Source: Epithemia pelagica
Taxonomy: Eukaryota; Protista; Bacillariophyta
NCBI GenBank assembly: GCA_946965045.2
Contig: OX337242.1
Location: forward strand, 2,542,001 to 2,606,000
Length of the DNA stretch: 64,000 bases
Direction of reading: 5' to 3'
The position numbers were made by a program, and so were the translations under genes. The notes below the pieces were generated by a model, which did no database searches, was not told where the DNA came from, and was given only the letters and a program-made list of their open reading frames with translations. Shown here piece after piece: positions 1 through 64,000 of the stretch; the stretch's first letter is position 1, and every line of letters begins with the position of its first letter.

Positions 1-69
1 CGCAAACCAGGATACTTTTTTGTTGCTTGGTTCCTCATATAAGAAGTCTCCAAAGAGAGAGGAAAAATA

Positions 70-693
70 TTGACAATGGCATTGAATATCGATTACTTCA
101 CTGGCAGGAATAAGGTGCCGGAGAAAATCCCACCGAAAATCGTTTACTTTTTGGCATTGGGCGAATCAGATCGCAAGAAGGGTTTTGAGTTTCTCCTGTC
201 TTCTATGGTTACGGCGTTGGGGGATCCTCGGAAGGGAACTGACTTCGTTGAGTTAAAGAAGGACAAGGATCGAGTTTATGGATTCCCTACATTCATCTCT
301 TCTTTATGTGGAGGGTTGGACAAGTCTGGGGATGGGTTATTGTTGGTACAACGTCAGTTTTACAACGTTGGGTTCAATCCGGGTGCGAAGGAGAATTTTC
401 AACTTGGAAGTGACTTTCGTTGTCGTAGTGCATTCCTCATTGTTGTACGAGAGAAGGTGGTCGGCAAATTCCAAATTCTTCATCGCGAGATCTTCCACTT
501 CGGTGACGACGGGTCAATGACTGTCAAGTATTGTGATAGCTGTGATCCTAAAGAGTATCCGAAGGAGATTTTCAAGATGCTGAATGTGCATGTGGAGGAT
601 GCTTTTGTCGCGTCGACTTTGTACGGAATCAGTAAAGACAGTAAGGTTACCAACGATACGGTAGCAATCACGACGACTAATAATGGAATGTAG
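70..693 (+). CDS. Hypothetical protein (207 aa), no recognisable domain
   Basis: Open 207-codon frame followed by an AT-rich 3' region; no motif recognised; may belong to an adjacent transposon. Confidence 0.35.
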   Translation: MTMALNIDYFTGRNKVPEKIPPKIVYFLALGESDRKKGFEFLLSSMVTALGDPRKGTDFVELKKDKDRVYGFPTFISSLCGGLDKSGDGLLLVQRQFYNVGFNPGAKENFQLGSDFRCRSAFLIVVREKVVGKFQILHREIFHFGDDGSMTVKYCDSCDPKEYPKEIFKMLNVHVEDAFVASTLYGISKDSKVTNDTVAITTTNNGM

Positions 694-760
694 TGATTTA
701 CGGTATACTATAGTTGATTGTTAAATCTTCTTCTCGTCGTTGTGTGTCTTGTGGACTCCT

Positions 761-862
761 CTCTCGCTCTCTCTCTCTCGTCACAGCATGTCGACGACGA
801 GACGAGAGAGATGTGAGAAAGACAACGCGAGAGATATGAGAGAGAAGAGAGAGAGAAAGAGA
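761..862. repeat. CT/GA-rich microsatellite-like tract
   Basis: ctctctctcg... followed by gagagag/agagaaga runs. Confidence 0.5.
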
Positions 863-874
863 AAGATTTTGTAC

Positions 875-1131
875 TATTCAGTATGATGGCGGTGTATAGT
901 AAGTTTTATTTGGAATGTTGTGTTGTATAAACCAAATTCGGTATGGCATTGTTGGTTAGCCTTTACTCGGTATTTGGTTGACCAAATAAGTTGATAATCA
1001 GTATGATATGTTGAATATACAGCCTATTCAGTATGTAATGTTGAATAAAATTTAGATGTCGAAATGGAGGTTTATTCAGTACAAGAAAATCTGAATAAAA
1101 ATAAAATAGCGTTGAAAAGGTCTATTCAGTA
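875..1131. repeat. AT-rich segment with repeated TATTCAGTA motif (transposon subterminal-like)
   Basis: Perfect copies at 875, 1025, 1073 and 1123, plus variants (TAATCAGTA, inverted CTGAATAA); the last copy overlaps the hAT ORF stop. Confidence 0.55.
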
Positions 1132-3632
1132 GCAAAGTAGTGTGCAGTGAAGTCACGGTCCTGACAAGCCAACAGGAACCTGGATTTGTCAGCCGGTTTC
1201 CACTTTTTATAGTCGTTCGTGTAGGCTTCTGTTGGGTATTTGGCAATGACCTCGTTCCATTTAGTGTCAATGTCCCGCTTGCAAGCCCGACAAAAATCGC
1301 GCAAACTATCTTCACAAGTCTGTTTCAGCACTTTGGCTATTCGAGATTCTTCATCGGCAAGCGAGGCCTTTCCCGTTATACTCAACAATGCACGTTCATT
1401 GAGTTCTTGGGACTCCCTGAACGCACGGAATGGGTTGAATTTTTGGAACGGCATATTCGTTGTGGTGGAAGGATTGGTGTTTTGTTCAGGTCCAGACGTT
1501 GTGGTGGTCGAGTGAGACGTCGTAGTGCCCGTCATAGTGCCGGTAGTTTGTTGGGCTTGTTTTGATAACAAGGAACCGATTGTTGAATAAGCCTTGTTGC
1601 TGAACTTTTTGACCATGTCCTTCAAGAAAAGGTCCTTTACTCGATTGGCATCGTTTTGGTCATACACACCCAACGACTGGAAGAATTTCCCAAACATATT
1701 TGTTGTCAACGGGTGTGCCATCAAGGCCTTTTCAGAATCATCGTTGAGAGAGCCACCATCGTCTCTTTTGCGTCGACCTTCCACCAAAAGTGTCTTGAAT
1801 TCCGCGAGAATCCGACGGATAAGTTTGCGTGGTCCACTTTTCAAGTCCTTGAAAGACATTCCCACTCTTTCCAATTGGGGAATGGTTTTGTCCCCGTTCC
1901 ATCTCTTGTCTCTTGGTGTTGTAAGCGTCACAGGGAGACATCCAATTGCTTCTTTCGTAGTTTGCATCCGGTGTGTGTGAGCACGGGCAAGATAGATCTG
2001 CATTAGTGCCGCAGACGACGAACCTGGTTCGTCCGATTGGATAGAGATAGAAGCCTCTTGCAAAACAACAAGAATGGCCTCGTACTGTGCGAGTAATTCC
2101 CATTTGTCTTGATCGGGATAGTTGTCCTTGAAATCCGGATCAGTACCGAAGTTTCGATTGACATAGTCATGGAAACACCATTTGTTCCGTAGTAGATACT
2201 GTATTGTCAACACGCATCCACTCACTCGAGTCTCGTTGGGTAATGGGATTTGAACTACGGACTGGTTCATGCGTTCCATGTCCTCTCGCACATTGTCAAA
2301 GCGATGGTTGGCTTTTTTGGACATCAACCAGGCGGCAAACTTTTTGAATTCGGTGTACAGTTCCACAAAGCTCTTGTTGTCGTCAATAATTTCCTTGTTC
2401 TTGGTCCTTACCACTAACCCCGTGGCATGCTTTAAGACCAATTTGGCCTTATGCATGTCGCATTTGCCCACAGCCGAAGAACTCGTAATGTATTTCCCCG
2501 CCAACACTGCCGAAGCAGTGTTGTCGTTGACCGAGGAACATAGGTCAGTTTTGTGAAACCCCACCGTCTGGAGCAACGAGTGGGTTAGCTTGGCGACTTG
2601 TACAGCAGTATGGCCTTTGGTTTGTGCCAACCCAATTGGGATCCGGTATATGGCGCAATTCCGAGGGTCACAAAACACGACCGTGACTCCAAGGACATCA
2701 TATCGTTTTGCCTGCCACACATCGTGACATACCGTTGCGAACGGTATTTCTTGTCGACAAATCTTTTTATAGTGTTGACGAACACGGAAAGAGAGCTTCG
2801 ATATAGTACGGATAAACTCTTGGTACGATGTGACTCGCATAGACGTCACTTCCCGTCGACTGAGTTTTTCCGGTTGGGATTCGCGAAGAAGGTTGGAGTT
2901 TTTGATTGCGAAATCAATCATCTTCCGAAACTCTGGTTTCTCCACAATGGAGGCGGGTAGACAGCAATCATTGACACATTGGTAAATGTGTTGTTGCATT
3001 TATTGTCGAATGGTTTTCTTCGTAATCATGCCCAAACCATCACGAAACATGGTCATCTTTGTCTGGGTGGTGCCTTGTTCCGGTTCACTTTGTGCTTGTG
3101 CATCTTCTTTCGTACCAGGAATGACAAAGTCCTTATGATTACCGTCTGTATGTTGCTTGATGTTGGAGGGCCTGCTAGGACTAAGCATGATGATAGCGTT
3201 GCTCAAAGGAGTGTCTGGGTTTTGTAGGCAGAGAGGACATAGAACACATCTCTTAGTGACGACGGAAAAAGGAAGTAGCTTCTCAGTTTTGTTGGGAGAG
3301 GACTTCTTCGCAAGTTACTCCTGTTCTTCTTGTGCGGCCTTGAACGTGTCATTGATGCGTTGGAATCCTTTGTACATTTCAAGATTTTGTGGGTCATGTG
3401 AGGAAATAAAATCTGAGAATTGGGGCCAGTCAATGTGCACAGCGAATTTCCAAAGGGGTGACAAGTTTTGGTGACCAAAATGATCGGGCGGCGGCTGTTG
3501 GAACTTAGGAACAATGTCCTTTTCGCTTTGGAGGAAAGAGCGGTGGGCTTTCTGCTTTTCGGCATGAACCTTCTCGGATTGCGTCTTCTCAGCGGCACGG
3601 GTTGCTTTGGATTTTTTCTGACGAAGGTCCAT
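1122..3632 (-). pseudogene. hAT-superfamily transposase pseudogene with BED-type zinc finger
   Basis: ORFs 3315-3773, 3000-3206 and 1122-2999 are in one frame, broken by two TAA stops. Motifs: C-x2-C...H-x4-H (CPLC...HTDGNH), T-x-x-D-x-W (TVCHDVW), DNTAS, C-x2-H (CDMH), TRVSG. The C-terminal dimerisation domain is absent. Confidence 0.8.
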
Positions 3633-4024
3633 GGTGAACTGAATCGATTGGACTGGTTGGCTGTTGGCTGTTGGCTGTTGGCTGCTGTCGAAAATTATGA
3701 GACTCACAACAGAGAGCGATGGATGAAGATGCAACAGAGGTGAAAGGTGAATGTGTGTATGTATATGAGGCAATGGCGATGATCACTCATGTGCTGTCAA
3801 AAAGATTTACGTGCCTGCGAAGCGTGAGAGAAGAATGAGAGAATGTGGGTACTTCGAGGATTTAGAGACGTACCTATGGACTTAGAAGTAGTAGAATACC
3901 ATTAAGAGTACTTACTTCTGGTGCTTTAAGTAACACAGGGGGGTGGGTAGTACTTGATACGGTTACTTAAAGTATCGGAAAAATTAGCAAGTACTTGTGA
4001 TGGGTACTTACAAGGAAGCAATAA

Positions 4025-4137
4025 CAAGAAAGGCGACTGATATTAAGCGAATTTTGGGCGAGTAGCTAACCCATGAGGGACGCGTAGCTTAGAGCTCACT
4101 ATTTCAGTTTTTCACTTAGACGCACGATCGTAATTTG
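4025..4137 (+). repeat. Copia-1 5' LTR (113 bp, CAA...TTG)
   Basis: Identical to 10198-10310. Confidence 0.9.
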
Positions 4138-4577
4138 GTTTATCAGACCCAATGCAATAACTAATGAGATGCTATACCCACCATGGCCTGGGAAGGTCGC
4201 GAAATATCTAGATCATTCGCTTGGAAGAATGACTGCCCAAGGTTGGACACCTGTACTCCCGTTCATCTCACTAATATCTCGCCTGCAACGGGGCTCGAGA
4301 TGGATGAATGTGGTGTGTGGTCCGCGTATGCGCACACACCGGGCAATGGCGGACGCGCCGAACATCCTGCCGTTGAGGATGCAGCTATACGGACATGTTC
4401 ATTACTTAAATGACGTGCGCCGTCCTAGCACACCATGCAAGCTCTCCAACTCCGACTCTACCGCTCGCTCGCAAGTAGAACTGAGACCATGACGTGTAAA
4501 TTCCCCAAAGAAGAAGAAAACCTCACTTCGCTGGAAAGTCTGAACGAGTCCGAAAAAGACAAAGAATCCTCGCAACC

Positions 4578-6005
4578 ATGGCAGCCGCCAATCCTATGCA
4601 ACTGCTCAACGTCTACATGGACGTTGTATTGCAGATTACCGATCCAGCAGTTCGTACTGCAATCAACGGGCAAGGTCTAACCTCCGTCTATGATTTTGAG
4701 GCTCTTAGCGAAGCAGATGTCGCTGAAATTTGTACCAATGCCCGTAAACCAGGTGGCCTCATCCCGAACCCAGATCCAGCTGGTGTGCCAGCAATGATTG
4801 CTAATCCAGGAGTGCTCATTGGACACCTGGTCGAGAAGAAACTGAAGATGCTTCGTTATTATATCGTGCATATCGGGAAAATAAACCGCACCTTCGCTGC
4901 GGTTCCGCCAACGATGAATGACCTGACTCTACTCTATCGATTCAAGGAAGCTGAAGACGAATACGATAATGATGTCGAACTACCTGGGAAACTCACCAGT
5001 GTAGACAATATTCGCGTTGTCCTAGAGGATTTGGACAATTACTTCGAACGCAAACGTGGAGTGAGTGGCATTCCACTTGCCGCATATGTACGAGCAAATC
5101 CTGTTGTCGAACCAGAAGCAACTGATCCAAATGGCTTTGGAACACCAACCATTCTATCCGAGATGATTCGTCGAGCTTCACATGAAGGCCCAACAGCTAC
5201 AACGGACATGGTTGCTGTATGGGAGACGATCTGCCATGTTACACATGATGGCCCTGGCTGGGGTTGGGTGATGTCTTTTGCACGCACCCGCAATGGACGA
5301 GCCGCTTATTTAGCTCTCAAATCCCACTATCTCGGTGATGCCTTTCAGTCACGTCTTCGGGCTAAGGCTGATCAAATCCTTGAGAGCACCTATTATGACG
5401 GGTCCAAGCGTAACTACACGTACGAGCGTTACATCGAAACTCTCCAACGAGCATTTACGGATCTCGAATCAACAGGAGAGACCGTAAGCGAAGAGCGAAA
5501 GGTGAGAATCCTGATGACAGGAACTTCTGACTCTCGCCTTGAGAGTGCCAAGAATCAAATCCTGGCAACACCATTTCTGCGCTCTACCTTTGAGAATGCG
5601 TCAAATTTCCTTGCGGAAGTCCTTGATAGCAAGGTTTCCTATAGCGCAGCAAGTCGGAAACAAGCAAGAATCTCTGGTGTATCTACTTCCACGCCCAACA
5701 AAGGTGGTGGAAAGAATAATAAGAAAAATGAAAACAAGAAAGAGAAAGAAATAACAGACCGCTATTATAAACCCAACGAATGGGCTAAGCTCAGTGGCGA
5801 GGAACGTCAACGAGTACGCGACGCCAGAGAAAAGCGTGATAAACGAAGAGGAGTTGGGGCTATTTCCAGCAAGCCCAACAAGAAGCCTCGTCAAACTGAT
5901 GGAGACGAAACACCCGACATTACGGATGAATCGTCTGAGAGCCACGATAACGACACAAAGGGTGTCGGCGCTATCATGAGCCAACGTAAAAGGAGAAGCG
6001 TTTGA
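4578..6005 (+). CDS. Copia-1 Gag
   Basis: 475 aa; CoDi-type gag (GIPLAAYVR, RNGRAAYLALKSHYLG) with basic C-terminus; ends in TGA. Confidence 0.85.
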   Translation: MAAANPMQLLNVYMDVVLQITDPAVRTAINGQGLTSVYDFEALSEADVAEICTNARKPGGLIPNPDPAGVPAMIANPGVLIGHLVEKKLKMLRYYIVHIGKINRTFAAVPPTMNDLTLLYRFKEAEDEYDNDVELPGKLTSVDNIRVVLEDLDNYFERKRGVSGIPLAAYVRANPVVEPEATDPNGFGTPTILSEMIRRASHEGPTATTDMVAVWETICHVTHDGPGWGWVMSFARTRNGRAAYLALKSHYLGDAFQSRLRAKADQILESTYYDGSKRNYTYERYIETLQRAFTDLESTGETVSEERKVRILMTGTSDSRLESAKNQILATPFLRSTFENASNFLAEVLDSKVSYSAASRKQARISGVSTSTPNKGGGKNNKKNENKKEKEITDRYYKPNEWAKLSGEERQRVRDAREKRDKRRGVGAISSKPNKKPRQTDGDETPDITDESSESHDNDTKGVGAIMSQRKRRSV

Positions 6006-9000
6006 CACAGTGTGATGTCTGCGACAACTTCTCGTGAGATCTCAGTTCCCCTAATCAGGTGTGAACTCGACAGTCATGCGGATACATGCTGTCTGGGATC
6101 TGAATGCTATGTTCTGTATCAAACAGATACGGCTGATGTCAGTGGTTTTGTTGAGAGTCTTGGCAAGATTAAAGAGGCCGGTGTAATTACTGGTGTATTG
6201 GCATATGACGACCAGGAAACAGGCCAAACATTCCTTCTTTATTTTCATCAAGCTCTACATCTACCACAATTAAAAGACAAATGCCTCCTTTATCCGAATC
6301 AAATGAGGGAGGCCGGTATTGAAGTCAACGATGTGCCGTTGAAATACTTGAAAGCAGGGGACCGAACCCAACGATCCCACAGTATCATTGCAAGGGACAA
6401 CGAACTGGGAGAATTGCGCATTCCACTCGATCTTGTTGGCGTTCTAAGCCAATTCTGCACGCGCAAGCCCACGAAAGAAGAGATTGAAACAATAGATCCT
6501 TCTTGCCGAATCGACATGACAAATGAAAGACCCGAGTGGCAGCCGAATGACTCAACACCTGACGTTGATGAAAGGGCACTCCGGGATTCAGTACAAGTGA
6601 ACGCCTCAGAAGAAAAGCGTGAGCGGACGATCAACCTTGCAATGACAAAGACACTACGAGTGAATAATCGCGCCATTCATGTCCACGTATCAGATATTGG
6701 ACATAGGCGAAAGGGGACAATACGTCCAGATGAATTGGCACAACGATGGAGTATTGGACTTCCTAGCGCTGAGCGGACATTCCAGCAGACGACACAGTTG
6801 GGTGTTCGAGAGTTTACTGCTCAAGGAGGTAGTCGCCGTTTGAAACACACGGCATACCAACTGCGGCATCGCCGACTGAGAGCAGATGTGTACACCGATA
6901 CACTGTTTTCTGAGACGAAATCACTGGATCAACATACATGCGGGCAGATTTTTGCCACCGACTTTGGCTGGGTCCATTTCGTCCCTATGCGAAAGAAAAG
7001 CGACGCTCCGACAACGTTACCATCTGTCTTCGACAGTTACGGCATCTTCAATCATATCATCCCTGACAACGCGCCAGAATTAACCTCGCAAGAATTTCGG
7101 AAGGTAGCTCACAAATACGGATGCCGCATTAAACCTGTGGAAGCCTGGACTCCAAACCAAAACCTGGCTGAGGCCAATATCAGAGAATTGAAGCGCCTCT
7201 ACCGACGAGAAATGAGGCGTAGTAACGCACCAGCTGTGTTGTGGGACCATTGTCTCATGCTAATGGCGGAACGACGCTCCCACACGAGTTTTGGAAGCAA
7301 TGTGAATGGGCCGCCCATTCAACAACTCACTGGCGATACGCCAGATATTTCCCACCTCGTTGAACATCGATGGTTCGATTTTGTTTGGTATAGTAACCCT
7401 GGCTTTGAGGGTCGCAAATTGGGCCGCTGGCTGGGACCAAGTCATACCGTCGGTCAGGCAATGTGCGCCAAAGTCTTAACTGACAAAGGAAAGATAGTTC
7501 ATCGAACCTCCGTATGGCCAATCCACCGAGAATCACAAATGGATGACGCATATAAAGCTCAGCAGGCTTCATATATGGAAAACCTGAAAGCTGCCCTTGG
7601 GAATAGAATGGCCGGTATCCCCATTGCTGATGAAGATGATAATGAGGCTGACACGCCTACCTTTGAGGCCTACGAAGATGACGAACAACCAGATGTTCGG
7701 ATGCCAGAAGCCGATGCCTATGCACCCGATGCATACGATAAACTCATTTCAGCTAAAGTTATGCTGCCTCTTGGCGACGATCAACGAAAGGGGACGGTTA
7801 GAAGAAGGAAACGAGACGCAGAGGGTCGGGTCGTCGGACATGCCTCAACGAATCCCTATCTAGATACGACCCTCTATGAAGTTGAATTCGACGATGGGCA
7901 TGTACAGTCATATGCGGCAAATCTTATTGCCGAAAATATTTACGAGCAACTCGATGATGAGGGCAATTTGTATCGTATGGTGGAGGAAAATCACCGATCA
8001 CAAAGCTGACAAGACAGCTGTGCCCATATCGGATGGCGAATTTGAATTGAATGGACGAAAACACAAGAAGAAAACGACGAGAGGCTGGTTCTTATGTATT
8101 AAATGGAAGGACGGTTCCTCAAGTTGGGAGGCCCTAAAGGACCTCAAAGAATCGTATCCTATCGAAGTCGCTGAGTATGCTGTTGCGAACAAATTAGAGA
8201 AAGAACCCGCGTTTGCATGGTGGGTCCCATTCACTCTACGAAGAAGAACGAGGCTGATCAAAGCAGCAAAGACTACAAGGTACATGCAACAATCCCAAAA
8301 ATACGGCATTGAGGTGCCCAAAACAGTGGAACGAGCTCTCCAGATTGATCGTGAAACTGGTACGGATTATTGGCGTAAAGCCCTGAAACTGGAGATGTCC
8401 AAGATTTTTCCAGCCGTCAAAATCTTGGACGACGGTGTCAAAGAACCAGTGGGCTATCAGGTAATCCCTTGTCACATCGTTTTTGATGTCAAGATGGATT
8501 TCACCCGAAAAGCCAGATATGTGGCTGGAGGCCATAGAACGGAAGAGCCCGAAGCACCAACATACGCAAGTGTCGTCAGTCGTGAGAGTGTCCGAATTGG
8601 ATTCATGCTGGCCGCTCTCAATGGATTAGAGATTCAAGCAGCTGATATTGCCGGAGCTTATCTTAACGCTCCATGCCTTGAAAAGGTCTGCACAAGATGC
8701 GGTTTAGAATTTGGCACCGAGTACCAAGGCCGGATTGCGATCATCACAAAAGCCCTCTATGGGTTAAAGACCAGTGCTTATGCCTGGCGCGATCTCCTGT
8801 CCACTACCCTGCAAGAGGACTTGGGCTATTTCCCATGTCGAGCAGATCCAGACTGTTATTTACGTCAAGCTACAACGGGAAATGGAGAACGCTACTACGA
8901 AATGCTGTTCGTCTATACAGACGACATATTGGTCATCTCGCACAAGCCGATGGAATCTTTGACAATGCTTGACCACCACTACCTACTTAAACCAGATTCG

Positions 9001-9993
9001 ATTGGTATCCCAAAATATTATCTGGGATCACAAGTACAAACGTTCGATATCAATAATGACGTGTCTCAACGATGCTGGGCGTTGAGTTCAGAGAAATATG
9101 CAAAAGCAGCCATAGGGAACGTAGTCTCATGGCTTGAAAATCAAGACCGCAAACTCAAAACCAGAGCACCAAGTGTGTTGCCCAGTGGGTATCGTCCTGA
9201 ATTGGACACAACACCATATTGTGATCCACAGCTAATGAACTTTTATCAACAGCAAATGGGTGTGCTTCGCTGGCTCGTCGAATTGGGAAGAATTGACATC
9301 GCTGCAGAAGTGTCAATGTTGGCTGGATTTTTGGCAGGGCCCAGAGAAGGGCATGTGGAGGCAATGCTTCATCTGTTTGCTTATCTCAACCTACACGATT
9401 GTTCACGGCTCATCATGGATCCATCATATATTGAGCTTGGTGATGAACCAACGAGTGACTGGACAGGTTTCTATCCTGGAGCCATTGAAGAAATTCCTCC
9501 AGATGCACCCGAACCATTAGGCAAAGCGGTCCAAATGACAGTCTTCGTCGATTCAGACCATGCTGGAGATCTCTTGACGCGACGCTCCAGAACAGGTGTG
9601 CTCATTTATTTGAATCGAGCCCCCATCTCGTGGTATAGCAAGAAACAAACGAGCGTTGAGACTTCTACGTTTGGGTCTGAATTTATGGCCCTCAAGGTGG
9701 GGGTGGAGATGCTGAAAGGCTTACGATACAAGATGAGGATGATGGGAATTCCATTGGACGGACATGCACATGTGCGTGTAGACAATATGTCTGTGGTCTA
9801 CAACAGTTCCTTACCGGAATCGACACTACGCAAGAAATCGAATTCAGTTGCGTATCATTTTGTACGCGAAAACGTGGCAAACGGTACATGCAAGATTGCC
9901 TTCGAACCGTCTAAGACAAATTTAGCGGACCTGCTTACGAAGATTCAAACTGGTCCGGAGCGGACAAGACTGGCACAGATTATTTTATTCTGA
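6006..9993 (+). CDS. Copia-1 Pol (PR-IN-RT-RH), one +1 frameshift at A4 run 7987-7990
   Basis: LDSHADT protease; integrase D/D/E (YTDTL, PDNAPE, AEANIRE); RT KARYVAGG, ADIAGAYL, YTDD; RNase H DSDHAGD, ADLLTK. Confidence 0.9.
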
Positions 9994-10197
9994 GGAAAGC
10001 CATTGGACAATGAGTACGTTTCCCGCCCGACTGAGGGGACTGGGTACGTCCTGCACGCCATAAAAGGTGGGGCGCTCTAAAGCAGGTGTGGAGGAAATGA
10101 AGAAGATGAATGTTGATGAATTCCATGTGTTATAGAGTATGAAGATGGCAAAATGTGACTATATCAAGAGGGTCCGTCATAGCAATTTTGAGGGGAC

Positions 10198-10310
10198 CAA
10201 GAAAGGCGACTGATATTAAGCGAATTTTGGGCGAGTAGCTAACCCATGAGGGACGCGTAGCTTAGAGCTCACTATTTCAGTTTTTCACTTAGACGCACGA
10301 TCGTAATTTG
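10198..10310 (+). repeat. Copia-1 3' LTR
   Basis: Identical to the 5' LTR; followed by ATAA. Confidence 0.9.
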
Positions 10311-10967
10311 ATAAGATGAGCGGTACTTGCGGTGGGGTACTTAAGGTGGTACAGGAAAATATAGGTACTTTTTGGTGAGGACTTAGGGAAAGGAAAGTAC
10401 ATGGCGAAGAGAAGAGGGACTTAGACCAAGGAAAGTCATAAAGTACGCGAAAAGTAGTACTTTTGGAAAAAAATAAAAAATAGGTACTTGGTACTTCACA
10501 ACCCTGCATAACATGTAAAACGCTATACCACACTAATATTATGTGGTCGTTGGTCGTCTACAAGTAGTGTACTACTACGAGTATTTACAATCTAGGTATT
10601 CCGCATCAACGCCCGACGATGCCAGTACATGCGCGCGAGGCCAGCATGTCCGTGATTGAGAGGACAATCCTGCACCCAACTACCCCACACTCCTGCTACG
10701 TCGCCTATTCTGTTCTCCGACAAGCAGTATGAGAAATGGTCTGGGAAGAACCGATTACTGGACCTAGGTAACTACAAGTAGAAGAAAAGAGAAGAAGTGG
10801 AATAAAACATTTTCGTCTACGATAATCCATTCCACAACGATGGCTTTACGAATCATTGCGGTCGAATTTCGCACCGATCTTCTTTTTGGCGAGTTTGAGT
10901 TCTCGAAATGAGCACGTTTCCCTTGGCGTTCCAGGTTGCGCCGTTTGTATAGTGTTTTCTTTCTTTT

Positions 10968-12152
10968 TCAGAAGGGCGATCGACTTCGTGTGGGAATTTT
11001 GGGTGCCATGCTACGACCGACTTCAAATCGACTGGCCGAGGAGGATGACGAGCACGAAGAGCTATGGTCACTGATACTGGTCGCACTGGGAATCGTGGTG
11101 GCCGTACCAAGACTGTTGTTGGACCGATTCAGGACCGACAGGGTCCAGTCGTCCATGCAGCGCAAGGATCCCGCTTTGTCACTGACAATTTGACACGAAG
11201 AGGAGGAGGACAATGCCCCATGTCGTTGCAGGTGTGATCTTGGTGGAGCAGTCGCAGAACAGTCTTGCTCGAGTGTGGGAAAGGTGGTATTGTTCGCACT
11301 GGATCGATTCCGAAAGCTGTCTTCTTGTGGGGTCTTGAGGGCGGGTAGTTTTTGACAATCCAGATCGCCGTGACTCTGTGGACTGTTCTTGTTGGACAAC
11401 GACAAAAGGTCGGACATGAAGGCGGCTAATGGGTTCGTGGGAGCATGCTGCTGGTTGCTGGACGATGACACTACCCGCATTGGTGGTGGTGGTCCTTCCG
11501 TGTGCCTGGGCAGTGCCGGACGACTGAGTCGTTGTCGCTGCGGACTGGGATATCGAATCTGAGAAGAGCGAGAGCGGCACGAGCTTGTGGACGAGGAGGA
11601 GCTGCAGGACGAATTGTCACTACCACTGCCATCAATGTGATCCTTGTTACCATCGTGGTCCGATCCCCAACGTCGGTGGATTCCAGTTTTGAGAATGGAC
11701 TTTGGGGCTGGACAATGCTGGCGTCGTTGTCTTTCTGGTTCTTGAATCGGAGGACCAGTAATAGTAGCTCTACCTCTTGTTTGTCTTTGGCGATGACTTG
11801 TTTTTCGTGTCCCATGAGAGGACGCCGAGCTGGTGCAGGAGGAATCCGAGGAGGAGGACGAAGAAGAGGAAGATGAAGAGCAAGAAGAGGATGACGAGTA
11901 CGATGGCACGATGCGAAACTCGGCCCGTCGAGATATAGTAGTACTACCACCACCACTGCGCAGGGTTGTGGGCTGGCCGTGACGAGTCAAACCCTGATAC
12001 TCGCACAATCGCAAGCATTCTTGTTGGAGACTGTCACACCATACACAGGCCTTGGGAAGACGCAAATTGTGCCGTGCCTGTGCCACAATGCGTCGAGCAT
12101 CGACTCGTTTCAAATGCAGTTTGCGCTCCAGCATGTTTTCCATGGTCGACAT
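10968..12152 (-). CDS. Hypothetical Ser-rich low-complexity protein (~394 aa)
   Basis: Long ORF; probable start MSTMENMLERK; short helical N-terminal region, then poly-Ser tracts. Confidence 0.55.
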   Translation of the reverse strand: MSTMENMLERKLHLKRVDARRIVAQARHNLRLPKACVWCDSLQQECLRLCEYQGLTRHGQPTTLRSGGGSTTISRRAEFRIVPSYSSSSSCSSSSSSSSSSSDSSCTSSASSHGTRKTSHRQRQTRGRATITGPPIQEPERQRRQHCPAPKSILKTGIHRRWGSDHDGNKDHIDGSGSDNSSCSSSSSTSSCRSRSSQIRYPSPQRQRLSRPALPRHTEGPPPPMRVVSSSSNQQHAPTNPLAAFMSDLLSLSNKNSPQSHGDLDCQKLPALKTPQEDSFRNRSSANNTTFPTLEQDCSATAPPRSHLQRHGALSSSSSCQIVSDKAGSLRCMDDWTLSVLNRSNNSLGTATTIPSATSISDHSSSCSSSSSASRFEVGRSMAPKIPTRSRSPF

Positions 12153-13961
12153 GATGATGATATTGTTGTCTACGTTGTGGTTTTGCCCTTTTCTCGTTCC
12201 TTTGTTCCAATTCTGACGATGATACCAGAATGGTTGGAACTGCAAGCACTTTGGTTCGTGTAGAGGTAGTCCACCAAAGACGAAAACTGCGAGAAAAATG
12301 GGAGGCTTGTGTTTTGGAGAGTTGTGAGAAAGGTATATGGAGAAAAAGTGATACGCAATGACACAATGACACGAAAGGAATCGCTGCAGAGTAGACGCGA
12401 AACGAGAAGCACCTTCTTTTATTATATGTGCAATTGTGGTTGTTGTGTGTGCCAACTATATTCAGAGAGGCTTCATCGTCTTTCAAAACAGACGCATCCA
12501 TCGGATGCGTACAGGCAACAATGTGAGAGGGGCTCATCTCAAGGAGTGGAAGGCATCTCAACCAATCTTGGTGTATAACTCGAAAGCACATGAGTAAATG
12601 ACCCGAAACGAAACAAGATTTGGTTGGAGAATCATTCCACAGGTTCAACAAAACCATCAAAAGAATTGCCCACTGAGCCTATCCCCCGGTAACAGGGTGG
12701 TTGGGGGACTCCTTACCATCTCGCGACACTCATCGTGATATGCGAAAATCGAAAGGGGATCCATCCCAAACTCCAAATAAATTTGGGCTGCATTCAAGTT
12801 CTGGATAATTCAGTCCACGTCATTTTATCTTTTCTATAAGATTCTGACTGGGGGACTCTCGGATGTTTATCGGGAAGGATGTTGTTACTTAACCGCACCA
12901 TCACGAAAATGAGAGGCACTACAATAATAGTTTCCCCACGAATGAGTTCACGAATATTTGCGATCTACCAGGGCCGGACGTCGTGTTCTGAACGGCCAAC
13001 CACACTGGAGGTTCGCATTTCTCCGTTCCAGAAAATAAACAGTCTGGAGTGAGACTGCTGAACGGCCAGAGCCAAACACGGCGATTTTGAGGAGGTTCTC
13101 CTTTTCCCGTTCCAGTAAATAATAGTAAAATGACTCTCTACTCCTAGTTAGCTACCCGGGCTGTCATTGGTCACGGCATCATAAACTGTCGATTCCAGAT
13201 TCCAGAGGCAAGGCCCAGTTCCAGTGAGAACAGACGTTGTGGATTCGGCGCTTTGTGAAGAAGGCCTTATTCGAAATGTGATGTTGCATTGGGCACGGTT
13301 GCATGGCGGCAGATTCCGGACCACAAACTGTCCCCGTGCCTTTTTTGGCGCTTCCACATGACAGCCATTGCTTGCTGGCATGAGTCTTCTTTTATACTAT
13401 TACACTACTGGACAACCAATCCCGAACATCTCGAGCCTCTCAACCTCGCCATCTGGTCTCTTGCGTGACAACTATTTTTGTGTCGTGACGATACGCGTCG
13501 GTGTTTTGTTTTCCTTCATTTCTTGCGGCTCAAGTCATTTGGTAACCATCCGTTCGGAAACAATACGCGACAACACGGTTCGTCTCATTACCGTTTTCCT
13601 TTTCTTTTGCTAGAACGAATCGACCTTGGTCGTTTTCTCTTTATCTGGATGAGGAACAGCATGGCTTTCCCTCTCTTTTTTCGACCATGGTACCAGGTAC
13701 CTACACAGCACTCCTTTCGAAACGAGTCGTTTACGATACCATCCTACCGTGTGTGTATCCGGTAAAACGGCGTAAAGGACAACAAGTGAATACCAACTGT
13801 ATTCTAGATTTGTTCATAATCATATTGTGATCTTTACATGAATTTGTTAACGTCGTTTCTGTTCAACATGAATCCACAAATAATGAACCGTCGATCCTTC
13901 CTTTTGCTCTTTTGTTTGGTTCCAATAGTAGTCTAGTTGTTGCGCCCATGGCTGGTTCCGC

Positions 13962-14573
13962 TCACACGAAAATTTGTCCTCGAACATCTCCATCCGGATT
14001 GGTCACCGACCGAACATCCAAGTACACCAAGTCTTGACGAATGGCCGCATAGAGAGTGGCAACGTTTTTGATCTCCTCCAAATCTCCACACGGTGTCTCT
14101 AGCGCTATGCTCGTCGTGTCCAAGGTTCCCGCCATCAAAACGCCATCCACCATGGCACCGGTGGGGCTGTTGTCGGTAAACAAGTCGGCAATAACCTCTC
14201 CATTGCTTCCCGCCGGTCCACACCGCAACTGGGCCGACGTAATGCCCACGCCGTCCGCCACTCGGACTTGGAAATTGGCCGTGGCATAGTCCAAGGCAAA
14301 GGACAAATCCAACCGAGCTCGGGTTGCCGTTTCCACGGCGGGTTCCACGACGACTTGGGCCCCCGAAGCAAAGGTTCGGCTTTGCGCCAGGCGAATGCTG
14401 GAAAACTTGGCTTTCTGTGGCTTGTAGTAGTAGTACTTTTTGTGCCCTTGGACCGGCGTCGAACCCTCCAGCACGGTCCAAAGGAGCAACAACAGGACCA
14501 AAAGGACGGAATGCGGCTTCGTCGTAGTTCTCATTCTTGGTGTGGCGGTGGTTCTAGTCGGTACGAGTTTCAT
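13962..14573 (-). CDS. Secreted CHRD-domain protein
   Basis: Hydrophobic signal (VLLVLLLLLW); CHRD hallmarks GPAGSNGEV and VYLDVRSVTNPDGDVRGQI. Confidence 0.8.
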   Translation of the reverse strand: MKLVPTRTTATPRMRTTTKPHSVLLVLLLLLWTVLEGSTPVQGHKKYYYYKPQKAKFSSIRLAQSRTFASGAQVVVEPAVETATRARLDLSFALDYATANFQVRVADGVGITSAQLRCGPAGSNGEVIADLFTDNSPTGAMVDGVLMAGTLDTTSIALETPCGDLEEIKNVATLYAAIRQDLVYLDVRSVTNPDGDVRGQIFV

Positions 14574-15594
14574 GGTTGGTAAGTGCTCCTTCTCGAAAAT
14601 TTTGTCTCTTTCTCTCGAGTGTCTTCAATCCTCCAAGAATTTTTGTGGCTCTATTTTGTGTGTTTTGACACCACCAACTCGAAGATTGGGGGGTTGGGGT
14701 CCATCACCATCCCCATGATCCTGTTGGGATCGGGTCACTATTCCTTGGTTTGGATTCCTCCCTCTCGACAAGAATGACTGGATTCCGAACCCACCGCACC
14801 GACAAACGACAAGAGTCTTGGGTGTTGTCCGAGCAAATCCGCAACGGCCAAGCAGCATCGCAATGTTGTATGTGTCAACGGTACACAACAACAGAGAGAG
14901 TCCATCCTCCACAACCACGACAACACTTGAACCGATCCGTTCCGTCGAGAGAACGAGAAATAGTCACCAATCGTGTGTCTTTGGTCAAACTCGAACGGAA
15001 AATGTTTGTGTGATCGACCCTCATTTCTCTCTAGTAGTTTGTGGGGAACCTAGATTTGTCAGTGAAACGGGGCTGTTGTCTTTCAATGTCCCCAACGTGC
15101 ACCGTTGTTGTCCAATAGAAATCCTTTGGGAATCTTGTGTGTCTCAGTCGCTTTATCCCTGTAATGCGACCATCCATGGAATCTTGCGGGACTGGGGTCG
15201 GGTCGTGGTGAATATCAGTCGCACGGAGTGTTATGATTGGCCATGCCATGTCTGGGTAATCGACCCAGGACCATTCCATGACCATTTGATTGGCCCTGTA
15301 TGTCGCCGACACTTACTCCAAGTCCTACAGTCAAAGTCGTGACTACTTCTCTTGTACGGACAACCGCGCGTCGCTGTACAAAAAAAGATGGCATCCAACC
15401 AACCACACACGTCGGCCGTGCAATAATCCATCTGCACCACACGACAGGCTCACAAAAAAGGAACCAAAGATTCCGAATATCCCAAGCACAAGCAGAGGGC
15501 AACCAAAGACGGCGGTGCAAGCACAAGAAGTTCCAAGGCAAATCTTTGAGAAAAAGAAAAAAGAAGAAGAACAACGAGAGTAGAAGCACCGACC

Positions 15595-18500
15595 ATGAAC
15601 CAGTATCGAGAGGAATTCCTCAAGGGCTTTACGGAGCAGCGGTTTCCTCGCCAGGATGCCACACCACCCACGTACACCATTGGTGGTGCTCTCTTGTCGA
15701 TTGGCAGTTTACTCTTGCTGAGTGCGAGCAGTCTGTACATGGCGCAGCTCTTGAATCAGCCATCCGTGGCCTTTCATTTGACCAAAAATCAGGCCAATCG
15801 GTGCAGTGATCAGGACCCCGTCTTTGCCTCCCTCGTGTGTTATGTGGAACATGTCGTTTGCTTTTTTCCACACGTGTTGTACACGGAAGATACCAAGGCT
15901 CGATTCTTTGACGATTGCCACAAATCCGTCTTGGCGGGTTCCTATTCTACCGAGGAACCAGCTGGTGCTCTCTGGGGACTGCTGCCCTACTATTTTACGA
16001 TTTATGGTGCCACCTTGGGCTGCATCTTTGAACTGGGCTTGTTGTTGACGGGTCATGCCTTTCAACAATCGCTCAATCGGTATACCATTTACATTGTCCG
16101 ATTGCGATTGCTCAACATTGGCCCCGTTGTGGCGTCACTCTTCTTTTATGCCACGGCCCTCATGATCCCGACCAGTGATGTGCCCTTTCTCAAGATACTA
16201 CTCTACAGTGCCATTTTCATGGTCGTGGCCTTGTCTGTTGGTTTGTATTGGGGTGGATACCGAGTCTTGGGTGGGATGGACATGTTGCCCCTCGTTGTGT
16301 TGGGGATTCAAGTGGTGGAATTTCTCTTTGTGGTACGTATCGATATATATGTCTGTGTCTGCGAACAAGTGAACGAGAGAGGAACTGCTCACCTCGGTGT
16401 CTTTTGTTGTTGTTTGTGAAGATGACACGCGATCCGGTTGCGGGTGGCACGGCCGTCAAGTATACCTTGGCCCTGGCGCCCGTGTTTCAATTGTTGGCCT
16501 TTTTGCAAACCACGGAAACTCCCCTCCAGAGTTTTTGGTTTCATATGTTGAGTTCCATGGGAGCCGTGTGCCTGTATTTGGCTCTCATGTTGGCGGGCAA
16601 CAGTGGGGACGACACGATCGGGTATGCTGTGGAACAAGCCATTTTGTACAAGGAACCACACCAACGTCAATATCCCTATGTCCTCTTCACCATTGCGGTG
16701 GCCGTGTTTACAGTATTCAAAACCTTTCCGCTCCTGTATGAAACCTTTCGGTCGGAAATCAGCTACATGGTTTGGTCTCTCCTATACTTTATCTTGGTTG
16801 GAAATCCATCTCAACCGGCCCCCCAAGTCTCTGGGACAAGTCTACAAAACAGAAGCTCCCAAAACCGTCACCCTCCAACCCTATTCCGAGTCGCATCCCT
16901 ACCAAGTGGCCGCCAACATGGCCGTTCCGGCCATTACGAATGGTCTTCCACAGACAACCTTGGAAAATGCGGGTGCCCTTATCCAAAAGGTGACAAAACT
17001 ATTTGGTCTCATTGCCAAATTGGATCGGTTCCTTCCCCAAGCCAATATTGAAACACCCTTGAAATACAAGGTCCGACTGGGAGTGGCCGAAGATGGTCAA
17101 AAATGGTATCCCTCTGACGTCTTTTCCTTTCCCATTTTCCAGTTCCCGACCATGGGCAAGAAATTGCAGTATGCACCGCAACCTGCCGTGGATAGTTTCA
17201 AGGAAGGTCAATATCTGGCCTATCTTTGTCAATTTGGCATTGGCAATACCTTTCTGAAACGGGCCACAGAAACTGCATCCTATCCCTTTTTTTAACTGGT
17301 TGCATCGGACAAAAGTAGTAGTAGTAGAAGTAATGCTGCTGCGACAAAACCCGGATTGGTTGTGGACTTTCGTCCCTTGGAACAATACGAAGAAAAGGCG
17401 GACTATGAACCATATGGGGGTATTGCCTACTTTGTAGTCAACAAGAACAACAACTTGCAGCTCCAATGGGTCGTGACACCCCGTACCGAGGACAAGACCA
17501 TGTTGGATAAAAAAGACGCCACCTTTCGTCGGGCCGAGGCCATGATTGTATCGTCTCTTTACTTTTCGGTGGTTGCCGGCAAACATTTGGCCGAAATTCA
17601 CATGACGTATGTCTGTTTTGTCGCATGTTTTGTTTGGTTCTTCACGTGCCGCTGGAGACTAACCCTATTTGCTTGTTTTTCGACACTACTCACAGGTACA
17701 ACTTATTGGAGGTTGCCAACATTAACATGTTTGACCATGCCTTGAACTCGCGGAGGGGAACAAATGCTCAAGGTGGTTTGGATGACTTCAATGGTCACCC
17801 TCTCCGGGTCATGTTATACATTCACTTGTTTTCGCACGGCTTGGCCGAAGAACTCACGACGGAACACTTGGTGCAGGAAAATGCCGTCTTTTCTCAAGTG
17901 TTTTCCCTCAAATACGAGGCCCTCACCACCTACTTGACGGGCATTTACAACCGATTTACATTCGCGTCGGATGAAGATTTTGAAGAACGTGAAAGTGTCA
18001 ATCAGTTACTCACGGGGAATCCGGTTCTCGATTACGCCTCGAATCCGAGACCCCCTTTACCAATCAACTGCAATGGGAATCGGAATACTACGCGATTTTC
18101 CACGCCTACGCGAGCAAAATCCTGAGAGCCGTGTATCAGGGCAAGGATGAGAACGTGAGGAACGATGCGACATTGAAGAACTATTACCAAGCCTTGGAAG
18201 GATTTTTCCATACACTACCGACGCGTTACGACCAGTTTCAAACATTGAAGGGTGTCATTACCTTTGCGGCCGATTCCATTCATCATTTGGTGATTCGACA
18301 TCAGTTTTATGGGACCACAGCCATTGCCTCCGCCACGGACCCTCGATTGGGGAGCACGCAGACATGTAAGGACGGCGGCCCACCTGCCGTGGACGAATGG
18401 CGTTCTTTGGCCTATGTGGCCTTGGCCACAGCCTATGCCAACTTTGTTCATTTGGTGTACGATCCAGAGGATTATCCCGATGAAAATCCCAATGCTTCTG

Positions 18501-18775
18501 ATCCTCTTCTCAATGTCTTTGAAGACGCCACGCCTGTCCCACTCATTGCCGGTGAGCCGCCACTTACAAAAAGGAGACTGATTAGTACCATGAGGGAGGC
18601 TTGGGACACTATGCAAACCAAACTGAAAGACCTTCAAGTCCAGTGGACGTCGGCCAACAGATCCACATCAAATGATACCGATAGGGAACCCGACCGAAAC
18701 ATCTATCGGGAAGATGTCAATTACAGGTATTTCCGTCCCTTACCTTTTGACATTCACACGGGTCCAGGATACTGA
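15595..18775 (+). pseudogene. Multi-pass membrane protein fused to a lipoxygenase-like domain; disrupted as assembled
   Basis: Introns 16333-16421 and 17607-17695. LOX motifs FRRAEAMIVSS...KHLAEIH, HPLRVMLYIH and IHHLVIRHQF. Lesions: extra base in C6 (16819-24), in-frame TAA (17293-95), missing base near C5/T3 (18051-58). Confidence 0.7.
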
Positions 18776-19170
18776 ATGGAATGGAATGGAATGGAATCTA
18801 TGGGGAGGGATAGCAAGCTGTTTAACTGTAACCGGTGCAAAAGCCGCTCGTAATCGCAATCGTTGCCGCTTTATACGCCTTCATATCTTTCTGCTGTCCA
18901 AATATATCGCTATATTTCTCGCACGTTATCGATAGGTGACCGATGAGAAGTATTATTTTGTTCACCGGAAAATCTCAAAACAATCTGCGAGCCCGGCGTG
19001 CCTGCGAACAATAGTACTCTACACCCAATTCAACGTTTACCGTTACGGTTCAGTTCGCATCGCCAGAATCTACCTCCAAGACAAGATACCCATGGGCTTG
19101 GGACATCCATAATCCCTTTGGTCCGCTCCCGAAGAGTGAAACTCCTTACAGACAGTGCCAGGATAAGATC

Positions 19171-20025
19171 ATGTCCGGAAGAGGCAAAGGAGGCAAAGGT
19201 CTCGGCCCTGGTGGCACCGATAGAGGTGAAGACAGCGATCCCTTGACATTCATTATTATAATCGGCTTTATCTTTCTGGTGATTGGATTCTTGTCACGGC
19301 TACTTGGCCGACGTGCCAAACGCCGTTTGAATCCAGGAACTGGCGAGGCACAAAGCAAGTGCCATCTCTTTGCTTCGGATACAAAAGATCCAACACTTGG
19401 TCACATGAAGGATGAATCACCAAATGCTTCTCTCATTACCGTTCAGGCAACCTTTCAGGAAGTGATTGGTAGCATGGAAGACGGAACAAACTTTTCGTCC
19501 GATACTCTTCGAACCATGTACATTTCCTTATTGTCGGGTCTGGTAGATTCAGACAGTGAGGATCCACAAGACTTTGATATTGACCAAATGGTTGATGAGG
19601 CAATGCGTTTGATTGATACCAATCAAGATGGTACAATTGATTTGTCTGAAATGCAAAGCATTCAGTTGCCTCGTCAATCCGGAGAATTCATCTTTGACGA
19701 CGTGGTGGCCTGCTCCGACACGACCTCTTCTTCTTCCTTGACCGCATCGGGGGAAACTTGTGTCACGGCGGACCAGGTGGTGGACTTTCTCAATGTGTTC
19801 TATGGAGGAGCTCAAGTTGTGAGTCCCGAATTGGCCCAGCACATTCGAGAGACGAGTGGACCGGATACCTGTTATACACGAGCGGAATTTGATGCAGCTT
19901 TTTCCACTCCTTCTGGTGCCCTGTCGGCAGCCTTTTCGTTTTCGGGACCGGAACCTTCCTTCTTGTCCTTTGCCATTCATTTTGGAGCGGCCTTGCTAGT
20001 CTTTTGGTTGGCTTCTCCCTTTTAG
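19171..20025 (+). CDS. EF-hand/4-Cys membrane-anchored family member 1, with histone H4-like N-terminus
   Basis: 284-aa intronless ORF; [12 protein letters not shown]; TM helix; EF loop [12 protein letters not shown]; hydrophobic C-terminus; paralogous to three other ORFs in the window. Confidence 0.85.
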   Translation: [284 protein letters not shown]

Positions 20026-20280
20026 AGAAGACGCAATGAGAGTTACAATGTCCATGTCCTCCCCTTTTAGCGTTTTAGCCATTGTAGTCAACTGGACAGA
20101 ACGAGATTGGTAGATTGATTTCTTTAAGTTCGGTGTTATCTTTCTGCATTTTGTACAGGTAGATCTGTGTGGTTCATGTCGTTGAAGCGCCATCCGCTTT
20201 TCTAGTGCGCAAATCAGAGTCACCACATTGGAATGCTGTGACAATTGGACCTTTTCTTCCAATTCAAGACAAACAAGCGG

Positions 20281-21080
20281 ACGTTTCCAGGGTCATTCTT
20301 CCAGATGAGAACACTCCTCGGAGACTTGGAGTTTCATTGTCATTTCTGGGAGGACGCTTTCTTCGTGGTCTGGTTTTCATTGAATGCCAATCACGAGAAA
20401 AGAAAAAAATCCCGAAACAAGCAAGACACGTTGGTTCCACTGCGATAGCACAATCGGTTGGGAAGATGAGTGACTGTGTTCATTCCAAAAGTCTCAGTCG
20501 GTGAGGATCATGAAGAACACGATGAATGCGACACACAAAAGGAGTATTGAGTGAAGAAAGGATCGAGCGAAGCGAGTGTCAGTCTTCCCTTCTCTGACGC
20601 AAGTGCCGAACATGGAACATGGCACCCACTGAGGAACCTTCCTGCCTTGGAAAATGTTGAACTAGATGCAATTGTGTCTACCGTCAAGACGCCTTTTCTC
20701 CTGAACGTTGATCATCTGAAAAAGATCGTGTCTACTTGATCCAACGAGAGAATGAGTAGGCCATGCGGTGCCAGAGAATTAGGGTTCCAAGCCAGAAGAG
20801 CGGCAAAGCGTTTCCGTCGTTGGCTCTCGTCATCATTGTGATCGGTTCCCAGAACGATTTGAAGTTTCGCCCGGAGGACGTTGGCATCGCGCATGCATGG
20901 ATTTGTCACATGTACTATTACTTAGTCTTGGTGCTGAGTTGGGGCACTTGCGTGACACGCGTGCAAGCGCTCACATTCATTCCCGCTCACAAAATGACGC
21001 CATGGGACTGGAAACCTTAAAAATCAAGAGGGTACAACGGGAATTTGCCACTGCACTCGCCCTTGGACCATCTCGTCGTA
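20281..21080. repeat. Diverged dispersed repeat; second copy at ~31661-31962 plus 38593-39070, split by Copia-2
   Basis: Shared blocks such as gagacttggagtttcattgtc and acgccttttctc(c/a)tgaacgttgatcat...gaatgagtaggcca...ccagaagagcggcaaag. Confidence 0.7.
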
Positions 21081-21344
21081 TTCCACTTTGTTGGCCTCCC
21101 AACCCAACAAAGTACGATCGTGGAACCTCTTACGAGAGACCTGAATTCAACCACAGACCGCTGAGAGTCTCACCACTCGACCAAATCACGAAGGCAAAAG
21201 AAGGAAACACCTTCCATGTGAAGATCCCCTGATACTCATAGTAGCACCTAGAAACCGAGGTCTACGAGCGCACACTACCTAAGTTCCAGGTACGTAAGAA
21301 AACAAATAATATACTATGATTGAGCTTTTGCATAGAGTCTACTC

Positions 21345-22574
21345 TTAGTCAGTCCCAACACTTGGGTAGAAGGCCAAATTATTCTCCAAGCGCTGAACAT
21401 GATCTTTCGACAGTTCCAGTTCCTCGGCCCTTTCCAACAAAGTTGTGCATGCCCATCTTCCATCGTCCATCTGACCTGCATAGTATGCCAGCGTACACAG
21501 TTCATCAAGCAAAGTTGAGAGATGAGCGTCGACATTCACAAATAAGGAGTCATTTGGGCGTGGAATCTTGACGCCAATTGACGCAAAAATGTACCCCTTT
21601 ACCAAGTCATTCTTTCCATGAAAATATGAGGCCAACGCCAAGAGAGGTTCCACTCGACTAGGCCGCATTTGATAAGCCTTCAAGTAGGAACTGACAATGA
21701 GACCTTCATCAGCATTCATTCGCACATACGTTTGTCCAATCTGGTACTGAGCAAAGAATGTTTCTTGATCCCATCCTGGCATTTCGACACGCTTCTGAAA
21801 TGCTTCAAGTGCTTTTTCGTGATGCCCAGCGTCAAGATACGATTGTCCCAAATAGTACATACTTCGTGGATCGTAAGGATTCCGGACTAGATCTTCTTCC
21901 AATACCGAAGCATCACGCAAGAACTTTTCCTCGGTGGTTACGTTGACGGATCGTCCGCCTTCACCAATATTGACTTTGATATAGGCATCCTGTCGTACTT
22001 CGAACTCATGGTTCTCAGGCATAGCTTTATTCCATAAGTACTCGTGTACAACGCCTTCCCACTGCCAGCCATTGGATACTCCAATGTTGATTAGATTATG
22101 GAGGGGGTACCTCAAGCCGTATGACCGTTTCTCAAGTTCGTAGGACATGTTTGGCATAAGGGACTCTAAGAAAGAAGTTGCGTTTTCAACGACAAGCTCG
22201 TCATCGGCATCAATGAAGAGGGCCCACTGAGAATTGCAATGTTTCATGGCGAGCTCCAAGGCTTGTTGGCGATTGACACCAAAATTGACCCATTCCTGTT
22301 GATAGACTTGACCGTCAATTCCGTACCGATTCATCTCGATGGGAATTTGCTCAATTGTACCATCAGTTGAACCCGTATCCACAATCACATAATAATCAAT
22401 CACATCCTTCACAGACTCTATCAATCGAGGCATAACGTGAGCCTCGTTTTTCACAATCATGTTGAGGCAAATCCGACGACTGCCAGCGAATGTTTCCTTC
22501 ACGGCCAGTGACCATCCTTGTAGTCCCAGCATCACATGGAAGCAGAGGGAAGCAGTATACCTTAGAGTAATCAT
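21345..22574 (-). CDS. Family-2 glycosyltransferase with C-terminal TPRs
   Basis: CLNMIVKNE, IVDTGSTDGT, FIDADD (DXD), WEGVVHEYL, then TPR-like helices (YYLGQSYLDAG...). Intronless, with an N-terminal hydrophobic segment. Confidence 0.85.
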   Translation of the reverse strand: MITLRYTASLCFHVMLGLQGWSLAVKETFAGSRRICLNMIVKNEAHVMPRLIESVKDVIDYYVIVDTGSTDGTIEQIPIEMNRYGIDGQVYQQEWVNFGVNRQQALELAMKHCNSQWALFIDADDELVVENATSFLESLMPNMSYELEKRSYGLRYPLHNLINIGVSNGWQWEGVVHEYLWNKAMPENHEFEVRQDAYIKVNIGEGGRSVNVTTEEKFLRDASVLEEDLVRNPYDPRSMYYLGQSYLDAGHHEKALEAFQKRVEMPGWDQETFFAQYQIGQTYVRMNADEGLIVSSYLKAYQMRPSRVEPLLALASYFHGKNDLVKGYIFASIGVKIPRPNDSLFVNVDAHLSTLLDELCTLAYYAGQMDDGRWACTTLLERAEELELSKDHVQRLENNLAFYPSVGTD

Positions 22575-23381
22575 ATCAAGCAAGTAATTGGTGGCGTTTA
22601 CAAACACTTCACAGAAAACTGTCGTTTCCGCACGATGCTTCCATTTCCAGGGAAAACAAGTTACGCAGCACGTGAAGTCTTGGTAACTTAGGTTACTTAC
22701 ATAGCATTATCGCCGAACGTAGAGCAAGACTGTCTGTGAGATCGCTAGAGATAGAATAGTATTAATAATTCCCGGTGTCGGTGTCGAGTCCTTTCAAGGA
22801 GGGACCGCCCCGCGCGCAGGGTAGTCTATGTTGGCACAGAGAGTCAGTCAGTATCAGTACGAGTATTGTAGATTGTAGGCTAGCGGAATGGCGAGTCCTG
22901 CTCGTGAATGAGTAAGGGTGCTACTGAGCTCGGGGTCTTTCTTTGAAATTTGAAATGCGAAATCCTCTAAGAAAAAAAAAAGGGAGATCTATTATAACTT
23001 AAAACGCTGCTGCACGCACGCCGCAGAGTAACGCCGACCGACGCGCCGGGCGCTAGGTAGCTACCTAACGCGAGGACTAACAATCGGGAGGAGCTAGCTG
23101 ACAATGATCAGCCTTTCAAAATCCTCTAGGGACTAGGGTATCGGCTTACCAATGCGGCCGCAGTGCCACTGCCACTGCCACCCACATCGGACATCGGACA
23201 TGCCTTTGCGGATCGTTGGATCATCCGCTAAGGAACGGTCGAATTTGCCATTGCCCTTCATCTTCGAGAATGTGAGTATTGGCAAAGATGTCCTTGCCCA
23301 TGCCACCCTCGCTTCCAACTCCAAACAAAACCATTCAGTTTCAACAGCATCAACCACAAGCAGCCACAGCAGCTGCGCCGT

Positions 23382-23402
23382 CCCCCCCCCCCCCCCCCCC
23401 CC
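23382..23402. repeat. Poly-C tract (21 nt)
   Basis: Direct reading. Confidence 0.9.
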
Positions 23403-23670
23403 AACCGGCACTGTGTTCACACAACCACCGATGCCGCAGCGAGCCACGTCTGCTTTGACTGAAGCAGCCGATGCTAATTGCCAATGCGTGAGCCGTCTTG
23501 GCACAAACAACACATCCTCCTTGCTTGGGTGTGACTCACGGCATATCCGATAAGTAGAAATGAATCTAGAGCGTATTATTTTGTTATCTTAGGTGTTTCG
23601 GAACTAATGATTCGTATTGAAATGCAACATGTAGATACTCGATAGTAAGATTTGGATCACCCCTTTCAAT

Positions 23671-26025
23671 TTAGAAAGGAAGGCACAATCCAGAGACTGA
23701 AAACGCCGCTCCAACTCCAACGGAAGCGATGGCAAAGAAAAGATCGGGATACGTCGCAAAACCAGCCGACAATGTTTCGGAAGTGCCAAAGGCAGTCTCG
23801 AATTCGGCACGGGTGTAACAAGCATCAGGACCACTCATGTCCGCAATGTGCTGGGCCAAGCCAGTGCTAACAACTTCGGTACCACCATAGAACTGGTTGA
23901 GGAAGTCAACCACATTACCTGGCGTCACGCAGGCTTCGCCAGAAGAAGTCTTGAAGTTGGACAATGTACAAGCCACGACGTCATCGAAGAGGAACTCGCC
24001 ACTTTCGCGAGGAAGCTGGATACTTTCCATCTCCTTGACATCAATGATACCGTCTTTGTTCAGATCGATCGAGGCCAAAGTATCTTCCACCAAGCGTTCA
24101 ATATCCTCCTGCTTAGCAGTTCCATCTTCTTCATTGACGACAAGGCCTGACAACAAGGACGTGTAAAGGGACCAAAGCGTTTCCACGGAGAAATTGGTAC
24201 CTTGTTCCATGTGGGCCATGACATCTTGCAAATCCTTTTGCGCAACTGCTTCCTGGTTAACGGATCCCTTGGTTTGCAACACTTGGCACTCATTGCGGCC
24301 GTCGACAGCCACACGACGACGACGACGTCCACGACGACTACCACCCTTACCACCCTTACCACCATCCATCGAAAATATTTCAGGCAAGACAGCAAATGCA
24401 AGAAATAGCAGAAAGAACAACGGTCCAAGCAGGGCACCCACAGGAGGTAAACCAGGTAATCCAGTAAGACCAGTCGGACAACAGCCACCCGTAAGACCAC
24501 TCGGAGTAATAAAACAACAGGGACTTGGGCCACTTGGACCACTACCAGGACCGCTTGGACCACTACCAGGACCGCTTGGACCACTTCCACTTGGACCACT
24601 TCCACTTGGACCACTTCCACTTGGACCACTTCCACTCGGACCACTTCCACTTGGACCACTTCCACTTGGACCACTTCCACTCGGACCACTTCCACTCGGA
24701 CCACTACCGCTTGGACCACTTCCACTCGGACCACTACCGCTTGGACCACTACCGCTTGGACCACTTCCGCTTGGACCACTACCACTTGGGCCACTACCAC
24801 TTGGGCCACTACCACTTGGGCCACTACCACTTGGGCCACTTCCACTTGGACCACTTCCACTTGGACCACTTCCACTTGGACCACTTCCACTCGGACCACT
24901 TCCACTTGGACCACTTCCACTTGGACCACTTCCACTTGGACCACTTTCACTCGGACCACTTCCACTCGGACCACTACCGCTTGGACCACTACCGCTTGGA
25001 CCACTTCCACTCGGACCACTACCGCTTGGACCACTACCGCTTGGACCACTACCACTTGGGCCACTACCGCTTGGACCACTTCCACTTGGACCACTTCCAC
25101 TTGGACCACTTCCACTTGGACCACTTCCACTTGGACCACTTCCGCTTGGACCACTTCCACTCGGACCACTTCCACTTGGACCACTTCCACTTGGACCACT
25201 ACCGCTTGGACCACTACCACTTGGGCCACTTCCACTTGGACCACTTCCACTTGGACCACTTCCACTTGGACCACTTCCACTCGGACCACTTCCACTTGGA
25301 CCACTTCCACTTGGACCACTTCCACTTGGACCACTTTCACTCGGACCACTTCCACTCGGACCACTACCGCTTGGACCACTACCGCTTGGACCACTTCCAC
25401 TCGGACCACTACCGCTTGGACCACTACCGCTTGGACCACTTCCGCTTGGACCACTACCACTTGGGCCACTACCACTTGGGCCACTACCGCTTGGACCACT
25501 TCCACTTGGACCACTTCCACTTGGACCACTTCCACTTGGACCACTTCCACTTGGACCACTTCCGCTTGGACCACTTCCACTCGGACCACTTCCACTTGGA
25601 CCACTTCCACTTGGACCACTACCGCTTGGACCACTACCACTTGGGCCACTTCCACTTGGACCACTTCCACTTGGACCACTTCCACTTGGACCACTTCCAC
25701 TTGGACCACTTCCACTTGGACCACTTCCACTTGGACCACTTCCGCTTGGACCACTTCCACTCGGACCACTTCCACTTGGACCACTTCCACTTGGACCACT
25801 ACCGCTTGGACCACTTCCACTTGGACCACTACCACTTGGGCCACTTCCACTTGGACCACTTCCACTTGGACCACTTCCACTTGGACCACTTTCACCACTA
25901 CCAGGACCACTTTCACCACTATCAGGACCACTTGCACCACCATCGTGACCGGGCCATTCTCCCCCAGGCAGTTCACCCGTGATACCCGTGATACCCGAAG
26001 GGCCAATAGAAGTAAAGCCAGACAT
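23671..26025 (-). CDS. EF-hand/4-Cys family member 2 with long SGPSG repeat N-terminus (784 aa)
   Basis: Core matches member 1 (SLLSGLV, DLNKDGIIDVKE, LPRESGEFLFDDVVAC, CYTRAEF); variation among repeat units is almost all synonymous in this frame. Confidence 0.85.
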   Translation of the reverse strand: MSGFTSIGPSGITGITGELPGGEWPGHDGGASGPDSGESGPGSGESGPSGSGPSGSGPSGSGPSGSGPSGSGPSGSGPSGSGPSGSGPSGSGPSGSGPSGSGPSGSGPSGSGPSGSGPSGSGPSGSGPSGSGPSGSGPSGSGPSGSGPSGSGPSGSGPSGSGPSGSGPSGSGPSGSGPSGSGPSGSGPSGSGPSGSGPSGSGPSGSGPSGSGPSGSGPSGSGPSGSGPSESGPSGSGPSGSGPSGSGPSGSGPSGSGPSGSGPSGSGPSGSGPSGSGPSGSGPSGSGPSGSGPSGSGPSGSGPSGSGPSGSGPSGSGPSGSGPSGSGPSGSGPSGSGPSGSGPSGSGPSGSGPSGSGPSESGPSGSGPSGSGPSGSGPSGSGPSGSGPSGSGPSGSGPSGSGPSGSGPSGSGPSGSGPSGSGPSGSGPSGSGPSGSGPSGSGPSGSGPSGSGPSGSGPSGSGPSGSGPSGSGPSGSGPSGSGPSGPGSGPSGPGSGPSGPSPCCFITPSGLTGGCCPTGLTGLPGLPPVGALLGPLFFLLFLAFAVLPEIFSMDGGKGGKGGSRRGRRRRRVAVDGRNECQVLQTKGSVNQEAVAQKDLQDVMAHMEQGTNFSVETLWSLYTSLLSGLVVNEEDGTAKQEDIERLVEDTLASIDLNKDGIIDVKEMESIQLPRESGEFLFDDVVACTLSNFKTSSGEACVTPGNVVDFLNQFYGGTEVVSTGLAQHIADMSGPDACYTRAEFETAFGTSETLSAGFATYPDLFFAIASVGVGAAFSVSGLCLPF
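24525..25900 (-). repeat. Coding 15-bp tandem repeat (~87 units) with 180/390/420-bp higher-order blocks
   Basis: Unit ggaccacttccactt; 25081-25260 equals 25501-25680; the rare ccactttcac variant recurs 390 bp apart. Confidence 0.95.
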
Positions 26026-26078
26026 TTTCCTTCTTGTTGTTCTGTGTGGTGGTCAAGTTTGAATTAAAAAAAATGCAA

Positions 26079-26393
26079 CCCGACTGAAGTCGAGGCTGTC
26101 CCATCAAGCAATGCTAAGGATGCGTTGGATTTCTAGCGGACCACCCAAATCCTCCAGAAAATGGCGAAGTGATCACCATAGTCAGTTTTGTTGGAATCCA
26201 GTTAGGCACTGACAAAAAGTGGCGAAGCATTATACCAGTTGCGCCAACCGCCCAAAAGAAATTGATTGGGTGGAGGCGGACTGAAGTCGGGGCTGTCCCA
26301 TCAAGCGATGCTCAACTGATCCTAAGGATGCGTTGGATTTCTAACGGACCACCCAAATCCTCCAAAAAATGGCGAAGTGATCACACCATTGTC
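26079..26393. repeat. Tandem duplication of a ~110-130-bp unit upstream of family member 2
   Basis: gactgaagtcg...ccacccaaatcctcc...atggcgaagtgatca at ~26079 and ~26277; the tail of the second copy resumes at 28713-28744. Confidence 0.8.
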
Positions 26394-28712
26394 GGGAATA
26401 GGGAAATGAGGGACTTTTAGAGGAACATATAGAAGGACTTTCGGATAAATAGTTTTTTTGGTTGCTTCGAAATCCTCCAGTTGATTGCCGTGTGTCCTTG
26501 CCGTTGCTCTCCTACGCCTCATCCATCCATACCAAAGCATCCATTGTCGTCCCTCCCTGCAATCTTCGTTCGTTCCATCATAATCCATCTCCAATGACGA
26601 TCATCTCGTCGCGACCTTCCACCCCCAAAGTGGAAGTCTTTCCAAATGTTCTTGTAGGTCGATCAAACTCGCCAACTCAATGCCGCCCTTTTCACCCATC
26701 ACGGTACACTTGATTCTGAAGACTCCTTGATGGTCGGAGGAGTGCTAGGACCTTTCGTTGGAGGTGCACACCGGCTTGAGTGTGCCATTGTGGTGTTATG
26801 CAGTGCAAAATGACCGTAGTGTTGTTCCTACGAAAATAGAATCACTATAGAGAAAACAGTGGAGGCCTTGAAAAGCACGGGCTACTGCTGTAACAATGTC
26901 AGTCCGGTGGAGCTCGTAAGTAGTATTGTGCCCACAATTCGTTGCTGGTTGGGTTCATTATATAGTAGTGTACGGAGATCAAAAGTTTTCCCGAAAGTCT
27001 CTCATGAAGCTATCCTATAACTCCGAACGTCTCTCAAAAAGCTATCCGAAAGTCTTTCATTTGACTTTTTCAGGCCTTTATCCCTCGGTATCAGTGTCCA
27101 CTGCTTAGCTGTTTTTTGTCTGTGCCAGCTTCATAGGTTCCCAAGTGGACACAGACAGAAAATTTCACTTTTCGTCTGTCCTTTTCACCAATATAGTTCC
27201 TCGTGCTGGTGGAAATGCCGGCGTGCAAGTGACAGTTGGCGGTTAGCATCTTCCTGTGACCGTGACCACGATTCAAATTTGGAATCCTTTCACACGACTC
27301 TCGTCTCGTCACAAAAATCTCACGCGGTGTCAAAAGCATCGACATTCGACATTGACCATGAAGCGAGCTCTTTATGAATCCTTGCGACCTGAAGCAGTAT
27401 TTTGGTTGGTTTTTCTCTCTTGTTGCTTGTTGCTTGTCTCTTAGCTTCTTTCATGTCCTGCGTACTTTTCTCACACGTTATCTCATTAATCTTTGTCCCT
27501 GTTAATGCTGATGGTTGGTGCTCCTTTGATTTTGTCGCAATCAAACGGAGGACAAGTCATTGTAGGCCGTTTGCCACAACTTTTCCTTGCTCTAATCGTA
27601 GTGCTCCTTGATTGTTGGTTGTGTTCTTATCTTTGTAGCATGGATTTTTACTCTCATCATTGTGCTTCGCCTAGTCCATCTCCATGTCGATCACAGATCA
27701 AGAACCTTTCTTTGTGTGTCGGATACTCAAGTACATAGACCTAGAGATGACAACAAACTAAGGCAGCTTGTTGCCACTAGGCCTACTCAAACTAGTCTTC
27801 GTAGATCACAGAGTCGATCAGTTGCTTCAAGATGGCCCCAAACCTTCACCAGAGTGTCATGGTGGTTGAAAGCACGGCAATAACACGCACGATCTTACAA
27901 AATCAATGAAAGATTAGAAATAAACTTCTGATAGAAACTCCTAGGAGTAGTTTACAAAGAAAGAAGCTCTATGTGGTCTCCAATTATAAGCCGAGGCTCG
28001 AATGGAGAATTGACATTCCATAGGCACAAACATTCACTCTCAATGAAGTGGACAGAGAGAGAGAGACAGTTCTCGAATGTTGAATATCAGAAGAGAAAAA
28101 CGAATACAAGCGTGAGGGAGAAGTTAGAATGACAGTTCAAGAGCTGTTGTTGTCATGGAGACATTTTTGTACGTTCAAACTTACCTCAACTGCATGAAAG
28201 GCGACAATTCATGCCATGCCATTGTGGGTGATGGCCTCTGTGTGATTTTATGGGGGATTTGGAATTTGGATGGCGCATTCTGCAACCGTCATCCACGCAG
28301 GGCCGCTTGCTGGGCATGCGTCAGTTTCATGAACTGCGAAAACTCCAGCTGGGTATGCGTGCCAATTTGCAATTTAGTCATTTCCATTTGCGTCAAAAAG
28401 GAAATTTTCTGTCTGTGTCCACTTGGGAACCTATGAAGGTGGCACAGACAAAAAACAGCTAAGCAGTGGACACTGATACCGAGGGATGAGAGACATTCGG
28501 GGAAACTTTCGTTTTTAGGGATAGGGTTAAACTTGGGAATGCAGTTGAAGTGGCACTGACAAGACAACTCTAGGGTCATTTTCTATAAGAAGAGTCAATA
28601 TGGAAGAGTGTTGGAGACATCGACGGTCACTGGATGGTCTGTCCGAATGTCAGTCTAATTTTTGAAAGTTTCTCCGAACGTCTGTCATGAAAGTCCCTCA
28701 TTTCACTCCTCT
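26394..28712. mobile_element. Non-autonomous MULE/foldback-like DNA element
   Basis: 10-bp TSD CACCATTGTC (26384-93 / 28713-22); terminal inverted core GAAATGAGGGACTTT; inner 85-bp inverted arms 27082-27166 / 28401-28485 with 1 mismatch; no transposase. Confidence 0.7.
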
Positions 28713-29004
28713 CACCATTGTCAGTTTTGTTGGAATCCAGTTAGTGGAAGCGGTCTCTCCGTAGTCCGTAGTCGCCAGACGTTTGTAGCGTACACGTCGT
28801 CCTTATATTTCAACAGATTGCGTCATACTATGACTATTGTAAGTGATAGATGTTAGATGTCTCGCGTCTGTCCTCACTCCAGCTAGTCGCACATAGGCCA
28901 TCGAATATCCCCTTACGCGGGACAAGTACGGAAATCAATTAGGCTGCGCCGGTCAGCATGACAAGACCAAGCACGATTGTTTAATTAAGAAGATGTCTCG
29001 AAAA

Positions 29005-29084
29005 CGGGACAAAGCGGGACAAATCGGGACAAAGTGGGACAAATGGGGACAAAGTGGGAGAAATCGGGACAAATCGGGACAAAG
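29005..29084. repeat. 10-bp tandem repeat (GGGACAAA core, 8 units)
   Basis: Direct reading; followed by TGTC-rich inverted motifs to ~29215, possibly a small MITE. Confidence 0.8.
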
Positions 29085-30879
29085 TAGACCCACTAAAACT
29101 ACCATTATCCTAAAGCTAGCTGTCCCTACTTTGTCTCGACCATGTCCTGCTACCGTCATAGGTTGTCCACTTTTGTCTAGAATGCCTTGTCTCCCTGTTG
29201 TCATGTCTTATGTCTTAATCGACCCAGGACCATTCCATTTTCCATTACCTTTTGATTGGCCCGCTGCAGATGATAATCGGTGGGGTTGCTCTTCACTTCC
29301 GCGACAGAACGGCGGCGTGGCGTCCCCAGCCCCAGCCCTCAGTTCGTCTATGTGGCCCCTTGTCACAAGCGGGCTGTCCCCCCGCTCCATGATTCCGAGA
29401 GTAATGGCGCCAGGGCAGTCGGTCGACCGTACCCTCTAGCGGGTAGGCGCGGCAGCTGGAAGAATTTCTCATAGTAGTATTAAAGGGGCGGGGTGGAAGT
29501 ATAGAAACTCGAAAAAAGCTCCGGGCGAAAACAGACGGTTTACTGTAGCGGAAAGAGACCCCCCGGGAAATCGGGGAAGGGGGAAGAACGCTTGCCACAT
29601 TGCTAGCGTAACCGTAAAAAAATAAATGGAAATAAACTCTGAGAAGTAATGCCGAAGAAGAAAAATTACGTAACCGCTGCTTAACCATCAAAATAAATAA
29701 AGGGGGCTGGGAGAGGAAAGAAACAAGGGAGGGGTGAAAAAATTGGCTAGTATGGATGTCACTGACTGTTTAGGGGGTAAGCTGTACGACTATAAAGTAA
29801 AGAGATGAATTTTTTAAATATGGTGTCGCAGTTTTCCGGGTTTCCACCGAAATCCTGTAAAAGAGGGATTACCCGGTATTTTTGACACTCGAGCGGTTGG
29901 TAGACGTAGAGAATTCGACCAGTTTGATTGGATGACTAAGGATGTGATGCTAGCCGATAGGAAATTTACGGAAGGAGCAAAAGCGGCAAAAATAATTCAG
30001 CGATGGGGAGTATCTATAGATTTCTAATAGATAAAATAGCTCGGTCGACAATAGGTACATAACAAAGAAACATTGTTTGTTTGCTAGAAGAAGAAATACT
30101 GAGAAAGTTAAGCATACATATCCGGGTTCTGTAATCGTTTTTTTTTATCTAGCGGGAACTACTTACTACGGAGAGACTGCCTCCACCCCCAATAGACTAT
30201 TCCCCCTTTTTTTCAGCCCGCTGCTCGAAACCCAAGAACAACGCCCTCTGACCATAGACAAGCTCACTCCCAACTCGCCTCGTTCACTCCGAAGAAGCAC
30301 CCGCCCAACAGTCGTGCAACCACGACCCGCAACCCAGCCGTCTTCACCAGAGCCAAAGCTGCCACCATGGTCGGAAACCGCAAGGACCCCGGCGCCACCC
30401 AGCACCAGCCTACGATGACGCCCTCGACCGTTGCCTTTCGACAACACTTGGGTCCCCACAATGGATATTGGCATACCGGCAACACGGCGGGAATGTGTTA
30501 TGGGGCGAGTCCCAGAGACAAGAATGCGCGGAATGTGCACCACGTATTGACTCAGTGTTTTTGGCTCAAGAAGCAACGAGCTCCATTGTGGGACTATGTA
30601 CGATCACCCGCCGATCACAAGGACATGGCACCCGTCCTCCTGGTAAAAAACAAGAACAAAACTCTTGGATCCAATGACCCATAACACATCGAATATGGTT
30701 TCGTTCGAATTATAGGACCGTGTGGTCTAGGTAAAAATGTGACAGCTCTTGCAGCCGCGAGCATTTTAGTTATCTGGATTGGCTGGATCCTAACAACGCA
30801 TCGGATTATTGTTGCAAGGATTGACCTGTAATGAATCGGGAAGGAAAGAAGAGTTCCTGCCGAAACTCTCGTCGGGGAG

Positions 30880-31600
30880 AATCCCGCACCGAGGGGTATA
30901 AACGAAAGAAGGTACGTTTTTGTTCCACCAAGCCCAAAGCAGACGTCAAGTTGTTGCGGTTGTTAATTTTGTAATGAAAAGAAGTTGATGATTGACACTG
31001 GTCCCCCATGGTTGATTCAAATAATACCATCGGACAGTTCAGGCATTGCCCAACAAACCGGCCATTTGGGCAAACGTGGAATGTGCTACACCCACAAATC
31101 ATGTGTTCTTCGTCGACATTGCGAAACAGAAATCTTGAACTCCCGATTGATTCTGAATCAGTCGTACCTTCCACCCCTTGTCTTTCAACGCTTGAGCGTA
31201 GGGGGTCGCCGTGCTCGCAAAACGACTGATAATAGCCATCCGGTTACTTGTACTGTGGTTATTATTGTTTTTGCTGTTGCCCTTGTTAGACATAGATTGG
31301 GATGGCGGCGGACCGAATAAATGGTGCGTGGTATTGCCGGGCGTCATTTCCACAAACTCCGCTATTATGGGTATTTTATTTTGTTCAAATTCCGTAAGAA
31401 AGTTACGAAAATGAGTTGCTTTGAATTCCATGTTGAAGCTCTTGCTCAGCGTCGTACTGTTCGGGTGTTGTGCGCCATTCTTTCGTCCTGATAGCTGTAT
31501 ATCTGCGTCGTTCTTGTCGCCAAGCCATCCATGAGGCTTTACCGAAACAGGGTCGTTCCACAAATCCTAGTCGCCCCTCCGGAATGGTGTGTGCACCCCA
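30880..31600 (-). pseudogene. Fucosyltransferase-like (GT11/O-FucT-type) glycosyltransferase pseudogene
   Basis: THFRNFLTE...AIISRF...VRLIQNQSGVQDFCFAMST*FVGVAHSTFAQMAGLLGNA*TVRW, with two in-frame TGA; family call from motif memory only. Confidence 0.5.
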
Positions 31601-32153
31601 CTCTGTCGTTGAGATTTTGGGTTCAAAACTGACGCACCGAGTGCCTGGACCAACCAAACGGAGGTTTCCAGGGTTATTTATTCTTCATGTTTCCAGGTGA
31701 GAACGCTCCCCAGAGACTTGGAGTTTCATTGTCGTTACTGGGAGGAATGACTATTGGTTTACCGTCAATTGTATGGCTTCCGCCGTCACTGGCGAGACAA
31801 GCAAGACATGTCGATTCCACTGTGATTGTCCATGAATAAATGGTTTTCGCGCAGTGAGGATGAAGGTCCAGATGAATTCTAACCACACAAGAAACATTCC
31901 ATGGGACAAGGTTCGAGCACAGCGCATGTCAGTATTTCCTTGTCTATGAAGTAGCGATCAATTGTGATATTTCTACTCTAGGTTCGTAGGAGCCGCTAAA
32001 GTAGGGGCGATGTTTCGTTTGTTTTGTTTATTATGAGCTTTCTACGGCTTAAAATGAACATAGGACAAGAAGGTATTCACCTGAGGCTTGCCTTGCAGAT
32101 TGTCCTTGCAGTCGTAAAAATAACGAAGCGAACATGTAGATTGCATAGATAGT

Positions 32154-35100
32154 CTAGGTGACCGCAGTGCATGCTATGGTCCCTATATTGTCACACTCCC
32201 TCCCATGAATGTAGTGGAAGGTCATCATCCTTGAATCCGTTGCCGAAAGCGAAGAAAAGCAGCATCCGGCAGTGGTTTGGTGAGCAAGTCGGCAAGTGCT
32301 GGTGGCAACAAGGGTCAGCTCAGAAAGATGCGCTCGAAAATGGTGATAGTAGTTGTTGAGGTGTTTGGTTCGTGGACGATATTTGGGGAGCTTGGCCATT
32401 TCCAGAGCTCCACTGTTGTCTTCGAACACTTTGCAATGCACCTTAGGTGGATTTAGTGCAATGTCAACGCCTTGTTGTTTTGCTTCTTTGGCCAGTTCCA
32501 TGAGAGGAATCACCTCCCTCAGAGCAGTGGACAAGGCGATGTACTCCGCTTCAGTTGTGGAGAGTGCTGTTAGCGTTTGGATTTTAGATGCCCAGGTGAT
32601 GGGACATCCAGCATAGGTAATTACCCATCCTGATCTTGACTTGGAAGTCATTGGATCATTGGCTGCATGTGGTGGGTACCAGTTGCCCGCGAAGTCGGCA
32701 TCCACCCAACATTCAAAACTCTTGGAGACATCCGGTTGCATGTAATAGCCCTTTTGGGCAGTCTCCTTGAGATAGCGTCCGATTCGTTTGATTGCTTGAG
32801 CGTGTCCCTCCTTAGGGTGCTCAGAAAAGCGTGCACATTGATGCACAATGAAGGAAATGTCAGGACGCGTTGACTTTTCCAGAAAGTTCAATTTCCCAAT
32901 CACACATCGGTAGTGAAACTCCTTGGTCATGTCAGGACCATCCGGATCTTTGTGCAACAGGGTCTGTAATGCTGGCGTTTTTTGCCCTTTGGTGTTGCTC
33001 TGTAGATGCAGGTCCTTGAGGATTGACGCGATGAGTTGTGGTTGACTCAACTTCAGCTTTCCGTTTGGTCTTGGCTCAACTTTAACCCCCAGATAGTCAT
33101 CCACATCCCCCAGATCGTCTACAGTGAAATTGGCTTCTGCTTGCTTCAAATCCCTTATGACCTTATCAACTTCCTTTTTATCAGGACTCATCAGTATACA
33201 GTCGTCGATGTATACCATGAAGATCACATTGCCTCTGTAGAATAGACAAGGATCCAACTGACTGGGCGTAAATCCCAATTCCTTTAGGCCCTTTTCCAAG
33301 TAGTGGAACCAAACTCGTGGGGCCTGTTTTGTGCCATATATGTTTCGAAGCAGCTGTAGACAATGTGTCTTGGGTGAGACGCCGGGCTGGTAGTGATAGC
33401 CCTGAGGAAAATTCATGAAGAGTTGTACTTCTGCAGGGGCTTGCGGAAAAGCCAACACGAAATCGAATTGTCGTGTGTGCATTCCAGTAGTTGACTCCAC
33501 ATTGTTGTTGTCCACCATGGACGTTGAGTCGCGCCTTCCAACGGTAGACCTCTCGGGTGTCTATCCTCCTCTTTCGTTTCATCGACCACACCATGTTCAC
33601 AATCCTGGTTCCTGCAGGAACCTTGGATCGTGGTACCACCTTCCAATGTCCACGAGATGCATGATCGTCCAGTTCTTTGTCCATTGCCACAATGAACTTG
33701 GCCCGATCGGGTTGTTCCATAGCCTCTGTGATGTACATTGTGTCTGGATCTGCACTGGCTGCGAAAGCCATAGGATGTTCCAATTGCTTTTGCAGTTCGT
33801 ATTGTACCTCTGCAGTTGGGGCATCCTCCTGTTCATCTTGGTCCACTAGGACTTCCCATGCAACAATTCCCTGTTCTCGTTGTTGCATTCCTTCCTCAAA
33901 TCTTGTGGTGCTCCTGATCACTCGTCCACTCCTTGTTTGTCGTTGTGTTGGTGGTGGAGCATCGTTTGTTGGAACCGGTGGTTGTTGTTGGGCAGGTATG
34001 CCTCCCTCATGCTGTGGCATGGGGTCCAGATTTGCTGGTTCGTTGAGTTGATCTTGTGGTTGATCATCCATAGCCTCAGTAGTCCAGTGTTGACTGGAAC
34101 TCGTTGTTGCCCTGATAGGCCATAGAAGGTTGCCTCCCTCAGGCATTGTGGTGGATTGTTGTTGACGAGATTTCTTTTGTTGTTTGATCAACAGCTTGCT
34201 TAGGTACTTCCAGTCTGGTTTGGGTGTGTCAAAGTTAGTTTTCTTACCTGTTGACACTGTCTCAAAGAAGTCATCATGTTTTACATGATACTGTGGTGAG
34301 ACATGACCAGTGCGTGGATTCAATATCAGGCTGATGGATCTTGCATGGTTAGGAGATGGACCAAGATAGACTCCCAGCCTTGCTCTCGTCTTCCACTTTT
34401 CAATACCTTTCTGTGCTTGGAGCTTTTGTCTAAGACATAAGTGGGGCAACCAAATGTGTGGAAATGCCTCAACTTGGGTGCCACGTCCACACCGGTAAAC
34501 AGCTCCAAAGGAGATTTATTACCTTTGATTGTTGGGGTTGAGATGTTTACCTCATTTGCCGCTCGCAATGCGTACGGCCAAAGGTGCACGTTAAGCATCC
34601 TTGGCCACTTGGTTAGCGCATATAGCAGCATGGTGCGTGTCTGTTCCTGCAGGTCACGAATCTTTTTCTCTGCTATTCCATTTTGGAAATGCGCGTTCAG
34701 GCCACAGTAGGATAGACCTTGACCCTTTGCACGACAGTTGTTGATAAAGCCGTTATCTGCAAACCGGCCATTGTCTGCATGGTAGTGTTTGATGTTCACA
34801 CCACGATCCCTGGCGTAACGTTCAAACGCATGCTTAGCCAAGACAGTCTCCTCGCTAGTCAGACGATACTGTAGAAAAACGAATGACAGTCGCGAAAACT
34901 GGTCCACGAACACAGTCGCATATCGATAGCATCTTTTCGTGAGCCTCCCTTTGAGTTGTGCCACAAATCCCACTGTGGTAGATTCTAGTTGGTCGACAGA
35001 CACAACTTGTCCAGGTCTGGTGACTGTTTTGACATGGGATACGGGCGTTTGCCCTTTTGTTTTCCATGGACGACGGGTCATCTTGCCATATTGGCATGCA

Positions 35101-36401
35101 GGACAGATTGGGACCTTGGCCTGTAACAATTTCTTGGGCAAGATTGATTGTCGGGCCAGTTGTAAAATTCGTTTGAAAGACAGATGTCCCAATCTATAAT
35201 GCCACCGTAACAACTCATCTTGAGGATCGATGGTTGTTGGTTCCTTGTCATCTGGTATGACATGGGGTCCTTCAGGAAGGTCAAAGTCGACTTCAGTTGC
35301 GTCGACAGTTTGAACAGGATGGCTCATTGATCGGTTGATTGGTGGATCCGTCGGTTTAGACGGTTCCACAGGATCTGGAGGCTGCAGTGACAAGTCATCA
35401 TTGTCCTGTTCATGTTGTGTTGCATCATCATCATCTGGGATGATGTGAGTTTCGAAGACAGACAAGGTCCGGTTGGACTCCAGTTGGGGATCCACCTCGC
35501 AGGATGCAACAAAAGCAGCAAACTTCTTGTACCCAGGGGCTGAATGCATAAAGCCAATGTTCAGCTTTGCGTCCAATGGAATGGTCTTTCGATGACGTCG
35601 TTGGTCCCAGAACAAGATCACCTCTTTACTTGTGGTCATGCATCCAGTTCCCTCTGGTGTTGGCTCATGGTTGTTTGCTTGCTGGGCCCATTGTTGCGGG
35701 CATAAAAGGCGATGTGGTGCATCAGGAACAAAGTAGGTGTTCCGAATCACAAATTTACATTGGACACCATTATCGTCTTCAATTCGCCAAGCCACTGTTC
35801 CTTTCTTTGTGGCCATCGCTCGCTTCTTACTAATACCTGTGACTTGCACCTGTACAGACTTAGGTGGCTCGATAAAGTCACTTAGCTGATTTGTGATACA
35901 GGCAGATGCAGCTATGTCCACCACCACCAGGATGGTCATAGTGTCTGAGTCAAAGGTAGTAGTTCGGGCTTGTGGTGCTCGTTGGTCATCCCTGCCCTCT
36001 GTGTTGATTTTAGTTGCTTGAGCAACTAGATGCTGTAGTGTAGTTCGTTTCTTGCGCTTTGGTCGCACATATCCGAGAGGGTAACCAGAGCTAGGTCGTC
36101 GTCTGGTTTTCCAACTCGAAATCTCATTTTGCATCCAGAGTAACCATGGCGTCCACAAGTAAACATCGAAGAGTCGCCATAACCAAAGAAGGGTAGAATT
36201 GGTTTGTGGTCGACGACGACCATCACAATAGACACAAGGAATGATCATGTCTACTATGATTATTGTTACATCGAGCAGGCTAGGATGCACAGGCCAGCAT
36301 TGCCACAGCCGAATTGTAGAATCAACTGAAGCATCCATGTTGACCCATCCGCTAACCAGACCCAGGAGTATAAACCATCCCAAGCCTGGCGCCACCATCA
36401 T
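32154..36401 (-). pseudogene. Copia-2 pol (PR-IN-RT-RH) with frameshifts and deletions
   Basis: HYRLGH...CPAC zinc finger, VSVDQL, HADNG, NGIAEK, KARLNVHGG, YIDD, VDADFAG. Confidence 0.9.
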
Positions 36402-38273
36402 TCGTTGAAGTCGACACTGTCCATGTCACTGTCAACAGTGTCGAAGGCTGCAACATGGGCAGCATCATTGGTTTGAGGTCGACTCTGTCCGGTTGCATTC
36501 TTGCACTCTTTTGGGTGATGAATCACCCATTTGCCTGCCCCATCATTGTGGTTGGGGCACCAGTAGTACAACTTCTCGCCAACTTGTTTCGTTGCATATC
36601 CATCCACCTTTGTTTCTGTACCAGTCGGCTTGACATCCTTCCAAGCAAACTTGTCCTTGGACTTGCCACCTGACTGTGACGATGTCTTCTTGGTCGACTG
36701 TTTGGCTTTGTCTTTGGTCCCTTTGTCTTTGCCTGGAGTTGTTCGAGGTTTCGTCTGATTGCTGGATTTGGCATTGATTTGTTTCTCAACGGCATGTAGT
36801 TTAGCCCTCAGCTTGCTCCTCGGAAGGTAGTCCCCAAGCTCCGGACTGTACTCGTTCCTTGTACTTGTTTTCGGCCTTGACCATCAGTTGTTCACTGGTG
36901 TAGTCAGCCCGACCGTCGTTGTACATATTCCTGAGATCCTTGACGTAGCTCACAAACTCGGAATCGTGCTGGTCGTGCGTATATGCTTTCCACAGCAACT
37001 TCCGGTAACTACACGTGAGTCGCATATTCTCTCCCAATACCCAACGGACGAAACCAAAACAAAGGATCGATATTAATACAAAGTACGTATTATGATACCG
37101 AAGAATATGATTTACCATTCTCTAGTATGGAACAAATGGGAACGTCGAAAGGTATGTCGTTGGTATGTCGTTTGTATGTCGTTTGTATGTCGTTTGATGT
37201 TGTTTGATGTCGTTTGATGTCGTTTCGGGCTCGCGCGCAAACATGGTTTGCCTCAAAATCCAGCGGTGCTCCTTCAGTTGATGGGCCTACCGTCAATCAG
37301 TGACTTCAAACCTTGTGATTTCTCGTGAAGAATCCAATTTGCTGGAGAGTACATATTCTTTTGGCGATAAAAACATCCGACATCATCCGACATCATCCGA
37401 CATCCTCCGACATCATCCGACATCATCCGACATCTACCAAATCCTCCGACATCCGTGACTTTGGATGTTTTCCTCATATTAAAATAATCTGTACCTAGTA
37501 TGATCATATAAGAAGTATTACTGTGTGAAAATTAAAAATGTTATATCGTGACGATACTCTGAGTAGTAGAAGGATTACCTATGTTTTGAGTCCATTACCG
37601 GAAGTTGCAGATAGGAGAGCAGGTCTGGTGCGTCTGTTCCACGAGCATTTAGTCGTACGACTTGAGCGCGCACCCAGTTATTGAATTCAGTCACATTTCC
37701 ATCCAGCTCTACCAACTTGTCACTCATGTCAATGAGTGTGTCTCGAATATGGGCTGTTGTAGCTCGATTGTCAATGTAGGTTAGTACAATGATTTGCTTT
37801 AGGAGACAAATCCCATCCGGCACATCGTTGATTGTGAAGTCATTCACAAACAACAGAACTTGTGCCTTAAAGTCCTCGGTCAAGGACTCGATGAGTAAGT
37901 TGTAGAGCATGTCTGAGTTTTGGGCATCCCTGGTTTGAGTCCCAATGTATTGGTTGGCGCGTGCAGTGACTTGAGTCATAGTCACACTTGCGTACTGCTT
38001 GACCAGGTCCTTGTTTTGATTGTTGCCCACTGGGATGGTAAGGATGCTTGTCCATCCAAAGCGACGTGCACGATTGGCAACAGAGGCCAAGAAAACGGAG
38101 ACGTGGTCCGGTTTCCCATCAAACTTGGTTTCGAGAGGTGAGATAGCCTTGTAGTAGATCTTGGCGGACGCAGAGTCAGTGTAGTCCAGGACGTCGTTGG
38201 TACGACCGGATCCCAAAGCAAAGGCTGGTGGATTCGCTGGTGGAGGGTTCTGAGGTGGAGCAGCGTCTCCCAT
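36398..38273 (-). pseudogene. Copia-2 gag, split by a MITE and a small deletion
   Basis: Fragments 37575-38273, 36801-37118 and 36398-36795; zinc-knuckle-like WCPNH...HHPKEC. Confidence 0.8.
36996..37607. mobile_element. 612-bp MITE (CMC/CACTA- or Harbinger-like) inserted in Copia-2 gag
   Basis: 13-bp perfect TIR CAACTTCCGGTAA; 3-bp TSD CAG; excision restores gag SYL-WKAY; internal inverted arrays of ATGTCG/CGACAT. Confidence 0.9.
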
Positions 38274-39155
38274 TCTTCGACGTTGAGCTCTTGTTTGAAC
38301 GATGGTAGCGAAATAACGGGGTGAGAGAGAAAGGAATCAGTTCGATCGCAGAGGAAGCGTGTGATATTTCTACTCTAGGTTCGTAGGAGCCGCTAAAGTA
38401 GGGGCGATGTTTCGTTTGTTTTGTTTATTATGAGCTTTCTACGGCTTAAAATGAACATAGGACAAGAAGGTATTCACCTGAGGCTTGCCTTGCAGATTGT
38501 CCTTGCAGTCGTAAAAATAACGAAGCGAACATGTAGATTGTATAGATAGTCTAGGTGACCGCAGTGCATGCTATGGTCCCTATATTGTCACATCAATGCC
38601 AAAGGAACCTGAACCAGATGATTGTAGATGTACCGTCAATACGCCTTTTCTCATGAACGTTGATCATTGATAAAGCTCGTGTCAGCTTCATCCAACGAAA
38701 GAATGAGTAGGCCAAGCGGGAGTCAGAGCATGAGGGTTCCAAACCAGAAGAGCGGCAAAGAGTTTTCCGTCGTGTCTGCTTCTGGTCATCATGGTGATTG
38801 GTTCAGGGAGGGTGGATTTGACGTTTCGCGACCCGGTTTTGTGGGGCGCGTGGCGGACGTTCTCATCGCGCGCGTGCATAGATTCGTCACATACACTAGA
38901 GGATTTAGTCGTGGTCCTGATGAGGAACATTTGACACGCGTGCCGTGGCTCTCAACGGATCACATTCACTCTCACAAAATGGCGCCATGGGACTGGAAGC
39001 ACCTCAAAAATCAAGGGTACAACGGACCCACCATTGGGAATTTGCCATTGCATTCGCCCTTGGACCATCTCATCGCAATTCACTTTGTTGGCTTTGCTTA
39101 GACATTCATTGAATCCATCAAGTCCTTTCCAAACCCCCTGTTCCAATTGCCGACC

Positions 39156-40673
39156 ATGAATGGCAGTTTCCGAGTGATGATATCGTCTCGCCCGCACCTT
39201 TTCCTACTACAGCTCCTGTTGCTGTGCCATGTCACACAATGGAGTGAGGCTCGCCATTGGACGGAGGTGGTGAATCCCATGGTCTACCGGTATCCCGGTT
39301 TGGATGCCGATCGATTCTTACTGAAACAAGAAGCCAATCCCTTGCAGTTTGCTGCCAGTGAACGATCCATGGCCCCATCGTCCTCTCCTTCGTCCTCGAC
39401 GTTAACGCCCACATCTTCCACCACCGCGACACCCACCACGACATCTCCCACCTCGACTGCACCGACTACAACAGCTCCCACCACCATGGTCTGTCCTCAT
39501 CCACAAAACGAACAAGGCTTTGAATTAAAACTCATGGATACTTGGGGTGATGGATGGGATTCCACTCGCATTGTCATTTTGGGTCCGTCGCCCATGGATG
39601 GTTCCGTAATGTCGCAACCCAATACGGCATCCACCATTCAGGAAACGCACACAGCCACGACAACCACAGCACCGGACGCAACCACGACCACTCAGGAGGG
39701 GGAGGGACCCACGACGACGGGGGATACCCCGGTCGATCCACAAGACTCGACGACTACCACCTTGTCTCAAGTGGTCACCCTCGAATTTCCCGATGCATCA
39801 CCACCAGAGTCACTCCCACCGTTCGATCCGTCCACCACATCGTGGATTCACACCACCGGGTCTTCCGTTGAGGTGGTCTTTAATGGAACCTTGGACAATG
39901 GTCATGTGGCCTTTCACCAGCTGTGTTTGCAACCTGACACGTGTTATCATGTGACTGTGGAAGGAGGGAATTGGGAACAAGATGTTTGTTGGGAACTTCG
40001 ATTGCCCTTTTTGGAATCCACCAATGCTATCCAACAACAACAACAAGGTGGAGGAGGAGACCCGACAGCGGCATCTGTCAATTACTTGTCCCTCGTCTCC
40101 AATGGATGGGCCCCGGTATCCTGTCAGTTCTCTTTTGGTCCCATTAGTGCCGATGATACCGTCTTGCAAGAGTCCACAGTCATTCATTGTCCCAATACCT
40201 GTCGTGGCGAATTGCGTCCGACAACGAGTCCCACCCAGGCTCCGACACAGACCACGGCTCCCACCACACCCAGTCCTTCGCGCAGGCCCACGCATACTCC
40301 CTCCGTATCGCCACCCAGTGCACTCCTTGACACATTATCCTCGACGAATCCAACACCGTCCCCCAGTAGGACCACATTGACACCATCGAATCGTCCCACC
40401 AGCGCACCCGTCCCAACTCCCGTGCCCACGCCGGCACCGCAACCGCGTCGATGGTGGGAAACCACCGACGATGGAGTCGTGGCCGCCACTCCCAGTGCCA
40501 CCACGGATGATGCCGTTGCCAGTCCCTCGGTATGGCTGACACCGGCCGGAGAATATTACTTTTATTATAGTCCGGCCATGTCACCTGCGGCCATGTCGGC
40601 CGAATGGACACCCTCCAGCGGTTGGGACTGGTGGTATCCAACGAGCCCGACGACGACCGCTGGTGGGGTTTGA
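39156..40673 (+). CDS. Secreted Thr/Ser/Pro-rich (mucin-like) protein
   Basis: Signal peptide (HLFLLQLLLLCHVTQWSEA); LMDTWGDGWD-containing Cys domain flanked by PT/TAPT repeats. Confidence 0.75.
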   Translation: MNGSFRVMISSRPHLFLLQLLLLCHVTQWSEARHWTEVVNPMVYRYPGLDADRFLLKQEANPLQFAASERSMAPSSSPSSSTLTPTSSTTATPTTTSPTSTAPTTTAPTTMVCPHPQNEQGFELKLMDTWGDGWDSTRIVILGPSPMDGSVMSQPNTASTIQETHTATTTTAPDATTTTQEGEGPTTTGDTPVDPQDSTTTTLSQVVTLEFPDASPPESLPPFDPSTTSWIHTTGSSVEVVFNGTLDNGHVAFHQLCLQPDTCYHVTVEGGNWEQDVCWELRLPFLESTNAIQQQQQGGGGDPTAASVNYLSLVSNGWAPVSCQFSFGPISADDTVLQESTVIHCPNTCRGELRPTTSPTQAPTQTTAPTTPSPSRRPTHTPSVSPPSALLDTLSSTNPTPSPSRTTLTPSNRPTSAPVPTPVPTPAPQPRRWWETTDDGVVAATPSATTDDAVASPSVWLTPAGEYYFYYSPAMSPAAMSAEWTPSSGWDWWYPTSPTTTAGGV

Positions 40674-41196
40674 GTTGGTTGAGGTTGTGTTGTCCCATGG
40701 AAAAGAAGGAGCAATTTCAAACTGTCGAGCACACAAGGAACAAAACGAGGGGAACAGAGCATGCCTCTGCAAACTTTTTCTACCTAGGTAGACAAACCAG
40801 CACAGTCTATTTAGAAAGCAACCAACTTCAAACAAGAATCTCTACCAACCATGTTGTCCGCACCTAGTGTCTAAAAGGCAGAGGGGAGGAAACCTGCACG
40901 AGAGAGGAAGCACTTGATCCCAACTCTCTCCATGGTTACAGATCGACATAACCAAAATGGGAAACACCTGACATGTCATCATCGGCTGATACTTAGAGTG
41001 GCAACAACAAACCGAGGTCTGTGCTAGCATAGACTATGGCCTTATTCTGTCCCAACGTGATCGGATGTAGACCCAAATGACCAAGTTCACCGCAAACTCT
41101 CAAATTGTCCAACAAGTCCACGAAACATCAAGTACGAAGTGGAGGCACAACCCGGAGGACAAAATAATGATACACATGAACAAAATGGCTCCACAG

Positions 41197-42498
41197 ATGA
41201 CGGTATTGATTCGACGGACGACGCAGCTGGAAAGGAAGACTGACATCCTGCTCCGAAAACAACCATGGAGAGTGCACGCTGCTGCCCGATTCTGGTCGAC
41301 TCTAGGAAATTGTGGGGTAGAGAAGGCCTCCTCATGGCGCAGTCCAAGGATCCGTGTTGGTCCGCCTGATTGTGGAATCCGTTGGGAATCTACCAACAAC
41401 GGCAACGGAGAGACAGTTTTGGACACAGAGGATAGTTCTGAAGACCATACCAATGTTGTGGAATCTTGGATGTCCACTAAGGACCGCCTGATATCCATGG
41501 AACCGGGAACTCTGAAACCAAAGCACTGGGCGGAAGCTGAGGAATTAATTAGTGCTTTACGAACAAACCCGAACCTATCCGACGAAGCGGTCCCGAGGCG
41601 AGTGGAGTACATGTTTGATGTTCCAGAACGACTCGCAGATGAAGTGGTAGAGCTCAAAGACAAAGCGTGGAATGAAAACAACGCTAGCTTCCCTAAGGTT
41701 GATCAAGAGATTCTAAATCAAGTATTGTTGACATGGCTTAACTTCATTCAATCAAAAAGCAAGTCGTCAAGAGACATAATGCATGCGAAGAACCAACATC
41801 GACGCCGACGAAACATGCATTCAAGCTTTGTCATATTCTCCCTTGGCTCTCTTGCCACTGACTCAATCATTGTCAAGGTTGAACGATTCTTCCAAGTTGG
41901 TTTATTTGAGGCAAACACGACTTCATATTTTATCGTACTCCGAGGAATGAACCTGGTGGACGATCCACAACAAGCCCCTCACCAGGCTCATAATATCTAC
42001 AATGGGATGATTGAAAAGAGCAAACACGATCCCTATGACACGTCATTTCATCCTGATAGACGAATTATCAACGTCATGGTTGAGATTTGGGCTCAGAGTT
42101 GGCTTCCCGAGGGTTGCAAAAGAGTGGAAGAATATCTCATGTCCTTGAAAGGCTGGTATGAGCAAACAAATCGTCCAGATCAGAGGCCCGATGCAGACAT
42201 GTACTGTGCGATTATGGAGTCTTACAGTCGATTGAGTGGGTCCCCAGGTGCATTGAAGCGGATTCAAGAATTGTTCTCCGAGATGAAAGAAAACATTTCT
42301 TTGTCTGAGAGGAGTGTCAGAATTTATAATCGTGTCTGTCGTGCCTTGACCGGATGTAAGTCAAAGGAAGCTGTTGGTGCCGCTCAGAAACTCCTTGACG
42401 AGATGTGCGTAGCCTTGATGAACAACAAAGGAAATATAGCGCCAGAGCCAGACACGGATACGTTCAGCACATTAATTGTCGCCCATGGACAACTGGGT
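41197..42498 (+). pseudogene. PPR protein, 5' part (organelle-targeted type), truncated
   Basis: PPR-like units (PDADMYCAIMESYS, PDTDTFSTLIVAHG); the frame runs into unrelated antisense AP-3 delta sequence at ~42500. Confidence 0.75.
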
Positions 42499-42504
42499 AA
42501 AGTT

Positions 42505-42756
42505 CAAGTAGCCAGTTCGTTTGTGGGCAAATCGTGGGCTGGACATGACTTCAATGGTCGCAAAACTGGCCCAGTTCATGGTGTATCCCATCATTTGGAG
42601 AAAGGTCAGCTTTTGCAAGGCGTTGGCCTTGACGTGCATATCGGCACTGGTCAATTCCGTCTTGATTTCCGCAATGCACTGACTAATAAAGAGCGCCGTG
42701 TCGCGTTTGGACGCGCGAATGCCTTTGACCACATCGGTTAAGGTCTTTTCAAACAT
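42505..42756 (-). pseudogene. AP3D1: AP-3 complex subunit delta, N-terminal fragment only
   Basis: MFEKTLTDVVKGIR...KANALQKLTFLQMMGY...IEVMSSPRFAHKRTGYL, then an abrupt end. Confidence 0.8.
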
Positions 42757-43068
42757 TGTCTTTAAGAACGCAATACGAAGGAAAGCCTTCGACAGTCTCT
42801 TTTTAAGGGTGTGGCAAGCCAAAGCTACAGGGAGCCTGGATCATTGTCACCGTGAGAAATGCATGGTAGGCGTCGAACGTCGAACCACAAAACTAAAAGC
42901 GACTATAAAGCGTCTCAAGAGACACTGGATGGGGGACGATGACGAATGACGAATGACCCATCGCTAATCGCGACTGACTCAAGATCGTCCGACACACCCA
43001 AAAGGATTCAAAAACCGCGCTCACAATTTTCGGTGGTCTCTTTCCATATTGCGAGTCACTCTTGGACA

Positions 43069-45024
43069 ATGAAGTTGCAACTGTCGATCTGGGCCGAAAA
43101 CCTTCGGAAACGTGGGTTGCGTCAGCCAGATCCGTATGCAGTGGTCACATTAATGAGCAAAGAAGCGGGTGCCAAACCGGTTGCGCTGGGAAAGACGGAA
43201 ACGATTGCCAACACGGTGGACCCCGATTGGACCAAACTCTTTTGGATTGACAACTATCAGCTTGGCTCGGAATTGAATTTTGTGGTGAGCATTTACAATG
43301 GAGAGAACAACAAGGCCATGGGGTCGGCACTCTTTGAAGTGGGTCGTATTTTGGGTGCCAAGGGGTCCATTCTAGGCAAAGAGTTGAAGGACCAGGGAGG
43401 CATTGTGGTGGCCAGTTTGGAATCCGCACACGATTTTGGAAGTTTGCAATTTCAATTACAGGGATTGGATCTGATTCCGACACAGCGGATGCGTCAACCC
43501 GATCCTTTTTTTGAAGTGCAACGTCTGCGACATTCTGCCGTCAGTGGAGCGCGGTTGTGGGATACCATCTTTCGGTCTCCTCCCATTCAGGATACTGTGA
43601 ATCCAGTGTGGGGATCCTCGTTTCTGGAACTTTCGACCCTTTGTGGTGCACACCGAGACAAACCGTTTCGGTTGGTCGTATACGACCACAAAGAAAATGG
43701 AAACCATGTCATCATGGGAGCAACCCAGCTCAACCTGGATGCTTTGGTTCAGGCAGCGTCTGGTGGTCCAGAGGTGGACCGTGACAAGGCGCTACCACTC
43801 AAACAAAAGGGCCAAGATGCAGGATATATTGCGGTGCTTGTGGCTGACGTGACGGAACCAGAATCTCTTCCCCAACTGGATACGTCGCCAGAAGAGCCTC
43901 TGAAAGTCTACCAGAACGACCAAGAAGAGGAAATCGCTGTTGCGGCTCAAAGTGAAGAACTCACCTTGGAAGGCGACGACGACATCAATTTCATTGCTCC
44001 AACCTTTGCCAACTTTGTGAGTGGTGGGTGTGAACTGCATGCCATGGTGGCCATTGATGCCACTGCCAGCAATGGTGACCCACGTCAATCCACCTCCTTG
44101 CATCGCTTTGACAGTGACCACAATGACTACAAAAAGTCCCTGTCGAGCATTTGTCGACCCCTGTCCAACTTTGATTCCGACCAACGATATCCTGTCTATG
44201 GGTTTGGCGCCAAACGGGATGGACAGGTCAACCACTGCTTTTCCTTACACGACAAAGCCGGAGACAAACAAGACAAAGATTCATATGTTCATGGTGTCGA
44301 GGGGATATTGGAGGCCTATGACCAAGCCTTCAAGTCAGGTATTATAATGAGCTCCCCGCGAGACTTTTCGCAAGTCGTCCGACAATGCACCGCAGCGTCT
44401 TTGGACGAACTGGAGAATGGACACGCCTATTCCATTCTCGTGTTGCTGACCAATGGAGTTCCAGCCGACATGGCGCAAAACGTGTTGGCATTCCAAGAAG
44501 CGGATTCGGCGCCCTTGTCATGCGTGATTGTGGGCATTGGGGATGGTGACTTTGCAGGGATGCAGGAATTTATTGCAAAGGCTAACCAAGGACGAGACAA
44601 GGTGAGATTTGTGCACACATTGGATGCGGCTGTCCTATCGGCCGCCGCGTTGGATCACATTCCCGGACAACTGGAATACTATTTTAAGGAACGCAATATC
44701 TATCCTAATCCAGAAGCAGACGGCGCCGATGAGATTGTTGTGGAACCGTACAATGAGGTGACTGACATAGAAGTTCCAATCGAGATGAACCAGGCAGGTG
44801 ATCCCGTTGTAACGGAGCAGAACGGTACCACAACACCACCGGATGGGAAACCTTCCCAGAACCAGGGCGGACAAAACCCTGGAAAGCTGAACAATAGTGT
44901 CAATCAGATCATGACGGAGGGGCGCAAAATGATGAAAAAGCACAAGAGGCAAATCGGACGAATCCAAAGAAATATGAAGAGAGAGATCAAGAAGAAGTTT
45001 CCTCAAGCGAGGTTTCTATTATAG
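43069..45024 (+). CDS. Copine-like protein (C2-C2-vWA)
   Basis: Two C2 domains (PDPYAVV, PDPFFEV); vWA AIDATASNG, YGFGAK, IVGIGDGDF. Confidence 0.85.
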   Translation: MKLQLSIWAENLRKRGLRQPDPYAVVTLMSKEAGAKPVALGKTETIANTVDPDWTKLFWIDNYQLGSELNFVVSIYNGENNKAMGSALFEVGRILGAKGSILGKELKDQGGIVVASLESAHDFGSLQFQLQGLDLIPTQRMRQPDPFFEVQRLRHSAVSGARLWDTIFRSPPIQDTVNPVWGSSFLELSTLCGAHRDKPFRLVVYDHKENGNHVIMGATQLNLDALVQAASGGPEVDRDKALPLKQKGQDAGYIAVLVADVTEPESLPQLDTSPEEPLKVYQNDQEEEIAVAAQSEELTLEGDDDINFIAPTFANFVSGGCELHAMVAIDATASNGDPRQSTSLHRFDSDHNDYKKSLSSICRPLSNFDSDQRYPVYGFGAKRDGQVNHCFSLHDKAGDKQDKDSYVHGVEGILEAYDQAFKSGIIMSSPRDFSQVVRQCTAASLDELENGHAYSILVLLTNGVPADMAQNVLAFQEADSAPLSCVIVGIGDGDFAGMQEFIAKANQGRDKVRFVHTLDAAVLSAAALDHIPGQLEYYFKERNIYPNPEADGADEIVVEPYNEVTDIEVPIEMNQAGDPVVTEQNGTTTPPDGKPSQNQGGQNPGKLNNSVNQIMTEGRKMMKKHKRQIGRIQRNMKREIKKKFPQARFLL

Positions 45025-45590
45025 TACGAGTAGCTACACCTGCATCCACCGCATGCTCCTAGCTCACTTTATATAAAAAATGACACTGTTTGTTCATCAC
45101 ATCATTCGTAAGCGATTCATACATGACACGAGATGTTTATTCCCGAATGGGAGGCGGGTATGTGCTTCCGAAGATTCGTGGGATGACGAAGATACTCGTC
45201 AAGGAAATGCGAACAGTCTCCACAATCCACAACACAATCAATCAGCGCGGCGGAGATGAATGAGAGAATGCGCGCCTTCGACAACAAGATTCTTCATTCC
45301 CATCGTCCGCCATACATAAAATTTCAAGATTTACAAATTCATATTCAGGTCGCCGCGGGCTGAGTTGTATTCTCTCTGTTCTCTTTCTCCCCCCCGGGTG
45401 CGACCAGGTGTCGATCTAATAGCAGCACGAATCGAGACATCACATTCAAACACTGCTAATGCCACTCCGAACGGACGCTAATGCGAATTTTTTGTTGGAT
45501 GCCGAGATGCTCCAAGACATCATTTGAGTGAGAGTCCACGTACCTAACAACAACGACGACGACAACAACAAAGGTAACTGCACTGTCGGT

Positions 45591-47179
45591 ATGATCAGAT
45601 CTTTGCTGTCGCTTTTTCCGAGACAACCACCTCAAGAACAGCCAGAGCAGGCCGAATCGGCAAGTTCCCCTCCAAGTCCGGAGAGTAGCATGAACCAGAA
45701 GGAAGACGGGGAGGAGCAGTTTTGGGACGCTATTCCCGATGGTGCACTTCACATTGTCAAACACATTGCAGCCGTTCATTTACTCGAGAAGTTGATTGGA
45801 TCCAGACCCCCAGAAGAAGATGCTGTGGAAACAGAACCTACTTCCTTCCAAGATGTACCTTCGTCTACCTTGACGGGAACAGCGTCACGTGCCAAGTCAT
45901 CCGTGACGACGACGACAGAGGCAAGAGCAACAAACACCTCCACAAGTGGTGGAGCATGTCGATCCGCGAGTACCAAAGTTACCAAGAAACAAGGTGGTCG
46001 TAGCGCTTCTGCTTTGAGACGGCGTTCGGTCGATCTTGATGCCGTCTCTCAAGTTGTTCGTCAATGTCCGTCCATTTGTCAGGAAAGATTTTTGTTTGTC
46101 GGCAAGGATGGCAAGCATCGATACATTCATCCACTGTCCTTGATTTGTACACTCAAGCCTCCCGTGGAACTCGTTGGATCAATCTACGAGGCATACCCAC
46201 TGGCTGCATCAACTCCAGAACCATTCCGAGGATCGTTGCCATTGCACTATGCCGGTGCGTGACATGAGTGTTTTGTTTCTACATGCATATTCCGCGTACT
46301 CACTTGGTCTCCTGCATTCTTATTTTGACAGCTGCCTATGAAGCTCCATTACCTGTACTACAATTTCTAGTTTCCAAACATCCGGCCGCTTTACAAGCGC
46401 GCTTGACCGAGAATATATCTCCCCTGGATCTAGCTTGTTACCACTACACCAACGTATGTACGTCGACTCCCAATGTTGACTTGTTGTTGCGAGCCCACCC
46501 TGAAGCCGCTGGGGAATGCTGTACCGAACAAAATTGGTTTCCCTTGCATTCTGCCATTAGCAGTGGTGCTCCATTGAATTCTGTCATTCGCCCACTGGTC
46601 CACGCTTATCCTGAAGCACTCTCGGCGCTGGGAAAGGGCATTGTCAGTCCTCTCCATTTGGCAGCCAGACGCAAAAACTACTCCAAAGTCACTGAGTTTC
46701 TGGTGGCCAACTCTCCCGCGGAACTCTTAACGACGGAAGATCAAGTGGGTCATACACCCTTGACCTTGGCGGCCATGAATCAGAATGCACGTGTGATTTC
46801 CGCCTTACTGAATCGCATTCCGGCCATGGATCAGCAACGTGGACATCATGGATGGACCTTGTTGCATTTGGCAGCCGTACACAATGACAATGCCTCAACC
46901 AATGCCGTCACGTATTTGGCCAAACGATTTCCAGAACAACTGTTGGCCGCCACCCATTCCTACTTGTCGACGCCTCTCCACTTGGCTTGTCGAAAAGGCG
47001 CGCCTATGGACAATATCAAAACCTTGGCACGTCTGAATCGCAATGTCCTACAAATGACGGATGGGTTTGGGAAAACACCCTATGATTTGGCAATGAGACG
47101 AGCCCGAACCGACAAACAGTTCATGGAGGTTGCTCTCTTTCTTCGTGAATACGAAGCAAATCCTCTTGTTCAATTTTGA
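45591..47179 (+). CDS. Ankyrin-repeat protein (2 exons; intron 46255-46331)
   Basis: LPLHYAAAY, FPLHSA, SPLHLAA, TPLTLAA, TLLHLAA, TPLHLAC repeats. Confidence 0.8.
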
Positions 47180-47632
47180 CGAGACACCGAGGGGGATTGA
47201 AACTGGTTTTGGAACAGTTGGGGAATCTTTTCTGTATGATGTTTTGGGGGACGTGGGAAGAAAATACTCAGATTGTGTATAAACTAATGTATTTTCTTCT
47301 GCCGACATCAACGATTTAGTGCAGCAACCTCGAATTTAGGTCACCCAAAGCCATGAGCTTCCATTTTATATTCTGCTTCGCATTATTTGTGGTGCAAGTT
47401 CCCTGTCTGCTCCTAGCTAGAGATGACCGATTCTTTCTGTGAGGGATAGCTACGGTAGGAAAAGATAGAGGCGACTGATTTATCATAATGACCCGTCGCC
47501 TGTCACGTGACCACGACCAAGACGACTCAAGAACGAGAAGAACCCATCCCAAGGCGTTCGCGGTAGTATGGATACCGCCATGTTACGTATTGCATATTGA
47601 TCGTCCGACAACTCGACATCGTCAATACCAAG

Positions 47633-47840
47633 ATGGCTTCCGAAGAAACAGCTCAACAAAGCAAACCTGACATGGAGCATGTCGTTAGCGTCATGAAGGT
47701 GCGACAGCAACAGCAGTTGGAACAGCCAGAAGCACCTGAAGCGGCCGTAGAAGAAATGGAACAACCAGAAGGTTCGGTGAAGCCGAAACGATACCTGCCG
47801 CCACAAGCCACCCCAAATATGAATGCCGAGAATGCACCAA
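47633..47840 (+). pseudogene. 5' fragment of an unidentified gene, abutting the PPR 3' part
   Basis: MASEETAQQSKPD... acidic, Q/E-rich start that ends at the PPR junction. Confidence 0.35.
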
Positions 47841-47844
47841 GAAA

Positions 47845-48634
47845 AACTTCTTTATCTACAATTCGATGATGACTGTCTGGATGAACCATGGAAAACCCGA
47901 AAAAGTGGAGGCTCTTTTTCAAGAATGTAAAGAGGGATACGAAGCAGGGAATACTGCTTTGGAAATAAGACCTGAGCTCTATAGTACACGACTTCATGCG
48001 TGGGCCAAAGCTGGGCATCCCGAAGAGACTATTGGAGCCCTGAACGAGTGGATATCAGCTTGTGAAAACAAGGTGTACAATGAAATGCCTGAAACGAGAG
48101 AGTTCAATGCCGTTCTGAGAGCATGGAGTAATTCCGAGAAGCCTTCAAACGCAGCAAAGGAAGCAGAAGACGCATTGCGCCAAATGATGTAATTCGCAGC
48201 GTCAGGGACATTCCGTTGTTTCCCAAACGTTTTTATACAACTTTGTAATTTCTGCCTATGCCAAGTTGCGTTCGCGTAATGCTTGTGAGAAAGCGACGGA
48301 GTTGATGAATGAAATGAAGGATGTTGCCGAAGAGACTGGAGATCCGTTGCTCAATCCAAATCTCTTAACATACGTGAAAGTTATTATTTCTATCATCCGT
48401 GCCAAAAACGCCGAAGAAAGTGTACCAGAGGTTGTTAACCTTCTCAAAGAGCTTCAGAGGAAAGACGTATCGTTTTGGCGAAACAATGAAAAAGAGTTCG
48501 GACAGAGCCCGTATGACCCTATGCGACAATTGCGTAGGGAACTAAAGTCGAGTCCTCTCAAGGACAATGACTCGGTGTGGTTCGAGCTGAAGACCGTCGA
48601 ATCTCTACTAAAGAAAGACAATCACAGACGATAA
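47845..48634 (+). pseudogene. PPR protein, 3' part, with in-frame TAA and a frameshift
   Basis: FIYNSMMTVW, YSTRLHAWAKAG, FNAVLRAWS, YNFVISAYA, PNLLTYVKVI. Confidence 0.7.
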
Positions 48635-49724
48635 GAGGGTCTTTGCCCAAAGGGTTGGTTTGCAGGAATAATCAGTGAATCTTACTCGTATGCTATACCA
48701 GCTCGCAGTTTGGATGATATTTTCGCTGCTATTTCATGTAAACTTCTCCTCTACACGTGGCGTTTTGAACATTCTGTTTGAAACTAGCGCCCAATCGATC
48801 CCGGAATGATAAATACGGCTAAGATAGGGACCATCCGTCGATTGCTTCCGGATACCATCCATTGATTGCTTTCGGATACCAAACCCTGTAACAAGTGAGA
48901 GTGAGAGTGTGTGCCGGCGCGGTGGGGAGTACCCTTGCTTGCGCATGATTTTTTCAAACTCCTTGGACTATATTAGGATTTATAGTCGATGAAGTATACA
49001 AATATGAAATGCAAGCCACCACTTCTTGATTCTCGACTCGACTGCGAGAAGTCGTAGAGGAGACGAAACACTTCTATGAGAATAAGGCATGCAATGAATA
49101 CCATGAAATAGACCCTCATGGGTTGACAGTTGTCGGAGAGTGATGGGATTCGTACTCAAACCACAATGGAGGGTTCGCCCTGTTCCTTGTTCGTCCTTTT
49201 TCTCGATATGCTCACCCGACAGGGGTGTATTCTACGTGTTATGGCCAATTTCTCTGGACTGCGGCGTCCGATAGCACTCTACCAACGGCAATCAAGTTTG
49301 TGCTCTCGCTGACAAACAGACCACAGATTCTTCCTGCGGTTCGAATCATTCAACTGTCGCGAAATCGTGGATGTTCACCAAGGACGGCTGGATTTTCAAT
49401 AGCATGGTACTTTTGAATCCCTCCACTGGAGACGGAAGTGTGACGTCAATTAGAGCGTTCATGAAATCGGTGTTGTTTTGTCTCTGATCGAGAGACCAAT
49501 TCAGAAAACTGGAAGACCAGTGTTGCCGACCGGCGACTTGAGTAGACCATGACCAAGCATGCCTTTCTCGCAAAACGGTGAGCGCGCTAGGAAATCATCC
49601 GCTTTCTCGCGTCAGCCTTGCCGTGGATTGGGCGCGAAACACAAAAGCGACCGCGAGCAGCACAAAAACATCCTCGCGATGACAAATGAAAGCGAGAATT
49701 GTATTGGTTCTCTCTCTACCAACA

Positions 49725-52700
49725 ATGACTTCCAATTCACAGCAAGGAGAACGACGACAATCCACATCGTTCTTGGAATCGGCCTTGGAGCAGGCCGAAA
49801 CGCTTCGACAGGAGAAGCGACAGAAGCTGGATGCCTTGTGGGTGCAAAGCAATCAAATCAAGGAGCAAATCAAGACAATCGAACAGGAATTGGAACATTT
49901 GGATGATCACATTGATCAACTGGAAGGAGCCGTTCAATCGTCTTCGTCGTCTGCTTCCTCGTCGGCACATGTACATAGAGAAAACGGCGGTCAAGAGCAA
50001 GAACGAGATACTGATGCCGGAGACAACACCATTCAAATTTTGGAAGAAGACGAGGAAGCTCCAGAGAACGAGCCTGCAAGAATATCGCAAGGAGATTATT
50101 CCTACACCGCTGCACCTGCACCAAGTCCTAGAACATCTCAACCCTCTTCTACTCCTGTTAGTGATTCGTCGTGTCGCGATCGCATTTGGGAATTGTTGAA
50201 GGGTCCCTTTGGGTTGTCCGACTTTCGACCACATCAAGAATCCATTATACAATCCACCTTGCAAGGCCATAATGTCTTTTGTGTGATGCGGACCGGCGGT
50301 GGTAAATCGCTGACGTATCAATTGCCCGCATGGTATGAATATGTCGCATGCAATCAAAAGGTAACCTTGGTGGTTTCTCCCCTCGTCTCCCTCTTGATGG
50401 ATCAAGAAGTACAATTCAATCAAATTGTCGACAATGCCCAACAGCAAAGCAACAGTGACTCATTGCTTCCTCGTGCTGCCGCCGTTTGGTCCGGATTGAG
50501 CACGTCGCAACAAGCGGCCGTGTGGCGGCAAGTCCGTCAAGGCGACGTGGCCTTGTTGTTGGTGACACCGGAAAAGGTGCACAAATCGCAGCGCTTGCGT
50601 TCCGAATTGCAATTCTTGTATCAAGCCAATCGATTGGGACGCTTTGTCATTGATGAATGCCATTGTGCCTGTCAATGGGGCTGTGATTTTCGACCGTACG
50701 TATCAAACGACTGGGTGTCGTTGTTGTCGGGTGCAAGGGTCAATCCTGAGAGTGAATAGAGTATGCATTTGTGACTCATTCCGAACTGCATTCTTCCTTT
50801 TTGTGTGTATCGTGTGTTGGTATTTCTTTTGGATTGGCTCGACTCCCATGCTTTTCCCCACTATTCGATCATTTCTTGAACGAAATGGAACACACCGTGG
50901 CTTGTCTTGGCTACTTGGTATGGTATTCCACACATTGGACCCTCGACTTGGCATGGTAATCCACACATTCGACCCTCGAAATGCATGAATGGAACCATAC
51001 AAAATCTATTGAACCGAACTCATACCAATCATCAGTGACTATGCCAAATTGGGCATCTTGAAGCGACACTTTCCGACCGTCCCTGTCTTGGCGGTGACCG
51101 CCACAGCCTCGACGCGGGTGCGAGACGATGTGGCCAGTATTTTGGGCATGGATGGGAATTACCGCTTTTTCCGATCCACCGCACATCGACCCAATTTGCA
51201 GTATTCCATTCGTCCGAAACAGGCACTCACGAGTGGCAAGGCAACGGATGCGCAAGTGGTGCAGGAAATGGCTCATTGGATTTTGCAACATTATCCACCG
51301 CCACACTACAAGAACAAGGCACCGAAACCTGCCAACACCAACCAGAATTCAGACGACGAGGATTGGGGTTGTTCGGGTATTGTATATACGCTCAGTCGAA
51401 AGGATGCCGTGACGGTGGCTCGTGTCTTGAACGATGACTTTGGTATATCGGCCCGAGCCTATCACAGCGATGTGAGTGCGACACAGAAACAAACCATTCA
51501 GGCCGATTGGATGGCGAACCGAGTTCAAGTTGTGGTGGCCACCATTGCCTTTGGCATGGGTATAAACAAACCATCCGTCCGATTCGTCTTGCATCATTGC
51601 CTGTCCAAGACCCTAGAAGCATATTACCAAGAATCCGGCCGTGCCGGACGCGATGGACATCCCGCGCAATGCGTGCTCTTTTACAGTCCCAGCGTACGTT
51701 GTATCCATCTTGGGGGCATTCGAGTAAGACTTTTCGGTATGTGCTTTTCTGACAAGTTCTTTTCTCCTGTGGTTGTTCTTTGCTGATCACCTGAAATCGA
51801 ATCGAATATGACTCAGGATGTCATTCGCATGCGAACATTGGTTCATGAGACGCATCGCGGGGAAGAAAACTTGATTCCGATGATTCGATATGCCCAGGCA
51901 TCGGGAAACGACGCTGTGTGTAAAGCGATTTTGATGGATCATTTGGGAGAACCCAATGCGCTCAATCCGATGCAGGTACAGAAAGACAATGATGGACATA
52001 CAACCACCATTCGGGATGTGGGACGGCATGGACAAATTGCTGCGAGATTGGTCCAAGACGCCATGGAGGAGGGACGGGAGGTTACACTCGCCATGGTGGT
52101 GAAACAGTGGCGATCCAAAGATCGGGGCGACAAAGCAACCAGCAAATCGGCACTACCCCCACCTCCACCCTATGTCCTGGAATATCCTCCTGCCAAGGAT
52201 AATTTGACGGTTGATGAATGTGAACGCATCATCGTCTCTCTCTTATTAGAAAGGATCTTGTGTTTTCATATTCATTGGACGGCGTATTCGGCCGTTGCAT
52301 ACCTGCGAGTCACGTCGCCCTTGGGGCACCAATTTTGTGAAGCTTCGCAGTATCCCAAAATGATTGTTCGCTTTCCTCTTCCACAGGAACCCCTGGATAC
52401 AAACTCAACAACCACGTCAAAAAACAAGGCTAAGGGCCAAACCAAACGAGTCGCATCGAGTTCAAAGCAAGGAGAATGGCTGGAAGCAAAACCCAAGGCG
52501 GCATCACGAAAGCGCAAGTCTTCCAAAACTACCACAACTGTGTCCAAAAAGAAGGCGACCACGACGACAAAGGCCAAGCGTCAACGCAAATCATCCACCG
52601 ACAGTAAAAAGACTCCTCGTGCCACGAAAGCCCCCACAACCAAAACAAAGACTCGACCCAAAACTTCGGCTTCACGCGTCTCGACTGAAACGGAAGTCAT

Positions 52701-52878
52701 TGAGTTGTTTTCTGATGATGATGATGATCATCATGACAACATTGAGCCTCCCTCACAGTCAGGGACGAGGGGGAAGACGACCAAAACTACCAAGCAAATC
52801 CAGGAGTCCTTGTGGAACCTTCGAGATGAAGAAGACGAAAGTGACGAATATGAGTTCCAAGACGACGATGATGAATGA
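49725..52878 (+). CDS. RECQ1: RecQ-family DNA helicase (RECQ1-like), 3 exons
   Basis: TGGGKSLTYQLPA, IDECHC..QWG.DFRPDY, LAVTATA, VATIAFGMGINKPSVRFV, YYQESGRAGRDG; introns 50696-51035 and 51694-51816. Confidence 0.9.
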
Positions 52879-53646
52879 AATAGTATCGCGTTGAATCATG
52901 AGACATTCCGTCTGTGTTTCGGGGTGAAGAGACATGAAGATTTTCCTTTTCTCAAAAGACTATAAGAAGGAATCCATCAAAACAGCATGTCATTGTTTTG
53001 CTGTTCATCACCCAATCATGCTCGTGTGGAAATACCGGTCCACGTATCCACTGTTTGGCACGAAACCATACACTGCAAGGAGACGAAATGATGCATAGAA
53101 ACACGGATCCGAACCCCACAGCCTCAACAGTGCTTCTTTAGCACAAACGTCTTCGCTGCACGCTTCTCATCGATGTTCGAAGGCAAACAAGTGGTTGCGG
53201 GAAGTGTTTCTCGGACAATCTTGTCACAACAACCACCTTGACAATCTACTTGTTTCGTCTCAGCAAAAGTTGTTGCTTTCTGATGTTTTAGACTTGTCTC
53301 TCGGACCGGACACAGTCAGCACGAAGTTCTATGAGTGTACGGTACAGTAGTCGATGTGTATGACCCAAACGCGAATGGTTTGAGATTTTCTTGTGACGGG
53401 AGAAAGCACAATTATTTATTTCATCTTTCATCCCGAGCGACCAGTCGCACTACATCTGTCCGTTCTACCGTAGCAACTTGTAGGAGTAGGTAGTTTGTAT
53501 CGCTAGAGGCTCCTAGTCCTAGCTAGGAGTATGAGGCAAGACCGTCCAACAACTGCATTCATTACAAACAACACTCTAGATGAAAAGTCCACCGGACCGG
53601 CAACAAGCTCCAGTAAGACAAATCGACAAAAGACGCATCACTCCTC

Positions 53647-54564
53647 CTATTCCGGATGGGAGAGATCGAGCATCCACTGAACAGGACTTTGTGGTGTCGG
53701 TGAAGACGAGGAGGACAATCCACCGACAAAGAGAGCGGTTCCGACTCCAAACACGAGGATCAAGACAAAGGACGGATCGGCCTGCGCCGCAACGCCAGCC
53801 GACAAGGTTGTGCTGCTACCAAAGGCAGTTTCCCATTCGGCTCGTGTGTAGCATGCATCGACACCACTGGTATCCATAAGATGCTGCTTCAATTCGGAAC
53901 CGACAATCTCTTGGCCTCCATAAAATTGGTTCAAAAAGTCCACCACATTGGGAACCGACACACACGTTTCACCAGATGCGGTCGTGGTCGTGGTAGAAGT
54001 ACAGGCGACCACATCGTCAAACAAGAATTCTCCTGCTTCAGGCGGAAGCTGAATCATTTCCATTTCCTTGGCATTGATAATGCCATCTTGGTTGGTATCC
54101 ACAGTAGCAAGAGCCGTATCAATCAAAGTTTCAACATCCTCTTGAACACTTGCATCTTCTGTATCAACCAAACCAGACAACAACGAGAGGTACAGCGGAC
54201 GAAGAGTGTCGGTTGAGAAATCCGTGCGTTTCTCTATATGAGTGACAACATCTTGCAATTGCTGCGGAACAGGTGTCGATTCCGGAGTAGAGGCATTGTC
54301 GCCCGACATTTCGGATTCCTTGGCAGGAAGAAGGAGACATTGTCCCTCTGTTTCTTCTTGTGTCGTCGTCAAGGAACGTCGGGCAAGAAGACAAGGATTG
54401 ATAAAATGCCAATTCACGGGTGTACCCAACACCTTGCAGAGACCCTTAGCTAAGGATTCATTTCCACTCAAATCCAACAAGATGAATACGATATAAAGGA
54501 CAATTAAAAGGGGTGATTGTCTGACGGAATCAGCGGCAAGGGGGGTCAAGGACAGGACCAACAT
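53647..54564 (-). CDS. EF-hand/4-Cys family member 3
   Basis: TM helix; RRSL; EF loop DTNQDGIINAKE; GEFLFDDVVAC, GETCVS, DACYTRAE. Confidence 0.8.
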   Translation of the reverse strand: MLVLSLTPLAADSVRQSPLLIVLYIVFILLDLSGNESLAKGLCKVLGTPVNWHFINPCLLARRSLTTTQEETEGQCLLLPAKESEMSGDNASTPESTPVPQQLQDVVTHIEKRTDFSTDTLRPLYLSLLSGLVDTEDASVQEDVETLIDTALATVDTNQDGIINAKEMEMIQLPPEAGEFLFDDVVACTSTTTTTASGETCVSVPNVVDFLNQFYGGQEIVGSELKQHLMDTSGVDACYTRAEWETAFGSSTTLSAGVAAQADPSFVLILVFGVGTALFVGGLSSSSSPTPQSPVQWMLDLSHPE

Positions 54565-55367
54565 GGTGATGGTTTGGTTGTTGCCCTTTGTGGTATCCGA
54601 GATTCTGGATCCAAGCACCTCCGTGTGACAAGACGCCACAACTACTTATTCATCGACACGCGAGCTGTGTCCTCATTGGTGATTGGCGATGGCGGTCGTT
54701 GCTTAGGTATCACAAATCACAACATGGTGGATTTGGAAGTTGGAAGCCACATGCATGGAAGGAAGGAATGTATGGGAAAAACCTGTGAGACCACCCTCTT
54801 CAACTAGCACACACTATGTTGAATTGACCTAACGACAAGAGGCAACGAAACTGGGAACCGGCGAAAGGAAGGAAGAACGTCCATGGTGGTTGTGTTTCTC
54901 GTTGCTGGCATGTAACCTTATTCATCGCCACCGCCCCTGGGCACGCGCGATGCTGTTCCGGCATTAAAAGTCGCTTATAAGTCGCTTATAATGACTCGAT
55001 TATTCACCGCTTCTGCGACCTCTAATTAGTGCGACCATTTTTTCATTCCTGAGCACGACTCATCAACCTCTATGGAGGTAGCCCAATAAACGCTAGAGCT
55101 ATTACTCCTCCTTACACAAAGTTTCTTTCTGGTCCTGCCTTTTCCCTCTTTTGTATCGCAGTGGAAGTTCGCAACTTGTGTTCTCCAACTTCCTCCTGTT
55201 GTCTCCCTACAAAAGGTAACTAGTTTTCACATAACATGGAACTACTTTGGTATAATTAATGAAGTTTCCTAACTACGGAATCGAATTGAAAGCGCAGCAT
55301 GGAGAGAATCAATCGGACATGCAGATTTTGATCATTGTGCTGACCATGGTGTGGATCATCTTGTCAT

Positions 55368-56367
55368 TTAGAAAGGAAGAGCCAATCCGGAGACAAAGAA
55401 GGCCGTTCCGACACCAAAGGCAGCGCTCAAGACAAAGGAAAGATCGGGCATGGTCGCATATCCAGCCGACAAGGTCTCAGCGTCGCTAAAGGCAGACTCA
55501 AACTCGGCATGGGTGAAGCACGCATTGGGTCCACTCTGTTCGACAATCTTCTGGGCCAAGTCCGCACCAACAACCTCGCTACCCGCGTAGAACTCGTTGA
55601 GCAAGGTGATTACATTGTCCGGAGTGACACAAGTTTCACCATTGGCAGAAGTAGTGGGAGCAGTGCACTCGACAACGTCCTCGAAAAGGAACTCACCGGC
55701 TTCACGAGGAAGCTGCATGCCTTCGATTTCGAGCATATCAATCTTGCCGTCTCCATTCGCATCAATGGCCATCAAAGTGTCTTCGACCAAAAGTTCAATG
55801 TCTACTTGAGTGGTATCATCTTCTTCATCGACCACCAAACCGGACAACAAAGACACGTAAAGGGAACGAAGGGTGTCAACCGAGATATCGGTCTGATCTT
55901 CCATGTTCTTCATAATTTCTTCCAGGTCTTGTTGAGAAGCAGCCGATTGCGTGGCATCGGCGGCAGCATCTTCGGCAGCTCCCTTGGATTCAAAAAGTTG
56001 GCACTGGCCCTGTCCGTTGGCGGCCAAATCACGGTTTCCTGTGTTTCTCTTCTGTTTCCTTGCTGCTTTGTTTTTGGTTCCTGATTTCTACCACCCAGTC
56101 TCTTTTTTCACAAGTTTGTACGTGGTCCTTCCCATAAATTTCTTCATCCACTTAAAGGCCGTATGGTTCTTCGTCATGCGGAACCAAGACATGAGAAAAA
56201 TCAGCAGCATCATCAAAGCCGAATCATAGGGCCAGTTGCCGTGTTTACCACTACCGCTTTGATCAACACCGGATTGTTCCAAGGCGTGGGTGCGGCAACC
56301 TGAGTTGCGGCAACCTCGAAAGCAACGGGAGCAGCGACAGGAGCGGCCATGATAAGAATACGACGGT
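55368..56367 (-). pseudogene. EF-hand/4-Cys family member 4; in-frame TAG at 56088-90 and 5' end cut by Copia-3
   Basis: ORFs 56088-56444 and 55368-56027 share a frame; EF loop DANGDGKIDMLE; upstream TM helix ALMMLLIFLMSWF. Confidence 0.7.
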
Positions 56368-58403
56368 GGGCGGAGGAGGTGCTTCGAATTGCCTAACTGG
56401 TCCAATTGTGAGACCATGAGGAGAAATTTCTCGACCTCATCCATCCATCACGCATCCAGCGATCGATCCAACTGTTAGAATTCTCACCGTCTATGGTGGT
56501 TAGATTCTACATCTCATCGATTCCCCATGTCACATAGCCCCGTGCTATCGCATCATGCCACCTAGCTTCGAGCTATGTTCCCTAGCTTTGCGCTATATCG
56601 ACCTATATTTCTTCGCAAATCATGAAAAGTGAGAATAGATTGACAAACTCACTCTCAAGACTAAACTGGGTCGTGCGGTATTACAACGGACGCAAATTTG
56701 GCCGTTGCTTGGACATTATACTAGTGCCCTAAGCGTACGCGCCCGAAATCATCGAGCGCGCCCAAGCGACATCCGAGCGCCGTCGGCATCTATCCGACCC
56801 AACGGTCTAAGTATCCCAAGCACGACACACGATCACGCGAGACCATATTTCCATTCCCACAATCTCCAAATTGTCAACAAGCTGCGCGCCATGAAAACAA
56901 CGATGCCAATCCAAAGCAAGAGCTGTTGACCCTGTATATGTTATCCGTCCACATATACATGTCATATACATCACATGAATCAACTCCAACTATTCCAAAC
57001 CTGTTGCCGCCAAGAACCTATGACACACGACCCTTGGCAGGACCGAACATTTCACGTAGACCTATCGTAGTAATCAACACACAATCTAACAATATCACCA
57101 TTTATCACATCCTCTTTTGTGTCCCGACTATCCTGTTGATAGACTACGACTTGCTTTCCTCTATACCCGTGGAGAGGTTTGTATCGGTTGGTGACTACCT
57201 GATTGTCTGCTCGACCGAGCATCAACGCCACTGCAATTCCAAGAGAATTGTAATAGATTAACAGTCTCAGAGCTTATTTCCTTGTGGTTTCATGGATACT
57301 AACAAGCTTATCACTCCTGTACGACAGATTTATCGAGCCAACCTGCATTCCGGGCAGCCCGATACCCTGGTGCAGCAGGAACTGGTGCCGACGCCGAAGG
57401 CAGCCAACACATCGGTCAACATCTCCGTCGACAGTTCCAACAGCAACCCATTCGAGACTCCAACCCAGCCTCACGCTCCGATCCCTGCGCCGTTGCTTCA
57501 GCCCCCGAGTCCGCCTCGTCGGCTCGTCCCTTCTCGATCCCGTCATACCACCCGGTTGATTGCTGATCATGTCAAGTACTTCCGTCAACCAACTTGTTCG
57601 ACCTTCGATCCCGAGATCATCCGTGGGGAGACCCAGATCGAACGCCAGTTCCAATCGGTGACCCACATCGTCGACCAAGAAGACATTGAACGTCTGAACG
57701 ACCAACTTCATCGCTCTCCGAGGCGTCGCCTCATCTTGGCCGCCCTCTAGGGCAACCCCTAGGGCAACCCCATCCGTACTGTCCACCTCCGCTTCCTAAC
57801 CTTCGAGCGCCCAACTGGATACTACAATACCATCTACGTCGTGAACGCGACGACTTGCCCTCTGCCTCCTAACGTTGTACGCCTAGATAACTACGTTGCC
57901 TACATCCACGAGGTCCATACCATCGAGGACCATCGTGCAACTATCTTCCCTTTGCGTGCCGAGGCCGAGAACCACTTGGCTGAAGGTGATACCCCTTCTT
58001 CTGTTGCTTGTGCTGCCCCATCTGAGCCTGGAAACGACTCTGATTATTCGGAAGAAAGTGGAGATTTGGAAACCCAAGCTTAATTACTCATAGTTAACTC
58101 CCGTCCTCTCAAAACCTTTCCAAGACTTATACTCAACGCACATCCGGGTACCCTTGGTCGCACAACACGCCACACATTCCCGTCAAATCGCGAAAATTCG
58201 GCAAAAATTTGTTGAAACTCGGCGAAAATTTGTCGGAATCAACGGAAATTTCCAGGAGTCGCACATCACAACACTCATCCGGGTATCACATACGTGGTAC
58301 ATACGTGGCACACGTGGTACATCCGGGTTCACATCACATCACACATTAAATAAACCACATCCCACCGCACATTAAATAAACATCGAACCAACCAAATAAC
58401 ACC

Positions 58404-60131
58404 ATGGATCCTCAATCACCCAAGACACCTACGACTCCTAAGGGAGAAGATTATCAAGACAATGTCTCGAACACAGACCTATTCGACCACATCATATTTA
58501 CTGTCTGCCAATTCTTTACCAAGGAAAGGGCCGACTACTTAATGAAGTGGATGAAATACCATGGTTTTGAGAACATTACCCATGTTATCTCGTATATGCA
58601 AACTAATACCGAGGAATCCATGAACGAACTGACAAAATACAAGGTCAACAAACAGACACATGATCTACAAGGCCCCACAAGACAGCAGATCAAGCTCTTG
58701 GCTTATTGGGCCATATACAAGACCAATGAAATTCAAGACGAGCTATCCAATAGCGACTGGATGAACCTAACGAGGAAAGAGTTCAACACTTGGAGGATCA
58801 ATACAGATTTCTCTAAGGGACCACCTAGCCAAGTTCCGGTCTCGCCAATGAAGTCACCGTCATCTGCGAAATCTGTCAGCACAGTTACTGCCGCATCCCA
58901 ATCTCAACAAGACCGTACGGCATTCAGAAAGGGAACTAAGCGCGACGCGACTGCGTACGAGGTATTCAAGGATGAACGACACTACGATTCATTCTGGCGT
59001 GTATTCAAGACTACAGCTAAGGCCCAAGGCCTATCCAACGTTCTGAATTTCAAATACACACCACCCCAAGATGATGAGTATGCCGAAGAACGTTTTCAAG
59101 AGCAACAAGTATTTCTTTACTCCGTTCTTGTCCGTATCATTCAAACTGACCAAGGTCGAGCCTATGTACGTGAACATGAACATGATGAAGATGCGCGTGC
59201 CGTATTGCAAAAGCTACATTCCTTGCATACCGAATCTGATCTTGCCAAACGAGAAGTCCTACGTTTGACCAACTACATTTCCAACCTACGTCTTGACGAC
59301 ACATGGCGCGGAACAACACGTCAATTTCTTCTACACTTTCAAGAGCAGTTACGTTTGCTAGACAATCTAGTGACACTGTCTGATCGCATCCCTGATCATA
59401 CCAGGATGACCTTCCTCATGCAAGCTGTAGAAAAGGTACCTGATCTCCGCCGAGTCAAGATCTTGGATAATGTGGTGAACACCAAATCCGGTGCAAAATC
59501 CCTTTGCTATCAATCATACTTCCGTCTTCTTCTAGACGCAGCTTATGACCACGATCAAGCAACCCAGTCATCTGTTCATAGTCGCCGTCGACATGTCAAA
59601 CAACATGAATCCCTATATGGCAAAGATACAGATGCTGACATAACCTCACAAGATGATATGGAGTATCATGTCCACAACACCAAAGTGACATCTGAATCTC
59701 CATCCTCTTCGTCCATGGTTAGTCTACCGCGTGACCTCTGGTTTAAACTTTCTGAAGAAGATCGCAAGTTGATCATTGAGTACAACAAGATGATTCAAGC
59801 ACCTTCATCAACAACGCCAAGGAAAGTGCAAACACATGCCCTTGACATTGATCCGGAACCTGATCCTGACCCCAATCAAGTTACATCTGAAGACGACTCA
59901 CCTGGCGTAGCCTCTGAGCATTCAGATGATTCAGATCCGGTTACACAATTTATCAACCAAGTCATGACGACTGATATCAATCATCCGGCAACTGACCTGA
60001 CTAGTGTTTTTTCTAACGCCAAGTCTAAGACGAGCAAAAAGGTTACTTTAAAGCCAACATGCATAAACAAGCAGGACATGCTCCGCGCTACTTGTTTTCC
60101 AGGAAATCTACCTTACCAGGCAATCAATTGA
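58404..60131 (+). CDS. Copia-3 Gag
   Basis: 575 aa; CoDi-type RKGTKRDATAY...AKAQGLSNVL. Confidence 0.8.
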   Translation: MDPQSPKTPTTPKGEDYQDNVSNTDLFDHIIFTVCQFFTKERADYLMKWMKYHGFENITHVISYMQTNTEESMNELTKYKVNKQTHDLQGPTRQQIKLLAYWAIYKTNEIQDELSNSDWMNLTRKEFNTWRINTDFSKGPPSQVPVSPMKSPSSAKSVSTVTAASQSQQDRTAFRKGTKRDATAYEVFKDERHYDSFWRVFKTTAKAQGLSNVLNFKYTPPQDDEYAEERFQEQQVFLYSVLVRIIQTDQGRAYVREHEHDEDARAVLQKLHSLHTESDLAKREVLRLTNYISNLRLDDTWRGTTRQFLLHFQEQLRLLDNLVTLSDRIPDHTRMTFLMQAVEKVPDLRRVKILDNVVNTKSGAKSLCYQSYFRLLLDAAYDHDQATQSSVHSRRRHVKQHESLYGKDTDADITSQDDMEYHVHNTKVTSESPSSSSMVSLPRDLWFKLSEEDRKLIIEYNKMIQAPSSTTPRKVQTHALDIDPEPDPDPNQVTSEDDSPGVASEHSDDSDPVTQFINQVMTTDINHPATDLTSVFSNAKSKTSKKVTLKPTCINKQDMLRATCFPGNLPYQAIN

Positions 60132-63100
60132 TTGACCATGGTGCTAATGGAGGACTTGCTGGTTCTGACATGCGCATCCTTTCTAAGACTGGCCGTCATA
60201 TCACTATTGTGGGTATTGATAACCATGAACTAACTGGACTTCCTGTTGTCACATGTGCCGCAAAGTTTGAGACCAATGATGGACCTATTGTCGGCATCTT
60301 CAATGAATATGCTTATTATGGAAAGGGCTTATCTATCCATGCTTCTGGTCAATTCGAGCATTTCGGACTTGCTGTTGATGAACGATCTGCTAAAGTTGAT
60401 GGTAAACAACGCATCACTACACTTGATGGTCGTGCTATCCCCCTTCACATCAAGGATGGGTTAGCCTACATCCACTCCTTGGGTATCCCCAGCGACGATG
60501 ACATGAATACCTTACCTCAGATCATCTTCACGTCACCCGACACATGGGATCCTAGTGTTCTGGACCATTCGCATTCTCCCACACCCTCCGACAATGATCC
60601 TAATTGGAAACACGTCAAGACTGATGGTAGTATGTCGAATCATCCGTATGACAACTATGGGAAGTACACCGATCGTGTTGTTTGCAACCTCAATCTCCTT
60701 TTGGATCTCCCCTACGATCATGGACCTGACGACGCACCCTTCTTTTCTATCTATGCTGACGCAGAAGGTAATGATCCTACACTTCATGCCTCTGTCCACC
60801 GTCGTTACCAGGAAGCGTATGACTGGAAGAAGTTCCGTCCATTCTTTGGTTGGCAATCTGAAGACATTATTGCCGATACGTTCAAGCACACTACACGTAA
60901 TGGTAGCATTACTTTTGACCACGACAACCTCAAGAAACATTTCAAGGCTCGCAATCCGGTCCTTAATATACCTCGACGTCATGAACCCGTTGCTACTGAC
61001 TCGGTTTTCTCCGACACCCCTACTGTTGATCATGGTGGTAAAGTCGCACAAATCTTTGTTGGTCGTGATACTCTGGTTACTGATATCTATGGGATCAAGT
61101 CGACCAAACAGTTTGTCGATATTCTTCAGGACAACATCCAGTTTTGTGGTGCCATGGAGACTCTTATCAGTGATGGTGGTTCATCTCTCATCTCTCAAAA
61201 GGTCAAAGACATTCTTCGCACTTTGCTTATTGGGGAGTATCGATCCGAACCTTATCATCAACACCAGAATAAGGCTGAAAACCGTTACCAGACCGTCAAA
61301 CGTATGACCAACGCTCTCATGAATGCCACTGGTTGCCCTGCCCACACCTGGCTTCTTTGTCTTGAGTATGTCTGTGACTTATTGAACCATACATCGTCAC
61401 CCACCCATTCCGGTCGCACTCCTCTTGAGGCTCTTTCCGGACGCCCACCCGATATTACTCATCTATTGTTCTTTCCTTTCTGGGATGAGGTTTACTACCA
61501 TGTCGACCCCGCTGAACCAAACTCTGGTTCATATCCATCTTCTTCTGATGAGAAATTTGGCCACTGGGTTGGTTTCGCTCACAACGTTGGTGATTCTTTT
61601 ACTTGGAAGATTCTCACCCAGGATAACCAGATCATCTACCGTTCTGCCGTTCGCCGTGTTGCATCCACTACACCTAACCTACGTGTGGATCGACCTTCAG
61701 GGGAGGATTCGTCTGAGAAGGATGACAATGATAAGCAAGCTGACACTGTCTTCATTCGCAGTGATAGTGAAGATCCATCCAAACCAGTGCCCACGATCGA
61801 TTTTGACGACATGATAGGACGCACATTCCTATGCGACACAGAAGAAAATGGGGAGCGACATCGTGCACGTGTCATCAAACGAGTCATTGACCTTAATGAA
61901 GAAGCAACGAAACAGGAAGAACGTGTCAAGTACATCTACCGAAAGACGAATTCTGATGTTGATGAGATGATATCCTATAATCAACTCATGGAATATATTG
62001 AACGAGATAACCAAGCTCAAACAAGCAAACGTCTCATTCGAGCAGCCAACAGTCAAGGATTAAACAAGTTCACCATTCCGTCAAGTATAAGTTTGGATTT
62101 CAAGTACCACGCAATTATGAGGAAGCTGTTGCTCTTGACAAACAACATGGCAACACAAAGTGGCAGAATGCAACAGAATTAGAATTGTCACAGATCCAGT
62201 CCTACAAGACATTCAAGGATTTTGGGAAAGCCATCTTCATAAAAGGGAAAGTATCCAATGCACCTGAAGGGTATCATAAGATACGTGTACATCTTGTCTT
62301 TGACGTAAAACATGATGGACAACATAAAGCAAGACTTGTCGCAGATGGACATCTCACAAAAGAACCTGTTGAGACAATCTATTCAGGTGTTGTTTCCATT
62401 CGCAACATCCGCATTGCCTTATTCCTGGGTACTTTGAATGACTTGGAAATATGGGGAGCAGATATTGGAAACGCATATCTGGAAGCCTTGACAGGGGAGA
62501 AAATCTTCACTGTCGCAGGACCTGAATTCAAGGAATGAGAAGGTCACATCCTGATTATATACAAGGCACTTTATGGATTGAAGTCATCAGGCGCACGCTG
62601 GCATGATGTCTTATTTGATGTTTTGACAGACATGGGATTTTCACCAAGCAAAGCAGATCCGGATATCTGGATGAGGAAAGCACCTGGAGAAGACTGTTAC
62701 GAATACATTGCCGTATACGTTGATGACTTAGCCATTATTTCTACTGATCCTGGGAATATCTGCAAGATCCTGAAGGAGAAATACAACTTCAAACTCAAAG
62801 GAGATGGACCTATTGATTTCCACTTGGGATGTTGTTACACCAAGGATTCTGATGGAACACTAGTATCAGATCCAAGACGCTACATTGGTAAGATGATGGA
62901 CACTTTCGAACAAATCTTCAAGGAGAAACCCAAGAAAGCCAAAACACCTCTTATTGGTGGAGACCATCCTGAATTGGATGATTCTGAGCTCCTTGATGAA
63001 GAAGGTACTAGTCATTTCCAAACTCTGATTAGACAACTCCAATGGGTGATCACTATTGGTTGTTTCGACGTCTTCACCGCTACAATGACGCTGTCACGCT

Positions 63101-63548
63101 TTCGTGCTGCTCGGAGGAAAGGACATCTTGATAGAGCCAAGCGTATCTATGGATACCTTACACATCTCCCAGAAGGCGCAATCAGATTTAGGATTGGAGA
63201 GCCTGATTATTCAAGTCTTCCTACCCAAGAATTTGATTGGACTTGCACTGTCTATTCGAATGCAAGTGAACGTATTCCTGAAGACTGCCCAACACCTCTT
63301 GGTCGCTATGTTACCACAACTCATTATGTTGACGCCAATGTCATGCATGACATAGTCACTGGTAAATCCGTAACTGCTGTTCCACATTTGTTGAACGGAA
63401 CACCTATTGACTGGTACAGCAAGAGACAGAGCACGGTGGAAACTGCTACCTATGGATCCGAGTTTGTGGCTACAAGGACAGCAATAGATCAGATAACAGA
63501 ATAACGACATTCTCTCCGCTACCTTGGAGTACCTATCCGAGAGCGAAG
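60048..63548 (+). pseudogene. Copia-3 pol with stops, internal deletion and truncated RNase H
   Basis: LIDHGANGG protease, VATDSVF, ISDGG, NKAEN, KARLVADG, ADIGNAYL, YVDD, YVDAN; stops at 62180, 62536 and 63502. Confidence 0.85.
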
Positions 63549-64000
63549 GGGCGGAGGAGGTGCTTCGCATTGCCTAACTGGTCCAATTGTGAGACCATGA
63601 GGAGAAATTTCTCGACCTCATCCATCCATCACGCATCCAGCGATCGATCCAACTGTTAGAATTCTCACCGTCTATGGTGGTTAGATTCTACATCTCATCG
63701 ATTCCCCATGTCACATAGCCCTGTGCTATCGCATCATGCCACCTAGCTTCGAGCTATGTTCCCTAGCTTTGCGCTATATCGACCTATATTTCTTCGCAAA
63801 TCATGAAAAGTGAGAATAGATTGACAAACTCACTCTCAAGACTAAACTGGGTCGTGCGTATTACAACGGACGCAAATTTGGCCGTTGCTCGGACATTATA
63901 CTAGCGCCCTAAGCGTACGCGCCCGAAATCATCGAGCGCGCCCAAGCGACATCCGAGCGCCGTCGGCATCTATCCGACCCAACGGTCTAAGTATCCCAAG

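What the first reader, a model, noticed from the sequence alone, without database searches (positions are those of the whole stretch)
19171..19224. Histone H4 tail mimic at the N-terminus of a membrane protein
Seen: the ORF starts [19 protein letters not shown], followed by a TM helix, with no histone fold. Known: H4 starts [18 protein letters not shown], so 14 of the first 17 residues match in register from the free N-terminus, differing only at K12P, A15T and K16D. SGRGK is the recognition site for NatD/Naa40 and PRMT1/5 (R3), and K5/K8 are acetylation sites. Inference: either capture of an H4 5' end by gene fusion or selected histone mimicry, such as a decoy or substrate for histone modifiers at a membrane. 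Caveat: KGGK is also a diatom KXXK-type motif and appears in paralogue 2 (GGKGGKGG), so partial convergence is possible. The exact MSGRG...LG match goes beyond that.
Basis: partly seen in the sequence, partly recalled or inferred. Interest (0 to 1): 0.75.

Follow-up and report, generated by a model that had tools for sequence, protein, structure and literature searches.

The report
Histone H4 start on membrane protein
A probably transcribed gene for a membrane-bound calcium-binding protein in a probable diatom begins with 12 residues identical to the start of histone H4, too exact for chance. The tail is unique to this one family member, and nothing here shows that it works as a histone mimic.

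Summary
ORF 19171-20025 (+, 284 aa) starts [12 protein letters not shown], identical to H4 through G11 and matching 14 of the first 17 residues. A very hydrophobic segment, one canonical EF-hand and a hydrophobic C-terminus follow. There is no histone fold.

- **Start codon:** 19171 is the first in-frame ATG after a stop. A contig from a run with gene-limited cover (probably RNA) spans 19128-19669 without a difference.
- **Chance:** about 1e-9 to 3e-8 even with the family's own G/K-rich composition.
- **Family:** about 27 relatives, apparently all from this one assembly, and none of them has the tail. The other haplotig keeps it, with two synonymous changes.
the scan noted this family before, 162 kb downstream (s1-238980), but not the H4 tail.
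- **Origin:** unresolved. H4 genes of other diatoms match the 36 nt no better than background (26-30 of 36 against a mean of 28.5). This genome's own H4 gene could not be fetched.
- **Mimicry:** untested and partly disfavoured. K12, K16 and the basic patch are gone, and the flanking charges predict that the tail faces away from the cytosol.

My best reading is a chimeric N-terminal module taken from an H4 5' end, with no demonstrated histone-like function.

The parts
19128..19170 (+). 5' leader without an ATG, inside the probable RNA contig
   Evidence: Record 22 of run X4 covers 19128-19669 with 0 differences. X4 has zero depth in the intergenic bins 18806-19073 and 20816-21351. Sequence read.
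19171..19206 (+). Start codon plus 11 codons identical in protein to histone H4 residues 1-11 ([12 protein letters not shown])
   Evidence: Unique in the window within 3 mismatches. Two synonymous and no replacement differences in the other haplotig.
19207..19242 (+). Gly/acidic linker P13-P24 ([12 protein letters not shown]). Only G14, G15 and R18 still match H4. It resembles the Pro/acidic flank that precedes the anchor in paralogues.
19243..19293 (+). Very hydrophobic segment L25-L41 (signal-anchor or signal peptide core)
   Evidence: Kyte-Doolittle 3.28 over 15 aa. Predicted helix 24-47 in the AF2 model, at low confidence.
19297..19329 (+). Basic juxtamembrane stretch R43-L53 holding the family-conserved [KR]-R-x-L motif
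   Evidence: In alignments A2/A3 a juxtamembrane Arg (R51 or R52) is invariant or nearly so. Net +6 over the 15 residues after L41, counted by eye from the sequence, with slightly different segment bounds, gives +4. RXL domains of diatom secretory proteins: PMC5525289.
19591..19659 (+). Canonical EF-hand (loop D149-E160)
   Evidence: Pfam EF-hand_1, 25.8 bits against a cut-off of 25.4. D149, N151, D153, G154, I156 and E160 are invariant in the family.
19957..20013 (+). Weakly hydrophobic G/A-rich C-terminal segment with 3 aa after it, preceded by a conserved small-residue motif (LSAA): either a GPI-attachment-like signal or a tail anchor
19171..20025 (+). Whole intronless coding sequence, 284 aa (P0001)
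23671..26025 (-). Paralogue 2: a long SGPSGSGP repeat, a hydrophobic segment, then a G/K module (24313-24369) and poly-Arg, then the EF-hand domain
53647..54639 (-). Paralogue 3 of the same family
55368..56072 (-). Paralogue 4 of the same family (P0011 is the exact product of ORF 55368-56027)

Best explanation
The ORF is a real, probably transcribed, intronless gene. It encodes one member of a family of small membrane-bound EF-hand proteins found only in this assembly.

Family layout: a variable N-terminal module, then a very hydrophobic anchor or signal segment, then a basic [KR]RxL stretch, then a four-EF-hand-like domain with one working loop and four conserved cysteines, then a hydrophobic C-terminus.

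In this paralogue alone, the N-terminal module is the start codon plus 11 codons that encode H4 residues 1-11. I read this as a chimeric 5' end: a short piece of an H4 coding start was joined to the gene and now supplies its initiation codon (inferred, not shown). It would be one of the family's interchangeable N-terminal modules.

The tail is a 24-residue flexible stub ahead of the anchor. After removal of the initiator Met, the nascent chain would expose SGRG, the motif that NAA40/NatD recognises co-translationally on H4 and H2A. N-terminal acetylation is therefore plausible (inferred).

Nothing indicates that the tail acts as a histone mimic. It lacks K12, K16 and the basic patch. Depending on topology, it is either moved to the non-cytosolic side or is the n-region of a signal sequence that may be cut off.

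Shown: the sequence identity, its non-random nature, the start codon and probable transcript, the family anatomy, and the uniqueness of the tail. Inferred: origin by capture, N-terminal processing, and lack of mimic function.
For: - Identity to H4 1-11 and 14 of 17. Chance 1e-9 to 3e-8 even with the family's composition.
- First in-frame ATG. A probable RNA contig runs colinear over 19128-19669 and another over 19728-20059, both with 0 differences.
- The other haplotig copy (P0009, L002) keeps the tail with 2 synonymous and 0 replacement changes in codons 1-20. The whole gene has 8 synonymous and 8 replacement codon differences.
- An exhaustive profile search of 1.84 billion representatives found about 27 true relatives. 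Every one whose source was looked up is from ENA, and several share contigs of this assembly. None starts with SGRGK, and their N-terminal modules all differ: Pro-rich, SGP repeat, a signal-peptide-like start plus an extra domain, or short.
- Known histone mimics are 4-6 residues long, for example GK-X-GK in Twist and FOXO3a (PMC6281582). An 11-residue exact match in register with the Met fits descent better than convergence.
- NAA40 specificity for the Ser-Gly-Arg-Gly start, and its co-translational action: abstracts of PMC12265263 and PMC12992615.
Against: - There is no DNA-level trace of capture. Ten H4 genes from four diatom genome assemblies match the 36 nt at 27-30 of 36, and six diatom-type metagenomic H4 genes at 26-30. 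The mean over 122 H4 starts of all kinds is 28.5 and the maximum 33. The 20 nt upstream match 5-9 of 20.
- The tail uses AGA for Arg4 and AAA for both Lys. Nine of the ten diatom genome H4 genes use CGT or CGC for that Arg.
- No histone relic lies nearby, and no histone 3' stem-loop.
- Diatom H4 introns are not at a position that would allow exon-1 shuffling.
- The family has its own G/K-rich modules next to the anchor, so a home-grown origin is possible.
- If the capture is old, keeping 11 of 11 residues while the synonymous sites scrambled would imply selection on the tail. That argues against 'no function'.
Confidence: 0.45

Rival explanations
1. Home-grown low-complexity origin. The tail arose from the family's own G/K/R-rich juxtamembrane module, which consists of short 9-nt repeats encoding G-G-K. 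It drifted, or was mildly selected, into the H4 sequence. The likeness to H4 is convergent and has no histone-related meaning.
For: G/K modules sit beside the hydrophobic segment in paralogue 2 (MDGGKGGKGG, then poly-Arg), P0013 (GGNGKGGKDKGK) and P0015 (SGKGSGKGKNK). By eye, the P0013 module already matches H4 1-11 at 7 of 11 positions, and paralogue 2 shares M-x-G..GKGGKG with the tail. Both the tail and the paralogue 2 module are internally repeated 9-nt units. The DNA is no closer to diatom H4 genes than background.
Against: Even with the family's G/K/R composition, an exact 11-mer has probability about 1e-9, and at least 14 of 17 about 3e-8. Leu is almost absent from those modules. The modules lie after the anchor, not before it. 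No third-position agreement links the tail with the paralogue 2 module.
Confidence: 0.2
2. Selected histone-tail mimicry. The tail faces the cytosol, either as a type II anchor or as a signal-peptide n-region released after cleavage. It is kept because it is a substrate or decoy for enzymes that act on new H4 (NatD, arginine methyltransferases at R3, acetylation at K5/K8), or because it binds H4-tail readers.
For: Residues 1-11 hold the NatD motif SGRG, R3, and the GK-X-GK pair K5/K8 that bromodomain proteins read when acetylated. There are no replacement changes in codons 1-20 between haplotigs against two synonymous ones. The synonymous sites look scrambled relative to diatom H4 genes while the protein is exact, as expected under purifying selection. 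Four conserved Cys and a GPI-like C-terminus suggest that the EF-hand domain is lumenal, which would leave the N-terminus cytosolic.
Against: The tail occurs in only one of about 14 loci of a family confined to this assembly, with no orthologue elsewhere. K12, K16 and the basic patch are lost. The expected number of replacement changes in 20 codons between the haplotigs is only about 0.6, so their absence proves nothing. The flanks are acidic before and strongly basic after the anchor, and the anchor is very hydrophobic; both predict that the N-terminus is translocated. P0019 has a signal-peptide-like start and an extra domain before the anchor, which again puts N-terminal modules outside the cytosol.
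Confidence: 0.1
3. Extracytosolic cationic stub. The N-terminus is translocated (type III anchor), and the G/K tail works outside the cytosol, for example at the cell surface or in a silica-forming compartment, like the Lys-rich motifs of diatom wall proteins. Its likeness to H4 is irrelevant to its role.
For: The charge difference across the anchor. A conserved [KR]RxL motif like the RXL domain of diatom biosilica-associated proteins. An earlier, unchecked note that the family clusters around a silicon transporter (s1-238980).
Against: The tail has only two Lys, far from a pentalysine cluster. The tail is net neutral overall. No silica link was tested here. This reading does not explain the exact H4 identity.
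Confidence: 0.15
4. The tail is not part of the protein. Translation starts downstream, or the ORF is not expressed.
For: Run X4 is not on record as RNA, and contigs cannot show a true 5' end. In the other haplotig the native upstream region is replaced by a truncated copia fragment from 6 nt before the ATG.
Against: The next in-frame Met is M79, which would delete the hydrophobic segment, the RxL motif and conserved C64 that all relatives keep. X4 cover is gene-limited and includes 19128-19669 exactly. There is no upstream in-frame ATG.
Confidence: 0.05

Closest known systems
Histone H4 N-terminal tail (residues 1-18)
   Same: Residues 1-11 are identical and in register with the initiator Met. 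G13, G14 and R17 also match. The SGRG start, R3, K5 and K8 are retained.
   Different: There is no histone fold. K12 is Pro, A15 is Thr, K16 is Asp and H18 is Gly, so the K12 and K16 acetylation sites and the basic patch are lost. A hydrophobic membrane segment follows.
Short histone-mimic motifs in non-histone proteins (for example the H4-like GK-X-GK of Twist and FOXO3a, PMC6281582)
   Same: The tail contains the same GKGGK unit as H4 K5/K8.
   Different: Known mimics are 4-6 residues long, internal, and sit in nuclear proteins whose binding to readers has been shown. Here the match is 11 residues at the free N-terminus of a membrane or secretory protein, with no functional data.
Diatom secretory proteins with a signal peptide followed by an RXL domain (silaffins, cingulins, Silicanin-1; PMC5525289)
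   Same: A hydrophobic N-terminal segment is followed by a conserved [KR]RxL motif (KRRL here), with Cys-containing domains behind it.
   Different: The motif lies 2-12 residues after the hydrophobic core rather than about 30. The core is long and very hydrophobic, like an anchor. There is no silica-related composition, and association with silica was not tested.
Four-EF-hand calcium sensors (calmodulin, CDPK calmodulin-like domain, calcineurin B, NCS-1)
   Same: One canonical EF-hand loop. The helix-loop-helix pattern repeats four times. All top Foldseek matches are four-EF-hand proteins.
   Different: The matches are weak (E 0.01-0.1, TM 0.2-0.35, model pLDDT 61). Three loops are degenerate, and two of them carry conserved Cys. 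The protein has hydrophobic segments at both ends, and no relatives were found outside this assembly.

Membership tests
Histone H4 | Histone fold domain | tested here: not met
   The Pfam scan finds only EF-hand families. PDB hits cover residues 1-19 only.
Histone H4 | Complete N-terminal tail, including K12, K16 and the K16-R19 basic patch | tested here: not met
   Residues 1-11 are identical, but K12P, A15T, K16D and H18G differ.
Functional histone mimic | Bound or modified by histone readers or writers in the same compartment | not testable with these tools
   This needs biochemistry. Topology predictions conflict.
NatD (NAA40) substrates | N-terminus Ser-Gly-Arg-Gly after removal of the initiator Met | tested here: met
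   Met only at the sequence level: the protein starts M-S-G-R-G-K. The motif is from the abstracts of PMC12265263 and PMC12992615. Whether this organism has NAA40 was not tested.
Chimeric gene with a captured H4 5' end | DNA similarity to a donor H4 gene beyond what the protein match requires, ideally running into the 5' leader | tested here: inconclusive
   Not met against other diatoms and metagenomic H4 genes: 26-30 of 36 against a background mean of 28.5, and 5-9 of 20 upstream. The genome's own H4 gene could not be fetched.
EF-hand proteins | Canonical 12-residue calcium-binding loop flanked by helices | tested here: met
   EF-hand_1, 25.8 bits against a cut-off of 25.4, at aa 141-163. 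The loop residues are invariant in the family. The fold search returns only EF-hand proteins, weakly.
Diatom RXL-domain secretory proteins | Cleavable ER signal peptide followed by a stretch ending in R-X-L | tested here: inconclusive
   The [KR]RxL motif is conserved. Whether the hydrophobic segment is a cleaved signal or an anchor could not be decided, because no signal-peptide predictor was available. The flanking charges argue for an anchor with the N-terminus outside.
GPI-anchored proteins | N-terminal signal plus a C-terminal small-residue attachment site, a spacer and a hydrophobic end | tested here: inconclusive
   By inspection only. A conserved [LI]S[AG][GA] motif lies 25-30 aa from the end, followed by a weakly hydrophobic G/A-rich tail with 0-7 residues after it. 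This conflicts with the charge rule at the N-terminal segment.

The most novel reading that the evidence does not exclude
The exact H4(1-11) N-terminus is kept by selection on a cytosol-facing stub or on a released signal-peptide fragment. At the ER surface it would act as a membrane-tethered substrate or decoy for the enzymes that process newly made H4 (NatD, R3 methylation, K5/K8 acetylation), or as bait for H4-tail readers. That would link a calcium-binding secretory-pathway protein to the histone supply or to chromatin signalling in a diatom.
Probability: 0.08. Interest if true: 0.75.

Novelty: new variant of a known kind. Interest (0 to 1): 0.4.

Why it matters
If the tail is only a captured gene start, it is a clean natural example of a new N-terminus assembled from a fragment of a core histone gene. 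It would sit in a young, fast-diversifying family whose N-terminal modules are swapped freely.

If the genome's own H4 gene turns out not to match at the DNA level, the exact 11-residue identity would have to be maintained by selection. That would make it by far the longest H4-tail mimic known, and the first on a membrane or secretory protein.

The family itself is undescribed and, in the databases searched, confined to this one assembly. Its members have an EF-hand, four conserved Cys and hydrophobic segments at both ends.

Tried and rejected
**Attempts to compare the tail with H4 genes**
- An exact 36-mer scan of metagenome contigs gave 0 hits.
- A degenerate H4-start scan gave 122 H4 starts, none closer than 33 of 36.
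- I tried to fetch this genome's own H4 gene by exact-protein look-up with the diatom-type H4 and a second variant (that variant turned out to include a Bathycoccus assembly by accession, my own recognition). Only other assemblies were shown.
- A detour through H2B gave 7,998 hits and none could be assigned to this assembly.
- A findings look-up by sequence was blank, which means little.

**Other tests**
- Exon-1 shuffling: rejected. Introns of diatom H4 genes lie after codon 44 or near the 3' end.
- H2A as the donor: rejected. Diatom H2A starts MSGKGKGGRGG.
- Histone relics or a histone 3' stem-loop near the gene: none.
- DNA homology between the tail and the G/K module of paralogue 2: none beyond the amino-acid constraint.
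- Extra depth from H4 genes over 19171-19206 in the DNA runs: none seen. This is a weak test, because a 36-nt match may be too short to be laid.
- The bacterial promoter and terminator scan is irrelevant for a eukaryote.
- The ESM Atlas look-up gave only generic EF-hand clusters below 0.8.
- The full-length AF2 model was poor (pLDDT 52.5).

Full report
**Observation**

The window holds an 855-nt ORF at 19171-20025 on the + strand. Its product (P0001, 284 aa) begins [24 protein letters not shown].

- A phmmer search of the first 30 residues against all PDB sequences returned only histone H4 chains (E 0.004-0.01). The alignment shows residues 1-12 identical, plus G14, G15 and R18.
- Pfam finds no histone domain. 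It finds only one EF-hand (EF-hand_1, aa 141-163, 25.8 bits against a cut-off of 25.4).
- L25-L41 is very hydrophobic (Kyte-Doolittle 3.3 over 15 aa). The last 20 residues are weakly hydrophobic, with only three residues behind them.

**Is the start real?**

- The nearest upstream in-frame stop is at 19012-19014, and there is no in-frame ATG before 19171.
- The next in-frame Met is M79. Starting there would remove the hydrophobic segment, the basic motif and the first conserved cysteine, all of which the relatives keep.
- Four public runs hold the locus. Three have even cover, like DNA.
- The fourth, X4, has zero depth in the intergenic bins 18806-19073 and 20816-21351 but exact contigs over 19128-19669 and 19728-20059.
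- I take X4 for RNA, although its record does not say so. Contigs cannot show a true 5' end.
- The leader 19128-19170 has no ATG. The tail, the hydrophobic segment and the following 120 codons lie on one colinear contig, so there is no intron there.

**More than chance?**

With a generic amino-acid composition, an exact match to H4 residues 1-11 has probability about 1.6e-13. With the composition of the family's own G/K/R-rich modules it is about 1e-9, and at least 14 of 17 in register is about 3e-8. Chance is not a serious explanation, even allowing for the size of this scan.

**What the protein is**

- The window has three paralogues, at 23671-26025, 53647-54639 and 55368-56072, all on the minus strand.
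- The word search found seven relatives, and an exhaustive profile search of 1.84 billion representatives found about 27.
- Every one whose source was looked up comes from ENA, and several share contigs (for example the 521,466-nt contig) of one assembly.
- The family therefore appears confined to this organism, at roughly 14 loci in two haplotypes. I did not verify the taxon myself. Earlier notes of this scan call it diatom-like.
- The alignments show the following layout:
  - a variable N-terminal module;
  - a Pro followed by a 17-22-residue very hydrophobic segment;
  - a basic stretch with a conserved [KR]-R-x-L motif;
  - four conserved cysteines (C64, C181, C197, C234);
  - one canonical EF-hand loop and three degenerate helix-loop-helix units;
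  - a conserved small-residue motif [LI]S[AG][GA] 25-30 residues from the end;
  - a G/A-rich hydrophobic C-terminus.
- An AF2 model of residues 56-262 reached pLDDT 61 and pTM 0.57. All of its best Foldseek matches in the PDB are four-EF-hand proteins (calmodulin, CDPK calmodulin-like domains, calcineurin B, NCS-1), but weakly (E 0.01-0.1).

**Is the tail shared?**

No. None of the relatives begins with SGRGK. Their N-terminal modules are all different:
- a 7-residue stub (P0010);
- a Pro-rich stretch (P0003);
- a repeat of about 500 aa, SGPSGSGP (paralogue 2 in the window);
- a signal-peptide-like start with an extra domain (P0019).

This agrees with an earlier first-reader note on the same family 162 kb downstream ('interchangeable N-terminal modules', s1-238980). 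Its claim of clustering around a silicon transporter I did not test.

The only other copy of the tail is on the second haplotig (P0009 on L002).
- Across the CDS the two differ at 17 of 855 nt: 8 synonymous and 8 replacement codon differences.
- Codons 1-20 carry two synonymous and no replacement changes. With only about 0.6 replacements expected there, this says little about selection.
- Homology between the haplotigs begins just 6 nt before the ATG. Upstream, L002 carries a truncated copia polyprotein fragment on the opposite strand.
- A further haplotype seen in the DNA runs does share the window's upstream region, with indels.

**Origin**

I tested the capture idea as far as the tools allowed.
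- The exact 36-mer is absent from the metagenome collection.
- Among 122 H4 gene starts from metagenomes, identity to the 36 nt has a mean of 28.5 and a maximum of 33.
- The diatom-type H4 protein occurs in Phaeodactylum tricornutum (I recognise accession GCA_000150955.2 as that species; the tool gave no name) and three other assemblies.
- Those ten H4 genes match the tail at 27-30 of 36 and the 20 nt upstream at 5-9 of 20, which is background. Six diatom-type H4 genes from metagenomes match at 26-30.
- The tail uses AGA for Arg4, whereas nine of those ten genes use CGT or CGC.
- Introns of diatom H4 genes lie far from codons 12-18, so exon shuffling through an existing intron is not supported.
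- Diatom H2A starts MSGKGKGGRGG and is a worse match.
- No histone relic and no histone 3' stem-loop lie near the gene.
- The decisive comparison is with this genome's own H4 genes. I could not make it, because the look-ups returned only other assemblies.

The family also has G/K-rich modules of its own, placed after the hydrophobic segment: MDGGKGGKGG then poly-Arg in paralogue 2, GGNGKGGKDKGK in P0013, and SGKGSGKGKNK in P0015. A home-grown origin is therefore conceivable. It does not remove the 1e-9 improbability, and the DNA of the two modules agrees only where the amino acids force it.

**Topology and function**

The evidence conflicts.

For a translocated N-terminus (type III anchor, EF-hand domain in the cytosol):
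- The flank before the anchor is acidic, and the 15 residues after L41 carry net +6 by my count. One search, with slightly different segment bounds, gives -1 before and +4 after. The anchor is long and very hydrophobic.
- P0019 places a signal-peptide-like start and an extra domain before the anchor.

For a lumenal or extracellular domain, with a cytosolic or cleaved N-terminus:
- Four conserved cysteines, two of them at equivalent positions of paired EF-hand-like loops.
- A C-terminus built like a GPI attachment signal.

I cannot decide between these without a predictor or an experiment.

In either case the nascent chain would, after Met removal, expose SGRG. That is the motif that makes H4 and H2A the specific, co-translational substrates of NAA40 (abstracts of PMC12265263 and PMC12992615). 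N-terminal acetylation is thus a reasonable inference.

A role as decoy or substrate for other histone enzymes is unsupported. K12, K16 and the basic patch are gone, the tail is not conserved in the family, and half of the topology evidence places it outside the cytosol.

**Comparison with what is known**

Known H4 mimics are short internal motifs in nuclear proteins, such as GK-X-GK in Twist and FOXO3a (PMC6281582). Here 11 residues match at a free N-terminus of a membrane or secretory protein. The gene is not a histone. It is an EF-hand protein of an undescribed family found in only one assembly.

**Verdict**

- The most economical reading is a chimeric N-terminal module derived from an H4 coding start, with no demonstrated histone-like function (confidence about 0.45).
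- The rivals are a home-grown low-complexity origin, selected mimicry, an extracytosolic role, and a wrong start.
- The finding is a curiosity of moderate interest. It would become considerably more interesting if the genome's own H4 gene fails to match at the DNA level, because the exact identity would then need selection to explain it.

Noticed in passing
window 23671-26025 (-): Paralogue 2 is a 784-aa ORF. Its first roughly 500 residues are an almost perfect SGPSGSGP repeat. The counterpart on the other haplotig (P0003, 283 aa) has only a 35-aa Pro-rich N-terminus instead.
   Followed up: partly
L002 9300-10000, against window 19165: Homology between the two haplotigs starts only 6 nt before the ATG. 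Upstream, L002 has a truncated copia polyprotein fragment on the minus strand with no LTR, so that allele has lost the window-type promoter region. A copia like window 38610-43004 is inserted about 600 nt downstream of the L002 gene.
   Followed up: partly
P0019 (an ENA contig; the assembly was not looked up): This family member has a classic signal-peptide-like start and an extra Cys-containing domain of about 130 aa before the hydrophobic segment. If the gene call is right, N-terminal modules of the family are extracytosolic and the EF-hand domain is cytosolic.
   Followed up: no
P0008 (on the 521,466-nt contig that also holds L002): A 70-aa fragment copy of this same paralogue (EF-hand region only) lies on the other haplotig's contig. 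This points to a partial duplicate or pseudogene.
   Followed up: no
window 18766-18804: A (GGAAT)n microsatellite lies directly after the stop of the upstream lipoxygenase-like ORF. The reads tool skipped it as a repeat.
   Followed up: no
window 17600-18775: In the probable RNA run X4, the upstream lipoxygenase-like gene at this locus has no exact cover. Only contigs about 85% identical are laid there, so a paralogue rather than this copy seems to be expressed.
   Followed up: no
window 53647-56072 (-): Two family paralogues lie in tandem about 730 nt apart, and a weak further match lies at 56732-56935. This is a local tandem expansion of the EF-hand family.
   Followed up: partly
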